Assembly: GCA_964016885.1 (NCBI GenBank)
Contig: OZ024741.1
Coordinates: forward strand, 80,848,001 to 80,912,000
Reading direction: 5' to 3'
Length of the DNA stretch: 64,000 nucleotides
Source: Eledone cirrhosa
Lineage: Eukaryota
Part shown: positions 1 through 64,000 of the stretch, one piece after another
Position numbering within the stretch: position 1 is the first letter of the stretch
How the letters are laid out: each line of letters starts with the position of its first letter
The notes under the pieces: generated by a model
Seen by the model: only the letters and a program-made list of their open reading frames with translations
What the model was told of the DNA's origin: nothing
Databases searched by the model: none
Made by a program: the position numbers and the translations under genes

Positions 1-568
1 GAACCCCCCCCCTCTCCTCTGGCTACACTATATAGGACAGCTAAACTCACCAACACCAGAAACTAGATACACCACCCACCCCATCATCTGTGTACACTAA
101 ACACAACAGCATTTTTACCTTCACCGCCACCGCTCACTACGGCCATCATTACCACCACTATCCCATCACCGCCGCCACCACCCCTTGACTCCTTCACTGC
201 TGCTGCCACCGCTACAGCACCATCACTACAGTAATACGGCTCAAATATTCAAATATTCAACTTTGTATTGTACACTGTATATCCCAAAAAAAATAAAATG
301 GCTATAAATGGAAGAAGAAGAACCCCCCCCCCCCCCCCTCCTCTCCTCTGGCTACACTATATAGGACAGCGAAACTCACCAACACCAGAAACTAGATACA
401 CCACCCACCCCATCATCTGTGTACACTAAACACAACAGCATTTTCACCTTCACCGCCACCGCTCACTACGGCCATCATTACCACCACTATCCCATCACCG
501 CCGCCACCACCCCCTGACTCCTTCACTGCTGCTGCCACCGCTACAGCACCATCACTACAGTAATACGG
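1..568. repeat. Tandem duplication (~320-330 bp period) of a CAC/ACC-rich non-coding repeat
   Basis: 1-238 is repeated almost exactly at 320-568 (ctctcctct..ggctacactatataggacag...cagtaatacgg); a diverged relative lies at ~28494-28680. Confidence 0.85.
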
Positions 569-939
569 TCGCATCACCGCCACCACTGCCTCGGTATCGA
601 CATCACCACCACCACTGTCTCAGTATCGCCAACGCCGCCAGTCTCTGCTGGCTACCACTTCCACATTATAGAATTCCTACTACTAACAAAGAGGAAGGCA
701 TCAAAATATATAGATAGACTCAAAAGAAAAAAGAAAAAACAAACAACAAAAGCAGCACAGCAACAACAGTAAAAAACGAGAAAAACAGAGAAAAACAAAA
801 ACAAAAAAAGAAACCCCAAAAACGTAAAGAAAATAAGAATGAAGAGAGAAGCAGGCGGACGGACAGAGAAGAGGGGGGAAAAAGTAAAACTTAAAAAACA
901 AAAACTAAGTCAGACATTCGAATACTACATTACAATGAA

Positions 940-3900
940 ACTTATGCTTATTCATTTTTGGGGCCCTTTCTGCCCGTGTGTTTGTTTGTTTATGTGTGTC
1001 CGTATACAGCGTGGTGATAATGCCACACAAGGGCCAAGTGGGATGGCGGATCCACAGATGGCTATGTAAACATACATTCGCCAATCCTCGATAAGAGTGT
1101 TTAAATATCGAACATAAACAGTTCGAATAACGGTGAAATGGAGACTAGAACGTCATGTGACAGACTCTCACCCAACAGGTGCCCCCTGGCTCAGCAGCAG
1201 GAACCTGACTGTCAACCAAATACTGCTGATGTTGGAGGAAGAAGAAGAAGGAAAGGGGCCAGAACCAACTGGACGAAAGAATTGAATAGAACTGTTATGC
1301 AATGCTACCTGAAAAGTAACCCCAAGGAGAGGGGCTACAGGAGACGGATGCATAACATCTGGAACGAGATTGGTTTATTTAAATTAGATGAACAAAAATT
1401 GGCCGGGCAGGCTCGGGTAATAAGAACTAATGGGTGGATAAGCGAGCTGGAACTGGAGGAACTGAGCAGAGAGAATGGCTTGGAGATGGCGGGTGTAGTA
1501 TGCCAGACAAGCGAGCCGGCGGGAAATGAAGGTGAGGAGGTCCTGAGAACGGAGGAACCACCCGAAGCAGACAATGATCTGAATACTGAGATAAATAATA
1601 CCTGGAACAGAGATACGGCCACTGAGGAGATGAATGCTGACGGGCTAGGACAAGATTCGGTTGACATCCTAAATTTAGTGGTAGATGAGTTGAACAATGA
1701 TAGTGGGAGACCTATGAACCTAAGATTTGTAGACAGGAAAAAGTTAAAAGAAACAACAGCTAAGGTAAACAAAGTCATCCCATACCTTGAGGCGAGGAGT
1801 CTTCACCAGTGCAACAATATCCTCAAAGCAACAGCAAATACGGTGAGGAAACTACTTGGTATAAAAGCGAGAGGAAACAACAGACAAGAAAGAGCAGAGC
1901 CGTGGTGGAAGAAGCGACTGAGTGGGCAAATCGGGGAAATGAGAAATGACATAGGAAAGCTTGAGTCACTACTGAATGGGACACTAAAAAACATAGGCAC
2001 TAAAAATAGACTGGAAATAAAATACAAAACTAGGAGTAAAAAGCTAAATATTATCATAGAGGAATTGAAGCAACGCATTGTAGCAAAGAGTGCCAAAATC
2101 AGGCGATACGAGAACAGAGTCAGTCAGTATAAACAGAACCGCATGTTCGACAACAACCAGAAGATGCTGTTTGGACAGCTTGAGGGGAAAGAAAGAGGCA
2201 ACGACTTGATCCCTGGGGCGGAACAAGCTAAAACATTCTGGAAAGGAATATGGGAGCAGGATGTTAGACACAATGCCCAGGCAGGGTGGATTGAGACAGT
2301 ACAGAGGGAGATCGGTGAGCAGGCACAGCAACAGACTGATTTGAGTATCACAGTTGAAACTCTTAAGGGGCAAGCCAAAAAACTAACCAACTGGAAATCA
2401 CCAGGCCCAGATGGTGTGCAGGGGTATTGGATTAAACATTTAACATCCCTCCACCCGAAGCTGACGGCCATGTTCAATGACTGCTTGGTGTCGGGTGAGG
2501 TGCCAGAGTGGTTGACAAAAGGTACCACAGTTCTGATAATGAAAGACCGAATCAAGGGTAATGATGTTACCAACTATAGACCTATCACATGTCTGCCCGT
2601 AATGTGGAAACTGTTGACGAGCATTGTGTCTGAGGAAATCTACCATCACCTCCACACAAACAACTTGTTGCCGGACGAACAGAAAGGATGCCGAAAGAAG
2701 TCACGTGGTACAAAAGACCAGTTGCTTATTGATAAGATGGTAATGGGGAATTGCAGGAGGAGACACACTGATCTTGCCATGGGATGGATAGACTACAGAA
2801 AGGCATTTGACATGGTGCCTCATTCCTGGATCACCAAAAGCCTGGAGATCTTCAGGGTGGCAGATAACATCAGACAGTTGCTGGGCAGGAGTATGGGGTC
2901 CTGGGAGACAGAGTTGACATCAACTGGAGTATCCTTGGGAAGCGTGAAGATCAAGAGAGGTATCTTCCAGGGAGATAGCCTGTCCCCTCTGTTGTTTGTC
3001 CTTGCCCTGATGCCCTTGACCATTATGCTGCGAAAAGTGAGAGCAGGATACAAGTTGGGAAGGGGAGAGCTTACCATCAATCACCTCCTCTTCATGGACG
3101 ATCTTAAGCTCTTCGGGAAAAGTGAGAAGGAGTTGGATGTGCTTGTTGACACTGTCCGTATTTTCAGCAGTGATATATGTATGCAGTTTGGTATTGGTAA
3201 ATGTGGAGTCATTGTGATGAGGAGGGGTAGGTTGAGCAGAAGTAACGGGATCCAGATACCAACAGGTGAGATGATAAAGGAAATTGACTCTGAGGAAGGA
3301 TACAAGTATTTGGGCGTTCTGGAGGCTGATGGCATAAAGAACAAAAAAAATGAAGGAATTGTTAAGAACTGAATACATTCGGAGAGTAAGGAGCGTATTG
3401 AAGTCACATCTGAACAGCAGAAATGCCATAAGCTCAGTAAATTCCCGAGCTGTGTCTATTATTAGGTACAGTGCGGGAATTCTGAGATGGAATGTTGCTG
3501 AACAAAAAGAAATGGATAGGAAGACTAGGAAGCTATTGACTATCTACAACATGTTCCACAAGAGGAGTGATGTCGATAGACTCTACCTAAGGAGATCTGA
3601 GGGTGGAAGAGGTCTTATCAGCATAGAGGACTGTGTTCAGATGGAGAAAAACAACCTATACAAATACGTGACCTATAGTAAGGAGCCAATGCTCAGAGCT
3701 GTACTGAAGGAGGGGACAGTAGGCCAGGGGATACCCAAGGAGGAAATAACATCAAGGAGGAAGAGCAGCCTTAAGGGAAAATCCCTTCATAGTACCTTCT
3801 TTGAGAAAACTGAATTTAGAGATCCACAGACATGGAACTGGTTGAGAAGAGGAGACCTCAAAAAGGCTACAGAAGGAATGCTAATGGCTGCGCAGGAGCA

Positions 3901-4606
3901 GGCCCTCAAAACGAAGTGGTTGAAGCACCATATCTACAAGGAGGAGGCTAGCCCACTGTGCAGGATCTGTGGAGAGAGAGAGGAGACTGTGGCTCACATT
4001 GTGTCCGAGTGTAAACACCTAGCCCAGACCCACTATAAGGGCTGGAGACACGATGTGATGGGCAGGGTGATCCACTGGCACCTGTGCAAAGTAAACAATC
4101 TACCACATTCTGAGAAATGGTATGAGCATAGGCCAGAGGCGGTGATGGAGAACAGTCAGGTGAAGGTGCTGTGGGATTTTAGGATACAGACGGACAAAAA
4201 ACTGGAACACAATAGACCTGACCTGGTGGTTGTGGACAAAGAAAAAAGATCGTGCCTGATTGTGGATGTGGCCTGCCCGTTCGACACGAGAGTGCAAGAG
4301 AAGGAGAGGGAGAAAATTAACCGATACCAGGACCTAAAGTGGGAGGTGAAAAGGATTTGGAACTGCCATGAAGTCAAAGTGATCCCGATTGTCATAGGCG
4401 CACTGGGGACTATCTCCAAAGGTTTCCAGGGATGGTTAAAGAAAATCGGCCCCTTCACGCTTTTTGGAACGCTTCAAAAGGCATGCTTGCTTGGAACGGC
4501 AAGAACCCTCCGATACGTCCTGAATATCTGAGGCTGCAGGTAGTGGCTTGATATTCAATCCAACGGACTTTCCAGTTAACCAACATCAATGACTGAGATT
4601 CAAGGA
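940..4606 (+). mobile_element. R4/Dong-like non-LTR retrotransposon copy A, near full length (5' boundary uncertain)
   Basis: Single long ORF with RT, CCHC and restriction-like endonuclease; short 3' UTR; ends in (TAA)n, the known Dong target. Confidence 0.9.
1138..4531 (+). CDS. RT-RLE polyprotein split by one frameshift near 3345 (ORFs 1138-3372 and 3350-4531)
   Basis: Motifs KSPGPDG, YRPITCL, QGDSLSPLLF, FMDDLKLF; CRICGEREETVAHIVSEC; RHD, RPDLVV..D..EK..RY. A8 run here versus A7 in the in-frame copy at ~11340. Confidence 0.9.
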
Positions 4607-4617
4607 ATAACAATAAC

Positions 4618-4656
<39 letters not shown>
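4607..4656. repeat. (TAA)n microsatellite shared as tail by copy A and copy B
   Basis: Seen directly. Confidence 0.95.
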
Positions 4657-4658
<2 letters not shown>

Positions 4659-4906
4659 TTTCTTTATTAACCACAAGGGTTTACATAAAGTAGACATTAA
4701 GGACAGTGCAGGACAATGCAGGACGGTACAAATGGGCATTTCTGCGTGTAAAAAACAAAAACAGAGGATGTAACAAAAAATAACAATGAAAAATTCCCCA
4801 ATAGGGGGGAGACTTCGGAGGGACATTTGTGGAGAAAGCCCAGTAAAAAGCCACAATGACCCTGACCACCAAGGCAAGTGCCCTCTCCCAGTTTTCCACC
4901 TTTAAT

Positions 4907-7900
4907 TTACAGATATATACTCAGAGTAGGCCCATTCACTCGGGCCATTCTTGCTTCTCTCACCCATCTTTCAACAAAATGCTGGGAAGAGAGCACTTCC
5001 CTCTCTACTCTGATTTTCCTTTTCAAATGAAATTTGAAAAAGTCAATCAGAGCATCACCGAAGAGGTAAGTGCTCGTCTTCAGCCCTTTCAAACATTTCC
5101 ACCATACTATCTCTTTCGCCATGGCCACCAGACAGATAAAAACTGCCTGCCCTTCCCGGCTAAAGGAGGAGGGCTGGGCAATCCTCACGATGGACTCAGA
5201 TGATAGCCGGATCCGTCCTAAACGCGACAGCAGGTGTTCGACATAAACCCACAAGTCAGCAATTTTCGGACACTGGACGAGTGCGTGCAGGACGGTTTCG
5301 TCGCCCTGCGCGCATCTCGGACATGCCCGGCTGACGGCACCTCCATGCCTGTAGAGTTTATCCCGAACTGGCAAGGCTCCTCGGTAGCACTGCCAGGCCA
5401 GAGATTTCTGGAAGTTGTCCATAGGCCCTGGCCCGAAAGTTCTTCCGAAGAGATTGGCTAGTTGATTTTCGTCGACGCCTAGAGTTTCCCCAAGTACGTC
5501 GTCGCTCTTCCCCTCCACTAATCCTCTATAGAACGCCGAGGTGGAGTTTCCACCGATCACATTGCCCGATTGGTCGAGGGCTGTAAGCGCCTGAAGACAT
5601 TCCAGTCTCCAGGCGCTCCCTCTCGGTCTTCGCTTGACCCAGGACTGCAGCTCCGTCAAGGAAACGAGCTGGGGAAATACGTGTCTAGCAAACGGCGACC
5701 ACACCTGATCACCGTCGAGGAAGAGGTGGAGATGTCGTAGCCTGAGCGCGTGCCTGCGCATCATCAGCCACGGCATGCCCAGGCCTCCATGTAGCGGGTG
5801 TTGACAACAGATGGACCGCCTGACCATCGGAGCGCGTCCCTTCCACAAAAAGCGAAAGAGCAAATGCTCCAGCGCAGTCAGGCGGGGCTTAGGACAAGGT
5901 ACGACGGTCAGGCGGTAGCAGATGACAGACGCGATGTACGCGTTAGCCATCTCCGCTCGACCTTTCAGGGATAGCTTCCTCTCCGCCCATTTCTGGGTGA
6001 GAGAAGCCACCCTGCTCGTCACCTCGTCCCAGTTTTTGTCCGTCTGGAGGTCCGGACCGCACCAGACCCCTAGCAATTTAACCGGTCCGTCCGTCCAGCG
6101 TCCGACGACGCTGTTGGACGACATGGACCTGCCTCTCCAGGTGCTGAGCTGCAGGCCCACTGACTTTTCCTGGTTGATCATTGCTCCTGTCACCGCTTCG
6201 TATTCTCTTAGTGTAGTGCCGATCGCCTCGATGTGTTTGGCGTTCGACACCACTACGGTGACATCGTCCGCATATGCTGACACGGATCTTCCGCATCCTA
6301 GCTCGCGCGGGACTCCTCTCAACGTCTCCAGTTTGTGCAGTAATGGCTCGAGAGTCAATACGTACAAGAGGGACGAGAGGGGACATCCTTGGCGGACCGA
6401 ACGCATTATGTTAAACGGTTCCGAAAGGTGACCGTTCACTCTCACCACAGAGCAGATGTCGCTGTGCATGGCAGCGATCCAGCCTCTGAAGACGGGCCCA
6501 AAGCCAGCTGCCCTCAGGACTGCCGCTAGGTAACGATGGTCAACCCTATCGAAAGCTTTCGACTGATCTAAATTGATCAAGGACCCACCCGTGCCAGGTT
6601 CCTTAGCTACCCTCTCTATGATGTATCGCATGAGGTGGAGGTTGTCGTGGATGGATCTGTCGGGAATGGCGCATGTCTGCGCCTCTCCCACCAGACCACC
6701 AACGACAAGCGCCAACCTCTTTGCTAGCACCTTGGCCAAAATCTTGAACTCTGTGTTTAGCAGAGTTATGGGCCGGAAATTATCTATGTTATCCCCCTTG
6801 TTCGGATCCTTTGTCAGCAGTGCCACCGCTCCTCGGCTCACAGAACTGGGAATTCTCCCGTTCTGTTGCCAGTTGCAGTAGACGTCCGCCAAGAGGCCTC
6901 CGAACAAGTCTGGCATCTGTACGTAAAGTTCATAGGGCAGACCATCCAAACCAGGCGATTTACCCCTTGTGCAGCCAGTCATTGCCTCCCTTACTTCAGC
7001 GGCTGTTATCGGCTTTTCGCAACACTTCGCCTCAGTGGCTGAGAGCCGCGGCAGTCCGTCGAGGTAGACACTAAAGTCCATCCCTCTACCCGGCCCACCG
7101 CTGCCCCCGAACAGCTGAGCGAAGTGTCGCTGAAAAGCTTCACATATTTGCCCGGGATCGAGTAGCATGCGCCCGTCGTGGTCCACCAAAGACCGGATCC
7201 AGGCTTTGTTGCCACGACGCGCCTCCGCCACTCGGGCCCATTGAACGGCTTTCGTCCCCTCGTGTCTGAGAGCACGCACCCTTGCTCTGACAACGCAGCC
7301 TTCGTGCTTTGCATTGAAGAATTGGTCAAGGGCCAATTTCGCCGCAAGTACGTCGGTCGCAATGCCTTTGCTAAGCGCCTCGTCTAATTTTCTAACTAGT
7401 TCTCCCTCTGCTCTATTTTACTCTATTGCTAAAGCCTTACTAAACCTAATGGATTCTATTCTAATCGCTCTTTTCAGAGCAAACCACCACTTGTTGTTGA
7501 CGATGGCCCCCGTCAACGCCCGCTTAACTAGTTCGCTAATCCGGTCTCTGTAGGCCTTACGCGCTGGTAAGGACGCGTTTAGCTTCCAGTAGCCGGGTCC
7601 TCGTCTATGAAGCCTATCTAAGTCAAGCACACAGATCACGAATTTGTGGTCCGTGTAGCTGACTATCTTGAATTGTGGACAGCCTATGCTAGACCTATCT
7701 ATTTCCCTACAAAATACTCTATCTAGATATGATCTGGATGACCCTATGCGATTTGTCCAAGTCCACATTGGCACATTCGGGAAATCCAATCGGTACCTGT
7801 CAGACAGTTCAAAACGCCTGAGCAGGTTGGTGAGGATCTTGCACCCTCCACCCCTATCCGCTAATCCCACACAGTCCCAGCGTGCATCTAAGATCCCCTT

Positions 7901-8326
7901 CCAGTCGCCCACTAACACTAAAGAGCGGGACGTTCCAAGAAAGGTCTCCAGACGCCGGAAGAAATCAGGCCGCCCTGCTCCTGTCGGGGCATAGACGGCC
8001 ACTAGCCTGAAAGCTTGCCCGTCTCCGCTGGTCACGTCCAGCACCACCAGCTTACCCTCTGGGTCCAGGAAGATGGCCCGTATGGCGAGATCCAAACCTC
8101 TCCGAAAAAGCACAGCAACTCCTCCCCCCAATCCAGGACGGCTGGGAGATGCGTACACATCGTAGCCGCCAAAGATCGGTGCGAAGGCCGGTGCTTCGGA
8201 GATTCTGGTCTCGCTGATGGCCACTACATCTATGTTTAGTGACCTGAGGTCGTTGAGCAGGTGACCCTGCTTCCATGACGACCCCAAGCCACGCGCATTT
8301 ATGCTGCCTATTCTGAGTGAGGTCAT
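4907..8326 (-). CDS. ORF2 APE endonuclease-RT of copy B with one in-frame stop at 7418-7420
   Basis: APE motifs NARGL, SET, GD, YLDR, TDH; RT motifs FRPITLLN, QGCPLS, AYADD; CPRC..ETVLH..QC. ORFs 7418-8326 and 4907-7336 share a frame; copy F has AAA at the stop position. Confidence 0.92.
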
Positions 8327-8361
8327 GTTTAAAATAGAGGGGAAAAGATGGGAAAGACCAC

Positions 8362-10461
8362 TTACCGTACTTTTGGTAGAGGAGGGATGGTTTTTACATC
8401 CCTTTTCACTTGATCGTCTGGTGAAGGGACCGTTGAATCGTCCCTTCGGCTGGTCGTCGGCTCTTCTAAGAGAATGTCTGAATATACTCTTCGATTGATA
8501 GTTCCTCCTTGGTCCCTGAAATCACCAACTGCGTTGGGGAATTTCGTTTTAATGTTAGTGTATTGTTTCTGTGCTATTTTTAGCAGTCTTATGTTAGTTG
8601 GCGTTTTGATTGGTGCTGGTATTATGTAGTCGTGTTGCGAAATGTCTGTGTGTTCAATTATGTAATTCATTAGTTTCTTGTTGTGTGTATTTATTGCCGT
8701 GCATTTGTTTTTCTGGGGGTGTGGTTTGGTTCTGCTATTTTCTTGTCGTTGTTGCTGGGTGTGTGTGTTTTGTTGTTGTGTTTGCGATGTTGGTGCTTGT
8801 GGTGGTGGTGTTGAAGGTGTTGTTAGCGGTGGGGTTGTCGCCGGTGGTGATGGTGGTGCTAGTGTGGGTGGTGATGGTGTTGGTGGTGTTGCTGCTGTGG
8901 GTCTCTTTGCAGTAGACTTTACCCTTTTCTCATTTCTTTCCTCCCTTTTCAAAGGCGACGATGCGCTGCTTCTGCGTTTGTGCCTTCTTACGACCTTTTG
9001 CCATCCCTCTCCCACCTCACACTCCATGTCTGATTCTGTGAGGTCGGGGAGGGGTACCAGCACTACTCTTTCACTTGTTGTTGTTGGTGATGTTTGCACT
9101 GGAGTCTCTGTTGCAGCTGCATTTGGTATTGCTGTTGTTGTTGTTAATATTTCCACTGCTGCTGCTGTTTTTGATTTCCGTGGCGTGGTTATGGGTGCCA
9201 CGGACCTATCGTTCCTGGTTGCCGCTTGTCCTGTTGCTGGTAGCCGTGGAGCCGGTTTCGGAAGGAGGGGGGTTTTCTCCTTTCTCAGGGTCTTCTCGTT
9301 GCAGAAGGACCTGAGGTGAGTCTTCGATCCACAGCGAAAGCATTTCGGGCGTTTTCCCTCAACACTTATGGGCAGTTGAGTGCCGTTATCGAAGTCTATC
9401 ACATCCAGGATAGCTTCGATGCACTCCTGGTTGCTTTGGATTAGCATCTCAATGGAGGTGCCGACCCAATCTTCTCTTACTTTTTTCTGTACTTGCAGTA
9501 CAGTTGTTTTGTTTTCGATTCCGACGAGGACAGACGCGGCCAGCCAAGAAGGGGCCATTCCGGGGGGGACGTGGGTCAGTTTGACCCACACAGTTTTTTG
9601 CCCGCAGTAGGAGGGCACCAACACCATTTCCACGCTCCTTAGGGTCACTACAGATTGGGCCTTTGCCTCCTGGGGTGTGGCAAAAAGTACGTCTACGGTG
9701 GCATATTTTTTGCCTCGGGTGATGTGCGTTTTCCGCTGCCACACAGACCCCAAGGCCTTTTGTATTTGAGCCTCTGTGGCTCTTCCCACCCTACGGGATT
9801 TTGTACTTACTGTACGGTACGTGACCGTACAGTGCTGTTGGGTTTCGAAAAAATTTTCCGCTGCCTTGCAGATTGCTCGGTGTCCATTCTTTGTCACCAT
9901 CTTCTTCGCTTCCTCTAATTCCTCATTTGTTATGAGGATTGTTTCCAAGTTTTTCGCAATACCTGCAAATGAGATTGGTTTTTCTTTGCTGCTGTTGTTG
10001 TTGTCGTCAGAGCTGCTGTTACTTTTGTTGTTGCTGCAGGTACTACGACTACTGCCTCCGCCGCTGTTGCTGTGGTTGTTGTTGGTGTTGCTGCTGCTAA
10101 TGCTGTTGTTGTTTATGCTGCTGGTGATGCTGTTGCGGCTGCTACTGTTGTTTTCATTGTCACTGTTGCTGTTGTTATTACGGCTGCTACTGCTATTATT
10201 CCTGACGTCAGACGAATGAACTGGGTTTTCGTATTTCCCGCACACCTGTTTCGTCGCTGTCGTCGTCGTCGTGGAGAAACCTTGCACGCTTTGCACGAGA
10301 CTTTTCTTTTCTTTCGTCACTTGCAAAAGAGAAGGAAGGGAGAGAGACACATTTAAAGAAGGGAGGGAGAGAGACAATCTTCTCTCTGCTGTAGTGACGA
10401 TTGAGGAAGAAGAAGACGGAATGAGTGGGAGTGACCTATGCAAATTCTTTTTCGTAGCCAT
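8362..10461 (-). CDS. ORF1 (gag-like) protein of copy B, 699 aa
   Basis: Intact ORF; zinc knuckle CFRCGSKTHLRSFC; N/S-rich and P/T-rich low-complexity arms; upstream of APE-RT. Confidence 0.88.
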   Translation of the reverse strand: MATKKNLHRSLPLIPSSSSSIVTTAERRLSLSLPSLNVSLSLPSLLQVTKEKKSLVQSVQGFSTTTTTATKQVCGKYENPVHSSDVRNNSSSSRNNNSNSDNENNSSSRNSITSSINNNSISSSNTNNNHSNSGGGSSRSTCSNNKSNSSSDDNNNSSKEKPISFAGIAKNLETILITNEELEEAKKMVTKNGHRAICKAAENFFETQQHCTVTYRTVSTKSRRVGRATEAQIQKALGSVWQRKTHITRGKKYATVDVLFATPQEAKAQSVVTLRSVEMVLVPSYCGQKTVWVKLTHVPPGMAPSWLAASVLVGIENKTTVLQVQKKVREDWVGTSIEMLIQSNQECIEAILDVIDFDNGTQLPISVEGKRPKCFRCGSKTHLRSFCNEKTLRKEKTPLLPKPAPRLPATGQAATRNDRSVAPITTPRKSKTAAAVEILTTTTAIPNAAATETPVQTSPTTTSERVVLVPLPDLTESDMECEVGEGWQKVVRRHKRRSSASSPLKREERNEKRVKSTAKRPTAATPPTPSPPTLAPPSPPATTPPLTTPSTPPPQAPTSQTQQQNTHTQQQRQENSRTKPHPQKNKCTAINTHNKKLMNYIIEHTDISQHDYIIPAPIKTPTNIRLLKIAQKQYTNIKTKFPNAVGDFRDQGGTINRRVYSDILLEEPTTSRRDDSTVPSPDDQVKRDVKTIPPLPKVR

Positions 10462-10703
10462 GTTGTTTTTTTTTTGTTTAAAATAAATATTGGGTACAAA
10501 ACCCCAATAAGCAGTTATTTAACCCCGAAGGGCCAAATAACGGGCAGAAAGACCCCTCTCACGAGGAGGAGGGTGTTTTTGTCTACAAGTTGGTCTAAGT
10601 TTTAAAAAATTTACAATTGTTATAGCGTTCAAAATTTACAGTACCTTACAGAGCCGAGCCTCCGTCAACCATAGCATTCAATAATAATAATACTAATAAT
10701 AAT

Positions 10704-12586
10704 GGTACAAAGGACCAGTTACTTATTGATAAGATGGTAATGAGGAATTGCAGGAGGAGACACACTGGTCTTGCCATGGGATGGATAGACTACAAAAAGG
10801 CATTCGACATGGTACCTCATTCTTGGATAACCAAAAGCCTAGAGATCTTCAGGGTGTCAGATAACAACAGACAGTTGTTGAGCAAAAGTATGAAGTCCTG
10901 GAAAACAGAGTTAACATCAGGCGGAGAATCCTTGGGAGGCGTGAGGATCAAGAGAGGCATCTTCCAGGGAGATAGTTTGTCCCCTCTGTTGTTTGTCCTT
11001 GCCCTGATCCCCCTGACCATTGTACTGCGAAAAGTGAGAGCAGGATACAAGTTGGGAAAGGGAGAGCTTACCATCAATCACCTCCTATTCATGGACGATT
11101 TTAAGCTCTTCGGGAAGAGTGAGAAGGAGTTGGATATGCTTGTTGACACTGTCCGTATTTTCAGCAACGATATATGTATGCAATTTGGTATTAGTAAGTG
11201 TGGAGTCCTTGTGATGAAGAGGGGTAAATTGAGCAGAAGCAACGGAATCCAGATACCAACAGGTGAGAAGATAAAGGAAATTGATGCTGAAGAGGGATAC
11301 AAGTATTTAGGTGTTCTGGAGGCTGATGACATCAAGAACAAAAAAATGAAGGAATTGATAAGATCTGAATACATTCGGAGAGTAAGGAGCGTACTAAAGT
11401 CACATCTGAACAGTAGGAATGCCATAAGTGCAGTAAATTCCCGAGCTGTGTCTATTATTAGGTACAGTGCGGGAATTCTGAGATGGAATGTTGCTGAACA
11501 AAAAGAAATGGATAGGAAGACTAGGAAGCTATTGACTATCTACAACATGTTCCACAAGAGGAGTGATGTCGATAGACTCTACTTAAGGAGATCTGAAGGG
11601 GGAAGAGGTCTTATCAGCATAGAGGACTGTGTTCAGATGGAGAAAAACAACCTACACAAATACGTGACCAATAGTAAGGAGCCAATGCTCAGAATTGTAC
11701 TGAAGGAGAGGACAATAGACCAGGGGATGTCCAAGGAGGAAATAACAAGGAGAAAGAGCAACCTTCATGAAAAATCCCTTCATAGTACCTTCTTTGAAAA
11801 AACGGAATTCAGAGATCCACAGACAAGGAACTGGTTGAGAAGAGGAGACCTTAAAAAGGCTACAGAAGGAATGCTAATGGCTGTGCAAGAGCAGGCCCTC
11901 AAAACGAAGTGGCTGAAACACCATATTTACAAGGAGGAGGCTAGCCCACTGTGCAGGATCTGTGGAGAGAGAGAGGAGACTGTAGCTCACATTGTATCCG
12001 AGTGTAAACACCTAGCCCAGTCTCACTATAAAGGCTGGAGACATGATGTGATGGGCAGGGTGATCCACTGGCATCTATGCAAAGTAAACAAGTTACCACA
12101 TTCTGAGAAGTGGTATGAGCATAAGCCAGAGTCGGTGATAGAAAACGATCAGGTGAAGGTGCTATGGGATTTTAGGATACAGACGGACAAGAAACTGGAA
12201 CACAATAGACCTGACCTGGTGGTTTTGGACAAGGAAAAAAGATCGTGCCTGATTGCGGATGTGGCCTGCCCATTCGACACGAGAGTGCAAGAGAAGGAGA
12301 GGGAGAAAATTAACCGATACCAGGACTTAAAGTGGGAGGTAAAAAGGATTTGGAACTGCCATGAAGTCAAAGTGGTCCCGATTGTCATAGGCGCACTAGG
12401 TACTATCTCAAAAAGTTTCCAGGGATGGTTAAAGAAAATTGGCCCCGCTCCGCTTTTTGGAACACTTCAAAAGGCATGCTTGCTGGGAACAGCAAGAACC
12501 CTCCGATACGTCCTGAATATCTGAGGCTGCAGCAAACTTTCAACAAACTTTCCAGTTAACTAACATCAATGACTGAGACTCAAAGA
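10704..12586 (+). mobile_element. R4/Dong-like copy C, 5'-truncated, same family as A
   Basis: Homology to A starts immediately after (TAA)n at 10681-10703; ends in a short (TAA)n tail. Confidence 0.92.
10734..12524 (+). CDS. C-terminal RT-CCHC-RLE reading frame of truncated copy C
   Basis: 596-aa open frame, highly similar to copy A (QGDSLSPLLF, FMDD, RPDLVV). Confidence 0.85.
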   Translation: MVMRNCRRRHTGLAMGWIDYKKAFDMVPHSWITKSLEIFRVSDNNRQLLSKSMKSWKTELTSGGESLGGVRIKRGIFQGDSLSPLLFVLALIPLTIVLRKVRAGYKLGKGELTINHLLFMDDFKLFGKSEKELDMLVDTVRIFSNDICMQFGISKCGVLVMKRGKLSRSNGIQIPTGEKIKEIDAEEGYKYLGVLEADDIKNKKMKELIRSEYIRRVRSVLKSHLNSRNAISAVNSRAVSIIRYSAGILRWNVAEQKEMDRKTRKLLTIYNMFHKRSDVDRLYLRRSEGGRGLISIEDCVQMEKNNLHKYVTNSKEPMLRIVLKERTIDQGMSKEEITRRKSNLHEKSLHSTFFEKTEFRDPQTRNWLRRGDLKKATEGMLMAVQEQALKTKWLKHHIYKEEASPLCRICGEREETVAHIVSECKHLAQSHYKGWRHDVMGRVIHWHLCKVNKLPHSEKWYEHKPESVIENDQVKVLWDFRIQTDKKLEHNRPDLVVLDKEKRSCLIADVACPFDTRVQEKEREKINRYQDLKWEVKRIWNCHEVKVVPIVIGALGTISKSFQGWLKKIGPAPLFGTLQKACLLGTARTLRYVLNI

Positions 12587-12603
12587 ACAATAATAATAAT
12601 AAT

Positions 12604-12838
12604 TGTTTCTACTTTTGGCGCAAGGCCAGCAATACCCAGTGCATTACTGGTAGTTTATTTCATCGACCCCGTAAGGATGAAAGGCAAAGTTAACCTCGGC
12701 GGGAATTGTACTCAGAATGGCAAGGGCCGTAACTCTATGCGTCAAAGCATGGCGTCCGACCCTCTACCGATACTGGGGTCGATTTAATCGACTTACCCCT
12801 CCGCCCAAATTACTGGCCTTGTGCCTATACTAGAAATC
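12604..12838 (-). mobile_element. tRNA-derived SINE with Meta-like core, rearranged (minus body 12604-12775, plus-strand tail 12775-12838)
   Basis: Reverse complement contains aactttgcctttcatccttacggggtcgatgaaata; homologous to 20356-20540 and 40175-40358. Confidence 0.75.
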
Positions 12839-15800
12839 ATAACAACAACACCATCAATAACAACAGCAACAACAAAAATAACAGCGGTAAGGTTGAGAAC
12901 GACAATAACAATGACAATAACAACAACAATAATAGTAGGAACAGTATCAACAAAAACAACAATAATAACAACAGCCACAATAACAGTAACAACAGCAACA
13001 GTATCAACGAAAACAACAACAACAACACCAACAACTGTACCAACGAAAACAACAACAATGGCACCGATACCTGTAATAGCGATCTCAGCACCACAAGTAA
13101 GACCAGTAGCGGCAGCAACAGTGGTGCTGCTGAAAAAGGGACCACTTCTTTTGCAGGTGTCGCCCAAAATATCGAGACAGTGTTAGTCACAGAGGAGGAG
13201 ATGGCAGTCGCAAGGGCCATGGTGTCAAGAAGCGCAAATAGAGTCTCCCTGAAACCCCCACTCGAATTTTTCAAGGACCAGCAGCTACGAACGGTGACTT
13301 ACCGCACCGTAAGCAAAATCTCACATCGGGTGGAGAGAGCCACGGAGGCTCAAATCCCAAGGGCCTTGGTGTGCGTCTGGGCACGCAAAACCCACATCAC
13401 CCGAGGCAGAAAGTACGCACAGTAGACGTACTTCTCGCCACCCCCCAGTAAGAAAAGTCTCACTCTTTAGAAATCCTAAAGAGTGAGGAGATAGTCTTGG
13501 TGCCCTCCTACTGCGGGCAGAAAATTGTGAGGGTCAAAGTGACCCAGGTCCCACCCGACGTGCCCATACCTTGGCTGGCCGCGTCTGTCCTTGCTGGAAT
13601 CGAGAACAGGACGACCATGCTGCAAGTAGAAAAAATAGGGAGAGAGAACTGGTCAGGTATAGGCATGCAAATGCCTATACAAACTGACCAGGAATGTATC
13701 GCCGCTATCCCCGATATCATAGACATCGAGGAAGGACTCCAACTCCCTATAAGTGTAGAAGGAAGACGGCCAAAATGTTATCTCTGTGGGTCGAAGGGTC
13801 ACCTCAGGGCCTTTTGCCCGCAGAAGATAGCGAAGAAGGCCCTTCTGCTTCCAATACCTGGTCCGCTGCTACCAAGAGCAGGGCAGGCAACAAACAAAGA
13901 AGCCCCTTCCACGGTGAGTAGGAGGGCAACGTCCGTAGCACCCGTACCAAGGCCACGGACAACTAAAGCAGCATCATCAGTGGCGGCAACACCAATAGCT
14001 ACATTTGAAGTAGCTACACCAGCAACAAAATTGCCGAAGAGGGCTTCACTACCACCACCAACAGCTGTGGAACACATACCCCTCCCACACGCCACAGAAT
14101 CCGACATGGAGTTTGAGGCGGGAGTGAAGTGGCAAACGGTCTGCCACAAAAAACCAAAAAAAATCCCCTTAGATTCACCCTCCAAAAGCGAAGGCATACA
14201 AAGAGGGGTAAAGGCAGCAAGTAAACTTGCAGCAACACCACCACCATCACCACCACAAGCACCACTGACAACAACAACCACACCACCACTAGCATCACCA
14301 AAAACACCAACAACGCAAACACAAGACACCCACACCAAACAGCAATAAGAAGAAAACAGCAACAAAATGACCCCTCCCCCCAAAAAGTACACAGCCATAA
14401 ACATGACAAAAAAAGAACTCATACAATATATAAAGCAACACACAGACATCACAGAAAAAAACTACTACACCCCACCAACACCAAGAACTCTCCCGACAAA
14501 CATAAACATCATCGAAATCTCAATAGAACAGTACAAACCTTTAAAACAAAAATTCCCCAACGCAGTTGGAGACTTCAGAGGGTCGGTTACCAAGAGGATA
14601 TACACTGACATCCTCTTGTAAACACCCATGACCACCCAAAGAGACGGTTCTACTGTCCCTTCACCACACGAACAAGGTAAGTGACCCTTTCTCACTTGCC
14701 CCGTTTCTCATCCAACATGGCCGTACTTAGAATAGGCAGTATAAATGCACGTGGCCTGGGGGTCATCTTGGAAGCAGGGTCACCTGCTCATTGACCTCAG
14801 GTAACTAAACATAGATGTGGTGGCCATCAGTGAAACGAGAATCTCCGAAGCACAAGCCTTCGCACCGATCTTCGGCGGCTACAATGCATACGCATCTCCC
14901 AGCCGTCCAGGATCGGGGGGAGGGGTCGCCGTCCTTTTTCGGAGAGGATTGGATCTCGCGATACGGGCCATCTTCCTAGACCCAGAAGGTAAGTCGGTGG
15001 TGCTGGACGTGACCGGCAGCGAAGGCAATGCTTTCAGGCTAGTAGCCGTCTACGCCCCAACAGGGACAGGACGGCCAGATTTCTTCAGACGTCTAGAGAC
15101 CTTTCTTGGAACGTCCCGCTCTTTAGTGTTAGTGGGCGATTGGTACGGTATCTTGGATGCACGCTGGGATCGTGTGGGGCTAGTGGATAGGTAAGGAGAG
15201 TGCAAGAGCCTCACCAACCTGCTCAGACGTTTTGAATTGTCTGACAGGTATCGACTGGATCACCCGAATGTGCCAATGTGGATATGGACAAACCGCATCG
15301 GGTCATCCAGATCGTATCTCGATAGGGTATTCTGCAGAGAACTAGATAAGGCTAGTATAAGTTGTCCACAATTTAAAATAGTCGACTACACAGACCACAA
15401 ATTTGTCATCTGTGAGATCGACATAGACAGACTTCATAGACAGACTTCATAGACATACTTCATAGACAAGGGCTTGGTTACTGGAAGCTGAACGCGTCTT
15501 TCCCGGCGCGCAAAGCCTACAGAGACCGTATTAGCGAATTAGTTAAGCGGGCGTTGACGGGAGCGATCGTCAACAACAGGTGGTGGTTTGCCCTGAAAAG
15601 GGCAATTAAAGTAGAGTCGATTAGGTTTAGCAAAGGAGTGGTGATAGTGGAAAATAGAGTAGAGGGAGAGCTAGTCAGAAAGCTAGAAGAGGCGTTTAGG
15701 ACAACCGACGTGCTTGCGGCGAGATTGGCATTCGACCAATTCTTCAACGCAAAACACGAATGCTGAAAAACACGAATGCTTCAACGCAAAACACGAATGC

Positions 15801-18464
15801 TTGTCAGAGCTAGAGCGCGTGCTCTGAAACACGAGGGGACAAAAGCCGTCCAATGGGCCCGGGTGGCAGAGGCGCGACGTGGCAACAAAGCCACAATTCG
15901 GTCTTTGTCTGACCAAAACGGGTGCGTGATGCTCGAACCCGAGCGGATGTGTGAAGCTTTTCAGCAGCACTTTGCTGAACTGTTCGGGAGCGGCGGCGGC
16001 CCGGATCGGGACATGGACTTCAGTGCATACCTCGACGGACTGTCTCGGCTCTCGACGACCGCAGCACAGTGTTGCGAAAAGACAATAACAGCCGGTGAAA
16101 TACGGGAAGCGATGGCTAACTGCACAAGGGGTAAATCGCCAGGTTTGGATGGTCTGCCCTACGAGCTTTATGCATTTATGCCAGACTTGTTCGGTGACCT
16201 CTTGGCAGACGTCTACTGCAACTGGCAGCAGAACGGGAGCATTCCCAGTTTTGTGAGCCGGGGAGCAGAGGCGCTGCTGAGAAAAGACCCGAACAAGGGG
16301 GATGTTATCGATAATTTCAGGCCCATAACCTTGCTAAACGCAGAGTTCAAGATTTTGGTCAAGGTGTTAGCAACGAGGTTGGCGCTTGTCGTCAAGCGTC
16401 TGGTGGGAGAGGCTCAGACATGCGCCATTCCGGACAGATCCATACACGACAACCTCCACCTCATGCGATACATCATAGAGAGGGTGGTTAAGGAACCTGG
16501 CAAGGGTGTGGCCCTGATCAACTTGGATCAATCCAAAGCATTTGATAGGGTCGACCATCGGTACCTGGCGGCGGTCCTCGAGGCAGCCGGTTTCGGGCCT
16601 GTTTTCAGGGGTTGGATCGCAGCAATGTACAGCGACATCTGCTCAGTTGTGAGGGTGAACGGTCACCTGTCGCAGCCGTTCAGCATCATGCGCTCAGTTC
16701 GCCAGGGTTGTCCCCTCTCGTCCCTCTTGTATTGGCTCTCGAGCCGTTACTGCACAAACTGGGGGCGATGAGGGGCGTCCCACGCGAACTAGGATGCGGG
16801 AAATCTGAGTCGGCTTACGCTGACGACGTCACCGTGGTGGTGTCGAGCACCAGATACGTCTAGATGCTCGGCACCGCTCTCAAGGAATACGAAGCGGTGA
16901 CAGGAGCAAAGATAAACCAGGAAAAGTCGGTGGGCTTGCAGCTCGGCACCTGGAGAGGCAAGTCCATGCCGTCCGACAGCGTCGTGGGGCGTTGGACGGA
17001 CGGACCGGTTAAATTGCTCGGGGTCTGGTTCGGACCGGACCTCCAGATGGAGAAAAACTGGAACGATGAGACGAACAAGGTGGCCTCCCTCACCCAGAAA
17101 TGGGCTGAGAGGAAGCTGTCCCCGAAAGGCCGAGCGGAGGTGGCGAATGCGTACATCGCATCCGTCATCTGCTACCGCCTCACCGTCGTCCCTTGCTCCA
17201 GCCCAACTCTCACCAAAATGGAGCGCCTCCTCTTCCGATTTTTTGTGGAAGGGAGGCGCTCCCATGGTCAGACGATCCATCTGCTGTCAACACCCGTTGC
17301 GTGGAGGACTGGGCATGCCATGGCTGATGATGCGCAAACATGCGCTGAGGCTGCGACATCTCTGGTGCTTCCTTGATGATGAACAGGTGTGGTCGCCGTT
17401 CGCCAGGCACGTTTTCCCACAGCTCGTCTCCTTGACGGAGCTTCAGCCCTGGGTCAGAAAAAGACCGAGGGATAGCGCTTGGAAACTGGAATGTCTCCAG
17501 GCGCTCACTGCCCTCTGTCAGCTGGGTACCAGTATCGGTGGAACATCCACCTCGGCGTTCTATAGAGGACTAGTGGAGGGGAAGAGCGACGACATTCTCG
17601 GAGAGATCCTGGGCGTCGAAGAAGATCAGCTGTTTGCTCTCTTCCGGAGAACTTTCAGCCCGGGGCTTATGGATAACTTCCAAAAATCCCTGGCATGGCA
17701 GTGCTACCGGGGAGAGCTGCCGGTTCGAGATAAGCTCTACAGGAACGGAAGTGCCATCAGCCGAGCCTGTCCGAGATGCGCGCAGAGCGACGAAACCGTT
17801 GTGCACGCACTCGTTCAGTGCCTGAGCATTGCTAACTTGTGGAGCTATGTCGAACAGTTGCTGTCGCGTGTGGGACTGATCCGGTTGTCGACTGAGTCCA
17901 TTGTGCAGATGGTCTCGCCGTCTTCCTTCGAGGAGGAAGGGCAGGCAGTTTTCATCTGCCTGGTGGCCATGGCGAAAGAGATTGTGTGGTGGACAAGGTT
18001 CAAAAGGGTTAAAGACAGACACTTTCCTCTTCGGCGAATCCCTAATTAACTTTTTCAAGTTTCACTTGAAGAGGAAAATCAGGGTGGAGAGGCAAGTGCT
18101 GCTTTCTAGCAAGTTTGTTGAAAGGTGGGTGAATGTAGCGAGAATATACGTCTGTAGTTTGAGAGATGGAAAAATTGAGAGAGGGCGCTTGCCTGGGTGG
18201 TCAGGGTGGCCGTGGTCTTTTGTGTGGTTTTCGCCACGAGTAACCCTCGGAGGTTTCCCCCCTACCGAGGAATTTTTCATTGTTTCAATTTTCATTTTTA
18301 TTGTTTATATATATATATATGTTTCTATGTCCTTTTTTTTTCTTTTCTTATATAAATAATAAAAATATTTACACGCACAAAACACACATCGTACCGCCCT
18401 GTACCGTCATGTGCTGTCTGTAATGTTTTTCTTGATGTCAGCCCTTGTGGCCAATAAAGAAATC
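12839..18464 (+). mobile_element. Tx1-like copy D, decayed, 5' end missing
   Basis: ORF1 remnants (CYLCGSKGHLRAFC), ORF2 remnants, 3' end gcccttgtggccaataaagaaatc + (ATT)n 18465-18488. Confidence 0.9.
14717..18157 (+). pseudogene. ORF2 APE-RT of copy D, multiple stops and frameshifts
   Basis: Fragments 14817-15194, 15237-15452, 15776-16771, 16612-16863 (AYADD), 16864-17376, 17066-18049 are collinear with copy B ORF2. Confidence 0.9.
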
Positions 18465-20355
18465 ATTATTATTATTATTATTATTATTGGCGACCTACGT
18501 AGTAAATCGTATTATCGTGAGCTCCGCAAAGGTTTTTTATTTTCAGCTGTTTAAAATTGCCATTTATGGAATTTTTTTTATTGTTAACTGTATATAAGTG
18601 CACATACATTGATCTCTGAAAAGGACACTCAAAAAGATTGGGGCCTTGAGCCCAAAATTTAAACTTTTTATAATTATCAAACAAAAAAAATTTCTTTGAA
18701 AAATCATGACCGACTCACAGCTAAACCCAGTAGCTGAGAGCCTTCCTCACAAACTAACACCTCACACCAACACCACCATTGTAAATATTACTACGTTTGC
18801 CAACACTAAAAATATAAGCAGTAGCAATATTTTAAATTTGTCTAGGCAGACATTCATTTCCCGCCATTACCAATGACTGGCCGCCACCCCCACCACCACC
18901 ACAGCGACAACAGAAACAAAAGAAAAAAATAAATTAACTCGTGATATCGAAATGAATTCAACCAAAATGAACTCTTCCACACCGAACACCACTGACGCCA
19001 CCACCACCACCACCACAACTGAAACTAAAATTAACAATAACAAGAATAACGATAACAACAACAGCAACAATGAAATTAAGAAAACCACCCTGAGTTTTGC
19101 CAGAATAGCAAAACAGTGCGAAGCATTCCAGGTAACTCAGGAGGAATTAGAAGAAGCCAAAAAAATGGTAAAGAAAGATGGGTACAGGGTCAACCCCCCC
19201 CCCCCACCTAATAAAATGGAGCATCGGCGCCTATGCACCGTGTCTTATCGGACGATTAACATAAAATCGCGCCGAGTGGAACGGGCATCCGAGTCCCAAA
19301 TCCAAAAGCTTTGGGACATGTGTGGGCAAAAAAAACCCACATCAGACGTGGGCAGAAATATGGAACCGTGGACGTGTTCTTTGAAACATCACAGGAGGCC
19401 AGAGAACACTCCATGGCCCCATTAAGAAGTGTCGACTTCACACTCGTCCCAAGCTATTGTGGCCAGAGACTCGTGAAGATCAGGGTGACCCACATTCCAC
19501 CGGCCATCGAAATTCCCTGGCTAATAGCTGCCGTCCTCGCCGGCATCGAAGCCAACACCAAGATAATCGAAATAGCGAAAGAAAAGCAGGAGAACTGGTC
19601 CGGATCTGAGATGGAGCTCCTGATCCAAACGGACCAAAAAAGCATTGAGGATATCCCAGAGGTAATAGATCTCACTGACGGCAGCCACCTCACCGTAATC
19701 GTCGGGGGCAGAAGGCCTAAGTGTGTCGTTTGTGGGGAAGGAACCCACCTAAGGGCTTTCTGCCCTCAGGCTAAAAGGTTGAGGCCACCTCTTTTACCCA
19801 CCCCAGTGACTCAACCATCAATACCACCAGCAGCAGAGATGGCAGCAACAACTGTAGCAGCAACAACAGAAGCAACTGTAACAGCAACAACCCCAGCAAC
19901 AGTAGCAAAACCAACACCACCACCACCCAACGCGCCAGAACTAGCACTAGCGCCTACACCATCCACTACGCCACAACCAACGCCTGTGGAGGATTTTCCA
20001 CTCCCCGGCCTATCACAACTGGAGACAGATTGTGACGACAAGGAGTGGGAAACGGTATCAGGAAAAAAGAAAAAAGAAACCAAAAAAGAAAAAATTCTCT
20101 TCCCTCCCCCTCCAAAAACAAAATACAAAGGGAAACAAATAAACTATCAAACAAAAAAGTTAGGACAGATATGCCACCATCCACACCAGCATCACCAACC
20201 CCATCACCACAAACACAAACATTAACCCCAAAACTACCATCACCAACACCACAAAAGTCACTAAAAAGCGAAACAGAAACAAACCCACAACGAACGCAAA
20301 CAAAACAAAACAACCAAAACGATACACACTACACAGCATTAAATTTGAACAACAA

Positions 20356-20540
20356 GGGCGGTGGATTGACAGTATCGGTAGAGAGTCGGACGCCATGCTT
20401 TCCAGCATAGTTACGTCCCTTTACGGTCTGAGTTCAAATCCCGTCGAGGTTAACTTTGCCTGTCACCCTTACGGGGTCGATAAAATAAAGTACCAGTAAT
20501 GTACTGAGTAATTGCTGGCCTTGTGCCTAAAGTAGAAACA
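20356..20540 (+). mobile_element. tRNA-derived Meta-like SINE with 18-bp target-site duplication
   Basis: Box B-like gagttcaaatccc; core; TSD attaaatttgaacaacaa at 20338-20355 and 20541-20558. Confidence 0.88.
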
Positions 20541-20856
20541 ATTAAATTTGAACAACAACCAATTATTACACTACATCCAACACAACACCAGCATCACAGA
20601 AAAAGACTACACAACAACCCAAAAGTTCACACCATTCCACACATACAAATCACTCGCATCACACAGAAAACGTACACGACACTAAAACAAAAATTCCCCA
20701 AAGACATCGGAGACTTCCTACAAGCACTCTCCAGGAGGATTTATAAGGACATCCTTCCGGAGGAGGCCACAAGCAGTGAAAAGGATGGACAAACGATCCT
20801 TCCTCTACGAGAAATAAGGTAAGTGGTCTTGCCTATCTTTTCCACTCCTTTTCAAG

Positions 20857-23800
20857 ATGACCTCACTCAGAATAGGCAGCATAAATGCGCGTGGCTTGGG
20901 GTCGTCATGGAAGCTGGGCCACCTGCTCAACGACCTCAGGTCACTAAACATAGATGTAGTGGCCATCAGCGAGACCAGAATCTCCGAAGCACGGGCCTTC
21001 GCGCCGATCTTCGGCGGCTACGATGTGTACGCATCTCCCAGCCGTCCTGGATCGGGGGGAGGGGTCGCCGTCCTTTTTCGGAGAGGTTTGGATCTCGCCA
21101 TACGGGCCATCTTCCTGGACCCAGAAGGTAAATTGGTGGTGCTGGACGTGACCAGCGGAGACGGGCAAGCTTTCAGGCTAGTGGCCATCTATGCCTCGAC
21201 AGGAGCAGGACGGCCTGATTTCTTCCGGCGTCTGGAGACCTTTCTTGGAACGTCCCGCTTTTTAGTGTTAGTGGGCGACTGGAACGGGATCTTAGATGCA
21301 CGCTGGGACTGTGTGGGATTAGCGGATAGGGGAGGACGTTGCAAGAACCTCACCAACCTGCTCAGGCGTTTTGAACTGTCTGACAGGTACCGATTGGATT
21401 TCCCGAATGTGCCAATATGGACTTGGACAAATCGCATAGGGTCATCCAGATCATATCTAGATAGAGTATTTTGTAGGGAAATAGATAGGTCTAGCATAGG
21501 CTGTCCACAATTCAAGATAGTCAGCTACACGGACCACAAATTCGTGATCTGTGTGCTTGACATAGATAGACTTCATAGACGAGGACCCGGCTACTGGAAG
21601 CTAAACGCGTCCTTACCAGCGCGCAAGGCCTACAGAGACCGGATTAGCGAATTAGTTTAGCGGGCGTTGACGAAGGCCATCGTCAACAACAAGTGGTGGT
21701 TTGCTCTGAAAAGAGCGATTAGAATAGAGTCCATTAGGTTTAGTAAGGCTTTAGCAATAGAGAAAAATAGAGCAGAGGGAGAACTAGCGGGCCGAATCGA
21801 GGGATGGACTTTAGTCTACCTCGACGGACTGCCGCGGCTCTCGGCCACTGAGGCGGAGTGTTGCGAAAAGCCGATAACAGCCGCTGAAGTACGGGAGGCA
21901 ATGACTGGCTGCACAAGGGGTAAATCGCCTGGTTTGGATTGTCTGCCCTATGAACTTTACGTACAGATGCCAGACTTGTTCGGAGGCCTCTTGGCGGACG
22001 TCTACTGCAACTGGCAACAGAACGGGAGAATTCCCAGCTCTGTGAGCCGAGGAGCTGTGGCACTGCTGAGAAAGGATCCGAACAAGGGGGATAACAGATA
22101 ATTTCAGGCCCATAACTCAGCTAAACACAGAGTGCTAGCAAAGAGGTTGGCGCTTGTCGTTGGTGGTCTGGTGGGAGAGGCGCAGACGTGCGCCATTCCC
22201 GACAGATCCATCCATGACAACCTCCACCTCATGCGATACATCGTGGAGAGGGTAGCTAGGGAACCTGGCACGGGTGGGTCCTTGATCAATTTACATCAGT
22301 CGAAAGCTTTCGATAGGGTCGACCATCGTTACCTAGAGGCAGTCCTGAGGGCGGCTGGCTTTGGGCCCGTCTTCAGATGCTGGATCGCTGCCATGCACAG
22401 CGACATCTGCTCTGTGTTGAGAGTGAACGGTCACCTTTCGGAACCGTTCAACATCATGCTCTCGGTCCGCCAAGGATGTCCCCTCTCGTCCCTCTTGTAC
22501 TTATTGACTCTGGAGCCATTACTGCACAAACTGGAGACGTTGAGGGGGGGGGGGGTCCCGCGCGAACTAGGATGCGGAAGATCCGTGTCAGCATATGCAG
22601 ACGATGACACCGTAGTGGTGTCGAACGCCAAACACATCGAGGCGATCGGCACTACACTAAGAGAATACGAAGCGGTGACAAGAGCAATGATCAACCAGGA
22701 AAAGTCAGTGGGCCTGCAGCTCGGAACCTGGAGAGGCAGGTCCATGCCGTTCAACAGCGTCGTCGGACGTTGGACGGACGGACCGGTTAAATTGCTAGGG
22801 GTCTGGTGCGGTCCGGACCTCCAGACGGACAAAAACTGGGACGAGGTGACGAGCAGGGTGGCTTCTCTGACCCAGAAATGGGCGGAGAGGAAGCTATCCC
22901 TGAAAGGTCGAGCGGAGGTGGCTAACGCGTACATCGCGTCTGTCATCTGCTACCGCCTGACCTTCGTACCTTGTCCTAAGCCCCGCCTGACTGCGCTGGA
23001 GCATTTGCTCTTTCGCTTTTTGTGGAAGGGACGCGCTCCAATGGTCAGGCGGTCCATCTGCTGTCAACACCCGCTACGTGGAGGGCTGGGAATGCCGTGG
23101 CTGATGATGCGCAGACACGCGCTCAGGCTACGACATCTCCACCTCTTCCTCGACGGTGATCAGGTGTGGTCGCCGTTTGCTAGACACGTATTTCCCCAGC
23201 TCGTTTCCTTGACGGAGCTGCAGTCCTGGGTCAAGCGAGGACCGAGAGGGAGCGCCTGGAGACTGGAATGTCTTCAGGCGCTCTCAGCCCTCGACCAATC
23301 GGGCAATGTGATCGGTGGAAACTCCACCTCGGCGTTCTATAGAGGATTAGTGGAGGGGAAGAGCGACGACGTACTTGGGGAAACTCTAGGCGTCAACGAA
23401 AATCAACTAGCCAATCTCTTCGGAAGAACTTTCGGGCCGGGACCTATGGACAACTTCCAGAAATCTCTGGCCTGGCAGTGCTACCGAGGAGCCTTGCCAG
23501 TTCGGGATAAACTCTACAGGCATGGAGGTGCCGTCAGCCGGGCATGTCCGAGATGCGCGCAGGGCGACGAAACCGTCCTGCACGCACTCGTCCAGTGTCC
23601 GAGCATTGCTGACTTGTGGGTTTATGTCGAACACCGGCTGTCACGTGTAGGACGGATCCAGCTATCAGCTGAGTCCATCGTGAGGATTGCCCCGCCCTCT
23701 TCCTCTATCCGCGAAGGGCAGGCAGTTTTTATCTGTCTGGTGGCCATGGCGAAAGAGATAGTATGGTGGAAATGTTTGAAAGGGCTGAAGACGAGCACTT

Positions 23801-23949
23801 ACCTCTTCGGTGATGCCCTGATTAACATTTTCAAAATGATTAACATTTGGAAGAGAGAAGTGCTCTCTTCCAAGCATTTTGTTGAAAGATGGGTGAGAGA
23901 AGCAAGTATGGCCCGAGTGAATTGGCCTACTCTGAGTATGTGTCTTTAA
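20857..23949 (+). pseudogene. ORF2 APE-RT of copy F
   Basis: Near-identical to B ORF2; stop at ~21658, ~290-bp deletion near 21790, small deletions near 22095-22135. Confidence 0.9.
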
Positions 23950-24194
23950 ATTAAAGGTGGAAAACTGGGAGAGGGCACTTTCCCTGGTGGTCAGGGTCAC
24001 TGTGGCCTTTTAATGGGCTTTCTCCACAAATGTCCTTCGGAAGTCTCCCCCCTATTGGGGAATTTTTCATTGTTATTTTTATTACATCCTCTGTTTTTTT
24101 TACACGCAGAAATGCCCATTTGTACGGTCCTGTATTGTCCTGTACTGTCCTTAATGTCTACTTTATGTAAACCCTTGTGGTTAATAAAGAAATC

Positions 24195-24247
24195 ATTATT
24201 ATTATTATTATTATTAGTAGTAGTAGTAGTACTAGTAGTAGTTACTA

Positions 24248-24313
<66 letters not shown>

Positions 24314-24324
24314 ATAATAATAAT
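24195..24324. repeat. Compound (ATT)(AGT)|(ACT)(AAT) microsatellite between tail-to-tail copies F and G
   Basis: Seen directly; polarity switches near 24243. Confidence 0.9.
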
Positions 24325-27300
24325 GATTTCATTTATTGGCCACAAGGGCCGACATATAGGGGACAATACAAAAGATTGGGACAGTGGGGTTTTACAGAAA
24401 AATCGAGTAAACAATATGAATAACTATAACAAAGTAACAATAACAAAGTACAATAAAGTAACAATAAAATTACAAGAAAAAATTCCCCAATAGGGGGGAT
24501 GACCACCAGTCCTGAACGACCCGACGCTTCGCGAACACCCTGGAAGGGCACCCCTCTCTCCTCTTCAAATTTACCTACCTACAGCCGCATGACCAGAGTA
24601 GGCCCACTCACACGGGCCATTCTCGCCACATTCACCCACCTTTCAGCAAATGTACTGGGGGCCAGCACTTCTCTCTCCACCCTCACCTTCCTTTCCAAGT
24701 GAAATTTGAAAAAGTTGATGAGGAATTAGCCGAAGTCTGGAAAATTTACGTAAAGCTCGTAGGGCAGACCTTCCAAACCGGGTGACTTGCACCTCATGCA
24801 GCCTACAAGGGCATCCTGAATCTCGGCTGAAGTAATTGGCCTTTCGCAGCGCCCAGCGTCAGCTGTCGAGAGTTGCGGCAAGCCATCGAGGTAGGGACTG
24901 AAGTCCGCCATCTATTGTTGACGACTCCCTTGTCAACTTTTTCTTAACTAAATTGTTGACCTGGTTCCTGTAAGCCTTACGTGCCGGAAATGACATGTTT
25001 AGCTTCCAGTAACCAGGTCCTAACCTACGCGTCTTATCTAGGTCGACCATACAGATCACAAACTTGTGATCTGAATAGGCGACCGTTTCAAAACGTGGAC
25101 AGCTTACACTATTTCTGTCTATTTTCCTAATGAATATCCTGTCTATATACGATCTAGATGACTCTATGCGGTTAGCACAGGTCCACACTGGCGCATTAGG
25201 GAAATCTAGTTGGAACCTGTCAGACAGTTGGAACTGGCTGATCAGGTTCTTGAGGCTTTTGCACCCGCCGCTCCTATCGGATACTCCGACACAGTCCCCG
25301 CGTGCGTCTAAGATGCCGTTCCAGTCCCCCGCTAACAGTAAAGGGCGAGACGTACCCAGAAAGGCTTCCAGGCGTCTAAAGAAGTCCGGCCGTCCTGTCC
25401 CAGTAGGAGCATAGACGGCCACCAGTCTAAAGGCACCACCTTCATTATTGTTCACATCCAGGACCACGAACTTTCCGTCCGGGTCCCGGAAGATCGACCT
25501 TACCTCAAGATCCAGGCCTTTCCTAAACAGCACTGCCACCCCGCCTCCCATTCCCGGCCGGCTAACAGATGCAAAGATCTGATAGTCGTCGAAAATGGGG
25601 GCTAGTGCGCGCGTGTCGGAAATCCTGGTCTCGCTGACTGCAATTACATCCATTTCTATAGACCTGAGGTCGTTGAGCAGGTGCTTCCAGGACGATCCCA
25701 GGCCTCGAACATTTAAACATCCTACTCTTAATACGGCCATATTGGCAGGTTAAACAGAGAGAGAGGAAGGTTTACTTACCTCCCGGGCTCTTGTGAAGGT
25801 CGGGTTGTTCGACCTCCATAGCTGGTGGGGTTTCTTTTGGGAACCCCTTTAAAAGACTTGAAGTGGGTTTTACGTTCGGGGTTCCCACGTCCCGAGGAAA
25901 GCTGTCCTATTTCTTTGAATATGTCGAGCGACATTCGCACCGGAACCAAATCTTCTGGCACGCGAAATGTGCTCGATTAAAAAATTTCCCCCTCTTTTTG
26001 TATATTTTCACTTCGTGCTTATGCCCTCCTGACGAGCACGAAGTTTTGTATGTTTTGTTGGTGTGATTTTATTTGTTTGCGTGGCTGTGGTGGTGATGGT
26101 TTTGGTGGTGTTGTTTCGGTTGTATATGTGTTTGTTGTGAGTGTGGTGTCTGTGGTTTCAGATGTTTCTGTGTATATTTGTTCTTGCGTCTGTTAAGGTT
26201 GTTTGCGTTTGGCGGATTCTGGTGGTGTTGATGTTGGTGTTATTGGAGAGATGTTTGCGCGGGTGGTGTCTGCGTTTTTTTATTGTGGGTGCTTTTGTGC
26301 TTTGTTGAGTTTTTTTTTCTTTTTGTGTTTCCTTTTTTGTATTTTGGGGGATTTTGGTTTCCCCTCATTTTCACTACTGGTAGATGAGGGGTCTGTGTCT
26401 AAGTGTGTCCGTATGTATGTTTATGGTTTTATTGGTGTGTGTATTTTTGGGGGGAGGGGGAATTTGACAGCTTTCCTCGTTTCCCCCCTGGGTGGTCAAT
26501 ATTGGTGGTGGTCTTTTTATTGGTATTGTTAGTGGTGGTTTTGCCGGTGCTGGTGTTGGTTGTGGTCCTCGCCCCGGCGTCGGCAGCAGTGGAGCCTTTC
26601 GACCCCTTGCCTCTTTCAGCAGTTGAGGGCAGAAGGCTCGCAAATGGGTTTTTCCCCACAAACAAAACACTGCGGCCTTTTGCCTTCGGTCATAATGTGA
26701 ATGACCGTCCCATTCTGAAGGCGGATGTGGTCCGGGATTGTCTTCACACTCTCGAGCCTGATCTGGAGAAGGATCTCCAGGTCAACCCCGGACCAGTCCT
26801 CTCTGGCCGTTCTGGTCACTTCTATAGGGACGGTATCCGCCCCCTCCACAATCACACATCCCAGAAGCCACCACATGTCAAGTGCTGGTGGGATTCTGGG
26901 AATGCGGAGACGGGCTGTTCTTTTTCCCATGTGGGAAGGGCACATTATGACCCTGCTGGTTTTGCAAGGAGTCATAGCGTGTTTCATAGCGAGGGCTTCT
27001 GACTTGAACAACACCGAAATGGTGCCGTACTGTCTGCCCCTCTCTATGTACTGGGTGTCTTCTCTGATGCACCTCAGCGCGACTTCGACATCTTCTTGTG
27101 GGATTAAAGCTGCCCTTTTGGTTTGTGCTGAGATGCATCTATACTGCACCGTTCTGCGCTCCACTGCCTCAATAGCTTCTACCGGGACAGTTAAGTTGGC
27201 CCAGGTTTGCTCTTGCTTGATGAGCTTGCATGCCTGGGCCAACTTTTCATCTTTGTTTGAAAGGTCTATGTTGAAGCATGGCCTCCTTTTTGCTGCTGCC

Positions 27301-27940
27301 GCAGCGAAAGTGTTCTTCTTGTTTTCGTTGGGGGTGTTGTGGTCGTTGTCGTTGTTCTTGTTGGTGTTGTTGTTAGCACTGTCGCTGTTATCATTGTTGT
27401 CTTTGTTGCCACCGTTGTTCTCGGTGCAGTTGGTATTGTTGCTGTTGGTGTTGTCGCTATTTGTTTTCATGTTCGTGGTGTTGATATTGTTGTTGTATTT
27501 GTTATTTTTTTTTGTTATCTGTATTTTCGTTGTCGCTGTTACTGTCAATTGTTTTCAAAATTAGAGTTCTCATTGGTATCATTGGTGTCTTTGTTTACAT
27601 TGTTTGTGGTGGTGTTTGTGTTATCAATGTGTGTTAATTTCGCTGTAGCGCTCCTCTCAACTTCTACGTCGTTGTTGCACGACAGCAGACATATCGCTGG
27701 GGGGGGGGGGGGGGGGGGGGGGCTCAGCCATGTTTTTTTTTTCTTCGTAAATTTTTTAACATGTAAAAAAAGTTCAAATATTTGGGCCAAAGGCCCAAAT
27801 ATTATACTTTCCCCTTCACCGGGCGGGCAAAGTCTAAGGGCTTATATCCCTTACACAACAAGAAATATTTAACAACAAATAATTTTAACAGGCAAATAAG
27901 GCGACTTATTTGGAGCGAGCAAAATACGTCCGCTTAGACC
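24325..27940 (-). mobile_element. Tx1-like copy G, both ends present, most of RT deleted
   Basis: ORF1 remnants ~25772-27730, APE ORF 24859-25740, short RT piece 24726-24911, ORF2 C-terminus to ~24579; (AAT)n 27941-27993 at the 5' flank. Confidence 0.88.
24859..25740 (-). pseudogene. APE endonuclease domain of copy G ORF2
   Basis: NVRGL, SET, AGDWN, YIDR, SDH motifs. Confidence 0.85.
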
Positions 27941-27993
<53 letters not shown>

Positions 27994-28178
27994 GTTTCCA
28001 AGGATGGTTAAAGAAGATTAGTCCAGCCCCGCTTTTTGGAACACTTCAAAAGGCATGCTTGCTGGGAACAGCAAGAACCCTCCGATACGTCCTGAATATC
28101 TGAGGCTGCAGGTAGCGGCTTGATATTCATTTCAACAAACTTTCCAGTTAAATAACATCAATGATTGAGACTCAAAGA
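27994..28178 (+). mobile_element. Short 3' fragment of the A/C Dong-like family
   Basis: Matches ORF end and 3' UTR of A/C; flanked by (AAT)n and (CAA)n(TAA)n 28179-28305. Confidence 0.9.
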
Positions 28179-28183
28179 ACAAT

Positions 28184-28305
<122 letters not shown>

Positions 28306-29269
28306 GGGAAGAAGACGCACGAGGTGGTAGAACGTCACGAAATTGCTCCCGTAAGTTTTTTGATTTTTAACATATTTAAATCAATTGTGAAAGAACAATT
28401 CTTAGCACAAATGTTGCATAAAGGCACCGAATGAGGTCCCATAAAGTTTCGGATCCATATTATATTGTTGTATCCATATTATATTGTTGTATCGCTCAAA
28501 TATTCAATTTTGTATGATATATTTTGTATTCAAAAAAAGAAAATGGTTATAAATGGAACAAAACACCCTCTGTCTACACTATATAGAACAGCGGCAATTT
28601 CAATTTCACCAACACCAGAAACTTGATACACTACCTATCCCATCACACTAAATATAACGGCAACTTCACCGGCATCATAATAATAATTACTATTATTATT
28701 GTCTCAAATTTAAAAAAATGTTTAATTCAAATTTTACGGGAATATGTCAACACAAAATATAATGAAAATATATATTAAACATACGAACACAAACTCATAG
28801 ATACTATATCAGTAACCACAACACCACCGCTGCCACCATTCCACCACATCCATCATCGCCGCCACCACTCATTCAATGCTACTGACACTATTCCCCTGTT
28901 AACTTGAGAGAGAAAAGGGAAGGTGGTGGTAGCACTAGACAAGAGAGAGGCTAGCAAAAGATATAAATAGATTGACTTGGTGACCTTGCCACGGACAAAC
29001 GTCTACATCAACAATTATGGGACTGCTGGCTCACCCCTTCCTCACCAACAATATAAAAAGCCCCGGCACCACCACCGACATAGCCAGCAGCAATAACAGC
29101 CAACTACAACAAAAAGTATATTATATTATTGTAATGCACTGGGTGATTGCTGGCCTTGTCCCTGGAGTGGAGACAATTATTAATAATTTCATTCTTAAGC
29201 CACGCAATGCTCACATTAAGGAACCACTCATGATAATAACAATTTAAAAAAAAACAACAAAAATAAAAC

Positions 29270-32200
29270 CCCGTGACCAAGAAATACCGGGATGGCGGCC
29301 GGCGGGGAATAGCCATGTCTCTAGGGGAGAACGACCCCTCTAGTCTTGGTTGACACTCGTTCTAGAAGTGGTAACACGAAAAGATTACCCCTTGGCGGAT
29401 AAGGATAAAACGCGACAAAATAAAGTAGATGTCTAATGATGAAATCTCATACCGGATCGGGCGTCACCCGGGTAAAAAAGGGCCGCGTCCCTCAGAGAGG
29501 AACCAGACTGGGGTCGAAAAATCAGCTAATGGTTCAAACCTTCCCATCACTTCGGAGCTGGAGACCTCCCATAACCGGAATACTCCTACTGTTGGCCCTC
29601 CATGCTCAGCACCAAGAAATCCAAAGAAAAAGAGAGAAAAATGGTCAAGGGAAGATAATAAAGAAGTCCTTGAGGCTTTCTATACTGCCATGTACTACCC
29701 ATCAAATACATCGAATACAGAGCAAACATATATCAACTGGAAAAAGAAACATCCCGAAAACAGAGGCTATATTGACAGTAACAAACTAGCCAATATACGA
29801 AGAAATATTGTAAGAAAAAAGTTACTAACTGATATAGAAATTGATCAGATCAAGCTAGTAGCACAAAGTCAGCGAAGGGAAAATGAAGCACGTGTCAGTG
29901 AAAACGAGGTAAACTGTAACACTTCGAATCCCAGAGTTGGGGCGGAATCACTGGCAACAGAACAAATTAAAGAAAGGAGCGAAAAAGTGGAGGGAGTGCA
30001 TGCTCAGGATGAAACTCCAAATGAAAATAATGAGATCGTAAATGATAAAGAAATGAATGAGAATGAACTTGCCAACTTGAAGGATGAAATTATGATCGAA
30101 TGGATGAAAATGAAAGAAACTGACATGGGGAACGAGACACCCTCCCTAAGATCCAGAACTCCAAACAGAACCAAAAGATAATACACAAGACTAACATAAT
30201 TCTCAAAAACATTATCATCACAAACAAAATAAACATTACTGACTTAAATCATCTCTATTATGCACCGGCTAAAGTCACCACTCACTTATGTGGAGTGAAG
30301 ATGAAAAAACAAAGGAATTCCCACAAGAAATCTACTTGGCAAGATAACATCAATCGCCAAATAAACCTTCTCCGATCTGACATAGAAATTTTAACAAACT
30401 ATAAAGTAGGTGAACATGTTAAACAAACTAAACTTAGAAAATTGAAAAAAAAGTACAGTATAAGATCAACATGTGACATAGACATGCTGATAGAAACAAT
30501 CAAGCAAAAAGTGTCGGCCAAAGCTGCTCGTATAAGGCGCTTTGAAAAACGATCTAGATTCTATAAGGACAATAATATGTTCAAAAACAACCAAAGAAAC
30601 TTCTACAGAAAAATTGGTAAGTCAACAATAACTGCTAAATCAATACCACCCAAGGAGGAAGTGCAAGAATTCTGGGAAAAGATCTGGGCCGAAGAAAAAG
30701 TTCATAACATACATGCCCCATGGATAGACAGACAAATGAAAGAAACAGCTCACCTTGAAGAACAAACATGGGAAAATATAACAGTTGAACAGCTGCGCTT
30801 GGCTCTAAGAAAAACCAGCAAATGGAAATCCCCAGGAAAAGACAAAATACAAAACTTTTGGATAAATGCCTTCACAGAGTCTCATGAGCTGTTGGCCCAA
30901 CTTTACAATGAAATAGTTAAGGAGCCAGAAAAGATACCATCATGGCTAGTTAACGGCATTACATTCCTGCTACCGAAGAATGATGAGACAAACAATCCCA
31001 AAAATTACAGACCGATAACCTGCTTGACCACAATGTATAAAATTTTAACATCAGTCCTAACTGAATACACATATGACCACCTGATAACAAATGACCTATT
31101 TCCCATTGAGCAGAAAGGGTGTAAACGAGGCTCATATGGCTGTAAGGATCAGCTTCTGGTTAACAAAATGATACTGGAAGATTGTCATAATAGACACAAA
31201 AATCTATCGATTGCTTGGATAGATTATAAAAAAGCATTTGATAGTTTGCCACACAGTTGGATTGAAAAATGTTTAGAGATTTTCAAAATATCCCCCGTTG
31301 TCAGGAGGTTTTTGTCATTCAGTATGAGGACATGGAGAACGACACTCCTTTTGAATAGTGAAACAAAATCACTGGAAGCTGGAGAAGTTAACATTAATTG
31401 TGGAATTTTTCAGGGTGACTCTTTATCACCGCTTTTATTCTGCATCGCACTTATACCATTAAGTAAAATGCTCAATGAAACAAAACATGGATATAGAGTC
31501 TATGACAAAACCATTAATCACCTGTTCTACATGGATGACCTGAAACTATTCGCAAAAAATGATGAACAATTGCAAGGGCTATTATCCACTGTGAAGCAGT
31601 TCAGTGATGACATTAAAATGGAGTTTGGACTGGATAAATGCGCCAAAGCAACGTTCACCAGAGGAAAGCTGCTGAAGAGTTCAGACATTAATCTTGATCG
31701 GGGGAACGTGATAAGAGAGCTTGATCAAGAACAAACTTACAAATATCTAGGTGTTTGTGAAGGAGACGGAATCAAGCACTCGACAATGAGGGAAAGGATA
31801 AGGAAGGAATGTTACCGCAGAGTCAGAGCAATCTTAAGAACGGAATTGAATGCAAGGAATAGGATCGATGCCATAAACACGCTTGCCATACCAGTAGTAA
31901 CCTACAGTTACAATGTCATCAACTGGTCAAGCACAGAGATCCGTAGGCTCGATACAAAAATCCGAAAATTCTTAACCATGCACAGAATGCATCACCCTAA
32001 GGCAGACATAGATAGAATATATCTCCCTAGGAAAGAAGGAGGACGTGGGTTAATCCAGTTAGACATTGCGTTGAAAACTGCAACAATTGGATTATCCACA
32101 TATCTAAGGGAATCACATGATTGGATGATCAAACTCGTTTTGAAACACGAAAGCACCAAAAGATCATATTCCATTACAAAAGATGCACAAAGATACAGTA

Positions 32201-33219
32201 ATGGACTACAAATTTCAGAAGTCCCATTTACTGCTGAAATGGAAAACACAGAAAAAGCAAAGCAGGTAAAAGTAACTGCAAAGAAAGAACTGCTACAGAA
32301 ACTGGCTAAGAAATGGCAAGAAAAGCCTCTGTATGGAAAATACCCAGAGCGAGCTAACAATCCTGATGTTGACAAAACTTTAACCCATCAGTGGTTGGCA
32401 TCCTCTGGACTGAAATCGGAGACTGAAGGACTGATTATCTCCGCACAAGATCAGTGTCTGCCAACAAAAAATTACCAAGCCAACATAATAAAAAATGGGT
32501 GCAGCCCATTATGCCGTGTATGCAAAAAACAACCAGAGACCATTGACCATATAATTTCAATGTGCAGTCCTATAGCTCCAACCGAATACCTAAACAGGCA
32601 TGACAGAGCTGCACAATACATACATTGGATAATGTGTAAGCATTTTGACCTGCCCCATCAAAAGAATTGGTGGGAGCATCAACCACTTCCCATACTTGAA
32701 AAAGATCACATCTCAATCTTGTGGAACTTTAGCATCCAAACAGACCGAAAAATAGATGCAAATAGACCTGATATAATATTGAAGGACTTTCAAAGGAGGG
32801 TATGCCTGCTAATTGATATGTCTGTTCCAATAGACAAGAATGTATCTATAAAAACATTTGAAAAATTGAGCAAGTATAAGGACCTGGAGATAGAAATTGG
32901 AAAAATGTGGAAATTGAGAACTAAAACAATACCAGTGGTTGTAGGCGCTCTGGGAATGATACCTAAGGGGTCTAACGACTACTTATCGCAAATCCCAGGA
33001 AACCCGCGTATAGGAGAAATACAAAAGATAGTACTAATGGGAACTGCCCATATACTAAGGAAGATCCTGTCAATATAAGTACATCACAAGTCTAAACACT
33101 AAGGATGCATGTGTGAATATGTGTGTTCTTTCTTGAACATGGCGGACCTTGTTGTCTCTTGAGGTCACTGGTTGTGACTTGGTGATAACTCGTATAAACA
33201 TAAAGCAAGATAAATGCAA
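29270..33219 (+). mobile_element. R4/Dong-like copy E, a second diverged family, near full length
   Basis: RT-RLE ORF, 3' UTR, (TAA)n tail 33220-33246. Confidence 0.9.
29429..33078 (+). CDS. RT-RLE polyprotein of copy E, frameshifted near 30130 (ORFs 29429-30181 and 30295-33078)
   Basis: YRPITCL, QGDSLSPLLF, FYMDDLKLF, CRVCKKQPETIDHIISMC, RHD, RPDII..D..EKLSKY. Confidence 0.88.
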
Positions 33220-33289
33220 ATAATAATAATAATAATAATAATAATAAAGAGTAGGAACGAGGTATCAGTATATCACCACTATGTTTGTT

Positions 33290-33382
33290 CACGTGTGACG
33301 TGCGTTTCGCGATCGATCAGCTCAAATAACGATCGGTATGGATCGCGCCCGACTCTGAAATCAATAGCTCATCAGACTAGTG
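33290..33382 (-). ncRNA. Type I hammerhead ribozyme candidate with long stem II
   Basis: Minus strand: cactagt CTGATGA gc..gc GAAA cgcacg TC acacgtg; stem I has a 2x2 mismatch. Confidence 0.55.
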
Positions 33383-33447
33383 GATTCTTTAATGACTGTA
33401 TATATATATATATATGTGTGTGTGAATAAACATAATGATGCTATATC

Positions 33448-33497
<50 letters not shown>

Positions 33498-33580
33498 CTT
33501 CTTCTTCTTCTTCTTCTTCTTCTTCTTCTTCTTCTTCTTCTTCTTCTTCTTCTTCTTCTTCTTCTTCTTCTTCTTCTTCT
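33448..33580. repeat. (TTG)n(TTC)n compound microsatellite
   Basis: Seen directly. Confidence 0.95.
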
Positions 33581-33690
33581 CTATATATATATGTAGGAGG
33601 TGAGATTTTATTGTAGCACAATAAAGCAATATGTTGATTTAAAACTTCACTATTCACAAAGTGTTTTTTAAGCTTCATATCATGTCTCCC

Positions 33691-33761
33691 TATTTTATCT
33701 GATGAGAACGCAGATATCATCCCATGATGATATTTGTTTTTGAAATGCGCATAATAAAATA
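33691..33761 (+). ncRNA. Hammerhead ribozyme, family A, within a ~200-bp element 33591-33792 flanked by (TA)n
   Basis: tattttat CTGATGA [long stem II] GAAA tgcgca TA ataaaata; 8-bp stem I, palindromic stem III. Confidence 0.85.
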
Positions 33762-34471
33762 CTTGGAACTCTTTTAACCATCTTTTGATCTTATATTATA
33801 TATATATATATATTGGATATATAGATATATATTTTTTTTCTGGAGAGAACGTTGGAAGTGATTTCGAAGTTTCATCTAATTCTTCTTCTAATTGAAGATA
33901 GTTAGGAGAAGCACTCGCTGAAACATCGAAGTCACTGCTTTATATTTAATGTATTAGACGTTTGGGGCCTCTCACTTGCAATAGCTTTTTAGTGTCTCCG
34001 TGAATGTTTTTGTGAATGTGTATATGTGTGCGTGGGAGTGCATGTGTGTGGAGGGTGGGTATTAGATTCAGTATGAAGTACCAGCAGATAGTAACAAACA
34101 TGGAAAGGCCAATGGAAACATTATTTCCTTGGTCAGTTCTGACGATTGGCTCCTTTCCGCTTTCTTTCCTTTTTTCCTTGTCTGAAAATTAACAATGGAT
34201 ACATGAAAACGAGTTGGCAAGTTATCCGAAACATACTTTATAAGCATAGCGTAGAATTTACTTCATAAATTCATAAATGGCAACTTGTCTGTTGTATTTT
34301 TCTTGATTATTTAAAACAGACTGATTAACTTACAGCACGTTTAATGAAATCAAATGTCTAAAAATTACAAAAATATATAAATAGATAACATAAACAAAAT
34401 AAATATAATAGATAAATATACAAATAGAGACGAAAATAGAAACAAACAAAATGGCGCCGACCGCTTTTTTG

Positions 34472-34577
<106 letters not shown>

Positions 34578-35149
34578 TGCGGTAATACACAATATAAAGA
34601 TAGGAAACATGGCGCTTTTAATTGTTTAAGCGAAGCGGAACAGCATTAAACAATACATAAAATTGAAAATTTGGCGAAAGAATACAAAAACAATGTATAA
34701 CAATATATATAGCGGAAGAAACAAACAAAAAATAACATATTCATTATGTATAGTCTTATATTTTCTTTGCTCTTCCAACGTGAAAACTATTTTGGTAATG
34801 AAAGACATTGTTCTGTCAAATAGACAAAATGTTAAATAGGCCTATTTTTGTCATGTAGTAGGTTTTTTTTTTCTTGCGATAGAGCTAGCAAATTACATAT
34901 TTCAGACGTGTCGATGTATGTATGTATGTATGTATGTATGTATGTATGTATGTATGTATGTATGTATGTATGTATGTATGTATGTATGTATGTATGTATG
35001 TATGTATGTATGTATGCATGCATGTATATATGTATGAGTGTGTGTATGTATGTATGCATGTATGTGTGAGTGTGTGCATGTAAGTATGTATATAATTGTA
35101 TATATTTTGCATGAGAATATATGCATATATATGTATATATAATATATAA

Positions 35150-35455
35150 CTTTCTTTTTATTTGCCACCAGGGCATCAAAAAGTGGGACAAGTACAATGG
35201 GGGGAGTTTACATAAAAAGGCATCCTCACTAAGGAGGAGGCAATAACAAAATATAAAAATAAAATATAAAATATAACCAAAATAAATTTAATAACAAAAT
35301 CCTCAATAGAGAGGAGGCGCCTTGGGGGTTCGCACACACCCTCGAAAAAAGTGTGCAACCCTTCTCCTCGGGAGCACAGAGGGGGGTGCTCCCTTGATTT
35401 TTCATCTTCCTCACCTATAGTTTGATGTAGAGTGAAGGCCCATTCACACGGGCCA
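35150..35455 (-). mobile_element. Tx1-like 3' fragment J (ORF2 end plus 3' UTR)
   Basis: Minus strand encodes [12 protein letters not shown]; ends gccctggtggcaaataaaaagaaag then TA-rich sequence. Confidence 0.8.
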
Positions 35456-35492
35456 TATTATTATATATACCATATTATTATATATACCATAC

Positions 35493-35554
<62 letters not shown>

Positions 35555-35642
35555 TATATATGTGTGTTATACATATGTACATATATATATGTACATATGT
35601 ATAACACACATATATATAAACATATATATATATATATATATA

Positions 35643-35686
<44 letters not shown>

Positions 35687-36275
35687 ATATATATATATAT
35701 ATATGTATAATATGTATATATATGTGTGTGTGTCTGGTGGTGGTGGTGGTGGTGGTGGTGGTGGGGGGGTATTTGTGTATGTGTGTGAATGTGTGTGTAT
35801 TAATATATATATTAATACACACACACATTCACACACACACACCACACACATATACACACATACACACACATATATATATATATATATAGAGAGAGAGATA
35901 GATAGATATATGTGTGTGTTAGAAAGTGAAAAACAACTGTCAAAGAAAATTCAATTTACTACTTTTAAATTTGATAGCGGAACGGAAAGAGAACAGTTTT
36001 CGAAGTGTGAACAAAAAGACCAACAAGAGAACATGATTTGTTAGAAGAAAAGAATAGAACAAATTCAAGGAGGTAAAAATGAAATGCGGAAGCCTAGTTT
36101 TAAATTACTGTAAGCATTGTATAAACTAATATATATGAACAATAGAATGTTGGCTTGCAATTCAAAACGGCTTCCGTTTAATAAACTAAGTAAACAAAAC
36201 TATGACCATTGTGATGGAGAGTGGGGAGAAGTACTTAAGGTGTGAGGTATTTTAATATGTTACAACAGTATTTCA

Positions 36276-36316
<41 letters not shown>

Positions 36317-36681
36317 TATTCAAAACAACAAACAGCGGAGGACGCGTTTCGCACCTGACCGACAGACAACCTTTACCCCAGAAAAAAAACCCCAGTTGAT
36401 GGATGTGAATCCGAAATATATAGGGACTATTAAATCTCTCCCAAGGTAACTCTCTCTTGTGTTGTTATTTTTATTTTATCCTTTATACTCTTCCCTTCTT
36501 TCTTCTACACATTTACACATCTTTACACACCACGCATCTCAACGTACACCCACTTACATCTCTCTCTCCACCACCGGATCTTGTTACCCGAAGATTTACC
36601 CATTTGCATTGTCGAGGCTTCCAAACGACTTAAAGATATTTATTTATTATTCCACAATGCTTCAAGCAAACTTCAATACTC

Positions 36682-36748
<67 letters not shown>

Positions 36749-36957
36749 TATGTATACGTACATACATATATGTATACAGACGTACAGTAGTATGTATATA
36801 TATACATACATGCACATATATATATATGCACGTATCGGTTTACCAAACATTTATTATAATGCTCGGTTTGTTTGTTTGTAAACAAACAAACAGCCCGAAT
36901 TACGCCGTACAGTGTTTAGGCAACCACGTCACCTTTTTGTTCAACACTGACACAGGA

Positions 36958-37000
36958 ACGATGTACTAGTTTCAAGCTTATTAGCTATCGTCAGCATCGT
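36958..37000 (-). ncRNA. Minimal hammerhead ribozyme, family C
   Basis: Minus strand: acgatg CTGACGA tagctaataagctt GAAA ctag TA catcgt. Confidence 0.88.
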
Positions 37001-37653
37001 ATACCTTCCTGCCAGATGGTTGAACGTCTGAAAGTATATACTTTACTTATGCATATTAACGGCTGAGCAGCCTAATTTGCATATCGAGTGAGTTCAGTCG
37101 GCCGGGCACACCGAAAACGATAAATGGAATAGAATGAAACGAAATTTTATTTCTCACTCTTAGTACGGCACTTACTTAAATGTAAGTATGTATACGTACA
37201 TACATATATGTATACAGACGTACAGTAGTATGTATATATATACATACATGCACACGTATATATATGCACGTATCGGTTTACCGAACATTTATTATAATGC
37301 TCGGTTTGTTTGTTTGTAAACAAACAAACAGCCCGAATTACGCCGTACAGTGTTTAGGCAACACGTCATCTTTTTGTTCAACACTGACACAGGAATATGT
37401 GTGCATGTATGTATATATATACATACTACTGTACGTCTGTATACATATATGTATGTACGTATACATACTTACATTTAAGTAAGTGCCGTACTAAGAGTGA
37501 GAAATGAAATTTCGTTTCATTCTATTCCATTTACCGTTTTCGGTGTGCTCGGCCGACTGAACTCACTCGATATGCAAATTAGGTTTCTCAGCCGTTAATA
37601 TGCATAAGGAAAGTATATACTTTCAGACGTTCAACCATCTGGCAGGAAGGTAT

Positions 37654-37696
37654 ACGATGCTGACGATAGCTAATAAGCTTGAAACTAGTACATCGT
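37654..37696 (+). ncRNA. Minimal hammerhead ribozyme, family C
   Basis: acgatg CTGACGA tagctaataagctt GAAA ctag TA catcgt. Confidence 0.88.
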
Positions 37697-37803
37697 TCCT
37701 GTGTCAGTGTTGAACGTTAAGACCCTCTTCCTACTATATGAGGCGTTAACCTAATATATCCCTTCCAGATACTGTACCGATTGTGTTGTTATTTCTGTTT
37801 ACC

Positions 37804-37911
<108 letters not shown>

Positions 37912-38656
37912 GATATACATAATTGTGGGACGAAGCTTATCGAATAGAATGGACACAGCTTCAGTCGTTTCCTAATTCACTCAATAATTTAATTAAGTCC
38001 GAATTATTAAAATTCAAATTCAAGAGAATAGAGTGTACACTTAAACATTAATCAGCGAGGAAGACTACTTAGTGTGGGTAGGAAACGTTAGTTACCCGGA
38101 CCAATGCATTAGTTTATGTAATTCCGACCTCCGGCAGTGGTCCGAATGGATCCTCGATGTTCAGAAATTAGGTAATGTTACTTCAAATTAGGTAATACAT
38201 TACTTCATTAGTCTGGAACCGCTTTTGTCGGAAGCGAAGTTAGTTGTTGAAAATAAAGACGACGATAGTTAATTCGGTTAGATATAAAATTTACTTCACT
38301 TCAGTTAGGAAAGGAAAAAGGAATATGATTACTCCTAATCATAAAAGTACAAACTTGTATGTAAACATTCGTAATGAATACCGTGTTTTTGAAGTTTTGT
38401 GGAAGATACTTTGTTTTATGTGTTATGCTGAAATAGGTGCCAGGCTACCGTCCTTCAGTAGTATCAGCATAGAAGTTAAAAGCCCAGTGACCAGGGCATA
38501 TAACAGAAATTTCTCTCTCTGTCCGCGTTCCAGGACAGCCTATTTATCCAACGTTAGTTATTTTTTTATCAAAAGTCGCTGACCTCCTGCTGCCTTCTCT
38601 TTCATAGGATTGGCGGAATGGACATGTCAGTGAGAGGAAAAGCTGGAACATTGCTT

Positions 38657-38771
<115 letters not shown>

Positions 38772-38772
38772 C

Positions 38773-38803
<31 letters not shown>

Positions 38804-38977
38804 CATACGTAATAAAAACAAGGTGGAGGTGTTACATAGGAGAATTATTGCTTAATCCTGGTTTGAACAATAAATCTCTTAGGTAACACCTCCACTTTGT
38901 TCTTATATACACTCTGCTCTGCATCGAGTGCTGACCTTGGTACTCGCACCAATTTTCTTCGGACTTACTGAACTTTT

Positions 38978-39019
<42 letters not shown>

Positions 39020-39100
39020 TTATTCCGGGTTAAATCGGGGGTAACCACAGTAAGTAAGGTACTCAATACATAGCAGAGTATAAATGTTTTAATATAGAAA

Positions 39101-39151
39101 AGCTTCTACAGGACTAGAACTGTTTCATTCGTGAGAAATCATCAGGAAGCT
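39101..39151 (-). ncRNA. Hammerhead ribozyme, family B
   Basis: Minus strand: agcttc CTGATGA tttctcacgaat GAAA cag ttctagtc ctg TA gaagct. Confidence 0.8.
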
Positions 39152-39198
39152 TCCTGATGATTCCTCACGAATTAAACAGTTCTAGTCCTGTAGAAGCT
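39148..39198 (+). ncRNA. Hammerhead ribozyme, family B, core mutated (GAAA to TAAA)
   Basis: agcttc CTGATGA ttcctcacgaat TAAA cag ttctagtc ctg TA gaagct. Confidence 0.65.
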
Positions 39199-39206
39199 TT
39201 TCTATA

Positions 39207-39307
<101 letters not shown>

Positions 39308-39367
39308 TATATATATTATATATATATATAAAAGAAGAAATTAAAAGATGGTTAAAAAAGTTCCATA

Positions 39368-39438
39368 TATTTTATTATGCGCATTTCGAAAACAACATCA
39401 TCCTGGGACAAAAAATTGAGTTCTCATCAGATAAAATA
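39368..39438 (-). ncRNA. Hammerhead ribozyme, family A, diverged stem II
   Basis: Minus strand: tattttat CTGATGA gaac..tttc GAAA tgcgca TA ataaaata. Confidence 0.8.
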
Positions 39439-39498
39439 AGGTAACATGATATGAGGCCTAAAAACACTTGTCAACAAGAAAGTGTCAAGTCTACATAT

Positions 39499-39599
<101 letters not shown>

Positions 39600-39816
39600 A
39601 TACTTGGGGAGGGTCATATTTATGTAATATTGCCAGAATTAATAACAGAACACACTCACTGTTTGGTTGGTTTTCGCTTTTCGCGAAAAGTGAAAACCAA
39701 CAACCAAACAGTGAGTGTGTTCTGTTATTAATTCTGGCAATATTACACAAATATGACCCTCTCCAAGTATAACAATATTAGTTTCGACACACGATTTCAT
39801 ATAAAAAACCTCGCAA

Positions 39817-39881
<65 letters not shown>

Positions 39882-40045
39882 TATACCATAAAGAGAGACG
39901 AACACAGATATATACACATATGCGTTCAAAATCACAAGGGACAAAAAACACCAGGATGAAGAGAATACTGACTAAAGATAATACGGTTCACAAGACTCAA
40001 TTAAAAGGGTAAATTAAGATTTACAAACCGATTATGACAACTATC

Positions 40046-40125
40046 AACATCCATACAGCTTTGGGTAGAACTGTTTCGCAAATCAGTGGAGAGAGTTAGA
40101 GATCGCGTGCTCTTCAGTGAATGTT
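40046..40125 (-). ncRNA. Type I hammerhead ribozyme with conventional stem III
   Basis: Minus strand: aacattca CTGAAGA gca..tgc GAAA cag ttctacccaaag ctg TA tggatgtt; 8-bp stem I. Confidence 0.85.
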
Positions 40126-40174
40126 CGGATCAGTAATCACCCCACTACTAATTTCCTTAGAAGATTAAATAATT

Positions 40175-40358
40175 GTTTCTACATTTGGCACAAGGCCAGA
40201 ATTACCCCAGTGCATTACTGGTACTTTATTTTATCGACCCTGTAAGGATGAAAGACAAAGCTAACCTCGTCGGGATTTGAACTCAGATCGTAAAGGGCTG
40301 TAACTCTATGCTGAAAAGCATGGCGTCCAACCCTCTTCTGATACTGCCAATCCACCAA
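40175..40358 (-). mobile_element. tRNA-derived Meta-like SINE with TSD
   Basis: Homologous to 20356-20540; TSD aaga(t/c)taaataatt at 40161-40174 and 40360-40373. Confidence 0.85.
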
Positions 40359-40397
40359 CAAGACTAAATAATTCTTTCTTTATTTTATTTTTTTTAA

Positions 40398-40449
<52 letters not shown>

Positions 40450-40759
40450 AAAAAATAAAGAAAATAAAGAAAGCATTGTAGTGACCTACATTCCGCGGGC
40501 TCACATACATTCTCTGTGCGTGATTTGGCTCAGCTCAGCCAATCAGTGCCAGGAGAAGAGGATGTATCCCTACGCGTTCTGAGGGAGAAATAGCCCGCGA
40601 AGATTTGAGGAATCTCACACACTTGCAGCTCGACCACGCTAAGATAAAACACCACTTGTTCTTTTTCTCCGTAAGCATAAACAATATGTAACGACACAAC
40701 AATTTTACTACGGACCTGGCCAAACGCCTCAGCCAGTCGACCGTATTTTCTCGTTTAAA

Positions 40760-40798
<39 letters not shown>

Positions 40799-40894
40799 TA
40801 AACGATCGACTTTCGTCAAATCGGACCGAAGAAACAATGTTTCCGTTGGTCTTTCCAATTGCTAATACTATCTATCGGTCGCAACTCCAGGTAG

Positions 40895-40975
40895 AAGGAG
40901 CAACGTGAAATAAAGTGTCTTGCTCAAGGACATAACGCATCGCCCGGTCCAGGAATTGAACTCACAATCTCACAA
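40895..40975 (-). mobile_element. Fragment of a second tRNA-derived SINE family
   Basis: Minus strand gagttcaattcctggaccgggcgatgcgttatgtccttgagcaag resembles 57078-57196. Confidence 0.6.
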
Positions 40976-41065
40976 CATGGCTGCTATTAAAAAATAGCAG
41001 CCATGTCTATTCAACATATTAAAAGCTCAACAAAAGCGAATATATATATATATATATATATATAT

Positions 41066-41495
41066 CTAAGGCGGGTAAAATTACCGAGATCCATGGACGA
41101 ATTCTCTCCAGCGGTCTCTGTCCCTCATTATCGCTGCCATGTCCTGCGTCTCCAACAGACCAGTGTCTGTCCTTAGGGCATCAACATACGTTAACCTTGG
41201 TCTTCCTCTTCTAGTGTGTCCATGTAGGGGCTCCCAAAGGAGTACTGAGTGCAATGTCAACTCTGGATGTCGGTGAGCATGTCCAGCTAACCTCAGTCTC
41301 CTCTGCGTCACTTTTGAGCTGACTTTTGGGATGCACCCATACAGCTTTGAGTTTGTCATCCTCAGTGTATACTGATTAATGTTCAGAGCCATCCTCAACA
41401 TTCTCGTGTAGTAACCATCCACCATCTGAGTGAGTTTCTTGGTCAGTGTCCAAGTCCCAGACCCACACAGCAGCACATACTCCACTACAGCAATG
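41066..41495 (-). mobile_element. RTE-clade LINE 3' fragment between two (TA)n tracts
   Basis: TWTLTK..RMLRMAL..RRLRLAGH..RRGRPR..DRDRWR matches the RTE ORF C-terminus pattern. Confidence 0.8.
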
Positions 41496-41497
41496 AT

Positions 41498-41590
<93 letters not shown>

Positions 41591-41883
41591 AATAATGGAG
41601 CTGCGGCGCTGCAAATGGGTTACATATGAAAAAGTTTGTCCTCATCAGTGGCCATCCAACCGTCGTAGGCATTTCGTCGCATTAAAGGCCATATACCTCA
41701 GGTTGGTGCGAGCAACGGCTAAAAAAAGTCGTTGGGACACGTAAATAAAGGGGACGCTAGGGTAAACAAAGAAAATGGTTTAAGCAGCAGAAAGAGAGGA
41801 TGAAGGAAACAAGTCCCAGATTTCTATGAATATAAATTCGGTGGAATCGTGAACGAGAGAATAAAGACCATCAAACCTGGTTG

Positions 41884-41937
<54 letters not shown>

Positions 41938-42508
41938 TACTTGTGGGGGTATGTGTATGTGTGGGGTGTCTCCCTCAAACGTCACATAGTTGGAAGCTTC
42001 TTCCAAATATTGGGACTTTTGGGAAATGTCCATCGGGGTAATATTCAAAATCCTGTTGCTTAGCAACGGTTGCTGCAAATGAAATTTTGTTATTGTTGTT
42101 GTTGGTGATGATGGTCTCATTCTTTGTGTTGCCGCTGATTCCTTTTGTTGTATTGTTGTTGTTCTCATTTATTGTGTTGTTGTTGTTGTTGTTGTTGTTG
42201 TGGTTTGTGGAGGTGTTAGTATTTGCTACACATTCTTCCCTCTGTGCGCGGATACATGTGACGTTTGTGAAGCCAGGCGTGTTCAGTTGCTTACAAGCAA
42301 CTGAAGCGTGTTCCTCTTCTAAATGTTGAGGCGATAATGTTGGCATTCCTTTGTCCATGTCTGCTACTATCTGCTGGTCAAGTAGGCATGGCTTTCCCTT
42401 CCCATCTTCTTGTATTGACAAAAAAGCAGGTGCCTTTGCTTCGGACATTTCGCCGGCAGTTAGCTCGAGACATGGTCCCTGTATGGATCTGGCTGATTCT
42501 ACGGCTGA
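41938..42508 (-). mobile_element. Inverted copy of the ORF1 5' region of Tx1-like copy H
   Basis: Reverse complement of ~42957-43532; ORF 41975-42517 matches ORF 42919-43791. Confidence 0.85.
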
Positions 42509-42687
42509 ATTACACAATGAATATTGTTTACCCTAAGGTGCTTCAAGATTGACAGATTTTCATTTCTAAATTCTATTATCATTACAATTTTGTTATTTTA
42601 AAAATAAAATATAGATATTTTGAAATAATTATGAGAAAAAAAAATCATATCTTCATATTTATTGTTTACTAATCTAAATAAGAACAG

Positions 42688-42720
42688 CAGTAACCCAGGA
42701 AACGCCGGGTAATTCAGCTA

Positions 42721-42722
<2 letters not shown>
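42688..42722 (+). mobile_element. Helitron-like 3' terminus
   Basis: Subterminal GC hairpin cccaggaaacgccggg, short spacer, CTAG followed by T and (TA)n. Confidence 0.5.
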
Positions 42723-42796
<74 letters not shown>

Positions 42797-42899
42797 GTGT
42801 ATAATGGTAGCTATGGTGCTTCCATAGGCGGTATGCCAAAATTAGCACTCGATATTCAGCAGAGTAGAGTGTAGATAGTATAAAGAAAACGAAAAATCA

Positions 42900-43267
42900 G
42901 TGATGCATCTGATAAAATTTGGTCCGAACGAACTACCCGTGTCTGAAAGAACCTGCAGCCGTAGAATCAGCCAGATCCATACAGGGACCATGTCTCGAGC
43001 TAACTGCCGGCGAAATGTCCGAAGCAAAGGCACCTGCTTCTTTGTCAATACAAGAAGATGGGAAGGGAAAGCCATGCCTACTTGACCAGCAGATAGTAGC
43101 AGACATGGTCAAAGGAATGCCAACATTATCGCCTCAACATTTAGAAGAGGAACACGCTTCAGTTGCTTGTAAGCAACTGAACACGCCTGGCGTCACAAAC
43201 GTCACATGTATCCACACACAGAGGGAAGAATGTGTAGCAAATACTAACACCTCCACAAACCACCACC

Positions 43268-43342
<75 letters not shown>

Positions 43343-46300
43343 CAATAAATGAGAACAACAACAATACAACAAAAGGAATCAGCGGCAACACAAAGAATGA
43401 GACCATCATCATCACCAACAACAACAATAACAAAATTTCATTTGCACAACCGTTGCTAAGCAACAGGATTTTGAATATTACCCCATGGACATTTCCCAAA
43501 AGCCCCAATATTTCCCACATACCCCCACAAGTAAGAGAAATGACACAGAAAAAGAAACTGATATACAGAACAGTTGATATCATTACCAAAAAAACCATAA
43601 CGCTCCCAACAATCACTATTGAAGCTGCACTAAAAGATATCAAGCCAGACGTGGCATACCTCCAAAGAGGTAAACAGTATGGAAGTGTGTCAGTGCTCTT
43701 TAAGAGCGAAACTCTGGCTCAAAAACACTCGATTTACCCAATAAAAACGGATCAACACATCTTCTTGGGAAGAAGATCCTACAAAATATAATAACCAGGA
43801 TCCCAGCAGAGGTCAACATTTGGTGGATCCTACGCTGCATCCTGAAGAAGGATGAGGACACCCTCCTATCTGTAGACAGGACAGACCGGAATAACTGGTT
43901 TGGAACCTGCATCGAGGTTCTGGTACACATGAGGCCAGAGAGAGTTGAGAAAATCCCGAACAGGATCGTCCTTGAGGAAGATGTCATCTCCATTTTAGTG
44001 GAGGGGAAAAGACCTCAGTGCCATAAGTGTGAGAAAAAAAACCGAGGACAAACAAGGTGTTATTACCAACACCAAAACCCCAACATCAACACCCCAAACC
44101 GTACACAATACAAAAACCTGCAACATCCACTCCCACACCACCACAGACCAGAGACAACCACACACACAAAATCCCACTGAAAAACCCTCCATTTCCTCCT
44201 CCCTCCCTGTCAAATACTTCCACAAACACCTCTACAAACACTCCACCACACAACATACCCCTCCCATCTACCCATGATTCAGAAGTCTCAGACACGGGAA
44301 CCTCTACATCTCCAAGTGAGAATGAAGAGGAACCCCAAAAATCCAAAAAACAAAAAAAGAGACAAAAAAAAAACAACACAAAAACATAAACATCTACAGA
44401 AAACACGCACACACCCAACCCCACCACAAACGACAAACACACCAACAACACAATCACCACCAACACAACCAAACACTTCACCAACAAAACAAACACCCAC
44501 ACCACCACAATCACAAACCCCAACCACAAAAAGAAAACTACAAACAGAAACAGTACACATAAAAACAAAACACATTACACATACATAAAAACAACAAACA
44601 AAGAACTAGTAGAAACCCTCCGAAAGGACCCTAATATCCAAACGGAAGGGAAAACTTTCCCCACCAACGACCCACCTCCAAACCTCAAACTGATCAGGGT
44701 AACAACCCTACAACATGAAACATTGAAAGGGACCTTCCCACATGATGTGGGCCCCCCTTGCCAAAAACTCCTTAACCGTGTCCTGCTGAAAGGATTCTCT
44801 CCCTCACCAAACACACCCAATCTGGACATGGAGATCGAACAATCCTTTTCTCTCCCTAACTCTTCTTCACCAACATGGCGACTATACAAGTTGGATGTTT
44901 GAATGTACGTGTCCTGAGCATGCCCTGGGAACAGGGCCATCTTTTAAATGATCTCAGGTCACATTGTATAGATGTGATAGCCATCACCGAGTCCAGGATT
45001 CACGACAAGCAGCAGCCAAACCCCATGTTCGATGACTTTGAGATCGACGCCTCTCTGTCAGCCAGGAGGTGGAGGGGGAGTTGTTGTTCTGTTTGGAAAA
45101 AAACTTGGATCTCAAAGCACAGACGATTCACTTGGACCTGGGGGGCAGCTTGATGGTCCTGGACGTGAATGGTAGTGAAGGTGGAGCTTTCAGACTGGTG
45201 GACGTATATGCCCCGACTGGGACATCGCGACGAGAGTTCTTCAAGCGTCTGAAGCCATTAATGGGAACGTCTCGCTCCTTAGTGTTAGCGAGGGACTGGA
45301 ATGGCATCTTAGATGCACGTTGGGACTATGTAGGAGATTGTGATAAATGAGGGGCCTAAAAAATCTCATCAGCCAATTCCAACTGGCTGATAGATATCGA
45401 CTAGACTTCCCAAGTGTACCACTGTGGACGTGGAGCAACCGGACTGGGTTTCTAGATCGTATTTACATAGATTTTTAATTAGACAGAATGATAAGGAAAC
45501 ATTAAGCTGTCCACAAATGCACATGGATGCCTATTCAGACCACAAATAGTCACCTGCGTAGTCAACCTTGATAGAACACATAGACAGGGACCCGGATACT
45601 GGAAGCTAAACATGTCGCTTCCGGCGCGTAAGGCCTACAGTAAACGGATTAGCACCTTAGTTAAGTGCCAGTTGACGGGGGAGATCGTCAACAACAGGTG
45701 GTGAAGCTCGCTCAAGAGAGCAATTATAATAGAATCGATAGCATTTAGCAAGGAAGTAGCTTTAGAAAAAAACAAAACGTGCTAGCGGCGAGAACGGCAC
45801 TAGACCAGTTCTTCAACGTGAAACACGAAGTTTGTATTGTCAGAAGTAGAACACGTGTTCTAAGAAACGAGGGAGCCAAAGCTGTTAGCTGGGCCCGAGT
45901 GGCAAAGGCGAAAAGTGGCAAGAAATCCACGATTCGGTCTTTGCAAGACAACGATAGACGCATTATACTTGAATCCAAGCAGATGTGCACTGCCTTCCAG
46001 CAGCATTTTGCACAACTGTTCGAGAAAAGCAGTACGTCAAGGGAGGTGATGGACTTCAGCTCCTACCTCGACGGCATACTACGACTCTCGAGTACGGATG
46101 CAGAGAGTTGCGAAAGGCCGATCACAGCGGGCGAAATAGAAGATGCCCTAAGCCGCTGCAGGAAACGCAAATCACCCGGTTTAGATGATCTACCCTATGA
46201 GTTTTACATAGGCATGCCAGACTTGTTCTCTGGCGTCCTCGAAGCGGACTACTGCAACTGGCAGCAGAACGGGAGGATTCCCAGTTCTGTAGGCAGAGGC

Positions 46301-48480
46301 GTAGCAACGCTGATCAGGAAAGATGAAAACAGGGGGGATGAGACAAGAAATTTCAGGCCCATAACTCTGCTCAACACAGAGTTAAAGATTTTGGCCAAGG
46401 TGTTAGCAGCGAGGCTGCCGCTTGTCGTCGAGAACCTGGTAGGGGAAGCGCAAACGTGTGCAATCCAGACCAGATCCATACACGACAACCTCCACCTCAT
46501 GCGATACATCATAGAGAGGGTAGGGTGTAAACTTGGCTTCGGTGGGGCTCTGATCAATTTAGATCAGTCTAAGGAATTTGATAGGGTCGACCATCAATAC
46601 TTGGAAGCGGTTCTCAAGGCGGCCGACTTCAGAGGCTGGATCGCTGCTATGCACACCAGCATCTGCTATGCACACCAGTCAAGGTGAATGGCTACCTATC
46701 TGAGCCATTCCAAATCATGCGTTCCATCCGTCAGGGGTGCCATCTCTCCTCCATTCTGTATGTACTGACTCTCGAGCTATTACTGCGGAAGTTGGAGCTG
46801 TTGCAGGGCATCCCGATCGAACCAGGACTGCGGAAAGAAGCGTCAGCGTATGCCGATGACATAACCGTAAGGGTGTCGAAAACCTCGGACATCGGGATAA
46901 TCGGCAACCTATTGCAGGAATACGAAACGTTGACAGGAGCAAGACTAAACCGAAACAAGTCTGTCGGTTTGCAACTCGGCACATGGAGAGGCAAACCCAT
47001 GCCTCCCGACAGTGTCGTTGGACGCTGGACGGAAGGAACGGTGAAATTGCTCGGGGTCTGGTTTGGTACAGACCTCCAGGTGGACAAGAACTGGAACGAG
47101 GTCACGGCGAAGTTGTTTGCACTCAACCAGAAGTGGGCTGAGTACAAACTGCCCTTGAAAGGTCGAGCGGAGGTGCCGAACACTTATATAGCGTCCGTCA
47201 TCTACTACCGCTTGACAGTCGTGCCTTGTCTCCGCTAACACCTCACCAAAATGGAACGCCTACTCTTCAAGTTCCTCTGGAAGAAACAGGCTCCATTGGT
47301 GAGGAGATCCATCTGCTGTCAACACCCTTCTAACGGAGGGCTGGGCATGCCGTGACTGATGATGCGCAAACACGCGCTGAGGCTACGCCATCTCCAGGTA
47401 TTCCTGATCGGCGAACCAGTGTGGCTGTCGTTTGTTGGACGAGCTCTTCCACAACTCGTCTCACTAACAGAGCTGCAGTCCTGGGTCAAGCGAAGACCGA
47501 AAATGGGCGCCTGGCACCTCGAGTGCCTTCAGGCGCTCACAGCCCTCTACCAAGCGGAAACGGCAATCAGCGGAGACTCCACTTCGACATTCTATAGGGG
47601 ATTAGTGGAGGATAAGTGCGACGACGTTCTCGGGGAAACTCTAGGCATCGAGGAAGACGAACTGACCAGTCTGTTCAGGAGGACTTTTCGTCCAGGGCCT
47701 ATGGATAACTCCCAGAGGTTTCTGGCCTGGCAGTGCTACCGAGGAGCTCTACCAGTTCGAGACAAGATCTACAGGCACGGACGCCCTGGCAGAGATCCTA
47801 CCAAAAGGACCTGTCCAAGATGCGAGCAGGACATCGAAACCGTTCTGCACGCAATTGTTCAGTTCCCAGGGGTGACCGACCTGTGGAATTATGTCTAACA
47901 GCTACTGTCACGTATAGGACGCATCCAGTTGTCAGCCGAGTCCATGGTGAGGATCACCCCGCCGCCTTCATTTAAGAATGAAGGAGAGGCGGTCTTCTTC
48001 TGTCTGGTGGCTATGGCAAAAGAGGTAATATGGTGGACGAGGTTAAAAGGACTGAGGGCAAGCACCTTTCCCTCCGGACAGCAACTCATCCCCTTCTTTA
48101 AGTACCACTTCAGAAGGAAGGTGAGAGTGGAGAGAAAGGTGCTACACCCCAGTAAATTCGCTGATAGGTGGGTGAATGTGGCGAAAATAGCCCGAGTGAA
48201 TGGGCCTTCTCTGTATATAAACCTATAGGTTGAGGAAGATAAACAGACGGAAGACGGGAACACCTACAAAACGTGTTCCTGGTGTTGAGGGTTGTTCTAT
48301 CCACGGGGTGTAAAACAACCCCGCAGTAACGTTAGCCCCCCCCCCCTAATGGGGAATTCAATTGTTTTATTTTTATATAGTTTATTGTTATTTATCATTG
48401 TTAAAGATTTTATGTAAAATCCCCGCCGTCAGGTCTTGTAATGTCCCATTTTTGTGCGCCCCTGTGGCGAATAAAGAAAG
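42900..48480 (+). mobile_element. Tx1-like copy H, decayed, (ATCT)n tail
   Basis: ORF1 fragments 42919-44870; ORF2 fragments 44875-48228 (AYADD near 46850); 3' end gcccctgtggcgaataaagaaag + atatctatctatct. Confidence 0.88.
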
Positions 48481-48503
48481 ATATCTATCTATCTACCTAT
48501 AAA

Positions 48504-48580
48504 CTTTTATGTTAAACCCCGCCATCACACGTCTTGTAATGTCCCATTTCTTGTGCGCTCTTGTGGCAAATAAAGAAACA

Positions 48581-48635
<55 letters not shown>
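48504..48635 (+). mobile_element. Short 3'-end copy of the H family plus (ATCT)n tract
   Basis: 48504-48579 resembles ~48408-48480; (ATCT)n 48580-48635. Confidence 0.8.
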
Positions 48636-48636
<1 letters not shown>

Positions 48637-51600
48637 ACAAAAACAAAAAACCAGCAAACACTACCACAAACATACAACCACCAACACAAACAACAAAAAC
48701 ATCACAAACAAAACCCCCACCTCCTGAAAACAAAATACCTACAACAAAACGAAAGCACACACAAGCACTACAGACAAAAACAAACACAACACAAGAAAAT
48801 TACACTTACACTTACATAAACACTGAAAACAAAACACTAATGGAGACCATCACGAACGATCCTTCGGTGAAAACCGAAGGGAAAACTTTCGCCCACTCTA
48901 TTAAAAATAACAAAAAACTGAACCTAAAACTAATTAGGGTCCCTATACAAACTTATAGGTCCCTAAAAGAAACATTTGAAAAGGATGTGGGGAATTCCTG
49001 CGTGAAACCACTTAACCGCGTCCTTCTCAAATGTCTCCCCACCCCAGACACCCCCATCCCACCAGACCCCACCCCACCAAACATCTCCGTTCCCACCCCG
49101 CCGGAAACCACCACCCACCCAGACAACCCCTCCAACACCCCCATGGAAATCGTGCAGCCTGGTTCCCAGGAGACGAAGGGTGAGTGATCTCTTTTCCTCT
49201 TTTAACTTTTCAGCACCAACATGGCCAATATAAGAGTTAGATGTGTGATCGTACGCGGCCTGGGAATGCCCTGGAAACAGGGCAAACTCTTAAACGACCT
49301 TAGGTCGCACAGTATGGATGTGGTAGCCATTTGCGAGTCCAGGATCCACAGCGAGCGACAGCTGGCCCCCATCTTCGTTGACTTTGAGATCTACGCATCT
49401 CTCTGTCAACCGGGGGTGGGGGCGGAGTTGCCGTTTTGCTGCGGAAACACATGGGCCTCGTAACACAGACGGTACATCTGGACCCGGAGGGTCGACTGGT
49501 GGTCCTAGACGTTGACGGTAGTGAAGGTGGAGCCTTCAGGCTGGTGGCCGCATATGCCCCATCCGGGACACCGCGGCCAGACTTCTTCAAACGTCTAGAG
49601 ACTTTTCTGGGAACGTCCCGCTCCTTGCTTTTAGTGGGGGACTGGAATGGAATCCTAGATGCACGTTGGGACTATGTGGGGGCATGTCCCGATAAAGGGG
49701 GGTGTAACAACCTCAAACAGTTAATCGACCGATTTGACCTGGCCGATAGATATCGACTAGATTTTCCGACTGTGCCACTGTGGACGTGGACTAATCGTAG
49801 CGGAACATCTAGATCGTACCTAGATAGGGTTCTAGTTAGAAATAAAGATAGGGACATGTTAAGCTGTCCACAAATGTTCATGGTTGCCTATTCAGATCAC
49901 AAACTAGTGACCTGCATGGCCAACCTTGATAGAACCCATAGACAAGGACCCGGCTACTGGAAGCTGAACTTGTCGTTACCGACAAGCAAAGCCTACAGTA
50001 GACTTTAGTTAAACAGCACTTGACAGGGGCCATTGTCAACAACAGATGGTGGTACTATCTCAAAAGGGCAGTTAGATTAGACTCGTTAGTTTTTAGAAAA
50101 GAATTAGCGTTAGATAGAAATAGAACCGAGAAGGAACTGGTAGATAAAGTAGAAGAGGCAATTAGAAGTGGCAACGTAGCCAGCGTGCTAGCAACGAGAA
50201 CGGCCTTGGACCAGTTCTTCGACGCAAAGCACGAAGGCTGCGTTGTCAGAAGCAAAATACGTGCTCTGGGAAACGAGGGAGCCAAAGCTGTTAGCTGGGC
50301 CCGAGTGACGGAGGAAAAAAGTGGCAACAAGTTCACGATTCGGTCTTTGAAGGACCAAAACGGACGCGTGATACGTGAGCCGAAGCAGATGTGTGCGGCC
50401 TTTCAGCGGCACTTTGCTCAACTGTTCGGGCCGGGCGGCGCGCCGGGAGGGGCTATGGATTTCGGTCCATACCTCGACGGCCTACCGCGACTCTCGGACA
50501 GCGAGGCAAAGTTCTGCGAAAAGCCGATTTCAGCCGCTGAAATCTCCAGGTCTCGACGGTCTACCCTACGAATTTTAGGTAGCAATGCCTGACTTATTCT
50601 CCGGTCTCCTGGAAGCGGTCTACTGCAACTGGCAACAGAACGGGAGAATTCCCAGTTCTGTAACCGGGGGCGTGGTCACACTAGTCAGGAAAGACGAGAA
50701 TAAGGGGGATGACATAGGCAACTTCCGGCCCATAACTCTGCTAAACAAAGAGTTACAGATTTTGGCCATGGTGTTGGCAAAGAGGCTGGCGCTTGTCGTC
50801 GAGAACCTGGTGGGAGAAGCGCAGACATGCGCAATCCCGACCAGGTCCATACACGACAACCTCCACCTCATGCGATACATCATAGAGAGGGTAGGGTGTA
50901 AACCCGGCTTCGGTGGGGCCCTGATCAACTTCGATCAGTCTAAGGCTTTCGATAGGGTTGACCATCGTTACCTGGATGCGGTGCTCGAGGCGGCAGGCTT
51001 CGGACCCGTGTTCAGGGGCTGGATTGCTGCAATGCACAACAGCAACATCTGCTCAAGGGTCATGGTGAACGGCTACCTCTCGGAGCCGTTCCATATCGCG
51101 CGATCCATTCAACAGGGATGCCCTCTCTCCTCCCTTCTGTACGTACTGACTCTCGAGCCACTACTGCGGAAGTTGGAGCTATTGCAGAGCATCCCTCTGG
51201 AACCGGGACTGCGAAAAGCGGCGTCGGCCTACGCCGACGACGTGACAGTAATGGTGTCGAACGCCTCGCAAATCGAGGAAGTCGGCACCTTACTGAAGGA
51301 ATACGAAAGTTTCACAGGAGCGAAGCTGAACCGGGACAAGTCCATCGGTTTGCAACTCGGATCGTGGAGAGGCAAACCGATGCCTTCCGATGGCGTCGTC
51401 GCACGCTGGACGGAAGGACCGGTAAAGCTGCTCGGGGTCTGGTTTGGTCCGGACCTCCAGGTGGAGAAGAACTGGAACGAAGTGACGGCCTAGGAGTTTG
51501 CACTCACCCAGAAGTGGGCCGAGTGCAAACTATCCTTGAAAGGTCGAGCGGAGGTGGCGAACACTTTTATAGCTTCCGCCATCTACTACCGCTTGACCGT

Positions 51601-52848
51601 CGTGCCTTGTCCAGCCAAAACGCTCTCCAAAATGGAGCGCGTGCTCTTCCAATTTCTTTGGAAGAAGCGGGCTCCTTTGGTGAGAAGATCCATCTGCTGC
51701 CAACACCCTTCTAACGGAGGGCTGGGGATGCCGTGGTTGACGATGCGCAAACACGCGCTCAGGCTGCGGCATCTCTACGTATTCCTCACCGGACAACCGG
51801 TGTGGGTCCCGTTCGTGAGGCGAGCCTTCCCACGACTCGTATCGCTGACCGAGCTGCAGTCCTGCGTCAAGCAAAGACCGAGGAAAATGGGCGACTGGCA
51901 CATCGAATGTGCTCAGGCGCTCACAGCCCTCTGGCAGGCGGACCCGGCGATCAGTGGAGACTCCACTTCGTCATTCTATAGAGGGTTGATCCGCAGCAAG
52001 TGCGACGACGCACTCGGTGAAACTCTAGGCGTAGAGGAAGATGAACTGGCCAGTCTGTTCGGTAGGACCTTCCGCCCGGGACCGATGGACAACTTCCAAA
52101 AGTCCTTGGCCTGGCAGTGCTACCGAGGAGCTCTACCAGTTCGAGACAAGCTCTACAGACATGGGCGCCCGGGCAGGGACCCTACAAAAAAGATCTGTCC
52201 GAGGTGTGTGCGTAACGAAGAAACCGTCGCGCACGCATTAATACACTGCCCGAGCGTCACTGACTTGTGGGGCTATGTAGAACGACTATTGTCATGGGTG
52301 GGACCAATCCGGTTGACCACCGAGTCCATTGTCATGATCAAACCGCCACCCTTTTCAAAAACGAAGGAGAGGCGGTTTTCCTTTGTGTGATAGCTATGGC
52401 GAAAGAGGTTGTATGGTGGACAAGGTTGAAACGGCTGAGGTCAGACACCTTTCTCTCCGGCCAACAACTGATTCTTTTTTTCAAATACCACTTTGGAAGA
52501 AGAATCAGGATGGAGAGTGAGGTGCTGTACCCCAGCAAGTTTTATGAAAGGTGGGTGAAAGTGGCGAGAATGGCCCGAGTGAATGGGCCTTCTCTCTATA
52601 TCAGCCTGTAGGTTGAGGAAAAGGAGGAGGAGAGGAAGGAGTACAAACTCTTCGTACTCCTGGAGATGAGGGTTTCACATTTTTTCGGGGGTATGTGTTA
52701 CCCATATGAACTGTCTCCCCCTATTGGGGAAAATCGACTAATTTTTTAAATTGCATTTGTGATAACATTTTACACGTTTTTATTGTATGTAAACTTTCCC
52801 CTTTGTATTTGTCCCCTTCTTTTGTGCCCCTGTGGCTAATAAAGAAAC
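48636..52848 (+). mobile_element. Tx1-like copy I, 5'-truncated in ORF1, (ATCT)n on both flanks
   Basis: ORF1 C-terminus to 49187; ORF2 fragments 49221-52611 with APE and RT motifs; 3' end gcccctgtggctaataaagaaac + atatct. Confidence 0.88.
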
Positions 52849-53204
52849 ATATCTATCTCTTTATCTATCTATCTATCTTTATTACAATCCACCCCTATCT
52901 CTCTGTATCTCTTTAAATACAACTTGATTCTCTTTGATGTCTATTGTGTTATATTTACACATTTTTCTCTTACTTTTTCTTTTCCCCACCGATTCCCCAC
53001 AAACCTATCTACTCCCACCATCCCGCATCATCCAGATCCTTTGACATGCATAATTGAAATGCTATTCGCTAACTGTAACCATTTTACATTAGCTGGTGGA
53101 ATAGATTCTCCCAAAAAGCTAAGCCAAAAAAAAGAGGAAAAAAATCAATGAATATTATTATAATAATAATAATAAATAAATAAGCACCTTACGAAAACAA
53201 ACAC

Positions 53205-53985
<781 letters not shown>

Positions 53986-54480
53986 TCATAAATAAAAAAA
54001 GGAATATGAATAATGGGAAAATAAATGAAACATAAAGGGAGAGAATCCACACATTTTGAATGGAGATACTGAAAATGGTTGTTGTGAATTTGATTCAGAC
54101 TTTACTACAAAAGATCTCTCACTGCATGGCGGCATAAGTGATTGGGAAATCGTTCAAAAGAAAGTTGAATAACAACAACATTTATCATTATTATTATTGA
54201 TATTCTTAATATATTTATTATTGTTGTTGTTGTTATAACTTTATTATTATTACCATTGTTGTTGTTGTTGTTGTTATATGCAATTGCATACCATCTTCTC
54301 TATGTACCTATTTATCTATCTACATATTTCTCAATAACTCTATTTATCTACCTATCCATTTATTTGTCTGTGTCCCAGTCTCTCTCACCCTGACCTCTCT
54401 TTCTCTCTCTCTCTCTCACACACACTCACTCGCACACACACACACACTCGCGCGCACACACACACACACACATACACGCA

Positions 54481-54536
<56 letters not shown>

Positions 54537-54537
54537 A

Positions 54538-54568
<31 letters not shown>

Positions 54569-54598
54569 TGTATGTATGTATGTATATATGTATGTATG

Positions 54599-54705
<107 letters not shown>

Positions 54706-55513
54706 CTCTTTCGCTAAGTTAATCGCGTGTCAAGAAATAGCATGAAAGCGATATATTTCCTTTCCAAGAAGTCAGTCCTGCCTGGAATGGAAGAAAACAA
54801 ATTCAAGAACGAAATAATGGTTAGATGGATGGAAAGAAAGTGTTGGGGTGGGTGGTTGAAGGTGGGGGCGAATTATCTGTTAGTAGACAGAAGGTGGAAG
54901 TGAGGGCGTGTGGGTGATAAGGTGGGGCAGTTTGGTCGAGGAAGCTGTAGTTTGAGTGCAACAGATATTTTAACAGGGTGCGTGTCAACGAAACATTAAA
55001 AGTGTTTACTTAACTCAACCTGTCTTCAGTTTAAATAGCGACAAAAGCCGAGGAAAATGCTTGTCAATTGTTTGAATGGCGGGAAATAATTTCTTGTGGT
55101 TGTTGTTGCTGTTGTCATTATTGTTGTAGCTGCAATTGTTGTTGTTCTCGAGTTGTTGCTGTTTTCGTGTTGTTGCTTTTGCTCTGGTTGTTGTTGTTAC
55201 CGTTGCTATTGTTATTATCGATGCGGTTCTTATTGTTACAACTGTTTGTTGATGTTTATTATTATTGCTGTTGCTGCTGTTGTTGTTCTAGTTATTACTG
55301 GCGTTATTTTTTTGTTTGTTTTTGATTAAAGACGAGGAAATTGGAATCCGCAACCGTTTTATTTTCTTCTTCTTCTTCTTCTTCTTCTTCTTCTTCTTCT
55401 TCTTCTTCTTCTTCTTCTTCTTCTTCTTCTTCTTCTTCTTCTTCTTCTTCTTCTTCTTCTTCTTCTATTGGTAATACCAATAACAACAACAAGACCAGCG
55501 ATGACCCCACCAC

Positions 55514-55789
55514 GGCATATATGAATGTAGGGTGAATACCAGCAACCACGCCTTCACCTATATCGGAGCCACGGCTAATAAGTTTAAGGAACACTGGTAC
55601 AATCACTGCCACACCTTTAGGAGGGCGGATAAGAAGCACAGCACCGCCATCTCGGAACTAGTGTGGCGTCTCAAACAGGATAACGTAGAATTCACCATGT
55701 CATGGTCCAAGGTAGCATCGGCTCAACCATACAGAGAGGATGGACATGACTCGTGCGATTTGTGTGCCACAGTGTTACCAATGGCTTAA
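55514..55789 (+). pseudogene. GIY-YIG endonuclease remnant of a Penelope-like element
   Basis: Reads GIYECRVNTSNHAFTYIGAT..FKEHWYNH..TF..STAIS..VW.LK..W..CDLC. Confidence 0.8.
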
Positions 55790-56461
55790 TACTGACATAG
55801 ATGATACCACCACTACTGCGACGAACGGGATGGGTGTGGGCGGTGTTGGTGTTTGTTGTCGTTGTCATTGTTGTTGTTACTGTTTATGGTCATGGTGATT
55901 GGTACCACCAACTCTGTGTACCCACCTACCTCTAAACTCCTTTTTATTGCTTTGGCGTTATCGCTGTTTACGGTCAACAGGGTGGTACCGTCACTGCGAC
56001 GACTACGACCTGTATACACGACGCTGGTCTGTGTTTTTGCTGTTGTTGTCGTTTGTTGCTGTTGACGTTCTACGTGTTTTTAATGTAGCTGTTGTTTTAG
56101 TTGTTGTTGTCAATAGGGTGATGGTATCAGCACGACTATTGCGACCAGTGTGGATAACTTTGGTCGGCGGTTTTATGTTATTGTCATTGTTGTTGTTGTA
56201 GTTGTCGTTGTCGTTGTTGTTGTTGTCTATAGGTGGTCGTCAACTAAATGTATACCCCACCCCCTCAGAGTTCCTTGTGTTTCTTCCACTGTCTACTGGG
56301 TTTTGGTTGCACACGGTTCTTCGTTCTTTTCGTCTTTTTTCGTTGAAAGCTTTTTCTAACAAACGCGACGGCTGCCAAACCCTTCAAGGAACTCATATGT
56401 ATGCTGGGCGCACAGGCATTAGGACGTGTGTTTTCCTGCCAGCGGCATATCAAATATATCG

Positions 56462-56552
56462 ATCTTCATCTGAGGAAACCGTTCTCATAATCAACAGCAA
56501 ATGCATGAAGGACATCTCGATTGCATGGAGAACCGTAGAAATAATTATGATT
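56462..56552 (+). ncRNA. Degenerate hammerhead-like motif downstream of the GIY-YIG remnant
   Basis: CTGAGGA, gttctc..gagaac stem, GAAA taatta TG; cleavage base is G and stem I is weak. Confidence 0.35.
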
Positions 56553-56677
56553 AAACAATATATGTAACCTCAACATCTTATTTTATTATTTTTATAAAAT
56601 TCTCCATCGTAACTAAAACAACGATTGTTGAGAGCTTTCTCCTGCTTACTCCTGTTTTTACTAAAACTATCTTTTCC

Positions 56678-56734
<57 letters not shown>

Positions 56735-56750
56735 TATATGTGTGTGTCGG

Positions 56751-56789
<39 letters not shown>

Positions 56790-56908
56790 TATATGTGTGT
56801 GTCGGTTATATATATATATATATATATATAACCGACACACACACACGGCTAGATTACAGGGCATAAACAAACAGTAAACGTAAACTCAAATGCGCGCACG
56901 CACCCCAC

Positions 56909-57028
<120 letters not shown>

Positions 57029-57077
57029 GACGATGATTTCACTCCAAAGGCACTGGTCATACAAAGCTATACTACAA

Positions 57078-57196
57078 GGCGCATGAATTTGTGGTTAGAG
57101 TGTTGGGCTTGCAATCGAGAGGCTGTGAATTCGATTCCCGGACGGGGACATGCGTTGTGTTCTTGTATGCTCCAGTATACTCAGCTGTAGAAATGG
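57078..57196 (+). mobile_element. tRNA-derived SINE fragment
   Basis: ggcgcatg..gtggttagagtgttgggc..gaattcgattccc has box A/B-like motifs but no intact cloverleaf. Confidence 0.6.
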
Positions 57197-58121
57197 TGGC
57201 GTGGATATTTTTGCATATATTCTAGCCATTAGAAAAAGCAGAAATGAATGCTTCACATTCGAAAAAGGGATGACTCAACAAGAAGAAGGTGGTATGAAAC
57301 ATTGGCCCAAAGGGCTATGAGACTGAACCTGAAACCACACATGTGTGATGCGAACTTTCAAACCGCATATCCATGACTCTTGTAGAATGAGACAAACAAA
57401 CTTTAAGAAATAAAACATTACGTACCGATCGTTTTTATCAGAAAATTACACAAGAAAACAATAGTAATAAACTATAGTCCATTAGCTGAGATGCTAACGA
57501 GATTGCAGCTAGCTTAATTATATACAGAAGGAGTAAAGTGCTAACAGTACGCAATTCGTATATCACCTTTAATTATCAGAGAACAGAATTAATTTACTCA
57601 TGAATCCGCCCACTAGACCTGTCAACCTTACTAAAAGTCAATTAGATATACTTGCCCCAAAACATTTTAAGCAAAATAACTATCAAAATTTAAGAAACGT
57701 TTCATGTTTATATTATCAGAGATAAAGTGATTCAATCGCATCAATAATTATAAACTACAATATAAATTTCTCCAGCTTGATATTATAGACTATCGTCCTT
57801 CAATTATTAAATCTACTTTCAAAGCATTAACTTTCCCCTGAGTGAATCCGACTTAAATGCCATTATGCATGGAAGGAAATCGCTATTCTCTTTTGAAAAC
57901 AACCTGTGCGAGCAAACGAAAATGACAATTCTTCCTTTGATAATAGCAAAGGTTTAAAGGAACTGGTTTATGAAATAATTTGTCTTTATCCCATGAATCT
58001 GATATGTATTAAATAACATTTTTTCAGTGTTGCCTATAGCACGATAAACTTCGTTGTGTATAGGAAGAACACATGTAAACACATTATATTATTCTCTACG
58101 TACAAAGAAAACCTTAAGATA

Positions 58122-58168
58122 ATGCCATTCCGTGTTTCACAGCTAATTGGCTGTTCATCAGAAAAGAA
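58122..58168 (-). ncRNA. Degenerate hammerhead motif
   Basis: Minus strand: CTGATGA acagc caatta gctgt GAAA cacg GA; perfect stem II but U16.1 lost and stem I poor. Confidence 0.45.
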
Positions 58169-58323
58169 GTAATATATTCTTCCACTTACTGATGCAATTG
58201 CGTTGTCAAACGAATGCACTTTATGCGAATTAAACAGGCCATTTCATTCAAGATGTAGTTTGTCTTTGACAGCGGAGTGCCATGAATTCTCTTATGGAGA
58301 AAAAACATGTTGATGCATAGCTG

Positions 58324-58403
<80 letters not shown>

Positions 58404-58433
58404 GAGAGACGGTTTTATTCTACATCCCTATTT

Positions 58434-58510
58434 TATTCATTATACGTATTTCGACGAAGATGTAAGGTAGTTATATAATAACTGCCTTACACATTCTCGT
58501 CAGACAAACA
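58434..58510 (-). ncRNA. Hammerhead ribozyme, family D
   Basis: Minus strand: tgtttgt CTGACGA [long hairpin] GAAA tacgta TA atgaata. Confidence 0.85.
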
Positions 58511-58575
58511 TACAAACGAAATATAATATTCTGTTGATGTGTTATTCACCTCGCCGACCAATACACATATGTAAA

Positions 58576-58649
58576 TGTTTGTCTGAAGAGAACGTGTAAG
58601 GCAGTTATTATATAACTACCTTACATATTCGAAATACATATAACGAATA
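58576..58649 (+). ncRNA. Hammerhead ribozyme, family D
   Basis: tgtttgt CTGAAGA gaacgtgtaaggcagtta..taactaccttacatattc GAAA tacata TA acgaata. Confidence 0.85.
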
Positions 58650-58884
58650 ATATAGGATGTACAAATAAAACCGTCTCTCTTATTTATTGTAATAAAAGAC
58701 CGGCGGATGAACAAAATCGTGGAGTACTTCACGTCTGTTAAAGACTAAGTCGGCAGATTTTTAATCAACCAACTTTCTTCAATTGAATAAGTATCCATTG
58801 TAGAACAATCGTTTCAGAGAGCATAAATGTTAATGGATGTTATCTAACTCCATATCATTCGCCTTGAAAAAACACATCCACTCT

Positions 58885-58927
<43 letters not shown>

Positions 58928-58966
58928 ATATATGTATATATATATTTAATATAGATCATCAGGAGA

Positions 58967-59016
58967 GCTTTCCTGATGATTTCCTTCGAATGAAACAGTT
59001 CTAGTCCTGTAGAAGC
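58967..59016 (+). ncRNA. Hammerhead ribozyme, family B (element extends to ~59095)
   Basis: gctttc CTGATGA tttccttcgaat GAAA cag ttctagtc ctg TA gaagc; downstream sequence matches the reverse complement of ~39020-39100. Confidence 0.8.
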
Positions 59017-59621
59017 CATTTCTATATTAAATATTTATACTCTGCTATATATTGAGTACCTTACGTACTGTGGTTACTCCTGATTGAACCCGGGATGCAC
59101 ACACACACACATATATATATATATGCTGTGTCTGTGTCTGTGTGTACACACACATAGATATAGAAAGTAAAGGAAGACAAGCAGAATACAAGCAAACATA
59201 AACACTGGAACATGCTGGTGTTCACAAACAACAGTATACCATCATCCAACACCACCACAACTACAACCCACAATCCACCATACACCACTACCACCATCAC
59301 CCCACCACCACGACTATCACTACCATAAAACACACCCTCCACGACTTCACGATCTACCACTAGTCACAAAAAAGAAAGAAAAACCAAAGGGAAGCTGTCC
59401 AAATGGTTGGTAGATCTGCCAGAAATAGCGGTCAAATCTCATTGGAATTAGCAACTTCAATCTAAAAATAGAAGGACACAGTGTAGTCCTACAGACGCTA
59501 TCCAGAACAAATCAATGGCTGGAATATCTTTGATTAGATGTCTGTTAGATAAGGGTTGACCGGAGGCTAGACAACAGCAACAACAAAATCATAAAATTAT
59601 TTGTATATACAGACACATACA

Positions 59622-59723
<102 letters not shown>

Positions 59724-59929
59724 TGCATGTGTCTGTATATACAAATAATTATATATATATACTGTTTTTATTATCAATGCCAAAAAAAAACCCCCATCAT
59801 CGTCTCCATCATTATCAAGATCATAAGAAGAAGGAAACCTTTTAGGAAGATGATGGCGACAATGATGATAAACATTCCGGTTTCAGTGATGGTATCGCGT
59901 GACCAATAGAGGGCAATGTAAAACAACAT

Positions 59930-61880
59930 ACCAGCCAGCCAGCCAGCCAGCCAGTCATCCAGTCAGCCAGCCAGTCAAACAAACCACCGACCACCAACTA
60001 ACAAACCAGCCAGCCAACAAATGAACACCTCCCCCAAAAAAACACCAACCAACCAACCAGCCAGCCAACCAGCAAACTGACCAACCAACCAACCAGCCAA
60101 CCAACCAACCAACCAACCAACCAACCAACCAACCAACCAACCAACCAACCAACCAACCAACCAACCAACCAACCAACCAACCAACCAACCAGCCATCCAT
60201 CAAACCGACCAACCAACCAGCCAACTAACCAAGTAGCCAGCCAACCAGCAAACCTGCCAACCATCAAATCGACCGACCGACCAACCAACCAACCAACCAA
60301 CCTGCCAACCAGCAAACCAACCAACCAACCAACCAACCTGCCAACCAGCAAACTGACCAACCAACCAACCAACCAACCAACCAACCAAGCAACCAGCAAA
60401 CCGACCGAAAACCAACCAACCAACCAACCAACCAACCAACCAACCAACCAACCAACCAACCAACCAACCAACCAACCAACCAACCAACCAACCAACCAAC
60501 CAACCAACCAACCAACCAACCAACCAGACAACCAACCAACCAACCAACCAACCAACCAACCAACCAACCAACCAACCAACCAACCAACCAGCCATCCATC
60601 AAACCGACCAACCAACCAGCCAACTAACCAAGTAGCCAGCCAACCAGCAAACCTGACAACCAGCAAATCGACCGACCGACCAACCAACCAACCAACCAAC
60701 CAACCTGCCAACCAGCAAACTGACCGACCAACCAACCAACCAACTAGCCAACCAGACAACTAACCAACCAACCAGCCAACCAGCCAACCAACCAGCCAGC
60801 CAACCAACCAACCAGCCAATTAGCAAACCAACCAGCCAACCAGCAAATCGATCCACCAACCAACTAGCCAACCAACCAACTAGCCAAACAACCAACCAAC
60901 CAGCCAACCATCCAACCAACCAACCAACCAACCAACCAACCAACCAACCAACCAACAAACCAGCCAACCAACCAACCAACCAACCAACCAACCAACCAAC
61001 CAACCAACCAACCAACCAACCAACTAGCCAACCAACCAGACAACCAACCAACCAACCAACCAACCAACCAACCAACCAACCAACCAACCAACCAACCAAC
61101 CAGCCATCACTCAAACCGACCAACCAACCAGCCAACTAACCAAGTAGCCAGCCAACCAGCAAACCTGACAACCAGCAAATCGACCGACCGACCAACCAAC
61201 CAACCAACCAACCAACCTGCCAACCAGCAAACTGACCGACCAACCAACCAACCAACTAGCCAACCAGACAACTAACCAACCAACCAGCCAACCAGCCAAC
61301 CAACCAGCCAGCCAACCAACCAACCAGCCAATTAGCAAACCAACCAGCCAACCAGCAAATCGATCCACCAACCAACTAGCCAACCAACCAACTAGCCAAA
61401 CAACCAACCAACCAGCCAACCATCCAACCAACCAACCAACCAACCAACCAACCAACCAACCAACCAACCAACCAACAAACCAGCCAACCTACTAACCAGA
61501 AAACCAACCAACCAACCAACCAACCAACCAACCAACCAACCAACCAGCCAGCCAACTATCAACCAACCAACCAGCCAACCAGCAAACCGACCGACCAACA
61601 CCAGCCAACCAACCAACCAAGCAGCCAGCCAACCAGCAAACAAACCAACCAACCAGCCAACCAACCAGCCAGCCAACCAACTAGCCAACCAACCAGCCAA
61701 CCAACCAACTTGCCAGCCAGCCAGCCATTCAACCAGCCAGCCAGCCAGCCAGCCATTCAACCAGCCAACCAGCCAACCATTCAACCAATCCAACTAATCA
61801 GCCAACTAGCCAGTCAACCAACTAACCAACCAGCCAAGCAGCCAGCAAGTTAACCATTTTGCGAGCCAACCATCCAACCA
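59930..61880. repeat. (CCAA/CCAG)n satellite with higher-order blocks
   Basis: Marker agccatc..caaaccgacc..aagtagccag recurs at 60191, 60590 and 61102. Confidence 0.92.
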
Positions 61881-62200
61881 TTAAACTAACCCTTCCATTT
61901 GTTCATATCTTATTGTAAGGTAAGTTAATATAAAAACATTAGTGTGCAGCTTATGTGTACAAGTTGCACACATTGCACGTGATGTTGTGCATAAGTGCAA
62001 AGAAAAAGTAGAAGGGTAGGTGGCGAATCTTTTTTCTATTAGTAATTTGTATGTTGGTGGTGGTGGTGGTGGTGGTGGTGGTGGTGTTAGTGTTGCAGAG
62101 AAAAGTGATTCATTATATAGATGAACAAATAAAACAAAACAAACACAGGGATGCAAAAATACAAAGTCTTACTAGGAGCCCAATTATATATATGTATATG

Positions 62201-62285
<85 letters not shown>

Positions 62286-62330
62286 TATATATATATATAT
62301 ATATATAACTATATATATAACTATATATAT

Positions 62331-62439
62331 AAGCCATACAAAACTGAAAAGGTGGTCAAGAAAGCATTAACCACCCAAGCCAAAAACCAAATCAAGCTAA
62401 ACAGGTCAAAACAAAATAAATGATAAAAAATAAGTGTTA

Positions 62440-62515
<76 letters not shown>

Positions 62516-62624
62516 TAACACTTATTTTTTATCATTTATTTTGTTTTGACCTGTTTAGCTTGATTTGGTTTTTGGCTTGGGTGGTTAATGCTTTCTTGAC
62601 CACCTTTTCAGTTTTGTATGGCTT
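62331..62624. repeat. Inverted repeat with ~113-bp arms centred on (TA)n
   Basis: aagccatacaaaac...gttaacttt (TA)n aaagttaac...gttttgtatggctt. Confidence 0.92.
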
Positions 62625-62747
62625 CTTAACACATTGTTTAGCTCTGGTTTTTAACTATTGAGCACTTAGCCAGTATCATTTCTGATTTTTGCGTTTCGCT
62701 TCGCTTTTCCTGCCCGCCGAAAATGCGATTCTCGCTGAATCTTTATT

Positions 62748-62803
<56 letters not shown>

Positions 62804-62833
62804 ATCAAAAGATGGTTAAAAGAGTTTTCCATG

Positions 62834-62904
62834 TATTTTATTATGCGCATTTCAAAAACAAATATCATCAAGCAATAACATTTGCGTTTTCGTCAGATAA
62901 AATA
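62834..62904 (-). ncRNA. Hammerhead ribozyme, family A
   Basis: Minus strand: tattttat CTGACGA aaacgcaaatgtta..tgatatttgttttt GAAA tgcgca TA ataaaata. Confidence 0.85.
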
Positions 62905-63013
62905 GGGAGACATGATATGAAGGTTAAAACACACTTGTGAATAGTGCAGTTTTAAATCAACATATAAATTGCACTATTCACAAGTGTGTTTTAACCTTCA
63001 TATCATGTCTCCC

Positions 63014-63083
63014 TATTTTATCTGAAGAAAACGCAAATGTTATTACATCATGATATTTGTTTTTGAAATGCGCATAATAAAAT
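63014..63083 (+). ncRNA. Hammerhead ribozyme, family A
   Basis: tattttat CTGAAGA aaacgcaaatgtta..tgatatttgttttt GAAA tgcgca TA ataaaat. Confidence 0.85.
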
Positions 63084-63340
63084 TCATGGAACTCTTTTAA
63101 CCATCTTTTGATCTTATATATTATTATTTATACTCCAATCCTACAAACTGTATAGTGCTACTTATCCAATATTTGCATTGCTTTATTGTACTACAATAAA
63201 ACTCACCTCCTACATATATATATATATAATATATATGGGATGACGCTGGTACGATGTGTGTATTTTTTTTTTAAATGCAACACGTGCTTCTAGTGATTCA
63301 CAGACTTGCATTTGCTGTGTAAACACAGATAGTTAAATCT

Positions 63341-63434
63341 TCTCTTTTGCTGACGATACGGGATTTGACTACTGTGATTTACCGATTGATGGTGAAATAT
63401 ATTTCTTTAATTAGTGAAATATATACAAAGGAGA
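63341..63434 (+). ncRNA. Hammerhead ribozyme candidate, singleton
   Basis: tctcttttg CTGACGA ... GAAA tata TA caaaggaga; 9-bp stem I, palindromic stem III, stem II poorly paired. Confidence 0.65.
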
Positions 63435-63671
63435 TTAATCATTTTTGAAGTTCTCGTTAAACTTTAATTAGTTACCTATCTAGCTGTGTGTGCTTTCACT
63501 CTTTACAAATTATCTCCTGTGATTGTTTCATATGTTTATTTTATATATATATATGTCAATCGATTTCTAGTTGGTATAAATGCTCAGATCTATTCATTGG
63601 AATCTTTGAGCATATTCTACAAAGGCTATGGCACATGTCTCTCAGACATGACACTCTTAATTTAATTTTGG

Positions 63672-63719
<48 letters not shown>

Positions 63720-64000
63720 AATTTATATCTAGTAACATTTATATACACACAGATGCATATCAATGCTAGCAAATATATAGGTTTTGTCTTATTAACAATG
63801 TGGTTCAATGCATGGGGTTGCAGAACAATAATAATAATATGAGAGACGTAAAATAAGAAAATTATAAAATTAACTTACTTACTAAAATCCAGTCCACGCT
63901 TCGCTATTTCCATTCCACTGAATTATTTTTTAAATAAGTTTCCAGTGTCCTCGCTATGCCTGGAGACCTATACGGAAAAAGACTTTCCTGATGACGGAAT

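Follow-up and report, generated by a model that had tools for sequence, protein, structure and literature searches.

Circular RNAs are produced from the tandem hammerhead repeats of metazoan genomes (Cervera and de la Pena 2020, PMC7229834), and the candidate mobilisers of these retrozymes were said there to include LINEs and PLEs; an origin from Penelope-like elements (PLEs) has since been backed by co-occurrence and by pLTR phylogeny (Li et al. 2026, bioRxiv 10.64898/2026.07.22.740005). For one PLE protein, which is predicted to form a dimer, AT-rich DNA has been shown to be preferred and to be cut and extended on both strands; the RNA that it uses is uncleaved, and it begins copying at two internal sites, between which lies the genomic 'tail' (Frangieh et al. 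2024, PMC11167929). In genomes, PLEs leave insertions whose arms are inverted and truncated at the 5' end, with a tail that is often confined to one end and with a bias to (TA)n (Craig et al. 2021, PMC8557442); partial tandems with inverted arms are also described, and self-priming has been proposed as the source of the inversion (Arkhipova et al. 2013, PMC3846280).

The window analysed here is a 64,000-nt stretch of the Eledone cirrhosa genome (contig OZ024741.1, positions 80,848,001 to 80,912,000), and at 36745..37715 it contains a member of a non-coding hammerhead repeat family that we refer to as family A. We propose, with a probability of roughly 0.78, that family A is a non-coding hammerhead tandem repeat (a non-LTR retrozyme) mobilised in trans by a PLE protein acting on uncleaved RNA. 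Unit coordinates (u) are counted from u1, the first base 3' of the predicted GUA cut, and the locus contains the following features:

36687..36744, no strand: target tract of (TA)n, adjoining the sense arm's 3' end
36745..37395, minus strand: family A sense arm, 651 nt, from u6 to u218 of the next pass
36959..37395, minus strand: first full pass, the 437-nt unit, non-coding
36745..36958, minus strand: second, partial pass, 214 nt, stopping at the short 3' end site of family A
36939..37025, minus strand: type I hammerhead motif with extended helix I (called on motif, fold and family conservation)
37120..37179, minus strand: 'tail' of ~60 nt, bounded by the 3' end sites termed short (u~221) and long (u~281)
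37395..37715, plus strand: family A inverted arm, 321 nt, u142 to u25
37629..37715, plus strand: second hammerhead motif, core at +37660, same sequence as the first
37713..37807, plus strand: family B, 3' end (B is a hammerhead-bearing, coding Penelope-like family); junction over AAC
37808..37908, no strand: (CA)n(TA)n(TG)n tract, following the family B piece on its 3' side

The minus arm starts at 37395 (TTCCTGTGTCAG) and lacks the 5 nt CATCG that come after the GUA triplet. Its second pass differs from the first by 4 substitutions and 1 indel, and the direct repeats are spaced by 437/438 nt. The inverted arm is 98% complementary to the sense arm (7 mismatches), and the two are joined 5'-to-5' at 37395 with a 1-nt overlap. 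The original prediction had described this layout well: the sequence agrees with a minus-strand element beginning 5 nt past the predicted cut without CATCG, the estimates of ~437 nt for the unit and ~210 nt for the second pass before a (TA)n end are close to the measured 437 + 214 nt, and the inverted partial copy with a second hammerhead lies at the 5' end as stated. The longest Met-started frame in the unit is only 47 aa, and the unit folds strongly (z = -6.9), in part owing to TA-rich palindromes. The short and long 3' end sites are both terminated by CATTTA; the minus arm has the short end, and the plus arm, for which the long end is expected, stops at u25. It is thus without u26-u281, the stretch expected in a complete long arm, and this segment was not found elsewhere in the window. 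What stands in its place, at 37713-37807, was overlooked in the original prediction: the last 94 nt of family B, overlapping the inverted arm by 3 nt, with the junction a few nt upstream of family B's own predicted hammerhead cut. A chimeric A/B subfamily was considered and rejected, the junction 20-mer matching once in the whole genome. A later truncated family B insertion that deleted the arm end and a jump between RNAs within a single event both fit.

The minus-strand hammerhead has a CUGACGA core starting at 36994, a 4-bp helix II (AGCU/AGCU), a palindromic helix III (ACUAGU) and a long helix I, with its predicted cut between 36964 and 36963; the cut of the plus-strand motif is predicted between 37690 and 37691. 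The fold of the 87-nt hammerhead region has z = -3.1 (3 of 200 shuffles as good). Rfam gives zero matches in the window at the gathering threshold, and no hammerhead family is among 109 weak Rfam matches, so the ribozyme assignment rests on motif, fold and family conservation. Comparison of 113 hammerhead regions, with the outer 24 positions fixed by the search anchors, reveals eight common substitutions, none of which hits the core; all fall in loops, bulges or the free N7, or turn A-U into G-U. Hammerheads with a short palindromic helix III are described as cutting efficiently only as dimers (PMC4209133), and we predict that the family A motif acts as a dimer in tandem copies, and that it would set the length of the RNA unit and not the ends of the DNA copies. 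Because the two hammerheads at the window locus are on opposite strands, this copy cannot release unit-length RNA by double cleavage, and with one hammerhead per strand it falls outside what Li et al. term 'active'. Two or more hammerheads are present in 13 of 81 sampled family A arms.

Family A is very abundant in the 3.0 Gb genome: a 26-mer that lies directly downstream of the cut site is found as 14,394 exact copies, and a hammerhead 31-mer across the intact predicted cut site as 15,427. The 36835-37175 segment, compared with four contig-only runs, is present in runs of three organisms, which bears on neither RNA ends nor circles. We inspected ~170 of many thousand locus records, and arms were mapped for 56 position-ordered loci on contig C1, for the 29 best-scoring loci and for 28 more. 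Several subfamilies lie side by side, with unit spacings from 437 to ~508 nt and tandem arrays of up to ~4 kb, and in 20 of 20 fetched loci that have the hammerhead without the usual downstream 26-mer we found non-coding variants and no coding subfamily. At two loci on C1 (11.82 Mb and 38.81 Mb) the tandem passes are evenly spaced (466 x3 and 508 x2 respectively), unlike the wide variation in unit length between loci.

Arms and passes of one locus have a common haplotype. At common polymorphic sites discordance is 15/887 and 0/10 for opposite arms of one locus and 35/1546 and 0/14 for tandem passes of one locus, against 25210/57575 and 1180/3898 between loci; rare alleles are held in common at 13-17% within loci and 1-1.5% between loci. 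This is consistent with one source per event, and could also reflect subfamilies active at different times or gene conversion. Divergence is 3.5-4.0% between tandem passes, 2.3-3.2% between opposite arms, and 3.7% (young) or 6.5% (others) between different loci.

The 3' end of a family A arm is either short, at u214-225, or long, at u264-281, and almost always lies in (TA)n; exact patterns recover 2,081 short and 2,310 long ends genome-wide. An inverted neighbour is present at the 5' end in 57 of 79 arms of at least 150 nt. The 56 position-ordered loci contain 34 head-to-head junctions, and every one of the 22 in which both ends can be read pairs a short with a long end; in the other 12 the ends are hidden by TA expansions, interruptions or locus edges. 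A partly independent count (7 loci in common with the 22-pair set and 12 new), taken from the pattern lists for the first 116 Mb of contig C1 with 83 short and 100 long ends, gives the same pairing in 19/19 head-to-head neighbours within 6 kb (binomial p = 1.6e-6). The window copy departs from this pairing, since family B takes the place of the plus arm's own end. It is the 3' end, and not the 5' start, that is the fixed feature of family A insertions. The PLE start site used in vitro is the same on both strands (PMC11167929), and strict pairing of short with long is therefore not predicted by that alone; we found no paper that counts PLE end pairing in the open-access literature on twin priming, non-autonomous elements and cephalopods.

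Two coding families bear on the identity of the mobiliser. Family B has what we take to be Neptune-type motifs and a weak RVT_1 match below the Pfam cut-off, and its copies have a single 3' end and almost no inverted arms (48 locus records); this anatomy differs from that of family A, there is no similarity outside the junction, and B was rejected as the parent of A. Tandem family B copies at three loci have a (CA)n/(TA)n tract placed between the terminal repeat and the 5' region of the element that comes next, so that the microsatellite looks like part of the family B unit. Family C is young and coding, ~4.8 kb long, with open frames of up to 970 aa (many exceeding 900 aa), copies at 95-99% identity and 43,797 first-look candidates. 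It presumably is Penelope-like, with motifs that we take to be RT-like, CxC..C and GIY-YIG-like, its RT and endonuclease are set apart by a long stretch of low-complexity sequence, and its tail is 100 nt; Pfam, PDB sequence and homolog-name searches gave family C no name and recognised neither domain. Like family A, it carries a hammerhead and ends in (TA)n at one of two sites, here 100 nt apart, and the four of ten loci that are readable all pair short with long. Family C was nonetheless rejected as the parent of A by sequence, there being no similarity, and comparison of family A with 16 coding loci of three families gave no sequence link. The case for a mobiliser therefore comes from anatomy only, from which we infer that the enzyme is C-like; with intact frames in the same genome, family C is a candidate.

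Fragments of C-like coding sequence are present inside 11/108 and 4/20 family A locus records, with varying position and direction. In one (L074) an endonuclease fragment lies directly upstream of family A in the same direction. Another (L189) was considered as a mixed A/C head-to-head event and is instead a family A insertion into a C-like fragment; this copy (2885-3761 of the record) is outside a microsatellite and by eye has an 8-bp target duplication. No RT + GIY-YIG reading frame was seen in the family A unit, or continuous with it, in the locus records inspected.

The position of the window arm, 5 nt from the predicted cut, had been taken in the original prediction to mark the 5' end of a self-cleaved RNA, with reverse transcription running off this end and then switching template to give the inverted arm. 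The scattered 5' ends do not support this. Of 81 arms, three have their start no more than 10 nt from a cut site, where ~4 are expected if starts are uniform, and these loci were picked for holding u6-u31, which favours cut-site starts and does not hide them. Genome-wide there are 8 breaks at u1 (the cut site itself), 8 at the upstream control u428, 16 at u6 and 26 at u10, with patterns that require three mismatches just upstream. The 8 copies broken exactly at the cut are without exception head-to-head junctions, and breaks just downstream are somewhat above the cut site itself, both of which favour run-off; however, ~15,400 copies span the cut, cut-site breaks are no commoner than nearby controls, the downstream excess is mild (at most 0.2% of copies per position), and some of the u10 matches are small deletions and not breaks. 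Mapping of 5' breakpoints against the cut site thus gave the scatter that the original prediction had itself named as evidence to the contrary, and the start of the window copy beside the cut is chance and not informative on mechanism. Sixty of the 81 arms read more than 10 nt past the cut, which means that cleaved linear monomers were not what was usually copied; 40 of 81 continue for more than 160 nt, through the rest of the unit and then the previous unit, and not into coding sequence. A template longer than a cleaved monomer, also part of the original prediction, is upheld by this read-through, and the cleaved RNA end as starting point is not. The inverted arms moreover have fixed 3' ends of their own in (TA)n, and are better explained by a second primed cDNA than by a template switch. 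Run-off at a cleaved end is largely refuted already and we regard it as very improbable.

The inverted arm could otherwise have been copied from the first arm by self-priming (fold-back), an origin proposed for Penelope (PMC3846280). The haplotype common to both arms would agree with this; 18 of the 22 pairs are nested or nearly so, and of the 22 the 5' positions are identical in 2 and within 12 nt in 2 more. In the remaining 4 pairs neither arm is contained in the other, and neither arm of those pairs is therefore a fold-back copy; most junctions are asymmetric by 30-215 nt, and folding back leaves the different fixed end sites of the two arms unexplained, all of which makes it a quite improbable origin. 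It is also improbable that what we call the family A unit is no more than a terminal repeat (pLTR) belonging to a coding Penelope-like element outside our sample, even though its insertion anatomy is the same as that of coding family C and C-like fragments occur in the locus records noted above, in L074 directly upstream and co-oriented. Against this, passage into the previous unit in half of the sampled arms (40/81) and arrays of ~4 kb show unit following unit where coding sequence would be expected, 22 free 5' flanks have nothing in common, in register, at the junction, and the coding neighbours vary in position and direction, with L189 being an insertion into a fragment.

We therefore return to mobilisation in trans by a PLE protein, which builds on what is directly observed (anatomy, copy number, two 3' ends and their pairing, scattered 5' ends and cut-site read-through). 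A Penelope-like protein would make a nick in each strand of a (TA)n tract and prime two cDNAs, which would begin one at each of the two fixed internal start sites, with multimeric or circular RNA that is uncleaved as the template. The cDNAs would differ in how far they extend, often passing the hammerhead and entering the previous unit, and they would be joined to each other 5'-to-5' with little or no overlap to give head-to-head arms. In the window copy the minus arm would have begun at the short site and stopped by chance 5 nt after the previous cut, and the plus arm would have lost its long end to the family B piece, either by a later insertion with deletion or by a template jump. The template may be a circle or a linear multimer, and the within-locus divergence figures do not separate the two. 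A more specific version, in which each insertion derives from one circular hammerhead RNA and a PLE dimer whose active sites are obliged to use different fixed starts on the two strands, is tentative and on balance doubtful. If true, family A would be an in vivo record, over thousands of events, of rolling reverse transcription on circular RNA, and would also record asymmetric twin priming.

The window contains several further elements next to (TA)n tracts. At 39016-39205 there is a head-to-head stub of another family with a hammerhead motif, lying between (TA)n tracts and with unequal arms; a further copy is at ~58935-59145, and it recurs in many of the fetched loci. A palindromic stub at 39592-39820, also between (TA)n tracts, has 78-nt arms (97%) and an extra stretch on one side; it has the same anatomy and is common to many loci. 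In the 58090-58680 region a hammerhead-like motif of minimal type lies at -58161, and 58400-58680 is an inverted repeat of ~140 nt, imperfect, that adjoins (TA)n. Elsewhere, 1100-33100 and 42900-52400 are dense in remnants of long open frames, up to 984 aa from stop to stop, which by eye resemble non-LTR retrotransposon proteins, and a 1.8-kb (ACCA)n array of ~449 copies with extreme strand skew is located at 60044-61837.

In its composition family A closely resembles the metazoan non-LTR retrozymes: a type I hammerhead in each unit, short non-coding tandem units of low GC found as monomers, dimers and multimers, dispersal at high copy number, and PLEs in the same genome. Placement among the metazoan tandem hammerhead repeats, as in the original prediction, is thus supported. 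The unit, at 437-508 nt, is longer than the ~300 nt given as typical in PMC7229834 but is inside the 51-972 bp range of Li et al. Most family A copies consist of 1-1.5 units and an inverted arm with fixed, paired 3' ends, and such junctions do not feature in the accessible portions of the retrozyme papers. Circular RNA has been demonstrated for the retrozymes of PMC7229834, whereas family A is described here from its DNA sequence. The retrozymes of Li et al. are linked to pLTRs by sequence; for family A no such link was found, and the family A loci inspected have no coding flank in common, in keeping with a non-coding element without LTRs.

The insertions themselves compare more closely with those of EN+ Penelope-like elements, which are described as forming partial tandems with an inverted 5'-truncated arm, as having the tail at just one end, as targeting (TA)n, and as starting at two internal sites with read-through of the hammerhead. 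Family A has the inverted truncated arm, the two 3' ends and the microsatellite or AT-rich target that characterise these insertions. It differs from them in having no open reading frame, in a hammerhead that is canonical-like with a long helix I and not minimal, and in a tail of ~60 nt as compared with 30-40 nt in print, which is a point against the PLE reading; the pairing of one short with one long end has been counted for family A and is without exception where readable. The non-autonomous Chlamys PLEs such as MRC1 are also non-coding, multicopy and arranged head-to-tail with pLTR-like ends (PMC8557442). Elements of the MRC1 type have a 3' end like that of an autonomous partner and belong to a clade described as being without canonical hammerheads (PMC8557442), whereas family A has a hammerhead and no partner was found for it among the 16 coding loci. 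That family A junctions follow Penelope rules is a different kind of evidence from the co-occurrence and phylogeny of 2026, and the strict short-and-long rule makes of a qualitative statement, that one end often lacks the tail, a constraint by which the Penelope reaction can be tested. As a class, the non-LTR retrozyme is already known; the value of family A is in the counted pairing of short with long ends and in the read-through of the cut site.

Follow-up and report, generated by a model that had tools for sequence, protein, structure and literature searches.

Back-to-back hammerhead motifs in the Eledone cirrhosa genome as probable remains of a Penelope-like insertion

How do two hammerhead ribozymes come to lie back to back on opposite strands of an imperfect inverted repeat? 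The question is raised by a locus at 58324..58884 in a 64,000-nucleotide stretch of Eledone cirrhosa contig OZ024741.1, the whole of which is referred to here as the window. The initial annotation gave the repeat arms of ~115 bp, and this was borne out by alignment of 58395-58511 with 58575-58688, which yielded 106 matches, 7 mismatches and 5 gap columns over 118 aligned columns (93.8% ungapped identity). The feature consists of two 3' ends from the same multicopy repeat family, each truncated on its 5' side and placed head to head. It is highly probable that the locus is the product of a Penelope-like element (PLE), by whatever route, and we favor, with moderate confidence, the reading that a single PLE insertion, with two predicted priming events, left it behind as a dead scar.

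The left boundary is formed by an A29 run with an (AT)n tract (58324..58394), which adjoins the 3' end of the left copy and is likely to be the insertion target. The left copy (58395..58572, minus strand; contigs 58395-58516 and 58457-58572) is truncated at its 5' end and stops at the short 3' end of the family, 58395, which sits 2 nt from a tract of at least four TA units. What had been annotated as a spacer of ~60 bp is instead element sequence: the 63-nt stretch between the arms continues the left copy in the 5' direction (58512..58572, minus strand), as indicated by a contig covering 58457-58572, loose contig ends before 58578, and comparison by eye. This part is ~15 nt shorter than its counterpart in other family copies, again as judged by eye. 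The two copies abut at ~58572/58575, within a head-to-head junction region (58565..58577) that includes an 8-nt palindrome at 58565-58572. Up to the short 3' end, where the feature had been thought to terminate, the right copy, on the plus strand, spans 58575..58688 (arm alignment and contigs). It reaches 58790-58794, however, on the evidence of contigs 58579-58784, 58589-58788 and 58657-58790, so that a one-sided 3' extension or tail of ~102-106 nt (58689..58794, plus strand) leads to a long 3' end, which lies 141 nt away from the closest TA tract. Each copy thus holds element sequence private to itself, namely 58512-58572 on the left and 58689-58794 on the right. The right copy contained no open reading frame, nor was the ORF start described for PLE tails seen in it.

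These boundaries were defined with four of the six public runs listed, none of them an RNA run. The four were mapped onto 466 bases of the locus at 80% likeness; X1 and X2 are contigs from one sample, while X4 and X5 are RAD reads. The 466 bases were matched by 461 and 469 contigs and by 113 and 162 reads, respectively, and the family is therefore multicopy. In 23 and 17 contigs, the sequence before 58578 resembles the minus strand of 58512-58540 (by eye). Because other copies extend before 58578 and beyond 58569, both copies at the locus must be 5'-truncated. The family has two 3' ends, a short one at 58687/8 and a long one at 58790/4, each followed in other copies by TA-rich sequence: 16 X2 contigs continue past 58688 into (TA)n, and the loose contig ends past 58790/58794 are TA-rich. 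Taken together, the contig-defined left sequence and the two family 3' ends indicate that a left copy with the short end abuts, head to head, a right copy with the long end. Contig depth on 58651-58698 and 58747-58794 is far above that on the hammerhead, and many contigs start at 58656 with different upstream sequence, which suggests related subfamilies with a common 3' end and tail.

Could the inverted repeat be a fold-back artefact of reads or assembly? Among the pieces listed, no contig or read crosses the junction, and the right flank (58795-58860) has zero depth in X1 and X2, with one X4 read beyond 58795. Moreover, the assembly may contain artefacts of this kind, as suggested by a 100%-identical palindrome at 62331-62624 (arms 115/115, centred on (TA)n), which may itself be a fold-back of a read or of the assembly. 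Nevertheless, an artefact is scarcely credible here. Mismatches between the arms were already cited against it in the initial annotation, and that argument stands (7 mismatches, 5 gap columns), strengthened by the unequal ends of the two copies, which match family boundaries; furthermore, the same layout was found in contigs from the public runs. Smaller palindromes are also present in the window at 59591-59754 and 35555-35616.

Both arms carry a full type I hammerhead core facing outward, with CTGANGA at 58503 (minus) and 58583 (plus). The left motif (58434..58510, minus strand) has its core at 58503-58497, helix II at 58496-58453 and a predicted cut after 58441; the right motif (58576..58649, plus strand) has its core at 58583-58589, helix II at 58590-58630 and a predicted cut after 58642. 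In both, helix I comprises 7 bp including G-U pairs, helix II (44 nt on the left, 41 nt on the right) folds into 17 bp, and GAAA, a 6-nt helix III insert and a UA cleavage site are present. The back-to-back arrangement with a long stem II, left on minus and right on plus, was thus correctly recognized from the outset. Measured on the sense strand, the core lies 105 nt from the short 3' end. A hammerhead descriptor gave 11 matches in the window versus a mean of 0.06 (maximum 1) over 100 block shuffles, a contrast that is somewhat flattered, since the thresholds were chosen after the motifs were first seen. Rfam returned no match at the gathering threshold anywhere in the window, the hammerhead models included. 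The 24 sub-threshold matches in 57800-59400 were mostly to miRNA hairpin models, and a miRNA reading of them was rejected as hairpin noise, all being below threshold.

Are the ribozymes themselves likely to have shaped the locus? The left motif has a minimum-energy fold of -22.8 kcal/mol, compared with -15.1 kcal/mol when folded as a hammerhead, and its core is predicted to pair into helix II, leaving the motif misfolded. The helix III palindrome is intact in the left motif, whereas that of the right motif is broken at 58638, a position that is G in most other copies (25 contigs; 277/371 depth in X1); the computed energies of the helix III octamer self-duplex are -6.5 kcal/mol (left) and +1.0 kcal/mol (right). 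Both ribozymes are accordingly predicted from these models to be inactive, being either buried or broken. In the computed folds of either strand, the arms pair with each other to form a single long hairpin (-163 and -182 kcal/mol). Since the motifs are on opposite strands, one transcript would hold one ribozyme and its antisense; the ribozymes are passengers and, as an opposite-strand pair, could not dimerize with one another within a single transcript. Within the family, helix II variants tend to preserve pairing (marginal counts, by hand). Either of the common family variants restores pairing at the 58602/58618 mismatch, and at the paired positions 58607 and 58613 the variants G and C occur with similar frequency, again on marginal counts. 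Hairpin-driven DNA repair could be an alternative source of such paired variants.

Other copies of the family bear on whether the foldback moves as a unit. Fifteen of 18 joints from other loci were examined, most of them seen in one contig per run. Five of the 15 are head to head with breakpoints of their own; three are plain antisense-into-sense joints (58420 to 58664, 58544 to 58677, and 58570 to 58656) and two, joining opposite strands, were judged from side length (58589/58760, and 58655/58718, which is ambiguous). A sixth head-to-head joint, 58420 to 58669, comes from a separate table. One of the 15 is tail to tail (58697 to 58395, with uncharacterized sequence between), and seven are same-orientation deletions or tandems, which are uninformative on orientation. 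The remaining two, 58452 to 58596 and 58454/58615, were set aside, since they probably reflect mis-mapping at the helix II palindrome. All of the joints examined have breakpoints different from the junction in the window, as far as fragmentary contigs and 15 of 18 joints can show.

The initial annotation spoke of MITE-like foldbacks, a description that holds for the look of the locus, a short multicopy inverted repeat adjoining TA, and for the look only. Were the foldback mobile as a unit through a DNA transposase, its inverted repeats should be terminal and its junction shared. Instead, family sequence runs ~100 nt past the right arm, leaving the inverted repeats short of one terminus, and among the joints just described, seen in fragmentary contigs, none repeats the junction at the study locus. 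No target-site duplication was found at the locus: the best candidate, a 5-nt direct repeat at the ends of the inverted repeat, is AT-rich and was obtained only by sliding the ends, and a TA duplication could hide on the microsatellite side only. To our knowledge, intact hammerhead cores are not expected in a MITE. We therefore regard this reading as largely refuted and very improbable.

Divergent geometry is a general feature of the window. All four hammerhead pairs are divergent, as had been claimed: 36994-/37660+, 39145-/39154+ (with a damaged core in the plus copy, which the descriptor does not match), 58503-/58583+, and 62896-/63022+. When all orientable pairs are considered, six of six are divergent, an outcome with a chance of 1 in 64 if convergent and divergent pairs were equally likely. 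In addition, each of the five pairs whose ends could be fixed by a second family copy combines one short and one long end (1 in 32); besides the study locus, these are 62803-63213, 33593-33791, 39018-39210 and 58946-59096. At 62803-63213 the arms are non-nested, with 13 extra 5' nt on the left and a ~99-nt tail on the right. At 33593-33791 the inverted piece comprises only the last 47 nt of the family tail and has no overlap with the main copy, making this the clearest case for two priming sites. The tails in two neighboring families measure ~99 and 72 nt. Of 13 ends placed, partly by eye and from alignments running into TA tracts, 10 lie within 10 nt of a tract of at least four TA units, compared with 5.8% of background non-tract positions in the TA-rich parts; the long end of the study locus is one of the three that lie away from TA.

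Several further structures in the window deserve mention. The 36739-37715 locus is a partial tandem with an inverted copy, its arms 97.5% alike; it contains the minimal hammerheads 36994 (minus) and 37660 (plus), its unit carries an internal TA-rich stretch, and it shows the fuller textbook form of the insertion layout. The foldbacks at 39595-39820 and 38812-38980 are single copies lying between TA tracts, each extended on one side only, as far as such a tract (by eye), and neither has a recognizable hammerhead. In a neighboring hammerhead family, three of four copies (33629, 39498 and 62965) start at an identical 5' position, which suggests that the RNA has a fixed start or that the unit is short and non-autonomous. 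A solo hammerhead at 40117 (minus) has a looped helix III of 5 bp and could fold on its own, in monomeric form, and a hammerhead core with a 60-nt helix II region at 33375 (minus) fails the strict descriptor.

It might be argued that the two copies arrived separately, as independent insertions of a retrozyme-like non-autonomous hammerhead element, or that one copy was duplicated in inverted orientation at the DNA level. Judged by the likeness of the family to the locus (196 of 461 contigs at 90-95%, and 142 below 90%), the two arms are no more alike than members of the family are, and the arms alone therefore do not establish a single event. The one tail-to-tail joint points in the same direction, as do TA-centered DNA foldbacks in the window that are unrelated to hammerheads, namely the 62331-62624 palindrome and an inverted duplication of ~500 nt at 42005-43513, which lies at the start of a LINE-like frame and has arms 98.8% alike (ungapped) with a TA tract between them. 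At the study locus, on the other hand, there are no tandem units (none within 57500-59600) and no TA tract between the copies, and divergence in six of six orientable pairs and mixed ends in five of five speak against both processes. The non-LTR retrozymes (PMC7229834; bioRxiv 10.64898/2026.07.22.740005) are similar in being non-coding and multicopy, in having a type I hammerhead, and in their proposed derivation from PLEs, but they are head-to-tail tandems, unlike the inverted pair without a tandem unit found here. Both versions of this explanation, taken together, appear improbable.

A single PLE insertion, in contrast, has the layout that is observed. As described in the literature, PLE insertions carry an inverted 5'-truncated copy and a tail of 30-40 bp at one end, with (TA)n targets (PMC8557442), and head to head is their commonest arrangement (PMC3846280). 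The statement in the initial annotation that Penelope-like insertions often carry inverted terminal segments agrees with both of these sources, in which the formation of the inverted ends is called open. The locus resembles the insertion unit (pLTR) of endonuclease-bearing (EN+) PLEs in its head-to-head truncated copies, its one-sided tail and the (TA)n by its ends (PMC8557442, PMC3846280). Like the EN+ PLE target, its left end adjoins (TA)n, although the right end does not. The hammerhead is likewise located ~100 nt from the 3' end, 105 nt at the locus and at position 2403 of 2507 in Hydra-1_oBim, and Penelope-13_HM has a hammerhead on each strand (PMC8557442). The differences are a tail of ~100 nt rather than 30-40 nt (31 nt in Pen2a_Av) and copies without any remaining ORF.

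The motifs are also close to the minimal PLE hammerheads, for which PMC4209133 describes dual motifs that occupy opposite strands, 100-700 bp from one another, and reports little activity, also for the dimers. A full core, a G-C first pair in helix II, a palindromic helix III and opposite strands are shared with these. Conversely, helix II at the locus is 17 bp, as opposed to 7-8 bp in PMC4209133 and up to 9 bp in the portion of the PMC8557442 File S2 table that was available, and there is no extra base between the core and helix II. In the literature covered, which left subscription papers and Repbase largely outside its scope, no account of ~100-nt tails or of a 17-bp helix II was found, and none of five short motifs (four from the study family, one from a neighboring family) occurred in the available part of the PMC8557442 supplement. 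The locus is thus ordinary in kind, an unnamed family with the known PLE insertion layout, and unusual only in degree, with respect to its tail and helix II.

How would such an insertion produce two unequal, outward-facing ends? In the proposed scheme, a protein with reverse transcriptase and GIY-YIG activities would nick an AT-rich target on both strands. From each of the two nicks a cDNA would be primed, beginning at one or the other of two sites on the element RNA that correspond to the short and the long end, and both cDNAs would stop early and be joined at their growing ends. Priming from two nicks would make the element 3' ends face outward, and hammerheads ~100 nt from the 3' end would consequently become divergent. 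In L1 twin priming, two target nicks similarly prime two cDNAs, the joining of which gives a 5' inversion. There the second primer pairs at an internal position and only one copy of the 3' end results, unlike at the present locus, where both arms start near the 3' end. PMC11167929 reports that, in vitro, a PLE protein nicks and extends both strands and prefers AT-rich DNA, that two reverse transcription start sites on the RNA bound the tail, and that hammerhead cleavage is dispensable. A common insertion mechanism behind the divergent geometry, as put forward in the initial annotation, is supported, and the layout itself has already been published (PMC3846280 and PMC4209133).

The second arm might instead derive from snap-back self-priming of one cDNA or of an antisense template, still within a PLE insertion. 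This was proposed for rotifer Penelope from palindromes at inverted junctions (PMC3846280), and perfect junction palindromes occur here too, of 26 nt (39137-39162), 14 nt (centre 39683) and, at the study junction, 8 nt; the pairs with the 26-nt and 14-nt palindromes agree with this model. Two insertions of the family at 39.1 and 59.0 kb fold back at the same palindromic helix I spot (39137-39162 and 58955-58980), either because self-priming recurred there or because an existing foldback was copied. The best palindrome, however, was at most 6 nt in five of the eight junctions tested. More importantly, a snap-back copy holds only first-strand sequence, and plain snap-back therefore fails for the study locus, where both arms have private sequence, for 62803-63213, and for 33593-33791, where the arms do not overlap. 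As neither arm contains the other, we infer that two separate priming events are favored over snap-back. Later deletion at the junction is a loophole in this argument, since removal of the tip of a symmetric palindrome could mimic unequal 5' ends. On balance we consider self-priming unlikely as the origin of the study locus, and both processes may operate. The favored two-primer reading could be taken further: these short foldbacks would be an in vivo record of a dimeric PLE protein that, in every insertion, primes the two target strands from two fixed positions on the RNA and leaves mutually non-nested arms, in families with tails (70-110 nt) and a helix II (17 bp) beyond the described range. 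We put this forward tentatively, as somewhat doubtful. If true, a strict rule of one long and one short end would favor twin priming over the published self-priming model. The single locus matters little in this respect, being the fossil of a known insertion type, but a genome rich in short pairs could separate the two models through counts of end types and arm nesting. For annotators, such foldbacks are mistakable for MITEs or miRNA hairpins.

Is there a protein in the vicinity that could have made the insertion? No reverse transcriptase or endonuclease frame linked to this family was found in the window. At 55505-55777 (plus strand), 2.6 kb from the locus, a stretch of 91 stop-free residues is the remnant of a GIY-YIG endonuclease, for which no link to the family was found; its Pfam GIY-YIG match (E value 0.0084) is below the cut-off, and it has 1622 relatives at E values of 0.001 or less. 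One relative of 713 aa (P0096), to which the remnant aligns at the C-terminus with 38% identity, shows the Hydra-clade PLE motifs DKT, RW-R/K and CxCX5C (by eye), and had no match among solved structures. The remnant thus resembles the endonuclease of Hydra-clade PLEs, and PLEs are present near the locus. A word-based search for longer relatives gave eight candidates, none at an E value of 1e-5 or less, and six of seven longer relatives had no Pfam match. Assignment of the family itself to the Hydra clade was considered but not adopted, given that the remnant is unlinked and that Hydra helices III in File S2 are mostly odd-looped. Viral contigs had no motif matches, and metagenomes had none to the hammerhead motif; a single metagenome match to the tail motif (L001) was discarded as a chance 22-nt match within a bacterial gene. 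The window is repeat-rich and also contains many (TA)n tracts and several LINE-type frames, of which all three tested match Pfam RVT_1. A non-LTR reverse transcriptase frame of 984 aa is uninterrupted at 30124-33078 (plus strand), preceded by an upstream frame at 29429-30181.
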